64,000 bases of DNA. It comes from Xylographa opegraphella. Lineage: Eukaryota. The notes beneath the pieces are model-generated. The model was not told the origin of the DNA and searched no databases. It saw nothing but the letters and a program-made list of their open reading frames with translations. Positions within the stretch are counted from its first letter, which is position 1; every line of letters starts with the position of its first letter. Below are positions 1 through 64,000 of the stretch, piece by piece. A program made the position numbers and the translations under genes. The stretch covers positions 372,001 through 436,000 of the forward strand of contig JALDZX010000006.1 in NCBI GenBank assembly GCA_022813865.1. The letters run 5' to 3'.

Positions 1-2042
1 GTGCGACAAGCTGCCATGGCTTTAGCTAGAGTCCTGACCGCCGTGCTAACACGAAGCTTAGAAGTGGGAGACTCTTCTCGTAACACAGCAGGTGTGATGC
101 TCAAGGAAGTACTGCCATTCCTTTTGAGTCCATCAGGTCTAGAGTCCAGTGCTCAGGAAATTCAAGCCTTTTCACTAAAGACGCTTTTACAAATCATCAA
201 GAGTAGCAATGCAAAATTCCTTCGGCCATTCATTCCAGATCTGGTCGGTCGTCTGCTTGCTCTGCTAAGTTCTTTGGAACCTCAAGAAATCAACTACCTT
301 CACCTGAACGCGGATAAATATGGAATGACAGCACAGCAGATCGACGATGTACGCTTGAGCAGTGTTAGATCATCGCCGATGATGGAGGCAATTGAGAGAT
401 GTCTGGATATGCTTGACGATTCCAGTATGAAAGAGTTACAAGCAAGCATGGAGCAAGCACTCAGGACAACTATCGGACTGCCTTCCAGGGTTGGCGTCAG
501 CCGTGTGCTAGTCTCGCTATCTACACGGCATAACTTCGTCTTCAAGCCGTATGCGGATAATACTCTGAGAATCCTCCGAAAACAGGTTCTCGATCGAAAT
601 GATACCATCTCTACCTCGTTCGCTACAGCTTCCGGATATGTCGCCAGACTGGCATCGAACGATGAAGTCCTCCGACTTTTCGACTACTGCAAAAAGCTAT
701 ACTTCGACTCAGGAGAGGATGATCGGCATCGAATTGTGTCGGCTGAACTGGTCTCTGCTGTTGCGAAATATGGCGCAGATAGATTTGCCTCCCTAGCAAA
801 TGATATCTTGCCATTTGTTTTCGTCGCTAAACACGACCCGAACGAGCGAACGAAGGAGCTTTTCAACAACACCTGGACGGAGAATGTCGGAGGTTCACGA
901 GCAGTATTACTGTATCTGAAAGAGATAGTCGCAACGGCATCGCCGCATCTCGAGTCACCGCGATGGTCTATCAAGCATACCGCTGCGTTCGCGATTGCAC
1001 ATGCCGCGAATGCCATGGGTGACGAAATCACGAATCAGGATGCGGAAATCATTTGGCCTTCTCTGGAAAAAGCTCTGAGTGGAAAGACCTGGGACGGGAA
1101 AGAGTTGATCTTGGAGGCCTTTATCACATTCGCCAAGAACTCGAATCTCATGGTCGACAACAAACAGATCGGTGATCGCATACAGGTATGAGAGTCCCTC
1201 GCAGTTCTCTTCCACGAACGCAGCTTTTCAAATAGAGTAATCATCTAGTTTACTGACCGAGTACGCAGAGCATTGTACTACGCGAGAGCAAACGCAATAA
1301 CGCCCAGTATCGCCAACATGCCTTGGTCTGCCTAGGAGACTTTGTCGAGATCTGCAAAGGGGTAGAGTGGTACGAGGTGGTTTATGAGATCACGAATCCT
1401 TTGATATTAGAATTGCTTGACGACGGGAACAAGATGGACGTGGATTCTCGAACAGGAGGGCCGTCATCCAAGATCACGTGAGTCTAAAGATCCCACCAAG
1501 CTTGTTCCGGCACTCGTGCGTCGGCTGAAGAAATTGTTTAGTTCCGAAAGAACGCTAGCGAACGCCTTACGAACCTTGCTTAAATCGATCGATCCGGTCC
1601 TTTGGGAAGCACCACGTGGGCAGCACCGTCTTCCCGCCTGTGGCATGTCGCTAACCGGATGACAGGTCTTGCAGTCAGCCTCAGCCAGACATTCGATCTC
1701 ATAGGGAAGGCACTTTCCCGGAACGACAAGGTCGTCAAAGATGCCATTCTGGATGGCGAGACGGCTCTTTTCAAAAAGTTGGCCACCACCGAATTTGACG
1801 ACGGACTCGACTCGATCTTGACCGGATATAGCTCCACTCTCTTCAAAATAGATGATCAGGCCGAACTGAGTCGAGCCAAAGCGGCGGACGCGGCAACAAC
1901 ATTAGGACGCTGGGCACCCGAGAAGAGTCAAGTCCACACACGTCTTGCAAGCGGGGTCGAGTTCGCACTCACACACGAACGCTCATCGTCCGTCCGACAA
2001 AAGCTTGAAGCCTGCTGGAAGGCGTTGGGCCACCAGAACTGA
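1..2042 (+). CDS. ECM29: Proteasome adaptor Ecm29-like HEAT-repeat protein, C-terminal part (5' truncated by window), 3 introns
   Basis: 396-aa helical ORF with Ecm29-like motifs (LSSLEPQEINYL, SSPMMEAIERC, GLPSRVG, ALSGKTWDGKE). GT-AG introns at about 1186-1268, 1478-1541 and 1615-1665 link it to the ORF ending at TGA 2042. Confidence 0.8.
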
Positions 2043-3250
2043 GCACAGCCGTGCTGACGGGCGCCGGGACCAATCCACGGTTCGAAGGGGATGTGCAGAG
2101 GAAACATGGCGGCCGCGATCAAGGCCACACCTGCCATTCCAGGAAAACGCCTGAACGATCAAGCCCCGGCGGGAGCATGTGTCGTCAGGGGCTCGAGACG
2201 CGATCCGGCCGCCGCTCCCAGCACATGCACTCCACCGAGAGGTTGCGACCATGGACCGCATTCGGTCTGTCGGCCGATGCACGGTCAGCAGCCGGCATGC
2301 GGTGAATGGCAAATTGGAATCCGGGTGGATGGCGGCCGGCGCAGATGCGGGACGCAGATGGGTGTGTCGGGTTCGGCCATGGCGCTGGAACGCGCGCACT
2401 CCAATGGCAAGCCGAGACGCACGGGCGGTAGCGAGCGATGGACCGACAGATTGGTCGAGGAGTGAGACGGATGTTACCGCCGCCAGGTGCGATGCATCCG
2501 GGGGCCACGAGATTGGAGTTCTGATGTGGCTGGGACACCGGGTGCGTAGGCAGATAGGTCCCCGAATACGATACGATATTTGTCACACGATGCAGGCATT
2601 GGCACGCCCCGCGCACGTGGAGAGCGCGACAGAGCGAAGATGCAGGTTAGTAGTGAGATTGCAGTGTGGATGCACATGCGTCGAGGTTCCAGATCCACCG
2701 TGGGGCGTGGGATGGTTTTTCGCTCGCGCGTGGGAAGGGAGCCGGCGCTAATGCATTGGGGCAGAGGCCCAGATCGCCATGGATGTAGCGCCTTCCAAGC
2801 CTAGCGGGGGATTGTGCGCAACCGCAATGATGGCGGCGGATGGAGGAAGGAGTGGAGCAAGGTTAAGGTGCCTTAAGCTATGGTCGATAGCGCGAATAGC
2901 TTTAATGCAGGGGGGGGGTCTACGGGCCGGTGTAGTCCGCACGATGATAGAAGATCCAGCGAAGGAATAGTCGGAGTCGAAGTTTTCCTCGGGATCCAAG
3001 CGGAGGTGGTCATTCGTTCTTCCCACCCACACACACCCTTAATCCTATTCTTGGCCCAACCCCGCTAAACCTCCACCGGAACCAAACTAGGCCGGCCGCT
3101 AGACGAAAGGCAGGCTCCGTTGGCTGGCGGGCTGGCAACAAGTCCTAGGAGCTCTCCTCCTTCCTCCTTCGCCTTCCCTCTTCTCCCCCATCTCCTCCCC
3201 ATCTCTTGCCTACCAGCCTGCCTGCTAGTAGCACTAGTATTTCCCACCCT

Positions 3251-3251
<1 letters not shown>

Positions 3252-3305
<54 letters not shown>

Positions 3306-3310
3306 CTCTC
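3252..3310. repeat. (CT)n microsatellite, about 25 perfect units plus a degenerate tail
   Basis: Directly visible, inside a pyrimidine-rich tract upstream of the Zn2Cys6 gene. Confidence 0.97.
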
Positions 3311-3860
3311 TATGTCAGTCATGCCGCTTCGGAGATTTCCGTGCCCCCACAGCCAAAACATGTACTTCCTTTGTACCTCCATGTACTTGTCGTTCCATGC
3401 TCAATGAAACCTGCTCGCCCTAGCCAGGGGCACCGTTCTCTTCCTGCAGCATCGTGAACAGGATGTGGACACCCTCGTCCTTGCGTCGCCCACCGAGCTA
3501 GCCTATTAGTGATGGTGCCATGGCTCATGCCACTGCTGTCTCGGTCTACCGCCAATGTTCAATATCTATTAGCAGCAGGTCCGCATACTGCTGCAGTCCT
3601 CGGCATCGATGCTGCTCTTTCTTCTCCATGGCTGCAGTCTTTTGTCCAGCACCCTGACCGGCTCCGTTCGTGCTTGCTACCACTTGGACCGATTCCACCG
3701 CTGAGGTCATGCTCGACTATCTCAGCCATCCATTCGCTCCAGATTTCCGGCCCTACCCGCTCCAAGGTGGTGATCTTCTGGTTCTTGAGGAAGCTTCTTT
3801 GACGTCGGTTCCGCACGTTCTAAGCGGACCGAGTTCTGATGCGAACAGACTTCGGTCTCA

Positions 3861-6677
3861 ATGCAAGGAAGGCGTGGTATACCACCGAGGCTTCCTGCAA
3901 ACCGGCTGCCAGCCATTGCCCCACGAGACGAACAATCTTCGCCTCTGGCGATCTACTCACCAACGGCACTTGCGACTAATATCATCTCAGACCTTCCCAG
4001 AACCCGTTTACTTCCAAGATCCAGAGAAGGCTGCTGGTGAGTGATGAAAGATTCTGCCGTCGTCTTCGTGAGTTTCGCTGACAACGCCTGACGCAGGACA
4101 TGTAGGGTACGAGACATTCCCTCTCTTCCCTATTTCAGCAGAACGCTAACAAATGCCAGACACGTAAAGTCAAGTACATTGCCTCCATCGCTCCTCTGCT
4201 TGTGGTTCCGCTAAGTGAATGTCTCATTCTCAGGTGTGACGAAGCGAAACCTCAGTGCAACGTGAGTCGTCCGCAATATTTGCCCACTCTGCATTTCGGG
4301 AAGCTAATGGATGGACCCACTAGCAATGCGCGAGATTGGGCCATGAGTGCGACTACAGCCATAAGGTCGCCTTTAAAGACGAGACTTCTAAAGTCGTTGA
4401 CAAGTATTTGGGAAGCAATCGTCCGCGAATCCCACCCTGGAATCGTACGTGACTCGGCTTTCTCGATCGTTGTTGCTGCTAAGACAGAGTACAGCTGCCG
4501 CAGAACCAGACAGCGACAACGAACCTCGGCCATCGGCAGCTATTGATACATTGGGCGCATTTGCGACACTAACGAATGACGAGGAGAGGCAGAGAAAGGC
4601 TGAGTATCGGCGTCCAGGAACGTATTTCATCGTCGCAACTCCTTCGAGTTTTTTGGGCCTGGAGGAGTATCGAAATACCAGCAATGAACCGCCTGAAAGA
4701 TCGTCAACCGCCTTTGATGACTCTACACAGGTACGTATCTCTCGGTCAGTCAACACATCAATACGGACTGCGGGCAAGACTGCTTTAATAGGGGGCGTGG
4801 GAATCTGGAGCATACTAAGTAGAATGGAGAATTAGACTGTTACTGCAAACATCGCTCTCGATGCGGAAACCATTATCCTGGGTACCTTCGAAGACCATCC
4901 ACAACAGCCAGCCGCGTGGAGCTTGCCAGCATTGTCAAATTTAGGTGGCCATGACTACGACGATGCGTCACCTCAAACGCCCTCTTTTCCGAGATTCCCG
5001 TCAAACCTAGATGGCTTGAGGGCTTCGCCCTCGTCGCTTGTGGAAACAACCCAGCTTTCCTCGACGCCCTCTGCCAGACAAGAAGAGCGACTTTTGCAAC
5101 ATTACAGAAGTTTTGTACGGAGACACGTCGTGCAAATCCGCCGGGTGAATCCTGACGTTTCCACGGGAGACTCTGGTTTCGGCCCTGATCTATTTGAACA
5201 AGAAGCTTCTAACTTTGCTCCGGTTAGTCTTCATTTTGCCACGATGATTAGTACCTTGATACGAGGTGTTAAATGCAACGTTGCTAACGAGGTCGGTCGA
5301 AGCTACGGTACGCATTGATGGCACTTTCTTCGCTCAGTCTTGCTCACACTGAGGGGTCTCGGAATGTTCTTGCACTGCAATATTATCAAAAAGCTCTGAG
5401 TCCACTTCAAAACAACCTTAGAATTGAGCAAGACATGGCATCCAACGGCGCTTTCCTTACTCATTTTGTTCTCCTTCTATACGAGGTATACTGTCCTGGA
5501 AAGATTTCAATAGCAAAGCTGTGGTCGCATATAATTACTTACCCAGTACAGATTGCTGCTGCGGAACCACTTTGGGCGACTCATATATCGCACCTTGACC
5601 AGATCGCCCAAGTCCGACGTAATGTCTACGGAATGGAGCCCTTCCCGGCTATCGTGTGGTGGGTATTCATCATCGATACTCATGCGCTGCTTTGCGGAAT
5701 CGGCAAAGGCACTTTCATTAGCAATCTGATCAGAAATGGCCACGTTCCTACTTCCGCAGATATGATACGGGCTCCAGGGCTCGTTGAACCTTCGTCGCAT
5801 GTTCCAGAAGAGGCACCGATGATGCCAAGCACGCTTGACTTTCATCGTGTAGTCACTCTTCTCGCAGCACGGTTGGGCCTGATTGCAAGTAACTTACGCA
5901 GCGCCGCAAGCCTGCGAATATCGTCGGCGCAACCCAGGGTTCCACAAGCCAGTCATCCCCAGTGGCAGCAGCAGGTTCACGAAATTCAGGAGAGCCTGAG
6001 GCAAGCATGGAGAACCCAGGTGCCTCTGGCTTTAAGTACAGGATATCGTGACCAAACTCTCCCTGCGCGGATTTGTGGCATATATGAGCACGTAAGTGTA
6101 CTTCTTCGTCTTCTCCATTTGTGGCACTGGCTTGAGCCCAAGAGCTTGAATCATGTAATAAGCCAGATTCCGTGTTTGTAGCCAAGTTTCCTGTATGCCA
6201 GGCGGTTTTTGATTTGGACGAAGTCTAAGACTGAACTTTGAGTGCTAAGGAACAAAATAGACGTACCTTTTATATAGGGCCTGCTTGATATACTCTCACA
6301 CCAGTATGTGGTCGACTCAGCGCACGGAAACAACTCCTGAATACCCAGAAGAGGTTACCCAATGCGCCTCCGAGATTATTGACGTTGTCAGCGAAACAGT
6401 ACGTCGACGTCGATTTGAACATGGATTTGTGATCTTTCCCCTTTTCCTAGCCGGTATAGCTACCACTTCGGCAGCGGATAAGGCGCTCGCCCACGAGCTG
6501 ATGACGGCGATGGAACAGGAGAGTGTAGGGAATAACAAGAGAGCGACACGAAAGCTTCTTGAAGCGGTATATGAGGCGCAGAATGCAAGGCAGATGGTGG
6601 TCGGCCATTCCTTAGATGTGGACTGGATCCAGGTCATGAGCGAAAGTAAGCTGCATGTGATCAATTTTGGGCTGTAG
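3861..6677 (+). CDS. Zn(II)2Cys6 fungal transcription factor with C-terminal fungal-specific TF domain, multi-exon
   Basis: Splicing exons 3861-4036, 4097-4106, 4160-4173, 4234-4261 and 4324-... gives [35 protein letters not shown]. Downstream exons give ALMALSSLSL, THFVLLLYE and FPLFLAG, typical of the Fungal_trans_2-like region. Start ATG 3861 has an in-frame stop upstream. Confidence 0.9.
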
Positions 6678-7305
6678 ACTTTTTTCATATCATAGAGTCG
6701 TCGTTCCTACAGACTCGGAGTGTTTGGAGAGCCTCAGTTCTGAATATGCTGAGAGTATATTGAACAGTATATGTTTCAATTCTTGAGATGAATACGGCGG
6801 TGTACAGATTCAATTCTAGTGGTATTTATAATATGCTCTTCTGCTCCCTTTCCGTACACGAATGATAGCATGCGAGTCCGCAAATCGAAAGGAAGTATCA
6901 GAACAGTTAAATTCTTAAGGTGCCTTGTATTGCACGGCGAACAGGGGTGAGCCTTATGACAAGCGAGCAGAGGCAGAAGCAATGACGCTGCTTTCCGGCA
7001 ACCTGGAGGCCGACTTCGTTCTCAGACTTTGCAAGAGCTTTGGTCGCAACCCTTCCGCTGATTGTACAATATCCCAGACCCAGTGTCATTGATTGATCAG
7101 CTGTGCCATTCAGCTCACATCACGGACAAGTAGACTCATCCTCGGTTTACAGCCATCACTATAGTCCGCTAGCTGAAACCTCTATCATTCAAAACCAAAT
7201 CGCTGTCGCTTTTTTCTGGCAACCATCACAAAACCTCCGGTTAACTTTCATTATAAAGTGGATAGCAAGTCCCAAGACCCAACCACGCACGTATAGCCAG
7301 ACACG

Positions 7306-9116
7306 ATGGACGAGGACGATCTGGTGGCCCAGTTCGTGGGCATCACCGAGTCGTCTGCGGACAGAGCGCAGCAATATCTCAGGCTATCGGACGGTAATAT
7401 CGAGCAGGCTGTTGAGCTTTATTTCAGCACTGGTGGTGTTGATCTTGAAGGACCGCCTTCATCGCTTACCCAAACCTCAGTACCCCCACCAGAACCTGCG
7501 TCACTATCATCTGGACAGTCGACCGAGAGGCAAGCACGGACGAGCGTCGGTGGTGTGGTAAATATTGATTCAGACGACGAGAAGACTGACAATGACGAAG
7601 TTGTCATCACTGGAACAAGATCGAGGCATGGAGGAGGGGTGGCAATCCCGGCGAACCGTCTGCCCGCAAGCGGAACGCCACCAGGCCTTCAACCAAGCTA
7701 TCTCGAAGATGAGGACGCTGCGATGGCTCGACGCATGCAAGAGGAAATATATGCTGGTGGCGATATGGGCAGAGTAATAGACACGGAGGGTTACCGGGCG
7801 CCGATGGCGAGGACTACAGAGACTTTGGTTGGACCGGAGTCTTATGACCTGACAGATCGGGAAGATATAAGAGCAGCCGTTGAGGAACAAATGCGAGCAA
7901 GGAGGGGATACAGGCCGCGAGGTACGAGTATGGTGATGGTTCCTGAATGGTTATATACTGACATTTCATAGGTCGTGGCGGTGCTGGCGTATCGGGCATA
8001 TTCAACCAACGGCCCGGCTCAAGCTCGATTTGGAACCAAGATGGCTCTCCCATAACTTTAGGACACGGTCAAAGCAACCGAGCTTCGGCAGGTCCATCAG
8101 ACAAGCACACGTTACTCGCTGAGATGTACCGTCCACCCTTTGACCTCATGTCTCGGCTGTCGTGGGAAGAGGCACGAACAGAAGGAAAGGAAAATGAGAA
8201 ATGGATACTTGTTGACGTCCAGGATCCTGCAATCTTCGACTGCCAAGTCCTTAATCGCGACCTATGGAAGAATGCCAGCATCAAAGAAACCGTCCGGGAA
8301 AACTTCATTTTCATGCAGTTCTCGAAGGACGACCCAAAAGCCAGCCAGTACCTACAATACTACTTCCAAAACCGCGAAAACCAAGACGCGTATCCACACA
8401 TCGCCATCGTCGACCCTCGCACAGGAGAGCAAGTCAAGGTATGGTCCGGACCACCCGCACCCAAGCCCGATGATTTCCTCGTGGAACTGTACGAGTTCCT
8501 CGACCGGTACAGCCTCAAGGTCACCGCGAAGAACCCGGTCGCGCGGCGGAAACCGGAAGGGCGGAAAGCGAAGGAAGTAGAGAAGATGACGGAGGAGGAG
8601 ATGCTCGAGATGGCGATGCAGAACAGCCTCGCGGGCACGAGCAGACCGGAGAAGGAGGATGCGGACCCGGACGCGCTCACGCGGAGCATGACCGCCGATC
8701 CCAAGGGTAAAGGCAAAGGCAAAGCCGCCGCCGCTGACGCCGACAACGACACCGACATGACGGACCTCGACGCCGCCCCGACCAACGGCCACCACGCCGA
8801 CTTCGACTCCGACCCCTCCCCCTCCCCCTTCGCATCCATCTCCGCCTCACACCCGCACACCGAACCGCCCGCGGACGCGGCCAGCACGCGCATCCAGTTC
8901 CGGCACTCGGGCGGCCGCGTGGTGCGCCGCTTCCTGCTCGCCGACCCCGTGCGCCGCATCTACGAGTGGCTCAAAGCCAGCCCGCTCGACGGCACCGCCG
9001 GCTTGGACTTCGCCCTCGTGGCGATGGGCACCAATCTGATTGACTCGCTGGATGTTTCTGTCGAGCGGGCCGGGTTGAAGAATGGGACTGTGATGGTGGA
9101 GGTCGTGGAGGGGTAG
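7306..9116 (+). CDS. UBX5: UBX-domain Cdc48/p97 cofactor (UBA-like, UAS thioredoxin-like, UIM, UBX; Ubx5/UBXN7-like), 1 intron
   Basis: N-terminal VAQFVGIT...AQQYL...IEQAVELYF, then MYRPPFDLM, FDCQVLNRDLW, YPHIAIVDPRTGE, a UIM-like TEEEMLEMAMQNSL, and a UBX domain TRIQFR...GLKNGTVMVE. Intron at about 7923-7971. Confidence 0.88.
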
Positions 9117-9486
9117 GGGGGGTGGGTGGGCGGGTAGATGAGGTACCTGGGGTGCAATGGTGGGGCTTTTGAGAGCTTGAGAGCTTGTGTGCGCTTGCGT
9201 GTGTCTGGGGTTGTGGTTCTGTGGCTGGGTGTTATCAAGAGCTTATACTTTCATGCCTGCTGCTCTGATCCGGCATAGGACTGGGCTATACAGACACGCA
9301 GACGCGCGTTTTGCACATCTCGTGCTTACGAAGCTGGGAGGGGGGGCGGTACCGTCCCCTTTCTAGATGGCTTGGGTGGCCGTGGCGCGCACCTGGCAGC
9401 CTCTTTGGCATGGCATGGCATGGCATGATAAATGGACCCGCTAGAATAAATGACCTTTTGTGCTGGACAAGGACCGATCGCTCGTG

Positions 9487-9511
9487 ATGTATGTATGTAT
9501 GTATGTATGTA
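9487..9511. repeat. (ATGT)6 microsatellite in a convergent intergenic region
   Basis: Directly visible. A (TGGCA)4 run lies nearby at about 9406-9425. Confidence 0.9.
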
Positions 9512-9898
9512 AGCCCCGCAACACCCCGTGCCGGGATCAAGGCCCGGAGCAGACGGGTATCTGTATCGCAGACGACGGTGGGCTTGGTGGTATTGGTATT
9601 GTGATTGTGATTGGGTGACGATGCTATCCCATCGGGGGGCATTTAACGCTCATTAATTACTGTGTGTATCATCCATCCATACACTATCCCATCCTCTCCT
9701 ATCCCGTCGTGCCCGCTCCCCCCCGCAACAACCGCTCGATACCCAAACCAAAAAAACAGCGTTATCAACACTGCATATGCTCCCGAGCGCCGCAACGCAA
9801 AATCCCCCCAATGCGTGCCTATGCTGGATTTCCAACCGCGCAAATGCTTCCCTCTGTCGCTTGCTATTTACACACAACTCCCTTCCCTTCCCGCACGC

Positions 9899-11336
9899 TC
9901 AGAAGTTCTGAGCCGACGATATCGGTTTGTGGGTCGCTGCCCCGGTGTTGCCTCTGTAGCCACCGTTCGGGTAGCCGTCCGCGTAGCCGTCGACCTGCCC
10001 GCTCCCGTACGCCGTCGCGGCGGTGTCGGTGAGCAGGCCGTTACCGCCCGCGTAGCCGTTCGTGGTGTAGCCGTTCGCGCGGCCGTTTGTGTACGAGCCG
10101 CCGTTGGCGGTCGTCGTGGTGGTGGTGTGGGTGTAGCCGTTGCCGTTGGGGTGGGCGTACCCGTGGCTGTTCACGACATGTGCGCCTCCGCTGCCGGCGC
10201 CCATTTCTAGAGCTGGTGCGCCGTCCGTTTTGCCTGCGCCCGGGCGTTTGCTGCGCGCGGCGGGGAGGAGGTCGGCGAAGAAGGAGAGCACCCAGAAGGT
10301 GAAGATAAGGGCGACCACCCATTCGAAGACGGCCGCTTGTTGGGTGTGGCCGTCGAAGGTGAGGACTGCGAAGATGATGGCGAGGACGACTAGAGGTGGT
10401 TGATTAGTCGGATTGTGGTACAGAGGTGGGGTGGCTTGATTGGCATGGCTGCTATGATGAAGAGTATAGAGGGATAGGAGAGAGTTTCGCGCTTGGCGCG
10501 TGCGAAAGGACTTACGTTCAATGAGGATGAATGTCAACTTTAGCCAGAAGGATATTCGAAGGATACGTCTGTTCCGGAAATGAATGCCCAAGCGCTGATA
10601 TTCGGCGCAGAGAAATATGGCCGATAAAATGTAGCCGGCACTGTACGATCAAAGGGTCAGATATCACCGTTGCAAGGATATCAGTTTGCTTAGCGGTACG
10701 TCATACATGAATAGTAGGAGAAATCCGTCGTGGAGATGGGGATGACGGAGGGTATCGAATATTGAAAGGAGGATGAGGCCAGCTGTGCCAGCGACTGCGA
10801 ATATGACTGAGAAGGAGTGGTCAGTACTGCGAAGAAGTCGTACGTGATGGTCGCCCGGCGACTTACTGGCCAATACGGATAGCACCTTTTCCGCTTTTGT
10901 AGTGTTGCGCTCTAACCGTCCAGTATGCCGAAGCCATCGCTCGGCGATGAAGGCAAGGTCGAGGAAAATGGTAGTGACACAACAACCTGCGATGAATAGT
11001 GGTTTGAGGCCTTGTGCTCCGATGTCTGAATATTTATTGTCAGAGCGCGTTCTTGAATTTGCGCTTCTTCGACTTTACCAGAGATATAGGCAATCGATTG
11101 ATTAGGGCCCATCGAGGCATAATGTGGACTGAATAAGTATGAGTCTTTCGATGGTCCTGATATCGCATTGGATGGGAGAACTCACGATCCCTCCGTTATC
11201 CAGACAATAAGCATAGCGAGGAGCATACCTGCCTCCACATTAGTAGCCATTACAATAAGATATCCGGAAGGAGCGGGTTACCAAGCCATGTTCCAGCGCT
11301 GATAAGCGGAAAGAAGAAGAATGGAAAGACAAACAT
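9899..11336 (-). CDS. SFK1: Sfk1/Frag1/DRAM-family membrane protein, multi-exon
   Basis: Spliced product MFVFPFFFFPLISAGTWLGMLLAML...QSIAYISDIGA..LKPLF...ERWLRHTGRL...LILLSIFDT..HP.LH...SFWLKL...AAVFEWVVALIFTFW. Confidence 0.8.
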
Positions 11337-12010
11337 GGTTCCACTGAAGACAATGCAGTAGGAGATTTTGCGACCAAACGTAGTAGTAACGGCGAGTTCG
11401 ATCCAGGTAAACAAGGAGACGAGTGCAAAAGTTACATAGGTAGATAATGAACAGCGATAAGACGAGAATCTAATCCTATGATCGCGACAGCAGCTTGAGG
11501 AGAGGGAATTATTTGGAGTCAAAAGAGTGGCAGGACGTCAATAAAATGCCGAAACACCCACTTTTCGTGCCATGGCATTCAATTTGACATCACGAAACTA
11601 CCGTAGCCATGACGTATTCATGGCATTTAGAGTTCGGTGCGCCACGCGCTCAAGCGAGGGGGCGTCGTGATACATCCGGGCAAGCCACATTAAAGCGATC
11701 TTAAAGGTAGCCAATGAGAAAGGACTCATTACTACCATTCCTTGAGCCTGGACGGTATTCCAACGGTATTCACGCTACAACAGGACGAGACGTAGTGCCC
11801 AACGGCTTCAATCAATTGAGAGCGCCTTCCATTATTGCTTTGGTATCTGTTAGTAGCTCTGAAGCTTTGCAGTCGTTCACTCATAAAATATAGAATATTC
11901 ATATAGTAAGACTCCAATACTCTTCTCGCAATTGAATAGGCGGAAGCACCAGGCAAATGTATCTCGATCAGGACACAACGTGCCGAGTTGGTAGGAAGAT
12001 AGTATATTAG

Positions 12011-12125
12011 CCAATCGATTATGGATATAATAACCAACTGGTAGCGAATATAATAGCCCATCGATGATGAATAAAATAGCCAACTGGTGACGAATATGAC
12101 TGCCCATCCATGCTGGATATATTAA
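12011..12125. repeat. Degenerate 23-bp minisatellite (5 units) with a 46-bp higher-order dimer
   Basis: Units start at 12011, 12034, 12057, 12080 and 12103, alternating ccMatcgatNatgRataWaataR and ccaactggtNNcgaatatRaYWg. Confidence 0.75.
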
Positions 12126-12891
12126 TCAATGGACAATGCTTCTTTCATGGGCGGAAAGTAGTTCAGCCACTTCGATAATACGAGGTCATCATGATTTTGC
12201 AAAATGTTGACGAACATTCTCTCAAAGTGTTATCCAACACGCAGACTTCACCATGAGACAGCGGAAAAAGCGATTCACGAGTGTCGGAGAACACCATGGT
12301 TATCGCCAGCTCTCCCCGCGATAAGTCTCGACGATATAGAGAATGCAACCTGGATAAAGACTTCAGCGCCGTGTTCGAAAGCGGCCTTATAGAATGTAAA
12401 AGAACGCTGTTTGACTTAGCAGGTCACAAGTTCAGAGACACACTTGTCACCCCAGTAAGAATTCAAGATTGGTCTCAAGCCTCGATGGAGATTTACAGCG
12501 TGAATCGGCATGAAAAAAGAGTCAGGAGACGTTGCGCGAGGAAGATATTGGCAGTCTTTAACGATGTTCAGCTCATCGACGTCCAAAATGGCATGTTTAG
12601 GCGAGGCTCAATGATCCGTCCGCATCGTGAGATCAGATCTGTTCTACTCGTCAACTCGGCGCCCGACGAAACTGGTTATATGGGACATGCACAATGTATT
12701 CTAAACAATACAACTATTCTTCATGATTTACTGTACTTTTGCACTTCATCCGACTACCTCAATGCCCTTTGCGATCGCTCACCACTGATCGCTGCTCCAA
12801 CCTCCACCTGCACCTTACCCAACATCCTCTGACCCGAATCACCGCCAACCATTCGACCGTATAGCTATCCAACTGATTTCCCACCGCCAAC

Positions 12892-25683: not shown

Positions 25684-26944
25684 ATGCAGTTCAAGCTTCT
25701 GTCCGTTGCAGCTTTGGCTGCAACCGCTTCAGCGCAGACCATGAACTTGACTGCCACGCTCATGAATAACTCCATGCTCCACAACCTGACCTCCTTCGCC
25801 AGCTTGTTGCCTTCGTCCCTGCAGATGGCCAGCAACATCACCATCCTCGCGCCATCCGATGCAGCTTTCTCCGCTCTTCTTAACAGCACTGCTGGCATGG
25901 CTCTGGCCAACAACACCGCTGCTATTCAAGCCATCCTTACCTACCACATCTTGAACGGCACCTACTATGCTTCAAACGTGACGAGCAACGCCACCTTCGT
26001 CCCAACCATGCTCTCCGATATGACCTACTCCAACGTGACAGGAGGACAGCGGGTCGAGGCAATCACGGAGGGCATGAATGTTACCTTCTTCTCTGGCCTG
26101 CTTCAAAATGCCACAGTCGTGCAAGCTGTATGTACAACGCCCATCGAGTATCTGACCCTTTCAACTAATCTCGACTCCGCAGAATATCAACTTCACTGGA
26201 GGTGTGATTCACGTCATCGACACTGTCCTCACTGTTCCCCAGACTATTGCTGCTACAGCAGAGGCTGCTGGACTCAGTGCCATTGCTGGTGCTCTGACAG
26301 ACACAAAGCTCGTCGATGCCGTTGACAACATGATGGACGTGACCGTGTTCGTCCCCAACAATGCTGCCTTCCAAGCCATCGGATCTGCTGTTGGTAACTT
26401 GTCCATGGCTCAATTATCCAGTATCTTGGAATACCATGGTGAGTTTTCGTCCCTTTTGCTCTTTCAAATTCGCTCTGCTGTGATCATATACTAACTCCTA
26501 TCAGTCATCAACGGCACTGTCGCCTACAGCACCGATCTCATGAGCGGTATGATGATCAAGACTATGAACGGCAACAACGTCACTGTTAGTATGATGAACG
26601 GCAGTTACTTCGTCAACAGCGCCAAGGTCGTCACTCCTGACGTCCTCGTTGCCAATGGAGTCGTTCACGTCATCGATGGAGTCCTGAACCCCAACGCCAC
26701 CACCTTGACTGCCAACCCAACCACTACAATGCCCGCCTTCGCTGGCGCCACTTCCGGCTCCGATGTTCCCTTCACCTCCGGCATCCCCACACCCACATCC
26801 GCCCTTGGAGGTGGTGCTGCTGCCGGTGCTTCTTCCGCCGCCATGGCAAGCAGCAGTTCCGCTGGTGCTTGGGCCCCGATGAGGACCGGTGCTGTTGGTG
26901 CGGCCGCACTCTTCGGTGCCGGTGCTGCTTTTATGAACGTCTAA
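25684..26944 (+). CDS. Secreted, probably GPI-anchored protein with two fasciclin (FAS1) domains, 2 introns
   Basis: Signal peptide, TILAPSDAAF / LTYHIL / GVIHVIDTVL and TVFVPNNAAF / LEYHV / NGVVHVIDGVL, then a Ser/Ala-rich region and hydrophobic tail. Confidence 0.93.
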
Positions 26945-27467
26945 GCAACCAGTGTCGATTAGATCGTGTGAGGCGTAAATTAAATCAAGATACCACAATG
27001 AATGGGTTATTAAATAGTCAAATTGGCTTTCGGAATTGCTGAAATTGTACTTTTGAAATTTGTACATAGTAATCTGAAAATGTCCTGATGCTTGTAATGA
27101 TTAATTTCGGGGCTGATTTGGACTTAATGTGATCGCTCTATGCGTGAAAAGTTTTGGGAACTTTTTCCCAAGTCTATCAGACCTCTTGTCCGCCAGCCAT
27201 CATCGCACGGCCGAGTCGCTATGTTGTAGAGTGAGAGCCCAGTACCATGTTCCCAGTAAGATGTTAGATCTTTTCGAAGTACCAAAAACCCATCGGAGAG
27301 CGTATGCAGCAGCTGCGCCAGTGTCCTTTCCATCCAACCCGGAATTTGCAATACCGTCTAATCTCGCAAAGTCGTGATCCTCCTTCCATTTCAGCCCCTT
27401 CTATCTCAACCCCTTCTATACCCCCAGTCCCCCGGTTGCGCGAATTTCGAATTTCCACCCACCACCC

Positions 27468-29042
27468 TCACCCCAACACCACAGCTCCCAACATCCCCAA
27501 GCCCAGCGCCCACCCTCCCGGCCCTCCCTTCCCTGCCGCGCTCAACGGGTCCCCTGTCCCACCGCCACCGCCACCGCCACCGCCACCACCGCCTCCAGCG
27601 CCCGGCCCTGCCGTCGGCGTCCCCGTCGGCACCGGTACCGTCGACGTCGCCGCCACGACACTGACATGCACCCCGGCCGCCACAGCGGGCGGAGCCCTCC
27701 GCCCGACCAGCAAGCCCTGCACGACCTCCAGCGCGCTCAGCTGCTGCCCCACGCCCACACTGCCGTCGAAGCCGCCGACGTACCATTTCTCACCGCACGC
27801 GTCGCCCGTCGCTCCGCCCGTGCAGGCTGCGGCGGCCGCCTGCGCGGAGCGGGCCAGCAGCACGCCGATGGCGGCCGTGAGGTCGGGCACCAGCTGGGCG
27901 GAGACGGCGAGCCAGCGCGCGAGGTAGGCCTTGAAGCTGAGCTGGTCGGCGTTGCAGGCGGCGTGCGGCTCGCACGCGGGCTCGTACATGGCGCCGGCGG
28001 AGGCGTTGGCGAAGGGCGCGAAGAAGCGGTCGCTCGCGGCGAGAAGGCCCGCGGCGCGGGCGGTCCACGGCGCGGAGCCGTTGGTCGCGTTCGCGAGCGC
28101 GGCGCACCCGGCCAGCAGCATGCCGTGCGTGTAGCTGAAGGACAGCTCGTTGATCTGGCTGCAGTTCTGCAGGTCCTGCGTGCCGTCGTAGACGGCGTAC
28201 GTGGCCGGGTCGACGAGGCCGACGCCGGCCATCCAGTCCCAGCTCGTGCTCGCCCAGTGGTGGTAGGTCGCGTTGCCGGTGTAGCGCGCGAGCCGGGCCG
28301 CGAGTTGGAAGAAGCCCCCGTTCGCGGCCGTGTTCTTGTAGTCGTACCCCGTGTTCGACGGGTAGATTTGCCATTTGAGCCCGCCGGCGCAGGTGGCCGT
28401 GTCCCAGCGCCGCACTTGGTCGTTGAAGGCGGCCGAGGCGAGGCCTAGCCAGCGGGAGGTCGGGGCCGCGGCGGAGGTGAAGTTGCGCTCTACGGCGCTC
28501 ATGGCGGCGGCGGCCCAGAAGAATTGATCGTCGTTGCCCTGCCGGGGGGAAGGGTGAGTATTTGGGGGGGAATGGCAGGGGGGAAAGAGGGCAGTTACCT
28601 CTTGGCCCGCCTCTGCCGGCGGCATGAAGTCTTGTGTGGGTGAGATTTGGGATAGTAGCGCCTGGGTAACGACGTCGTTGTAGGTCGAGTCGTTGGTGCA
28701 GTGCCAGTAATCTATCATCGCTCCCCAAACAGCTCCCGCTTCCCACCAGTAGTAGGGGCCGGGGAACGTGCCCTGCACTACCGGACTGCTACTCTGGTTG
28801 CCGGTATAGTAGCTCATTAGACCGTAAGCAATTGTGCTTGCGGCATGCTTAATGGATGCTGAGAGGGCGGCGATTAGTAAAGTCTTGCCTTCGATGAACG
28901 TGCATAGGGATTCGCTTCAATAATAGTGCATGAGCAGGAGGTGTAGCTCACTCTCATTGTTGACATCCAATGGGATAGCTGTAGCCACTGAGAGCCAGCT
29001 CACAATAGCGAGGAGACGGGCATTTGCCCAAAGTATGTACAT
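27468..29042 (-). CDS. Glycoside hydrolase family 76 (Dfg5/Dcw1-like alpha-1,6-mannanase/transglycosidase)
   Basis: Signal peptide MYILWANARLLAIVSWLSVATA, YYWWEAGAVW, GNDDQFFW, CAGGLKWQI, YKNTAANG, SFKAYLARW and a Gly-rich linker before a hydrophobic tail. A short in-frame intron lies at about 28539-28598. Confidence 0.93.
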
Positions 29043-30700
29043 TTAAGTATAAACAGCAGACGAAGGCTGTAGCTCAGAAAGCACAATATTTTTCAGATAA
29101 ACAGTACATTATCACAACGGCAAAACGTCCAAACATATTTCTAGGAAGGAAGGAAGGAAGGGTTCTTCTTCTCCATATTACTAATTCGACAAACAGTAAT
29201 CTACATCTAGTTTTCATCGCCATGGTGGCGATAAGGGTAAGGAAGATCGGAGGCAATAGCCAAGGGTAATGACGTATCTAGCGTCTCGCCTACGGAGCTT
29301 CAATGGTAGCGGGTTTCCCAACTACCAACGACATTAGATTGACACGAACAAGTTGTTTCGTGGTGTAGACGTGGTGTCTCGTCAATATGGGTTATCCCGC
29401 ACTGTGTGAGCAGAGACACATCCTTCCAGAGCAGATATGTCAGGGACTTTCCCCTCGCATACGGAGGCTTCCACTGCGAAGCGTAAGCGTACCGCAGGAT
29501 CCGATCATGTGCAAGATTCGACCACAAGCAAGGGTCTTTAAAAATCATTTCTAGTACTTCATGAAACAAAAGACCATTATGGGCCACTATATCATGAGTT
29601 TCTTGGTGCATACATATTTCTGCAAGACGCGAGTGCGGCCGCCTAACCCTTTTGAGAAGAAAACCATGGCTGTTATAATAAATCTCGTTTGTGGAATCCA
29701 AGCAAGGTGGTCAGGCACCAGATGAAAAATATTTTCTCTACAAAGCAATAAAAAGGGATGGTGCCATGCATAATCTTTGTATTGACAACGAGCGTTAGCG
29801 ATCATAAGCTATCGTGAAATCGTTTTTCTTTTGGCAATGAATGAGGAATTTCCGAGCATCGAATATGTTTAAAAACTGCTGTTAACAAGAATATCTAGTC
29901 TCAGGCCGCCAATGAGACTGTCGGTGCTCCAGCATGAAAGCTCTTGTGTGGTTTTGTGAGGACTGTAGTTGGGCAAAGAAGGCATGTAGGGCATATATAC
30001 AACCGGACTCTATAAGAGAACACATACTGCAACCAACAGTCACCATCTGCACGGCTCATGGAGTGACTTCCCGCTCAACGTTCGTCAAGCTCTGGCCGTC
30101 ATATGCAGCGGAGACCGCTCTAGAAGTGAGAATCTCAATTGACGTGTCCTAGGCTACAATTGGCTCTAGACCGCTTCTCACAGGGTCTCTTTGCCGTTGA
30201 ACGCGCTGCGATCTTTCTTCACACTCACTCCAGTTACTTCTGAACCAGAGCAAACGGTTAACGATCACACATAAAGGTCTGTCTGCAGTTCTCCACTTGA
30301 CGCCGAGTAGTCTTTACTTTGCTCCTTCTGATACTCAGATTATCCAAGTGTTCTAGCACTGTCTGCCGAGCAAAACTCACGATCACGCAGAGACTTGCAA
30401 AGAACCACTGCGCCCCCAACTCCCAACTGACGCCGAATATTGCTCTCAAGCTTGCTTTTACTAGAACTTCGATTGTTGCTGGACCTCAATTCACTAAGGT
30501 ATGAAGAGGCTCTTTCCATTCTGGTAGTGTGAGCTTATCGTTGATTAAAGGTGTTGATCTGATCGTTGAAAACTCACAAGTCGCTCCAACTGGTACGAAT
30601 CCTACAGAAGTAAGTGTGTATTATCCAACTACATTGAACCTAACCAACATATCGTAGCTGAGAATATCATTCAGACGTCTGAAAGAATTACTACGCTATC

Positions 30701-31321
30701 ATGTATTCATATCCTCAGACATGTTCAATGTGCGATACGGAGACTACTCTGAAATGTTCACGATGTGGAGAAATGTGGTATTGCTCTAGGGCATGCCAGA
30801 AGGAAGATTGGAAAGTCCACAAGTTGTTGTGCTCCACATTCGCGGCCTTCGAAACCCCCCAGGAGTACAGTCATAAGAGGGCTATCCTGTTCCAGCAGGA
30901 TGCGGAGCATCCACAATTTGTATGGATCGAGACAGGCCGGACCGACGAGGGCTACGACATGGAGTTGAAGAAACTGCTGCATCTTCCAGGGGAGCAGAGC
31001 GAGACCACCGCATCGGACTTGGTCAAACTGAATAGGATTAATCTCAGTCGTCAGCGTCCTCTCCGACATAACATAACTCTCATGTGTCGTGACGACTTCT
31101 TCAAGGACGGATCTATCCCAAACAAGAGCATCATCGGATCCACGAAAGGGATGATGAAATATGATTGGCGCGGCCCGATCCTCGCTGTTGCACAGGAAGT
31201 AAACAGTATGCCTGAACCTCCGTATGATGATCTCACTCTGCACGATTTTCGGGACATCGTGGACTACTTCCTTACATACGACGGTACAAGGACGGCACCC
31301 AAACGCTGGGGTCACGCATAG
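30701..31321 (+). CDS. MYND-type zinc-finger protein (206 aa)
   Basis: CSMC-x7-CSRC-x4-YCSRACQKEDWKVHKLLC, followed by the motifs PNKSI, WRGPILA and DLTLHDFRDIVDYF. Confidence 0.88.
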   Translation: MYSYPQTCSMCDTETTLKCSRCGEMWYCSRACQKEDWKVHKLLCSTFAAFETPQEYSHKRAILFQQDAEHPQFVWIETGRTDEGYDMELKKLLHLPGEQSETTASDLVKLNRINLSRQRPLRHNITLMCRDDFFKDGSIPNKSIIGSTKGMMKYDWRGPILAVAQEVNSMPEPPYDDLTLHDFRDIVDYFLTYDGTRTAPKRWGHA

Positions 31322-32159
31322 AGGAAAAGATACATGCCTCTGTCTGAGTCACTAGGGAGGAGTATATCGAGTTCAGAAGGTTGGATCATATCAAGAGAGA
31401 AAACTGGGAAGGCGTTTCGGCTCACCAACTTGAGCGCGAATCCTATTGGTGCTCAAAGGCATTTTCTACCTGGGAGAGGATGTTGCTTCTGATTACGCAG
31501 ATTCGGTTGGGGATCTGGTTCCATTGCATTGCGATGGCAGCATGGCAAAGCTAAATGTCCTAGTCACCATGAGGACATTTGAGACTTATTTTCCTGTTGT
31601 TCAGCCAGCCCCACCTCATGTTGCCAGAGATGTCTACGTTCACAGATGAGCTAGATAATGAATTGCTTTTAGAACTGTCGGCCTTAAATGACCTGGTTGA
31701 CGAGGTTGCGTTTTGTTAAGCTGTGAGACTCATAACATGCAGCATTTTTGTTGTTCGTCGATAGGGATTGTGCAAACAGCAGTACTACCAACGAACCCCA
31801 TCCATGCAATCAGACCGCGGCCCAGCCCAGCTGCGATGATCCTGCCACTCGACTTATAAGGTATACATCATGGCAACGATATCATCGTAAGATGGCGTTG
31901 CAAGTCTTGGAAGTAGTACAAATAAATATACACTACACCAAGGACACCAGGTACTTGTAAGGTGTTGCACTACGAAATGGATGAAGCGTGCCAGGAATGG
32001 AATCTCGTACTGTGCTGAACCCCAACTGGTCTATTGCAGGATTTTATAACTACTGAAATGGCTTTATTTCTTGCGGTATCATATCATAAGCAGCCTCATT
32101 AAGTCCCTTTAAGTTGTCTCGAGTATGGTACCTACTTGGATATTCTGCCCAAATTGGTT

Positions 32160-33031
32160 TATTAGCGTATGCAAAAACTGTGCATTTCGTTGGCGCTCAA
32201 CTTCCCCCCCCCCACCCCTCAAAAATGTAATCATGCAATAATTTTAAAATCGTCTTCACGGGTTTTCCTCACTGACTATTCTTATTTAATATAATATTCT
32301 TATTATTTATATAGATTTCGCAGGCCCCGCAGCCCTCGTAGTCTTCGCTGCCCCCGTAGGCCCCGTAGTCTTGGTTGAATTCGTTGTCCCTACTGTTTTC
32401 GTAGCTTTCGTTGTAGCCCTTAGTATTCTTACAGCCCTTACTACTCCCGTAGCCTGCGAAAACTATAAAAACAGCGGGGCCAGCGAGGGCAGCGAGAAGC
32501 TAAATAAGCAGCGAGGGCAGCGAGGGCAGCGGGGGCTACGAGATCAATGGGGGCTATAGGGACTACGAGGCCCGCGAGGGCAGCGGGGGCAGCGAGGACT
32601 ACGGGGACTGCGAAGGCAGCGTAGGCAGTAAGGGCAGCGAGGGCAGCGTAGATAGCAAGGGCAGCAAGGGCAGCGGGGGCAGCGAGGGCAGCGAAGGGTA
32701 TAAAAATTACGGGAACAGCGAGAGCAGTGAGAAGCTAGAAGGGCAGCGAGGGCAACGAGGGCTATAAAAGCAGCGAGGGCAACGAGGGTTATAGAGGCAG
32801 CGGAGGCAGCGGGGGCTACGAGGGCAACGGGGGCTATAGGGGCTGCGGGGCCCGCGGGGGCTGCGGGTGCTGCGAAACCTACACGAATAATAAGAATATT
32901 ATATCAAATAAGAATAATCAGTGAGAAAAACCTGTAAAAATGATTTCAAAATGATTGTATGATTACATTTTTGAGGGGTTGGGGGGGAAGTTGAGCGCCA
33001 AGGAAATGCATGGTTATTGCATACGCTAATA
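32160..33031. mobile_element. Non-autonomous DNA transposon (foldback/MITE-like): ~175-bp terminal inverted repeats, internal 9-bp tandem arrays, flanking TA
   Basis: 32162-~32335 aligns to the reverse complement of ~32855-33029 (ttagcgtatgc...tggcgctcaacttcccc...cccctcaaaaatgtaatcat...). The interior is CAGCGAGGG-type 9-mers. TA lies at 32160-61 and 33030-31. No transposase ORF. Confidence 0.88.
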
Positions 33032-33312
33032 GCGTAGGTCGGAGACCTACTTCGATCGGTGTGCCTCACGAATCCACCTCCACTCATACGCCACCTGGCT
33101 AAACGCTCTTTAAGGAGCTCTGGTAATCCTCGTTCTCAGTTTCGCAGGCAAATTTCTTTCCTCTGATTGTTCGGCATGTTTAGTCGGTGATGTGACAATG
33201 CCATATATTTGGTTGGACCCCGGGTGTCGAAGCCATATACCACCAAACGCATGATTCGAGATCAACTATCACCTTTCAGGCATAGGAGCTTGCTGATAAC
33301 GTCTCATGTCTT

Positions 33313-35468
33313 ATGGAGAACGGAAGCCTATGTCCACGTTGTGAAGATCTCAGCCAGAAGATTGCTCGCTATCTCGAGAACGGAGGTACTCTTTTCTCCA
33401 GGCAAATGCTTGGTAGCGTTGCTGAGATACGACTTCGAACGGACTGCTCCATTTGCAGATTCATTTTGAGAGCTTACGACCGATCATGTGATCCTAACAT
33501 TGAGCTGGAGCGTCAAACCTCGCTTGAAATCCATACGAATAACCATGGGACCCTGTACATACAAGAAATACCCCAAGGTCCTCGTCAACGTGTATATCTC
33601 TTGCCCCTTGAATCATCCCCGGCTTCTGTTTCTGGCCGTCTAGTCAAACCTCTGTGTGACCCTGACCTCCTCTGTCGATGGCTACGATCTTGCCAAGACT
33701 GGCATGGGTCTAATTGCTATACGCCAGGCTGGTCAGAGCTCGTAACGCCTCTTGCCAAATTTCAAATGCGGCTGATAGATGTTAATCAACGATGTCTCGT
33801 TCCTGCACCTACTGGTTGCCGTTATGTCGCGCTGAGCTACGTTTGAAGCAGAGCCAAGATCTTCCAGACTACTCGATCCAATGTCGCTGCACTATGTAAG
33901 ATTAATGGTTTGAACGAAGATTTCAAGGATCTCCCGGCCACGATTATCGATTCGATGGATCTTGTAGCTATGATTGGAGAGAAATTTCTCTGGGTAGACT
34001 CTCTCTGTATTGTGCAGGATGACACGCAAGAGAAGCACACACAGATCGCGAATATGGATGCAGTATATGGCAATGCAGTGCTGACTATCAACGCGGCTGC
34101 TGGGCAAGATGCGAATGCTGGCTTGCCTGGCGTACATCCGTCTTCGAGAAAAGTGGACCAACTCGTCCTTGAATTCCAGTACGGTCAAAGACTGGTTGCC
34201 GCTCAACCAATCATGACCGACATTGCGGATAGTTCCTATTGGAACACACGCGCTTGGACATACCAGGAGCGTTTTCTCTCCAAGCGTTCCCTCACTTTCA
34301 CCGATAGTCATGTCTTCTTCCAATGCCAACGAGTGATATGGTGTGAAGATGTAGTGGCAGAAGAAGATAAAATCATCGACTACCACCAGATGGAAGAGTA
34401 CCTGCCCATTGATTGGTCCCCAGAGCGCAACAAGCACATGTACAAGCTGCATTATGCTTTACATGTGTACAAATCCACTAATTGGGTCGAGTATCTGAGA
34501 ACTGTGGAGGAGTACACTCCGCGCATATTGTCCTTCGACTCAGACATCCTCGCGGCATTTGCGGGAATGAGCAAAGTACTAAGCTTCATGTTCCGTAGTC
34601 GTTTTCTGTATGGACTGCCGGAGTCACTCTTTGATTGTGCACTCTTGTGGCTGCCAGCAGGAACGATTGTTCGACGCCATGCCCCCGAAACTTCCTCGAA
34701 GTCAAGTGGATTCTATTTCCCGAGTTGGTCTTGGACTGGTTGGAAAGGCAGCATCGTCTACGAAGACATCATGCCTCACCTCAAAATGCTTTGTTCTGGC
34801 TTGTGAGGAGGACTAAGCCGCTCGTCAAATGGCAGAAGCAGACCGCAGACGGGTCGCTCACTGCCTCCGTATCTAGTACTGGAGAGATAGGCCAATATCT
34901 GCTCAAGCCATTCGAGGAAAGACTTCCGGAAGGTTGGCATGTCTCCACAGGGGGAATATTCGATATCTTTATCGGGACCTACTACTATCATGACGATTCT
35001 CCTTCAAGCTTCTTCGCCATTCCCACGCCTCTGACGACAACTCTGGAAGACGCCGATGATCCCCGCTGGACGCGTATCGTCGGCAAGACCTCGTCTTCTC
35101 TGCTAAAAATCGTGCCAGCCCAGGATTCTGCGACAGAGAACCCGCAGCGATTTAACATCACAGACGAGTCTGGCCTCTGGTGCGGATGCGTGTGGCTGGA
35201 CCGCAGTTGGACTGGGCGAACTGCAGAATTGCACGAGTTCATCGTCCTCTCCGAAGGCTCCACGCCCAAGGCGGAAATCGAGCGATTCTGGTCGACGGAA
35301 GAGTGGAGTCACTTGGCAGGGGATGACGGCACAACATGGTATCAGTACTTTAACGTTCTGCTGATTGAGCATGAAGGACCAATCGCCTATAGAGCCGGGA
35401 TAGGTAAGATTGACAAGCGCCGCTGGAGTGCTTTGTCTATGACTATGAAGGAAGTCTGTCTGGCGTGA
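33313..35468 (+). pseudogene. HET (heterokaryon incompatibility) domain gene with an in-frame TGA and a frameshift
   Basis: RLIDV...YVALSYV*(33844-46)...LPATIIDSM...FLWVDSLCIVQDD...MDAVYGNA...WNTRAWTYQE...FPSWSWTGW. The reading frame changes at about 34770-34800 and continues to FNVLLIE...AYRAGIG. Confidence 0.88.
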
Positions 35469-36100
35469 CACGTATATTGGCACATTAAGGATGTATTGAA
35501 GAATCTCCCGTGCTTGCGTGATTGCTGGTCTGTAAAGTCGTGTTAGGAGCCGATAACCTGCAAATCACTAGCAGAGCTGTGACAGATGATACCATGATGT
35601 GCGAAGATACGGTGTCAGTAACGTACCGTGTGTCCAATTCACAGATGACACATATAAATGTCACTGAAATAGTTCTCTTAGACCCTTGACGAAAAGGCGC
35701 TGAAAACGTACCTACTGATTCACTCATACCCGTCCTGACCACGTCCAAGCTATGTATATAAGCGCTCATTTTCCATTCCTTTATGGGAGTCGGGCTCCAG
35801 AAGGACCACCAACAATCACTTTATCTCAAATATCACAAACCAGCAGCAAAGATCAGCAGACTGATCATCAATCCTCTGTTCAATACTTGAACACTCCAAT
35901 ACCTAGACAGTACTGTACTCCAACTCTCAAAGTTCCCACCGCCACATTCACTGCCGTTGAGTGTATCACAAGCCCCCATTACCTTAACACGACAAGCAGC
36001 AACCAACTTCTACCTAAGCAAGCCCGAAGTCACCCATACACGAGGAAGCTCCCAGGAAGGTCAACCAACCACCAGCACTCTTTCTTCCTCGGCATCGAAC

Positions 36101-36318
36101 ATGTGCACAGCAACTACCTCCAGCTTCAAAAATCGTAAACACAGGGAAGAAAAGCTCACTACTCGGTGCCCCCAAGCAGACCAGAAAGCCCTCATCTAAC
36201 AGGCTTCCAGGGTACTTGTGTATATATCAAGCTCAAGAAAGACCCTCGCCCCGGATCGTTATCCAAGTGCACAAGAGAGAACACAGAGAAGAACACAGAC
36301 CCGGCTGTCGCGAAATAA
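36101..36318 (+). pseudogene. Decayed copy of the small Cys/His-motif protein
   Basis: MCTATTSSFKNRKH...C* (R12 is CGT where a paralog has Cys). After a frameshift near 36190 it reads GTCVYIK...GSLSKC...*. Confidence 0.5.
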
Positions 36319-37167
36319 GATGTTTTGCCTCCGCCTGAGAAGGACGGCGATGTGGAGGCTGGGAAATAAGATATTGGATTACGGCATAAGAGCCCGGCAT
36401 GCTGGAAGTAGCTGGGTCTAGTCTCTCCGAGAGCGGAAGACTGTTGTACCATAAGCGCTTTCGATTCAGTTGCTGGGTATCTGGGGCGCTGATTGGGCTC
36501 ACGGTTCAGGCCGGTTCTCGATGATAAATATGATATATAGTATTAGCAGGCGTAGATAACGGCCACATAATCCACCGTTGATCAGTCACAAGACTTGATG
36601 GCTTTAGATCACGTGCTAAATAATAATCTCTGGCATGAGTCTCACAGCACGAAGAGCTGACCAGCCCGCTCCCTTTCTGCCTTCCTTCTCCCATTCAGCT
36701 TGGGAAAACCGTGATAGTGAAGCTTTGCTGATTAAGTAGGTAAATTGACACTGGCATCAAATTTTTAATCGAGCTTCTAGAAATGGAACCACACACCGTC
36801 AGGTACGGTAGGTAGACTCAATCCACCCACTAGCGAATATATTCTAGGGCTATAAAGTACCTTAGCGTACCCTCACCAATGCCTCAGCCCATGAACTCGC
36901 CTTAAGCCCTAAGGTAGTGAAGGGCCCTCTGGATTGTTCCTTCCTCACTCACCCACCTTCCATAACTGAGTCGTCGACAAACCGCAGTCAAGGAAGGAAA
37001 GACGGACCTCTGTAGACCACACAGCTCTCCAGAAGTAGAACCTCTCATCTCCAGCTACAACAGGTCAGTTCTCTTATCTATTCCAAAGTGTTACATTCCC
37101 CATGGACATACCCGATTTGTTAACGAACCCAGCTCAATACCTTACTCAGCATTCACTTAGCTTCAGC

Positions 37168-37344
37168 ATGTGCACCATCCACCAATATACGTACACTATA
37201 TGCGGCCACTCACCAGAGCCGTACCGATTTCTCTACCGCTGCAATTTCTACCCGAGATGTTTCCGAGTAATTGTTCCGATAGTTTTCGATAATATATGTC
37301 CAAGATGCATTCTGGTACAATTCATGCCAGTGAACAGACATTGA
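37168..37344 (+). CDS. Small (58 aa) Cys/His-rich putative zinc-binding protein
   Basis: MC-x9-CGH-x10-C-x5-C-x12-CPRC. Upstream are TATAAA at 36851 and a 5'UTR intron-like segment 37064-37132 (GTCAGT...TTAAC...CAG). Confidence 0.7.
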   Translation: MCTIHQYTYTICGHSPEPYRFLYRCNFYPRCFRVIVPIVFDNICPRCILVQFMPVNRH

Positions 37345-37918
37345 GGAAAGCAGTTCTGCCGGATGGAGTGGGTGATGTCTAAGCTGGGTAAGGTGGTTGG
37401 AGTGTCACATTGTGGTTTTGGACCAGAGGAGCTGAAGTAGTCGAGCTTGCAGTGGATGGAGTTTCGGTTGGTGAATTATCTTTGAGGTCTGCAAAGACAG
37501 CAAGCGGCGGCATGCACTCCTGCACAGAATTATCTTCATACTGATCCACTTTCGAGGCGTGCGCGGAAGTATCCCTATATCGGTGAATGGTGTTATTCCT
37601 CGACATGTGACTGCAATGCGAAAACGTGACTATTGCACCACCAAATCAGCTCATGCAGAGAGTTTTGTTCAATGTATAGGAATGTTATGCGTCAGCTCCT
37701 GCTCGGTCTTCCGACTAGGTTCCTTTTCGAGAGTACAATACTGAAGGCTTCTGGTGCTTTCTCTCAGCCACTCAGAGTAGATCTTCACCCAAGCACTTCA
37801 TTCTCTTACAACCACGCATCTCATCTCAATCATCCACGTGTTATTCAATATTTCTGGACCGCAGTAGTATTCTCATCCACCAACATCACCGACAAGACCC
37901 ACTGCGCAGCGCATCATC

Positions 37919-38107
37919 ATGTGTATCATGGAACAGCCCTGCTATGATTGCGGCTGCACACCGGAAGACCTGCGAGTGATCACAGCAGTCTGCAAAGCGA
38001 CAGCTACTTGCGTCAAGACTCTCACCATCCTCTTCAGAGACGGTCTCTGCCCCACGTGTACCTTAAGGCAGCTGTTCAAGAAGTGGGAGAAGGCGGGCTT
38101 TGCCTAG
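37919..38107 (+). CDS. Small (62 aa) Cys-rich putative zinc-binding protein, paralog of 37168-37344
   Basis: MC-x8-CGC-x11-C-x5-C-x12-CPTC. C2, C25, C31, C44, P45 and C47 sit at identical positions to the neighbouring ORF. Confidence 0.7.
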   Translation: MCIMEQPCYDCGCTPEDLRVITAVCKATATCVKTLTILFRDGLCPTCTLRQLFKKWEKAGFA

Positions 38108-39284
38108 AACCGAACTGGAGAGAGTGGTTGTGCATGCTTGATGTTATGACTGGCGATCATTTGGGGAACATATATACACATCGGCGAACATGCGTAGGGG
38201 GTCACAGGTTGAGTCAGTATGCAACACCTATACCGGTTCTGGGGGGATTCTCACATCTTTGTCGTGTCGATTTGTTGCCGGTTGAATCACAGTGGTCATG
38301 TTCGCGGAACCGCAAAAAAGTGTGGCTGGATTTCGAGCTGATATTCGCGACTAGAATCGTTCCAGGAAGCAAAGCCATGCGTGTACGATGTTCTGTTACA
38401 CTCCTAACGATTGCATAAGCTCCAACCTATCAAATCGAGTCATCCAAAGCTTGCTCTGATGGTCCAACACAAGTACTCAGTGGCCTACCAAGATTTTGCG
38501 AGGACCAGGATATCTTCGGCATCCCCGGCCATTTAGCCAGCGTAAATGACACTGGTGAAGAGGAGGAGAGCTTTCTGCATTTCTATTTCCATACCCGGAG
38601 GTTTAGAATCATTCATACAACAGTGTTTGATCAGATAGGACAGCATACGGATGAAAGCAATATGTGGACTGGAGGACTTTCTTCCTATGTAATGGCTTGA
38701 ATAAATTTAAAAGCATACTTCTGTCGTATGCCAGAAACACTGCAAAATCGTTATATGCTAGTGTAGCACGCTGACAACAATCATCAGGAGACATAGGCAA
38801 ACAAAAGCTTCAATATAAGCCAGACTCCCCAAGCTAACAAAGCCAGACTTTCCGTATAAGTACATCGGCCGAATAGAGGCAAGCGGGAGAAGAGTAAAGA
38901 AAAGCTTGCAAACGATTGTGGAGTTCCTGATCTCGCCCACGTTGCCGGACGCATTGAGACCTCTCGAACGTATTGCGGCATTGCTTAAATCCTGGTTGCG
39001 GAGCCCTTTATGCCATCCAGATTTGAGCAATCTTGTACTAGGTCGTTTGAGAACCATCAGAGCTGAGGATTCGGCAATCTGCAAGAACTGTATAGACTGT
39101 CACTCCTGCTGAAGACATCGTGATATGGATGTGCGTGGATGATGAGTGACCAATCAAACATGATTGTTGTGAGCAAGCTGTCTCAGCACCCGTCCTGATC
39201 CGTTATGAAGGACTTAGAAGTACATGACTGTTGATTGCGGGCCTCGACACAGGAACTTGCCATCCTTGAGTCCACAGGCATATC

Positions 39285-40037
39285 CTAGTCCATGTAGAAG
39301 TCTCCCTTCAATATGCGTTCCTGGAAATGATCAGGAGCCTTGGTGACCTTAGGTGGTTCCTTAGTAGGAGTCGCAATACTGGCAGCGCGTGTATGGTCTT
39401 GGACTGGTGCCGCGGAAGCGGCAGGAGGGCTTGTGATGGAAGAGGACCTCTGAGCACGAGATCTGAGTTGATCAGACCAATTGAACCCTTCACCTATACG
39501 TCGAAGAGAAGTATTAGACGCTTTCTTTGGAGCTTCCTCTTCAGTAACAGGACTCGAGGACAAACCTCGCCCTTTATTAGGTGGAGAAGAAGCCGAAGTT
39601 ATGGAAGGTCTACCGTTGACATTACCACTTCCTGCTCTAACATCTCTTAGTGCTCTAGCACCAAAACTCATCCGCCTGCCGAACGGTGTGGATGGAGTCT
39701 GAATAGGACCTGCGTCCCCCTCCTCGATGGCGCTTTCTTCGACGCCTGCAGAGCCAGAGCCGTTGCTAGAGATGCTTTCTTGGCGGCCTCTGAAGCTGCC
39801 AAATGGCGAAGTCTGCGTTGGGGAACCAGATAAACCTAATGTCGAGATAGACATACGGCGCCGTTGGGAAGCTTGAGCATTGGCTGCAGCTGCAGCGATG
39901 GGACCTGGGTATGGTGGAGTGCCAGCCGAAGGATTGTCACCTGCTGAGCGCCCAAAGAGCTGTGAGAGCCTCTGACCAGGTGCGAACGATGCTCGACGAG
40001 CAGTGGGTGTTGCAGGAGGGGAGTTTTCGTTAGACAT
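39285..40037 (-). CDS. Conserved-looking Ser-rich disordered protein of unknown function
   Basis: Start MSNENSPP in an accATG context, repeated RRxS kinase-type motifs, EGFNWSDQLR and C-terminal PDHFQERILKGDFYMD. Confidence 0.8.
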   Translation of the reverse strand: MSNENSPPATPTARRASFAPGQRLSQLFGRSAGDNPSAGTPPYPGPIAAAAANAQASQRRRMSISTLGLSGSPTQTSPFGSFRGRQESISSNGSGSAGVEESAIEEGDAGPIQTPSTPFGRRMSFGARALRDVRAGSGNVNGRPSITSASSPPNKGRGLSSSPVTEEEAPKKASNTSLRRIGEGFNWSDQLRSRAQRSSSITSPPAASAAPVQDHTRAASIATPTKEPPKVTKAPDHFQERILKGDFYMD

Positions 40038-40954
40038 GGTAAGATTCCGTGGCAAGATTCCGTGGCTTCGATTAACGGATAGGCGAAGTGATATTGATTG
40101 GAAGCGCACGGAATGGAGCAGACAGCAGTCTAATCGAGAGGAGGTAATCGGAGGGCCCAACTTGAAGAAGAAACCAGCGAGCAGTAGATACCACGAAACT
40201 GATCACCGTGTCGAATGCAAATATACGGAGTTTAGCGTATTTGGATAATTCCCGCGGACCGAGATTCGAAAGAACGACCGGAACCGTGGGCTTCGAGTGA
40301 CTCGAATATGATGTACGAGAGACAGAGACAACGAATCTTGGTGGGTCTTGTGGATGGAGATAGCAAGGAGGATAAGTTGTTGAGGGCGTGGTGTTGAGAG
40401 TGGGCTGATGATGCTTCTTGGAGGGACAGGTGGGATTGGACGGAACGCACTGACGCGAAGCTCGTCGCCAAGGGCGGGGAAGGATCGACAGGGATCAGGG
40501 GTTTCAAATCATATTGTCTCACCTCCACGACTGTTGGCCCTCGGCGTTTGACACGATGTGGCGCTTGAAGCACCCTTGAAGATTCATTCATTGTTGAGGG
40601 GGATGGCTGAATGCTGTTGACATGGCTTACAAGTCTTTCCAACCATTGTCGCGCGTAAGAAACGTCTTTGTCACGATGCGATTACAGCCGTTGATCTGCG
40701 CCCTTCGTGGAGCCACCTGACGAGCATTCATGACCATCTACTCGTATTCATAATTCATTGTGGCCTGCGCCTTCAACGCCAATATGCTACAGTCTAACTG
40801 CTACACCTATCGCTACGAACGCCATGTTGAAGTGCAGCAAAGACATCGCCGGCAAAACCTGGGCCAAACGTGGTCGGAGGTGCTGAAGAAGGTTCGGGGT
40901 ATCAAAGAAGAAGAAAGGCCGATCAATCAATGCAGGAGTCGGAAGAACCTCGCC

Positions 40955-43895
40955 TTAAGAAAGAGTCGTAAGTTTCTGAAGCGCGGACAGGACACCTAAC
41001 AGCAAGCCACGTTAGCATATGAGGCTTGAAAACATCTGGATACCTGTCAACGTACCATTGACGCCTGATGTCAGTGTTGCCATGGCTTCTGTATTTCTGG
41101 AACTGACGCTCACTGTAGTAACATCACGAATGCTACCGTCCTTAGCGAGAGAGTTCGCCCAGCGATAGACTACTTCATCCTCACGAGCATTTCCGGCAAC
41201 CATCAAAAATTCGGGCGTCTTAAGTCCCAGCGACTGACGTTTATGTTTTAGTCCTTCGAAAATGCGCGCTGCTGCCGTCCCTTTCGTCCATTCGGTAGAC
41301 TCAATCAATAGCTCTCCGTCGATGATGACCGCATGAACGTTCTGGTCTTCGCATGCATCGTTGATGTGGTTTGCGCAGTCGCCGGCCTGCCGAATGGCGC
41401 CTGCTGGATCCTTCGCGTCTGCATAGTGAAAGACCAGCGAGCAATGCCGTTCTTCAATCCAACTTCCCTCTGTACGATCATTGTAATATTCTAGAATCAT
41501 CATGACGCTCTTCTTCCAGGCGGTTGACTTCTCCACATTGGCCATGTCGATCCAATTCTCGGTATCGTATTCCTTAAGAAAGCAGCCATTCTCCGCGATC
41601 AGACCGACCTTGGGAACCCGTCGGAAGAGACGGTCCATCTCTTCAGGCTTCCTGCTACTCATTACATAGACAATGTTTTTCTCGTCGTAGAGAAGGTTGT
41701 TCAGAACGTCCAAGGTACGCTGCGGACTCGTAAACACTATACTGGTTGAAGAGCCATAGGCGGCGAGCGTTCCCTCATAATCCAGTATGAACAGACGCTG
41801 TTCGGCGTTCTTGTACTTCTCTCCGAGTTCTTGCACTGACAGTCGCGGAATTGACAACGTGGCCCTTAACGAGTGCTCGTTATGAACCTTGGAGAGTGTT
41901 TCCAGGAATGATGTGACCCAGAACTCGGCTGTGTGATGTACGACAATGTTCATAAGCTTCGACCAGCGACGCTCTCGCTCCGAGGCCGACATCTCAATAG
42001 CCGTCTTGATTGCATCTGCACACTGGCGATAATCCCAAGGGTTTACAGCTAAGTCATAGCTCTCGAACAAAGAGGAGCTTCCGGTGAACTCGCTAAGGAT
42101 CAGTGGACCATGCTGCTTGTCGGAACACTTTCCATCTTGGCAATAGACGTATTCGTGGCTCGTGAGGCCCATGCCTTCTCGGAGACTCGTGATCATCATA
42201 ACGTCAGCGACCGTTATCAATGCAAGGTACTGCGAGTATTCAATATCCTGTTTGAGGAATACGATTGGTTGGTGAGCAAGCGTGGAATGAATTGAGTTGA
42301 TTCTGGTTACGATATCCGACACAGTGGCTTCTAACTCGACTTGTTCCGTTGTCGAAGATGCGACTTGAATCAAGACAACCTATCCTAGTTAGCGCGGACG
42401 AGTCATTGATGTTTACCGCTGACCTTTTCCTTCAGATGAGGATTTTTGTTCAGGAAAAGCTCGTATGCCAGCAGTTTCTGACGAACCCCCCTGATATGAT
42501 CAAGCTTATCTCGAGCCACGATGAGTTGCTTGTCTGCATACTTGGAGCGCATACGCTTAATCCAATCGCCAACTTCGGGATCGCGCCTCCTCGTGTCCAA
42601 CGTTTTCAAGTCAACACCAGCTGGGAACTCTGAGACGTTGACAAATCGGTCTTCAAGTTGCACGCCGTCGGCGGTAGCTTCCGCACAGAGTAGGCGATTG
42701 CATGTCTGCAGAAAGTGGTTGCAATACTCCTTTGTTTGAAACCCCAGCAAGTTCGCACCCAAGAGTCCGTCGAGCAACTCCATTCGCATGGCAAGGCATC
42801 GGAAGACCTCGGACGATGGGAAAGCTGTGTGTAGAAAAAACCCTATTTGGGCATCTGGAATCTTCTTCCTGATCATACCTGGCACTAAAACCAAGTGGTA
42901 GTCGTGAATCCAAATCACGTCACCTTTCTTCCATTTTTGAACAATACGATCAGCAAACGCCTGGTTTATCTTCGCGTAATATACCCACGAATGGTCTTCG
43001 TAAGCCTTACTTTTCGGATGATCGGGGATCTGATAATGGAATACGGGCCACAAAATTGTCTTGCAATAGTGCGAATAGTGCCCATCGAAGTCACTGTCTG
43101 ATGTGAAAACTGGTAAGCTGTCGTATTCATTCTCCAGCTTATCCTCGATATCAAATTTGCGAGTGTCTTCGAGAGCATCTGTCGGCATGCCGAGCGTACC
43201 AACCTAAGAAGATAAGTAGATAACAGCAACATCCAATGATCAGACCTACCCATGTCTTCTCTTTGAGTGCACCGGTTCTGAATGCTGCATTTATGGCGTT
43301 GCGGACTCCTGGATTTCCCTGGTCTCCTGGTTGGATGGACCAGCCTGCAGTGTTGAGGGCTCTCTCATGACTGTCCTGCCGGTTGTCATGAATTGAAGTC
43401 TCCCTGCTTCGGGTCGCTCGTTCCTGTTCAGCAACATATTTCAGGATTGACACCGGGGGCAAATCCTCTGCTCGTGACTTGGGCTGAGCGAAGAGGCCTT
43501 GACCCCATAAAGGAGTGAGTGTCTCGCTTGGAGTCGTTACGGGTAAATCCTTAAGCTGGGATTGATGGGAGCTGTAGGATTGAAAGGAGGATGGTTTCTG
43601 GGAGAGAAAGAACTGTTCATGCTCGGTCGAAATGGCAGGAATAGGTTGTAAAGAAGCAGAATATCCGAGTCCCTGAGCGAACAAGCTCAGATCATCCGTT
43701 GTTGAAGGGTGACGAATTGGTGGATCAGGCCGACCAGCGGGCTTGCGCACGTCAAAGTGGACGGTGTAAGGGAGAAAACTAAGGAAATGGTATGTCAGCC
43801 CGTCCAACTGATAGTCCACTGTCGATGTTGACTCGTAGATCATGGAAGAAGCAGAAAGTTTCGAAGACCTACAGAGATACAACGAACACCGTCAT
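40955..43895 (-). CDS. TPS3: Trehalose synthase complex regulatory subunit (Tps3/Tsl1/TslA-like; GT20 plus HAD-like domain), 4 introns
   Basis: MTVFVVSLFLPYT, LWPVFHY, WIHDYHL, GFFLHTAFPSSE, REGMGL, LILSEFTG. The phosphatase motif is DYEGTL rather than catalytic DYDGTL, pointing to the regulatory paralog. Confidence 0.88.
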
Positions 43896-45989
43896 GTTGA
43901 CAGTTAAGGGTACGTTGGGGGAAAAGAGGTAAAGAACGTTTTATGGGAGTTAGGGTCCCGTCGTAAAGAGATAGCTATACCTAGGTCTTTGGCATCAAGG
44001 ATAGAAGAGAGAGGTCGTGAGAAAAGTTTTATGCGTAGGATGTCATGGCAGGTTGCGCGTATGCGATAATTGCTACGTAAAGGTCCAAAACACTGGACCC
44101 CGGAAAAGCTAAGGCAGCTTAGAAGCAGCTAACCCGGCCGGAGCAAGGAATAAAAGCAGCTAGCCCTGTCAAACCTTACTTCAATTCCGAGCCACGTCAT
44201 CCCGGCTTCGACCTCGACGAGCGTTGGAGCTTAAATCGTCTGCTTTCATTCGTTCGGATATGTACATTCCACAATGGAAATCACCGTGTTTCTTACGATT
44301 CTCGCCCCATAGCTGATGATACTGCGCGGAACCAAGGTCGCTCGCTTTTGCTACTGTCGAGGTTTGTCACAGAAAGATCCTCTGCACACTCGGTCTTGCT
44401 TCGTGGGGCTTTCAACGTCTGCATCTTGCAATTCGATATCCGGCATGTGATTGAATAATTCAGTTGGTAGGTACCCGAGACCAACAGAGGCGAACTATTC
44501 AGCCTTACGTAGCATTCCTGTGCTCTATGCGGGATTCCGTTCTCAGCTCGGTGGTTGCTAAGCAACCTTGCAACTTGGCCGTTTCCGGCCCAGGGCTGTC
44601 ACCATTATCATTCCTGCCTTGTTATCAGATACCATGTTACATTCACTGAATGCTCACTAAATTGGTGCCTGCCTATCATTCACCTTCGGATTACAGCGGC
44701 GTTCAAAGTGAGGCTCGGAAGGGTCCCGGGTCGCCTGTAGCTCGCCAGTGGCCTCAAACCAGTCATTCAAACAGAGCGAGTCTGCACCGTGAGCACCCAT
44801 GCATCTCACAATTCAGCTGTGGCCCGGCAGATCCGTCGAAGTCTGCCTCGTCTGGCCCCTTGTGGAAGAGCCTACGTTCGGGATGGACTACCTTTATACC
44901 GTATCTTTAGATTTTCATATAGAACGAAACGCATTCATGGTGATCTCCATATTTAGAGTTGCAATAGTAAGGCAATCGATAGAACAAACTACGCTGGACA
45001 TCACAGTTCTTTCTTGATAGCCAGACCAGTTTCTAAATCCGGCACGCTGGTGTTCCGGAAGAAATGCCACTTTGGTGCGTCAATCGTGATAATATTGTGA
45101 TAGTAAGGTGATTTATGACCAGTACAGTTTTTCCGTATCCCAATATTTCAGTATTGCCTACACAAGACTTTTGTCAGTTGCACGTGGGAAAGAATAAGTG
45201 GCGGAAATGGGAGAAGAAAGTAGTGCTGAAGAGTCATGAAGCTAGATATCAATAATATTATACCCAGTCAATCTGCTTCTTACGTCCGTTTTTCGGCTTC
45301 GGCTTTGTCCGCCAATTCTTTCTGCAGCATAAATTTATATGGCTTTGGCTGATTTCTGCTCCTCGTTGGCTCGTCCTGGGTGGGTTGAAGTAGTTCTGTA
45401 AGCGCAAGGGCTGTCAGGTGATCATAGTGCAGGTCAACCTTCATTTCTCACGAGTTTTCGTGAACATGTTATGTTGCCGCGCTATGTATGCGTACGAGAT
45501 CATCATCATGTATAACGTAATGAGCTGCGGAGCTATGCACGGTGAATACGACGCGTGTGTACGAAGTAAACCTTAGGGTAAATAGACGAATGTGAGCCTT
45601 GTGAGGTGTGCAAGAACGTTCGCGAATAGGAACTGCAATTTAGATAGAAGATTTTCGAATTGGTAACGCTTGGACATTAAGCTTTCATCTCGCAGAATTG
45701 CTTGCAAGCCGTTTATCCTTCTTCCAATGTCGAGATGGACACATGAACGAAGCTTGGCTCATGAGCTGATCATTGTCATTTTTGGCGTGCTTTAAAATAC
45801 TGGAGTTGAGCTACTGTGCTGATATGTACGTGAGCTATTCAAGCCTGGTCTGCCCTAGACCTACCAGATGGTTTGATGCCTCGGACAATCATCAACCACG
45901 CCCGATAGAGTCAAAGATGCTGACTGTATCTCTGCCGCGTTTGTCACCTCGAATCTGGTACATGTGGCATCAGAACGGCTTGATAGAGC

Positions 45990-46697
45990 ATGGCAAAGAC
46001 AAAGATCAGGGCAGTCTTTTTCGACTTCATGGGCACATGCCTGGACTGGCACAGCGGAGCGATCAAAGTCTTACCACAGTCCATCGCCGAAAGCGAGAGG
46101 TCGAAGCTCGCTTTGGAGTGGCGGCATGATTACTTCGATGCCAACACTGCCCGCCTCGCCGCCAATGGATCTCCAGAAAATATCGACATCACACTCCGCA
46201 GGACTTTGGATGCTTTGCTGGAGAAGCATCCAGAACACAAAGATCTATTCGACGATCGCATCAAGCATCAATGTATAGTCGCATGGCACTCAATGCCAGC
46301 CTGGCCGGAAGTGCCTCAAGCCGTCGAGCAGCTGAAGGCCGCAGGGTATGAGGTGTTCGTGTTCGCAAATGGCACCACTCGCTTGCAGCTTGACCTCTGT
46401 AAGTCCTCAGGCTTGAGATTCAATATGTTGTTCTCAAGTGAATTACTTGGAGTCTACAAACCGGCTCCAAAGAGCTACAGCAAGACATTAGAGCTGGTCA
46501 ACGTGAAACCGGAGGAATCAGTCATGGTCGCTGCGCATACAAGTGATGTTCGAGGTGGGAAAGAAGCTGGGATGAAGACTGTGTACATCCATCGGTGGAC
46601 TGATGACATCAAGGAAGACATGGAGGTGATCAAAACGGAGAACGACTTCTTCTTGGAGGATATGACGAGTCTCGCGGAGGTCATAGGCCAGCTTTGA
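45990..46697 (+). CDS. Haloacid dehalogenase (HAD type II-like) hydrolase
   Basis: VFFDFMGTCLDW, ANG, SSELLGVYKP and MVAAH motifs. Single exon. Confidence 0.92.
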   Translation: MAKTKIRAVFFDFMGTCLDWHSGAIKVLPQSIAESERSKLALEWRHDYFDANTARLAANGSPENIDITLRRTLDALLEKHPEHKDLFDDRIKHQCIVAWHSMPAWPEVPQAVEQLKAAGYEVFVFANGTTRLQLDLCKSSGLRFNMLFSSELLGVYKPAPKSYSKTLELVNVKPEESVMVAAHTSDVRGGKEAGMKTVYIHRWTDDIKEDMEVIKTENDFFLEDMTSLAEVIGQL

Positions 46698-47587
46698 GTT
46701 GATCTCACTCAAGCGCAAGTTGTTGTTCTCGGTGCCTGTAATGCTCCATCAGCTAGATTCCTTTTAGCATTGCCTCTAGACCGCTATTAAAATCCACTAC
46801 AGTCTTCGTAGCAACATCCTGAACTCCGGTCTCAAATCCTGGGATCTTGAGACTCAACATCCGCGATCTGCCGAGTTTTGTTTTCTGGTTTCTGACTTGG
46901 GCTGCACGTTCTAATCTGTTGGCTCCTCAACCTGTAGACATATCTTTCCACCCGGTCCACTTGCTCCTTTAGGACGAACTCATGGACAGTGAAACGCAAC
47001 ATCAAGCTTCAAAGGGGCCTCACTGATAACTGAGCCACTCTAATAAACCTCAGTCTTTTCCTCGAGGAATCCGCGCCAGACCATCGGTAAGCAGAGAAAT
47101 GTAGATCTCGTTTCGGATGAGATTGTATATAGCTATGCTAATCACTAGGCAGACCGACGTGAGGCCGAAGTCGACTTTGTCGAGAAGGTCTGTCAAATTT
47201 CTCAAATTGTTCATTAGCTGTAATTTATGTTAGTGTGTTGTATTCTTTAGTCGAATACCGAATCGGATATTGCCCAGTATGGTAGCTCAAGCGAATGTCC
47301 GTGGTTCAACTGCGAGTAAGTATCGGGTTGCTTGTATCCTTTGTTCAAGCCAAGTTTGCATTGGTATATCAATAGCCTTGTGCACACAGGTAAAGGGATA
47401 CTGGCTAACTGGAAACTGGCTTATATTCAACTGGATGAAAAAATGATGAAGGATCATGCTCTATGGCTTTCTTCAGTATTGCCCAATGCATCTGAACGAA
47501 AGTAAATTTCTTAGAATCTAATGGTTGGCTGCCTAAAGCAAAGGAGGACTTCAGCACATGAACGTCAGCATGAGATAACCGCTGTGC

Positions 47588-48670
47588 TCAAGCCTTGATC
47601 ATCAAAATCTGACGTTACAAGATTAGCAGGTAATACCAACAATGCTCGAGCAGACAAAATACTCACTTCGTTGAGCGCCTTGGGGTCCATCATTGCCATC
47701 TTCTTATGCATTATGTATCTATTTCGGATAACATGACGGCCTCCAAGTACTGTTGTAGCGCTCGACACCAAGGCTGAACGACTCTCACCATTGTCAGGTG
47801 GACTGTGAATATCGAAATCCTGACTTGGCAATGAAGCCGTACTCGCTGGGATATCAGCCGAGACTTGTGCTGCTCGTGCAGCTCTTCTCTCTTCTTTTCT
47901 TTTTCTCCGGTCGAGCTTCATTTGTGCTTTTTCTGCCTTTTTCTTCGTTTTGAAAATACTCACAGTCACCTCGTCATTGTCTGCGGGTGGATTTCCGTCT
48001 CTTTGGAGTCGTTCTCTCGCGGAGGTAGACGATATGTCTCTTTCTGAAGGATTGATACTCGGCGAAGAATTTGGTTGCACAACTTCTTCTGCCGTATCTT
48101 TATTACTCAGCCTGCTAGAGCGCTTAGGAGATCCGATTGAAGCCATATTCCCGACTAGCCTCAGTTTTTCTGCTTCCGCGAGCTTTTCGATTTTGTCACC
48201 AACAAGTACACCCCCACTCACAAATCGTAGTGCGCCCCAGCGTCTTTCTGTATACACAGCTCGTTTCAGGTCATCCCGTGACTTTTGCTCCTTCTCTAAT
48301 ACATCCTCGCTTTTGCCATTCAGTCGTCCAAGTAGGTTTTGAAACACGTCCAGCCCAACGCACTCCCCAGCGTTCACGCCGCTCCCTCGTTTCGCACCCA
48401 ATCCCAGGTTGTCGTCCTTGACAGCAACCCGAATGTGAGAAGCATTGGCATCAGAGTGCAGATGCGCATGAGGAGCGTCTACAGCTCCCAAGAAAGAACC
48501 GGGGGTCCATCCTTGCGACAGTAGCATCTTACGTCCATAGCTTGTCGAGGATTTGCTCCAGTTAGTGTTATTTGGATCGTGGGAGATCTTGGCCCGCCTT
48601 GAGAAGGTATCAGAGCAATGTACAGAGTCAAATTGAGCGAAACTTACTTGCGGGGTGCCCCAAGACCCAT
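47588..48670 (-). CDS. PXR1: G-patch ribosome biogenesis/telomerase inhibitor Pxr1 (PinX1), 2 introns
   Basis: MGLGAPR..KISHDPNNTNWS...YGRKMLLSQGWTPG.FLG...KDDNLGLGA, a Lys-rich KKE region and the end ALNEILMIKA. Confidence 0.92.
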
Positions 48671-48983
48671 TGCCCAGATGCTGTATATAGTTGTGCAATA
48701 CGGAAATATTGAAAAAGAGCCAAAGTTAAGCGATTCCAGGGTCCACAGCTCTAGCGTGGGGGATCCGCAGCCGGCCTTAGGGCCTAAGGTAGCGTAACTA
48801 GATACTGCTGGTGCAGTTTGATCATCAGCTTCATACAAATCAGGAACTTTCAATTGTATTCATCGGACGAAACGTCGTCAAACAGGGTGTATGGTATACA
48901 AACCAGAAACACTTTCATAAGTCCTTACGCGTGTTACCAAACCAAGCCCGGGACTCGAAGGCAAAGCTCTACAAATTTCAATA

Positions 48984-49577
48984 ATGGCACCGTCCAAAAC
49001 CGTGTCCCAATCCGGCCACGAAGATGCTGAGAGTCATGATCCAGACTCACCGGATTCTGCCACTGAAATGGTCACCCGTCTAGCACAGAAGATGGTGAAC
49101 TCTGTCAGTGACTCGGACGACTCTAGAGCGCTCTGTTGGCTCTAATCCACAGAAACAGACCAAGAAACGTCGCGAGGCCAGAAGAAATCAGATGAGGGCA
49201 GAATTCCTGAAACAATCCACTCGCATCGTAAAGAATATCGATGTCGCTTTCGAGGATCCAGCCAAGCAAGTCTGCCCTTACCTGGAATTACCTCTATAGT
49301 GATCGACTTATGTGTCTGACAACAGACACAGATCCCAAGTGGTCCTGGCAGGTCTGGAGGAGCTCAGCAACCTTTTAAAGCGGAAGGGAGCGATCGAGGC
49401 GAAAATCTTTGCCCATACCGCTATCCTTGAGAAAGCATACTTGGACGCCAATCAGGAACTTTCTGTGAGCCTGAAAGGACGGATGCAGGATATTGCACAG
49501 CTCGAAAGCGTTCCCGTGAGTTCTTTCCCAATAGAGCATGGTTCTATCTCTAATAGATTTTCTTATAGCAGGCCTAG
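48984..49577 (+). CDS. Small coiled-coil-like hypothetical protein, 3 introns (one GC-AG)
   Basis: ATG 48984. Introns at about 49094-49152, 49266-49325 (GCAAGT donor) and about 49516-49570 give a continuous frame. No family recognised. Confidence 0.6.
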
Positions 49578-50039
49578 TCTACAGTGCTACAAGACCGAAA
49601 CTCCACTTATCTTGGGAGCTGAGCGGTCAAACGAAATTTATCTCAGCAGGATTCCTTGACTTCGCTATGACATATTTGCTTATTGTCTAACTCGCTTTGT
49701 GCATACTATGCTTGTCCATTGACCTCAGTGTCCCCATGAATACTGAAAGGTACAACGGGTCTGGGCTTGAAGTTGACGTGCTCCTCGGCTTTTCGACTTA
49801 GATTTGTTGTGAGGATAGTAAATATTAGAACTAGTTCAATTTCTTTACACAGACAATCGTGACTCTCGGCTTAAAGACTGTAAACGTTGATCCATGACAA
49901 CAACTCGAAGTTTGACAATAGGGTTCTTCGCTTAAATCTCGCCAACTCGCTTACCTAATAGCACGCTACGCGCACCTCACATCTCAACCCTATCAACTGT
50001 TCTTACACCAGCAAAAATCTCAACGACAACCCTTCCACC

Positions 50040-50669
50040 ATGGCGAAAGAACGCACCGGCATCGCCATCGGGCTTAATCGCGGCCACGTAAGTCCCCCAA
50101 GATTTCCACTCCGCTTACAGAGCGGAGCGCTCGCAAGAGCACCAGATGTGCCATCAAACACTCCTGCTCACAATGCTTAGAAAACCACCCTCCGCGAATC
50201 CAAGCCCCGCATCTCACGCACCAAAGGCCATCTAAGCAAGCGCACTGCTTTCGTAAGAGAGATTGTGAAGGAGGTCGCCGGGTGAGTGACGGCATTGTTT
50301 CTGGACCTGTTCTTCCCAATCAGAGCGCACAAAACCTTGGTGGAAATCCTGTCCCCTCTGACGATTCATGTCAATGGAAATATTTTACGAGGAGGTTGTT
50401 TTCAGTAGAAAATTCAAGTAGCGGGCTGATGTTAAGGGCTACAACAGACTTGCACCCTACGAACGCCGAGTCATTGAGTTACTCCGCAATAGCAAAGACA
50501 AGCGTGCCCGTAAACTGGCCAAGAAGCGGGTATGTCTCTCATATGTGGAAAGGTCGAGATGCGTCGCTGATACGAGCCCTGTTAGCTTGGGACTTTCGGA
50601 CGTGCTAAGCGAAAGGTCGATGAGCTCCAGAGAGTGATCGCCGAGTCGAGGAGGGCTGCGGCGCACTAG
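50040..50669 (+). CDS. RPL36: 60S ribosomal protein L36 (eL36), 3 introns
   Basis: [16 protein letters not shown] / KTT...[23 protein letters not shown] / [27 protein letters not shown] / [14 protein letters not shown]. Confidence 0.97.
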
Positions 50670-50988
50670 AGGGGGGAATGGTGGTGGAAGTATTGGGCAG
50701 GAAACGTGGCTGGTAGGTGCTACACTAGGAATTCTGAGGTAGCTCAACTTTCAGATACAATCGAGATCTTTCGCACGAAAAGCCAGATGCTGCACGAATG
50801 TTTTGAAGCACATGATGGACGTTATATGGTTGGACGCGAGTATAACCACGCGACTCTATGCTATCTACAGATTGACGCCAGTCGCTAATATGCTGCAAAC
50901 CCCCTACACTGAACATTCGGAAATAGCATCCCACATCCATTGAGTCATATGTCTTGACATCTTGGGCCGTCAAAGCTGTCAAGACCAC

Positions 50989-52650
50989 CTACTTCTTCCC
51001 TCCTAAATGCTTCAGCCACTTTGGCGCACCACCAGAGCTCTTCGTCCTCCCGCCCTCTTTCTCTTTGCCTTTTGTAGTGCCAGCGTCTACCTTCTCCTCT
51101 TCAACATCCTCATCCCTGATCACAGGAGGTACGAGTTCCTTCGCCTGAGCAGCAATTTCCGGCTTCATTGAGGCTGCCAGCCGTGCCTGGCTACTAGCAG
51201 CCTCGTCCCAATTCAACGTCACCAGGATCCGGCCAGTCATGCCGAGCTGAGCTATGAGCCGCTGTATGCCATTCTTGGGCACGGGTAGCGGCCCTTTGCC
51301 GGAACTGAAGATGAGGGTGAAAGGCTCGTTCTCGTGTAGCATCACGCTCTTGACAAAGGCATACAGGTCTGCGGCTGCAGACTCGCTCGAGAATACCCGC
51401 GAGACCTGCATCTGGTCGGGAAACCGCACCCGGATCGTGACCTCTCTGATGCCCGCTAGTTTCCGTGCCTGTTCTTCCTTCTGGGCGGCTTCTTCTGCGT
51501 GTGTGGGAAGTCGCTTGTTTTGTCCCGTTGTGGCGAGACGGGACTGGTGGAGCTTGGCATGCGCGATTGTGGGTTCGTAATCGGACTCGCGATGAACTTT
51601 CTGTGCTGCTTGAGGTACTGTTGAGCTCGGAGGAGCATAGACTGATATGGTGCTTTGACCTGGAATTGACTTCAGCGACGCGATCGAAGATGTGGCTAGA
51701 GCAGAAGAGTTCTCCGTAGGCTCCATAGGTGGCAATTCGCCATTGGCCGCCAAGGTTGATTCAGTATAGTCGATGATCGGTGGCTTGACGTTTTCCCCAG
51801 GCTTTAGTGGTTCTGAGGCGGTTTCGTTCTCGATTTCATGAGGCGCGGATACTGTAGATTCTGGAGTAACAGAAGGTGCTATGGTGTCCACAGTGGCCCG
51901 ATTCTCTACGGTCTGCGACCTTTCCAATTCCTCGCCTTGAAAATACTGCCCGATCTGTTCCATTGCTTCTTCAAGAGGTGTTGTCATCAACCGGAATCCG
52001 AGCCGTATCAGTGCAGTCCCACCATTGAAACCAAGCTGCGCAAGGGTTTTCTGTAAATCCGTAAAAGACGACAGCTCCCTCCCCGCGACATTCAGTACAG
52101 GTTGTTCATAGTAGAGGCGCCCAGCACCGCTATCTCCGTTCCAAGGCTTCGGTACTCCTCGAGCGGTGAAGTTTCTCTGTAGCCCATCGCCACCAACCTT
52201 GCCCGACTCAAACTTCCGAAGTAAAAGCCAAAGCGTTGTGTTAGAAGGGAACTTGTCTGTAAGGCGGTTATTGGGGGCGCCTCGCGCTTCTGATTCCGGT
52301 ACTTGTAGTGCTACTGAAACAACTGATGGTGAGCGAGAGATCTGGACAAGTTCAACTTTGGCACCGGACGAGAGGCCGGCAAGTCGGACGGTGCGTGAGA
52401 GATCCAGTGGCTTGTTGTTATTCCTAGAGAGTCTCGTCAGCAAGCCGGATACTCTGAAGGCGCGATCCAAAATGCCTCGTCCTAGAATGTCTCAAAAAGG
52501 GCCGTATACCTACTTCAGCCCATGAAGACTTGCATCCAGCCCGAGCTTGGCACAGGCCTCTTCCAGAACATCACTCAAGAACTTGCCAGGTGTGGTCTTG
52601 ATCACAGCTCTATGGGCTGTCGAGCTGATCACCACTAGATTCGAAGCCAT
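50989..52650 (-). CDS. UBX4: TUG/ASPSCR1-like UBX-domain protein (Ubx4-like), 1 intron
   Basis: N-terminal ubiquitin-like MASNLVVI...TTPGKFLSDVLEEAC...LDLSRTVRLAGLSSGAKVEL, UBX IRVRFPDQ and C-terminal PKWLKHLGGKK. Confidence 0.85.
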
Positions 52651-53070
52651 ATTGAGAGCTTACGGAAGAATACTGAGGGCAGTCGAGTCTATGGCACCGG
52701 TCTTCAAAAGTGAGGGCTTACTGAAGCCGCACAACCGCGTGGAAGCCAGTAGAAGAAATGGTGTACAGCACGCCTGCCTCAAAATGGAGTAACACGTAGC
52801 AGATAGGTCGGTTTGGATTAAGTATCAGGAAAACGTAGTGTGTTAAATTGAAATCAAAGTAAATAATTCAAAGCGCACATGTTTGACATGACGCCGTTGA
52901 GGCTCCAGCAATTCGCAATCCAGATCCCTGCACGAAGCTTGGAGCTTCTCACGCGTACATCTTGACAACCTTGAACGTCGTCGATTGAGCTTACGCACAG
53001 TACAACCAAAGCTTCGGTTCAGACAGACAACCTCATGAGATACACTCCTTGATCTCTCAACATCAAAGCC

Positions 53071-53878
53071 ATGGTCAGTAGTTCCTTACATCGCAGTCAA
53101 CGGCCTAAAGCTAACGAAATTTCCAGTCCTCTCCCTTTGCCATCAGTAAGGGCATCTCTCAGCACCCCGTTGCTCTTCACATACAAGCATTTCTCATTAC
53201 TAATATCTCTCACACCAGATGGCGGTGCCTGCGTCGCCATGGTCGGCAAAGACTGCGTCGCGATAGCCTGCGATCTCCGCCTCGGCCTGCAATCCCTTAC
53301 CGTCTCGAACAACTTCCCGAAGATCTTCTCGTATGGCGACGTCTACCTCGGTCTCACAGGTCTCGCTACCGACGTCTCCACCGTCTCCGATCTCTTCCGC
53401 TACAAAGTCAACATGTACCGCTTGCGCGAAGAGCGCAACATCTCCCCGCAAACGATGGCGAACCTAGTCTCCAGTAGTTTGTATGAGAAGCGGTTTGGAG
53501 CATACTTCGTCAGCCCGGTGATCGCGGGGATCAACCGAACGACGGGGAAGCCATTCATATGTGGGTTCGATAGTATTGGGTGCATTGATTTTGCGAAGGA
53601 TTTCATCACGAGCGGAACGGCAAGTGATCAGCTTTTTGGTACTTGTGAAGGACTGTGGGAGCCTGATCTGGTACGTTTCCTCGGACAGTTTTATACAATT
53701 GCTGGTGGCAGACGCCTAACATTTGCGTTTCCAGGAACCGGAAGATCTTTTCGAGACAATATCACAAGCCCTTCTGAATGCCGTAGATCGAGATGCTTTG
53801 TCAGGATGGGGTGCTCATGTGTACATTATTGAGAAGGACAAGGTTACGAAGAGATTACTCAAGGGAAGGCAAGATTAA
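53071..53878 (+). CDS. PUP3: 20S proteasome subunit beta-3, 3 introns (first coding exon is the ATG only)
   Basis: [30 protein letters not shown]...GLATDV...[13 protein letters not shown]...LKGRQD. Confidence 0.97.
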
Positions 53879-54109
53879 AGTAGCACATAGCTGTGGAGTT
53901 TTGGCGAACAAATCTGCATTATGTCGCGAGTCATTGCACATAACCATAAATTGAAGCCATGGAGGTGCATGCATGAAATATGTCATTTGAGTCTATGGCT
54001 ACACATGCCTGCGGTACAACAATTTCTTGTTGCGGTTCTCCATATCCGTTCTAATATTCGGTCTAGGCTCTAATGCAGATCTTGTCTATAGAGGGTATCA
54101 CAGTAGCAT

Positions 54110-57100
54110 TTACTCCTTCTTCTCTCGTACCTCGAGCGGCTTGGGAAGATATAGCTTCCTCTCGAAGTACTTCAGCACCTCGTCGATAAGTCTAAAATGT
54201 TGTTAGCTACCAGAACACCAGTTAGTTGTGAGACGCAGAACGCACATGACTGGTACGCTTATAAGTAGTACCGCTTTCCACTCATTCCAATTCAGAGCTA
54301 CGATAGAGAAGAGACCCTGTAAGAATGGCGTATAAAGTAGTGCAAAGTGCAAAGCCATTGATAGGCTAATGGCGTAGACGAGGATCATGTTGTCCCACAG
54401 TGGCAACGTTATCAAGGATTCGCTGGATGATAAAGCGTTCATAGCATTCAACATCTCAATCACCACAAGACTAGACAAGCCATCAGTATAGTCTTACTTC
54501 GGAGGTACTCACGGAATAATTACATTGATAGAGATACGGTCGAGGCTGCCTTTGCGCTGTCGTTGGAAAACATCTGACATCCGATTTCGGGGAATTGAGA
54601 GGAGCATCGATGGAAGTGTGACTATATTCGTTGTCAGTGACACTTTCGGATTTGTTCGTCCATAGAATTACCAGTTGCCAGAACGATATCTGTGGGCCCT
54701 CTGGGTTGAACATGAACCACCAAGCATATCCAAACACAGTAGCGGCACCAACATACACGCCAATGACCATGTATCTAAAGAACAGCCATCCTCCAACTAA
54801 TGGCTCATCACGCTTCCTTGGGGGGCGCCTCATTACGTCGTGATCTGGAGGATTGAATGAAAGAGCAGTGGCTGGTAAACCATCTGTGACGAGATTGACC
54901 CATAATAGCTGTACAGGAATAAGTGCTTCGGGCATGCCAACTGCCGCAGTGAGAAAGATTGAGACAACTTCTCCAATGTTAGAGGAGATCAAGTAACGAA
55001 TGAACTGCTGTGTATTGTTGTAAATTGAGCGGCCTTCTTCCACCGCTACTTCGATAGTGGCGAAATTGTCATCAGCAAGGACCATATCAGCGGCTAACTT
55101 GGCAACATCCGTTCCTGAGCCCATTGCAACGCCAATATCGGCCTTTTTAAGAGCCGGGGCGTCATTAACGCCGTCACCTGTCATAGCCACGACCTCCCCA
55201 GCTGATTGGAGTAAGTCAACGAGCATGGATTTGTGACTCGGTTCGGTACGAGAGAACAAACAAGCGGTCTTCACAGCCTCTGCTTTCTCGCCATCGCTAA
55301 GGGCGTCGAATTGTCTACCAGTGTAGCTCTTGCCACGTAGGTCCTCGTGTCCACTAAAGATGCCGATTTGGCGACAGATACTCTCGGCGGTATTTTGGTT
55401 ATCGCCGGTGATGACAACGATACGTATACCGGCTTCCTTGCATCTGCGGATTGACTCAGCCACTTCTGGTCGTGGAGGGTCTAACATCCCAACTAGTCCG
55501 ATTAAGGTGAGGCTCTGTTCAAGTCGAGTGTACTCAGCGGTAGTCTTTGCGGTGTTGAAAAGAGGGTTCTCTGGAACATTGTCTAGGCAAGCAATGGCGA
55601 TAACTCGAAGACCACGATTACCAAAATCCACTACCTCCTTGGTAACAAGCCTCTTTAGCTCAGCATTGAGGCCGACCTTCTTGCCATTTGAACCCAGTAG
55701 AGTATGGGTACAGCGCTCGATAATAGATTCAGGGGCGCCTTTGACTAGTAGACGCTGCTTTGTGCCTTGCTGAACCAGGACTGACATACTCTTCCGATCC
55801 CGTGAGAACTCATACGTCGCAAGAAGAGAACACTGATCTTCGTAGTATTTGCTTGCCTGGTGTAACTTGTCCTGAACTGGTAAGGCAAGTCGCTGTTGGT
55901 TGATCGCAGAATCCGGAGTACCAATCTTCTCCACAAGCACACGAAGAGCTCCTTCGGTGGGTTCGCCAATGTTGCTGTAGGTCCCATTCTTGGCATCAAA
56001 TTCCAGCTTGGCTTCGTTGCACAAGGCTGCTACTTCAGCAAGCTTGAGAACGGTATTTGAAGATGCTGCGATATCTTGTACATGCTTTCCGTTTGACGAC
56101 AAAACACCTTCTGGCGCAAAGGTGGTACCGTTAACATCCAGTTCTTCCAATCCCGTCCCAGCTTCGTTCAGGAAAACAACCTTGTTAACGCTCATCTGGT
56201 TGGTCGTCAGGGTTCCGGTCTTGTCGGAGCAGATAACGCTACAGCTGCCCAGAGTCTCCACAGATGGCAGGCTGCGAACGACAGCATTTTTGGCCGCCAT
56301 CTTACGTGTTCCAAGGGCAAGACAGGTTGTAATGACTACCGCCAAGCCTTCGGGAATCGCTGCGACTCCCAAGGAGACTGCGATCTTAAGATAGTAGATC
56401 GCGCCCTTGGCCCAACTTCCGTGAGAGGGATCGTTGAAATGCTGGATGTTAATGAGCCAGACCAGCACACAAATGACTGTGATGACCTTTGCAAGCATGT
56501 CGCCAAAGTCATTGAGTTTCTCCTTCAATGGTGTAGGCTCAGATATCTGGGATGTAATGCTCTCATGAATATCACCAATGGCAGTGGAGGGTCCTGTAAG
56601 TACAACGATAGCGGTGGCATGACCAGTAACAACGGTAGTTCCGGAGAACAACATATTGATCTGATCTTGCTTGACCGCTTGAGAATCCGCTATGGGCTTG
56701 GTATCCTTTCCTACACTTTCACTTTCGCCCGTCAAAATTGCTTGATCTACTGAGAAGCTGTTGCTCTGAACACTCAACAGGCGGCAATCAGCCGGTATCC
56801 TGTCCCCGACCGCAACTTGTATGATATCCCCTGGAACCAGCTCCTCTGCCGAACTGCGACGTAGAGTTCCGTTGCGCAAGCATTTCGCTTCGTTCGCCGA
56901 GTATTCCTGCAGTGCTGCAATGGCCTTCTCGGCACTACTTTCTTGCGATACACCAACAATAGCGTTTAATATAAGGATGGTGAGTATCTTTGCAGGGAAA
57001 GATCAGCGATTATCCATTTCAAGAGATGAGGACCACACCTACCACCAAAGGGTCTACAAACGCAGTCCAGCCTTCCCCATCTTCGAATAGGGCGAGGACG

Positions 57101-57382
57101 AAAGAGATAGCTGCTGATCCTAACAGAATAATCACCAGCTGGTCCTTGAATTGCTCGAGTACAAGTTTCCAGAGTGGTGTGGGTGGATCCTCGGGAAGCG
57201 CTATCATACAGATACCTAATCAGCAAGATTTTCTACTTTTCCTAACTTGATGGGATTGAAATACCGTTTCGACCATACTTGATTTTCGATACATTAACCT
57301 GTGCATCTGACAGTCCAGTTTCCTCCTTGACATCGAAGTGTTTCAGGACCTCCTGGGTCGTAGCAAGGTATGCGGCCTCCAT
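54110..57382 (-). CDS. SERCA-type P2A Ca2+-ATPase (NCA-1-like), multi-exon
   Basis: [21 protein letters not shown] phosphorylation site, [33 protein letters not shown] and [10 protein letters not shown]. Confidence 0.96.
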
Positions 57383-58689
57383 AGTGAAGAGTAGACAATG
57401 AGAACGTTGACGGATGAAGGGAGTGGAGAGGGAGAACAATTTAATCTCCCATTGTGGAGTTAATTTTCTGGTGGAGAAGCAAAAGGAAAGCCTAGCCTTC
57501 TGTCGATTGCAGCGATCAATAGCCGCTTGTTCATTCGACAACGTGGCCTTTAATTAATTATTTCTCCAAAATTCCACGCTTGTGAGAATCTTCTTTCGGT
57601 CATTGTGCATAAACTCTAGGGGGTTTAGCTGCCGCTCCGGGGGAAAGAACCGCCGTACGAGCGGCTTCACCTCCGGAGCCTCAGCCTCGCTTATCGCCAT
57701 GGAAGCAGCCAGAAGTTTTGTAAATACAGAGTACGATGTACAAGTATTCTCTGTGTATGGATTGAGACCCCAAACAGTGGTGACTTGCCGTATTGTTATC
57801 GCGATTTCGAGTGTGGTTCAAGATAGGCTCAAGGACTACCTACATAGCAGTTTAGCAATTTCAAACAATGTCACACTTCTATCAAATGAGTATGTTCTGG
57901 CAGATGGTCTCCTGAACGATGGGAGTAAGCAACCAGATAGATCCTAGTAGAAGGATGCACATGCTACCGCTGATACCACTCTGTTTTATAGGGATGGTGT
58001 AGCCTACGAACCAAGGAGTTCTTCTTACAGTTCTCAATAGACTACGTGCGGTCGGCGCAACTGTGGTATGAAGTGGGGATGTACAGAACGACGGCCACAG
58101 CTCCGTTAGGACCTATAAAGCAGACCTGTTCACGCGGATTCGTCCTGTAATAATTACACGAAGTATCTAGACGAAAATTATTCTTATTAACTATAGTGAT
58201 CAACATCTATCTATCATAAAAGGCTGTAGTTCCAAGTGCACGCGCGTACGTATATCCGCTATATATCCCTAGGATATCCATACCTCCAAGTCTATGTACC
58301 CAGAATTGTGTAAGGTGTGATGAAGAAGTCTGCTAGCATGAATGCTCATACCTACGGCAATCACGCGCCATGATGTTCTGCGCTGAGTGTTATAGGAACG
58401 CGGACGAACGGCGTGATAGGTCAAGCCGGTGCCCTACTCTGACTCGTTGTCACTCATTCACGCTCGGTGTTTGAGGGGTGTTTTGGTGGGCAGGGCAGAG
58501 CGCAAATAAGTCTAGCTCCGCCTTGTTGCTGTAATTTCGACTAGTGTCTCTAGACCACTCGCAATCGAATTCGACCACAGCGGACAACTCTCCATCCACG
58601 TCAACCACAGATCGCCCGCAAAATCCAAACTTCATCTCCAAACCCTTATCCATCCTATCCCGCTCGCATAAATCCTTCTACCCATCAAG

Positions 58690-59985
58690 ATGACGAGTGA
58701 GGTGAGTCTTTTCCCACGTTCACCACATGCAAAGCGGGCTTGTTTATTGCTCGCCTGACCTGGGATTGGCACGCCAACACTCGTGTTTTGATCACTGCTA
58801 ATATACTGTCATCATGTTACAGCGCGAGAGGTATGCTTGAATTCTTGTACGTTGCAGAAGGCGGATACTGAACTCCATGGTAGTAAGACCTTCCTGGCAA
58901 GGCTCTGTGAGCAAGCTGAGCGTTATGACGGTAAGGCTTTTGGAAGGACCCCCGCCCTAGAGCAGCTTGCTGACATTCCGCCGACAGAAATGGTTACGTA
59001 CATGAAGGTTGTCTTCTTGGCTGGTTAACTGTTGATATAGCTGACACTGGACGAAGGAAGTCGCAAAGGTATATTGATAACACAATCTTGAAATTCAAGC
59101 ACTACTCTAAGCGGACGTCTCACATCTCGTAGATCGGTGGTGAACTTACGGTTGACGAACGAAACCTACTTTCTGTCGCGTACAAGAACGTGGTTGGGAC
59201 TAGACGTGCTTCTTGGCGCATCATCTCATCAATTGAGCAGAAAGAGGAATCAAAGGGCACCGATAAGCACGTTGGCACCATCCGCGACTACCGCCAGAAG
59301 ATCGAGACGGAGCTAGAACGTGTATGCCAGGATGTTTTGGATGTGCTAGATGAGTCGCTCATCCCCAAGGCTGAGTCCGGCGAGTCCAAGGTGTTTTATC
59401 ACAAGATGTACGTCACGTAATATGTGATTGTCCGCTTACCACTACCACGATTACTGACTGCGTTGCTCAACAGGAAGGGTGATTATCATCGTTATCTTGC
59501 TGAGTTCGCGTCCGGAGAGAAGCGCAAGGTCGCGGCCACTGCTGCCCATGAGGCTTACAAGGTCAGCTGTCAATTTCACATATTCCTGAACAGGCCTCAT
59601 CTAATCCTGAAAACAGAACGCTACCGATGTTGCCCAGACCGAGCTTACCCCAACTCACCCCATCCGTCTAGGTCTAGCTCTTAACTTCTCGGTGTTCTAC
59701 TATGAGATCTTGAACTCGCCCGATCGTGCCTGCCACCTTGCGAAGCAGGCCTTTGACGACGCGATTGCCGAGCTTGACTCGTTGTCTGAAGAATCTTACC
59801 GTGATAGTACATTGATTATGCAGCTTCTACGCGATAATCTGACCCTTTGGACCTCTTCGGACGGTGGTGAAGCTGAGACGGCTCCGGAACCTAAGGAAAC
59901 CGAGAAACCTGCTGCTACTGAGCCAAAATCGGATGCCCCAGCTGCTGAGGCTCCTGCAGAAGCGCCCGCCACTACGGAGTCCTAG
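58690..59985 (+). CDS. 14-3-3 protein, 6 introns with several micro-exons
   Basis: [68 protein letters not shown]. Confidence 0.97.
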
Positions 59986-61078
59986 AGCTTGGTTGGTCGC
60001 CACATTCGCATGCCAAAGAATTGTCGTTGAACACCGAATGACAGAGCTTGAATGTGGTTGCGGAGCATATGACATGGAGGACGACGGATATCGGAGGTTA
60101 TGAAGCTCATTAGCGGTATCTAAGCAGTGAAAATCCAGCACACAAACACGATCGTCATGTTCTCTTTGCTTGCTCCAAGATGTTATTTGTTTCCTTTCAG
60201 TCCTCTGGTTTCAGCAGTGTTTGTTAGCATGGTAGAACTTGGTGGTGTAAGGCCAGCTTAATCGGCTGACTCTGCGAAAGCTTTCCTATGTGGAGCGTTG
60301 TTCGGCTTTAGCTTTGCCTAAGACACGTCCTCTCGCGAGGATAGACTTCTTAGTGCAGATCAACATCGGTCTCTACTCTTATCACTCATTGCATAATGCT
60401 GAAAGGTGCCTGTCTCGGTGGACATCTGTTTCCATTCAGCCTCTACGCTACCCCTGTGTAACAGAATCCTTCATGAGACCCGCAGCAATTGTATGCCATT
60501 CTGATATGCATTTCCTACATCATACCCAGACCATACGAGTACTAAATCCCGGCCTACAGATCCTCCAAGTAAGTCTTCGTTCTTGAGCCATGCTCAATCT
60601 CCTGTTTGGCCACCGAGTCGCGGTTATAATGATGCAGTTACCTTACAGCTCCCAATGTTTAACGACGTGCATACTCCCCATGTCTCAATTCTGATACTAC
60701 TCTGGCTTTCCCCAATCCAGCTCAACCCACCTCAGCCGAACGGTACAACACACCACATGGAACCTCGGCCCTCCAAAGAGGCCTCGCTCGCTTGCAAAAT
60801 AGGCGAGAGTGTAGATCATATATGCCTGCTTGTGAAGTGCTATAGCACCCTCGCGTATTTTCTTCATTTTGCAGTGAATTGGGATATCTAATCTTAGTCT
60901 CGGCTGCACCGAACTTACTAGTTTCACATCAACACTTCTGTCTCTCCTCCTGGGGTATATTAATCCTCTTCTTTTCCGTCTTCCTTCTTCCTTCCTACAT
61001 CTTCTTCTTCTTCTTCTTCTTCTCTTCTTCCTGTATTCTTCTGCTCTTTCATCCTGCTTTTCTTCGTTTTGCTCTTCG

Positions 61079-61155
61079 TCTTGCTCTTCTTTCATCTTGC
61101 TCTTCTTTCATCTTGCTCTTCTTTCATCTTGCTCTTCTTTCATCTTGCTCTTCTT
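61079..61155. repeat. 16-bp tandem repeat (TCTTGCTCTTCTTTCA) x ~4.8 inside a ~280-bp polypyrimidine tract (about 60960-61240)
   Basis: Perfect units at 61079, 61095, 61111 and 61127, with a partial unit at 61143. Confidence 0.92.
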
Positions 61156-61859
61156 CGCTTTGCTCTTCTTCGTTTTGCACTTCTTCCTTGCATGCTTTCG
61201 TTCTTGCTGCCTTGCTCTTTTTTTCACTATCCTCTTTCTTGACGCGATCCCTTCTCATCCCTCAACACCCCATCTTCCACCTTCATTGCCTGTCTCATAT
61301 GCTTTGTGGGTGTGGACTTGGGTAAGATCAATACCTTATACATGTGGGCGTCGGAGTGGGCTGTCGGATAATATCTTGGTGATTTTGCCCCTTGGGGATA
61401 GATAGTGGGCTCTCGGGCCACAGACTCTGTTTTGAACCAGGGATCAGCAACTTCACCATGGTCCTCATCTAAAAAACTACCCGTGGGCGGGGTAAGTGGA
61501 TTTTGGTTTTGTCTCATGGCTGCTGGCCATTCCCCGTGCGTTTTGGGGCAAATCGCGTTCCTGATACCTCTACACCGAGCCGTCCGGGGTAAAGTGTAGG
61601 AGGGTAAGTAGCGTGGTTTCCCATTCGAGTACTCACATGGTGTGATGGATGTATATTCGGGGTGGGCTGTCGGAGGTCTAATCAAAGGGGAGCTGACTTG
61701 AGGCGTGGAGCTTGAGAACTAAAGGTGAATCCACTCCTGTTCCTATGGTGAAGCTTCAGCTGACTGCAATATTATCCCTCTCGCTGTTTTCACAATCATT
61801 TAACACATTTACCAAGACATACTGGATGCTCATACCCTAACCTCAGGCCTCAGTCCCCA

Positions 61860-63127
61860 ATGGGTTCATCATCCTCACCACCCTTCAACACTATCGGTCA
61901 GTCATCTCTTAGTCTCCTTTTCCTAACACTAACCCTCATTGTGAATCAAGCCTTTATCTCAGGAGATAGCTCGACCCTCGAAAAGGTAAGGTACATACTA
62001 CCCCTCCTCTCCTAAACCCAGACTAACATCTCTCACGATCTCCACCCCTTATACTCCACCCACGATCTTGGTATCACGGCAACGTGATGAAAAGGATGAC
62101 TGGACAAGCGCATCGGAAGGTGTCTGTATTTCTTAGCTAGTCCGGTAATAAAGACAGTCAAGCAAATAAATACCACTTACCGCTCCCAATAAAGTTCTCT
62201 CATATTTGGACCCCTAAGTATCAAAGTGACTTTCCTTTCTAGCCATATACCCCAGCACCTTCCGCCCCTTCTCAATCATCCTCTCCCGATCATCTCAGCC
62301 CATACCCACTGTCCCCCCTTTCCTCCCCCCGCTCGAGCACACCCCCCACTCCCTCCAGCCAGCCAGCCCTCGTCCTTCCCTCACCCATATATCACCACGC
62401 CCCCCTCCCTTCCCCCAACCACTTCCCACCGCCCCCAGTACAATCCACAAGCCCATCCACACAGTCCGCACCCCCATCACCACCCAACTAAGCACCACAC
62501 CCACCCAACCAAACGTCAACAGCAGAGCCCAGCATGGCCCAACTAAAACACAAGAGCCACCACAACCACAGCTCCACTCTCCGGCCCCATCCACATACTC
62601 CCCCGCCCAGATCCTAGGGCGGAGCAGATGGCACCCACTACCGCAGGCCGGCAGTGTGGTGGAGCGGCAGCCAAAGCCAAGGCTGGGCGGGTATGCGGAG
62701 CGGCGAGAAAGGGGGGATGCGTCGTGCGAGGCCGCCGAAGCGGGGTGGCCGTCGAGGGGGGTGAGATGAGCGAGCTGGGGTGGGGATGGGGGACTGCCAG
62801 CGGGTGGGCGCGAAGGGCAACATGCGGTGCGAAGGCAGGGAAGCCGTGGTGCAGGGATTCGCACGTGCGAAGTGGGTATGGCTATCGGAGTGGTGCGTGC
62901 GGGGCGAGGAGATGGAATTCCGATTTCTCCAGGTGGTAGGATGGGGAATGGACAAGAGGGAGAAAGGCGGAGAGGGGGAGATTTGATCGGGCGTAGGGAT
63001 GGCCTGTGGTATGGGTTGTGCAGTGCGAGGCACACACTGACGGCAGGATTGGTTCGCTGAGATATATGATGGGGCTTCGAGGGCGAGTATGGACGTTAAG
63101 AGGGGCGAGGAGGCTGTTCGGATGTAG
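61860..63127 (+). pseudogene. Possible degenerate multi-exon gene relic of unknown family
   Basis: Intron-like segments 61897-61950 (GTCAGT..CTAAC..AAG), 61986-~62037 (GTAAGG..CTAAC, acceptor appears damaged) and ~62933-63046 (GT..CTGAC..CAG). Protein-like fragments TIAFISGDSSTLEK and AKWVWLSEWC...FRFLQ|DWFAEIYD. No continuous frame. Confidence 0.3.
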
Positions 63128-63433
63128 GACACGGGGGTGATGGGGTTGGTTGATAATAGGGAATGATGGAGGCAGGAGAGCGTGGGAGTGGGACAGCCAA
63201 AAGGGTGTAGAAAGCTTGCGAAAGACGGTGGGGGGTTGAGCGAGCTTATATAGACAATATGGAGACAGCCAGCACATACATCTCTTCAGGCTGAATCGGA
63301 CAAGGACGTATGTCGCTGAACGTGCAGGATTCGTACAAACTTGCACAACAGGAGCAGGATTAAACAAGACTATACATACTGTGATTGTAGGGGGGATATC
63401 GAAATTCAACGCAACGCCTCCGCTAAGTGTCCG

Positions 63434-64000
63434 TCAGAAGCATTTTAACAGCTTGTCCTTGAACCACCTCCACACTTGCACCCCAGACCCCGATCTCCCA
63501 GTTGTCGAACTATCGAGATGGGTCAGTTTGAGAAGATCGTGCCGCTGCATGAACGATCGATTTCTCTTGCCAAAGATATCTATATTTCCAAATGTCAGCA
63601 ATCAAATATCAACGTGGAAATTCGTGCCAAATCTGCTTACACATCGGTATACTGAGACAACAAATGACAACCTGCAAACTTGCAATGACCATGAACGTCT
63701 TCAGTACCCCAGACTGAACCAGCCATTCGTAAGCACTCCAAGTCAGGCCAAAGCTGAAAATATTCTTGAAGATGAGCAAGCAGGTAAATGCTTCCACGGC
63801 GATTTCTCCTAAAAAAACTATCAATATGATTACCGGAAGATTACAGGGTAACCGTTGGCTGGACTTACGATGTGCGTCAACAATATATAGTGCACTCGCT
63901 ACAGCCCCAATGACCATACCCATGACTTCCCATGCGAAGAAGAAGTCGGGTAAAAACCATCCGTACTGAGGCAGATTATTCGCAGTTATCCCAAATCCAT
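63434..64000 (-). CDS. Major facilitator superfamily transporter (HOL1-like), C-terminal part (5' end outside window)
   Basis: Spliced ...SALYIVDAH|xEIAVEAFTCLLIFKNIFSFGLT...LSIPM|YIFGKRNRSF, the typical end of fungal MFS proteins. Confidence 0.85.

Follow-up and report, generated by a model that had tools for sequence, protein, structure and literature searches.

A tandem pair of micro-proteins in Xylographa opegraphella belongs to a large fungal six-cysteine mini-domain family that may fold around zinc

INTRODUCTION

CxxC and CGH are motifs characteristic of metal sites. Site 2 of RING fingers carries a CGH...CPxC pair, PHD fingers present eight ligands in the order C4-H-C3, and fungal Zn2Cys6 clusters, which consist of two helices, follow the spacing CxxC-x6-C-x5-12-CxxC-x6-8-C. 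Metallothioneins combine a very high Cys content with a lack of aromatics, and thrombospondin type 1 (TSP1) repeats are secreted and have a Trp-rich first strand. Removal of Met before an N-terminal Cys is established, and N-terminal acetylation occurs on Cys N-termini. Plant PCOs oxidise N-terminal Cys, as stated in sections of PMC11668491. In Neurospora, according to the main text of PMC10684091, young genes and HET genes co-cluster, mostly without coordinated expression.

We analysed a stretch of 64,000 nt of fungal DNA, from Xylographa opegraphella (assembly GCA_022813865.1, contig JALDZX010000006.1, positions 372,001–436,000, forward strand), hereafter the window, to which all coordinates without a locus name refer. 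An initial annotation had singled out two short ORFs with a common Cys scaffold as candidate zinc-binding micro-proteins. No description of such a Cys/His microprotein family was found in a literature search covering few subscription papers and no motif search. The part of PMC10282164 that was searched yielded nothing on this family, and the words 'cysteine' and 'zinc' do not occur in the main text of PMC10684091.

RESULTS

Two tandem ORFs with a common Cys scaffold

The pair consists of:

37168-37344, + strand: ORF1 coding sequence, 58 aa, family member
37919-38107, + strand: ORF2 coding sequence, 62 aa, tandem paralogue of ORF1

As originally reported, the two ORFs are co-oriented, both start with MC and both carry C25, C31 and C44-P45-x-C47 at the same positions. 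The candidate ligands are C2, C12, H14, C25, C31, C44 and C47 in ORF1 and C2, C8, C11, C13, C25, C31, C44 and C47 in ORF2, Cys8 of the latter lying beyond the scaffold common to both. The motifs CGHSPE and CGCTPE, said to occupy equivalent positions, are both present but shifted by one residue (12–17 in ORF1, 11–16 in ORF2). The view that the two proteins have almost no other similarity is overstated, since 17 residues (30%) are identical, among them Q, Y, G, P, E, R, D, L and Q. At the DNA level identity is about 34%; all ligands are kept, with identical spacing.

The ORFs are separated by a spacer of 575 bp. When ORF1 was used as query against the 24.7-Mb genome, ORF2 was the sole other match, and the reverse search gave the same result (E 0.024 and 0.036). 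In a comparison of 77 sequences each was the best match of the other, with a score of 74 ahead of 51 and 50 for the runners-up, and no other own-genome pair was as similar. ORF1 and ORF2 are the product of a tandem duplication. Sequencing run X1, which may be the source of this DNA, is identical to the window over 33000-40500, with zero differences; X2 and X3 cover neither ORF. Homologue searches based on a word index, with ORF1 and ORF2 as queries, gave no candidate, and neither sequence was present in the public protein collection, as judged by exact-sequence lookup.

Comparison with described domains

In agreement with the earlier statement that no named domain could be assigned, no Pfam or NCBIfam family matched more than one of the 65 aligned family members (described below), and the best PDB sequence matches had E values of 0.15-0.25. 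The likeness to a C3HC4 RING lies in the CGH knuckle and in a later CPxC followed by a helix, with two inferred metal sites. CGH is found in 51/65 members (partly imposed by the search pattern) and CxxC in 53/57. However, the N-terminal C-x2-C of RING is absent, the first two Cys being 8-9 residues apart in all 57 full scaffolds, and so is its H-x2-3-C-x2-C core, with 7-11 residues from H to the next Cys in most members. Unlike in RING, the first Cys of the family is fixed at residue 2. None of the 65 members matched a RING Pfam model and the fold searches listed no RING entry, although such an absence does not exclude a cross-brace fold. PHD fingers (MLL5, TAF3) gave profile matches over CG...C...C...CxxC that were not significant (E 0.25-1.4); in contrast to their ligand order, the family has six Cys and an optional H/C in third place.

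Like the Zn2Cys6 cluster, the family is fungal and multicopy with six invariant Cys, but its spacing is 8, 1, 7-11, 3-21, 12-17 and 2, its predicted structure contains strands, and many members are stand-alone proteins of 46-70 aa. Metallothioneins are likewise tiny, intracellular, Cys-bearing and often unannotated, whereas the family has about 10% Cys, 9% aromatics, fixed spacing and predicted secondary structure. The TSP1 repeat (profile E 0.15) differs in that the family has neither a signal-like segment nor a conserved Trp. The lack of a signal peptide, seen at first in the pair, extends to the family, where only 4/65 members reach KD 2.0-2.3 over 10 residues. A Met-Cys N-terminus is shared with the substrates of the Met-Cys N-degron. 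Finally, the lineage-specific Neurospora clusters beside HET genes resemble our case in their young duplicated genes and variable regions, as far as the main text of PMC10684091 describes them, but here a single homologous family is involved and some members are old syntenic orthologues.

The family in the X. opegraphella genome

The scaffold is about M-C-x8-C-G-[H/C]-x7-10-C-x3-21-C-x12-16-C-x2-C. The bare pattern ATGTGY-N24-TGYGG had 60 matches in the genome against 77 for a reversed control. We translated 54 of the 60, the other six being skipped with a stop visible in the match, and found the scaffold in 22 of the 60 (21 full copies and one broken). With ORF1 and two copies with other spacing, this makes 24 intact-looking members. 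Of the 409 matches that lack the Gly, the first 56 contained three more scaffold carriers (among the first 60 such matches, 14 with a visible stop were left untranslated), so that the genome holds at least 27 intact-looking copies plus the broken one. Scaling the three carriers up to all 409 matches would add some 20 copies, and we estimate the family at about 45-50 copies, intron-split forms not counted. With some 30-50 members in 25 Mb, it is comparable in size to the HET-domain family, which has 31 matches here.

M1, C2, C11, C31 and C44 are invariant in the 24 own-genome members, and G12, C25 and C47 are kept in at least 90%. Most of these members are 56-133 aa long, and three head frames of 196-487 aa; with the metagenome members described below, the frames headed by a family domain range from 196 to 574 aa, and long charged or polyQ tails occur. 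The broken copy (L051:5006, minus strand; G000:C209:144905) has an early stop and a frame change and may be either a pseudogene or an assembly error. Exact-sequence lookup of 19 own members, a method by which different gene models could hide some, found two in the public protein collection, both source-labelled Xylographa opegraphella. The other 17 were absent, as anticipated for ORFs so short.

Members in other genomes and metagenomes

A pattern search for further members, proposed with the first description of the pair, was productive beyond this genome, with dozens more on fungal-type metagenome contigs. The pattern MC-x8-CGH...CPxC was present in at least 116 metagenome stretches, 87 of them in frame and open among the 116 matches listed. 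Among 46 distinct sequences, drawn from the first 80 metagenome loci listed, 41 carried at least two internal Cys outside the pattern (33 exactly two), against a background of 31% in random open frames. A family profile gave at least 18 bits for 29 of the 36 remaining metagenome loci listed, which lie outside its training set and include some near-duplicates. Genes next to members in the 27 metagenome loci scanned are of eukaryote or fungal type and include ones with HET, UstYa, DUF3425, MMM1-like, Myb and eIF2B-epsilon domains. At one locus (L079:1691-1755, + strand) a 59-nt intron lies between the ATG and the Cys codon of a family gene, and ATG-anchored searches miss it.

A homologue search with the 24-member alignment returned three matches out of 15 candidates, all of one subfamily. 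HMMER with a two-sequence profile against 1.84 billion representatives gave seven matches, all long or repetitive Cys-bearing proteins; the one inspected, P0005, is an unrelated repeat. The sequences of P0008 and P0012 coincide exactly with members L047 and L064, and records P0008-P0012, which are unnamed or mis-named, belong to the same family or are look-alikes. The source of P0008 (L047:3583-3876) names this family member VID21, which is probably a wrong annotation prompted by the polyQ tail of the protein. In the ESM Atlas, ORF1 and ORF2 separately retrieved the same two Ascomycota hypothetical clusters (0.88-0.89), which we regard as a lead only.

In a prokaryote control of 596 Gb the same pattern gave 64 matches, 14 open in frame, and most of the open ones are presumably other zinc proteins (PriA-, rubredoxin- and DnaJ-like). 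One prokaryote match was strong (L286, 40.9 bits); since the gene beside it shares 46-51% identity with the one that flanks fungal-type loci, this contig is likely mis-binned fungal DNA. Another, L274, reached 18 bits and has no internal Cys. On contig L303 (G001:C376), from a genome labelled Ferrimicrobium, a family member sits beside a gene of fungal type, which we take to be Mdm12-like; this contig is probably mis-binned fungal DNA. On a bacterial-type contig (L302 / L304, G002:C321:9812-9850), with Lon, integrase and coupling-protein genes nearby, the 17-bit look-alike L284 could be either a chance match or a distant analogue. A viral control gave 13 pattern matches, four of them open, the best at 11.5 bits.

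Start context, selection and duplication

Members were picked on their cysteines and not on start context, MC and CGH being built into the search patterns. An A at -3 was found in 23/24 members, ORF1 and ORF2 included, as opposed to 7/32 non-member pattern matches (P 1.4e-8); the start context of ORF2 is CATCATC. ORF1 and ORF2, both in the training set, scored 28.6-30.5 bits with the family profile, against a maximum of 11.8-13.2 for reversed DNA. Seven non-family loci were excluded from the pN/pS, spacing and strand-register analyses, and alignment A3 omits L062:4986, L090 and L115. A large, mostly unannotated fungal family is real.

Over 13 pairs of close homologues, pN/pS was 0.27, with pN<pS in 11/13, a ratio biased down since the pairs were chosen at at least 55% identity and motif codons were included. 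Close homologues are thus under purifying selection, and this single test does not support the suggestion that these are diversifying recognition proteins. The wide divergence is between old paralogues. In one subfamily the neighbouring RRM gene is kept at 58-61% identity (L047, L077, L088), and in another a neighbour with an SMP/MMM1 hit is kept at 46-59% (L073, L086, L106, L303). This conservation of neighbour genes across distant contigs indicates that some members are old orthologues.

Two copies were present at 4/21 own member loci, and 53 other regions (525 kb) contained no copy at all. Of the roughly 51 metagenome loci that bear a member and have flanks, six contain two or three copies. 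Co-oriented neighbours ranked 1-17 of 76 in similarity, whereas the sole convergent pair ranked 51 and 66. The family normally grows by tandem duplication.

Predicted fold and metal sites

AlphaFold models of ORF1 (65 sequences; pLDDT 76.4, pTM 0.51) and ORF2 (24 sequences; pLDDT 81.0, pTM 0.54) agree on two paired strands, spanning roughly residues 2-9 and 33-40, and on a helix that starts at the CxxC, with a low-confidence middle segment (about residues 11-30). The predictions suggest a shared strand-strand-helix core. Foldseek searches with the predicted structures gave nothing significant (best E 4.1 in PDB, 1.4 among viral entries), nor did a VIA-align fold search (best Z 2.3 and 2.6); these null results show neither a new nor a different fold.

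Spacing between ligands is tight except from the third to the fourth Cys (3-21 residues). Seven conserved ligands had been proposed. The six Cys are indeed near-invariant, but the seventh (H/C) is present in only 13/23 own members. A nearby Cys or His is found in 7/10 own members without the seventh ligand compared with 19/55 that keep it (P 0.075). All 65 aligned members start with MC, on which they were selected; in the 7/7 partner genes found without the ATG pattern Cys is also residue 2, in one of them reached across an intron between the ATG and the Cys codon. Both the ligand pattern and the predicted fold agree with zinc being bound inside the cell at one or two sites.

How the ligands would be grouped is less clear. 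One modest signal from the strand-register analysis, a charge anti-correlation (z -3.4, permutation P 0.012, n=52), sets the first Cys opposite the third in a hairpin; the other site would then consist of CGH and CPxC. However, the AlphaFold models pair the first strand with the third, and the hairpin with the second is not clearly seen, so that the grouping is tentative. Cys2 would fall in a three-thiolate site under either grouping. With six Cys and an optional His/Cys the side chains number seven, whereas two tetrahedral zinc sites would need eight. One site could be formed by four side chains (second Cys, H/C, fifth and sixth Cys) and the other by the thiolates of the first, third and fourth Cys, with either the alpha-amine of Cys2 or an exchangeable ligand in fourth place. 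That Met is removed before an N-terminal Cys and that Cys is always residue 2 led us to infer this last step. N-terminal acetylation would block such an amine ligand. No earlier case of zinc being bound by the amine of an N-terminal Cys was found in the literature, with few subscription papers covered. The family is probably a new variant of zinc finger, with a probably new zinc-binding architecture in which Cys2 is obligatory.

DISCUSSION

Taken together, these results suggest that ORF1 and ORF2 arose by tandem duplication within a large fungal family, so far undescribed, of N-terminal six-Cys mini-domains, likely zinc-folded intracellular binding or regulatory modules, a reading to which we give a probability of about 0.55. 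Zinc would stand in for the hydrophobic core of the mini-domain, so that loops and tails could vary freely and each paralogue could acquire its own binding surface; a zinc-held core with free loops and tails might then serve as a partner-binding or regulatory module. Copies would be born by local duplication, a few becoming fixed as conserved orthologues while others decay. A bolder proposal, which we consider possible yet doubtful, is that dozens of copies per genome in filamentous fungi share an unrecognised two-zinc fold whose second site is closed by the amine, labile and regulatable, the variable loops acting as plug-in modules. If true, this amine-closed two-zinc repertoire would be a hidden regulatory layer, missed by annotation because the genes have fewer than 100 codons.

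Other functions can be envisaged for small, Cys-rich, multicopy proteins without a signal peptide. Metallothionein-like buffers that store or detoxify metal (Zn, Cu, Cd) would share these traits, but the medians of the 65 members are only about 10% Cys and 9% aromatics, ligand spacing is fixed with strand-like segments, some members head the long frames described above, and 0/65 match a metallothionein Pfam model; we therefore think this function unlikely. We are hardly more inclined towards a redox or metal-status switch, in which a labile three-thiolate site (Fe-S, Cu or zinc) would release its metal and thereby change folding or stability, and which includes an oxygen sensor with a plant-type Met-Cys N-degron. 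The invariant Met-Cys start and the one metal site short of a side-chain ligand speak for it. On the other hand, six fixed Cys point to structural metal sites, and an exon-wise search of this possibly incomplete genome, in which introns or gaps could hide a gene, gave no PCO_ADO (PF07847) match; a plant-style Met-Cys oxygen sensor is not favoured. Six invariant Cys, an even count, could also form three disulfides in unconventionally secreted peptides or effectors, and the non-significant TSP1 match would agree with this. Such a role is very improbable given the lack of a hydrophobic signal in nearly all members, the presence of CxxC and CGH, motifs of the metal-site type, and the long charged or polyQ tails of some members.

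The position of the pair raises the question of whether family proteins are partners of HET allorecognition genes under arms-race diversification. HET genes adjoin the window pair, another own locus (L035) and a metagenome locus (L095), that is 2/21 own member loci, where about 1.3% would be expected from the 31 HET matches (post hoc, P ~0.03), and 1/27 metagenome loci. Nevertheless, no member was found in 27 other HET regions (265 kb), which rules out an obligate link, the HET gene of the window is broken, and close homologues are under purifying selection, making a partnership quite improbable; co-residence with HET genes in variable regions, as in Neurospora, would fit better. A more serious doubt, though still a minority view on our part, is that the family is real while one or both copies, more probably ORF1, are silent or decaying. 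Because its codon use is uninformative (LLR -0.4; GC3 0.49) and aromatics reach 17% of its residues, ORF1 may be a decaying copy. The broken copy L051, the broken HET gene and foldback repeat nearby and the failure to find a close homologue of either ORF point the same way. Against this, all ligands and their exact spacing persist at about 34% DNA identity, both ORFs have A at -3, codons in ORF2 are used as in genes (LLR 5.2, higher than in 95% of intergenic frames), and a RIP-like signature was looked for in both ORFs and not found. As for chance ORFs with coincident cysteines, for which one could invoke the bare pattern being no commoner than in the reversed control, they are refuted at the family level by the reciprocal matches 575 bp apart, the profile scores and the start-context enrichment, and deserve practically no weight.

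With no Pfam model and most copies missing from protein sets, defining the family is an immediate fix for fungal annotation, and the conserved syntenic orthologues offer knock-out handles in model fungi for family function.

Upstream elements and neighbourhood of the pair

The following features lie upstream of the pair:

33286-35468, + strand: HET-domain gene, broken, upstream of ORF1/ORF2
36101..36199, + strand: 32-codon ORF with an MC start and A at -3, putative decayed third copy, unsupported
36851..36856, + strand: TATAAA, putative TATA box of ORF1, from sequence only
36900..36914, no strand assigned: CCTTA/TAAGG palindrome CCTTAAGCCCTAAGG, one of 4 such loose motifs in the window
37064..37132, + strand: predicted 5'UTR intron of ORF1, 69 nt, from splice-like words in the sequence

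The TATAAA reported ahead of ORF1 is present at 36851. The palindrome, also correctly located at 36900, is unremarkable: the same loose motif occurs four times in the window, with nothing to link it to a function. The leader intron had been called clean; its splice-like words are in place (donor GTCAGT at 37064, branch-like TTAAC at 37120, CAG at 37130-37132), but alternative acceptors lie further downstream and the intron remains a prediction. Its removal would matter, since an in-frame ATG at 37102, within the predicted intron, would give an 80-aa ORF if unspliced.

Further upstream (35756-36310, + strand), a TATATAA and a long A/C-rich leader precede the MC-starting 32-codon ORF at 36101, with a Cys-bearing remnant in another frame nearby. 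The family profile did not score this ORF at E<=10 and lends no support to its being a third copy; the region may contain either the remains of such a copy or a distinct micro-gene that is spliced. The HET gene is interrupted by a TGA in frame (33844-33846) and changes frame near 34800; a relative about 83% alike is present in run X3. A similar layout is seen at L095:1310-5572, where two members and a truncated third adjoin a HET gene. A foldback or MITE-like repeat (32160-33031) has inverted arms of 208 nt and internal subunits of 9 nt, and its end is common to several other contigs of run X1. A MYND-finger gene (30683-31321, + strand; PF01753, E 1e-11) adjoins the repeat and the HET gene.
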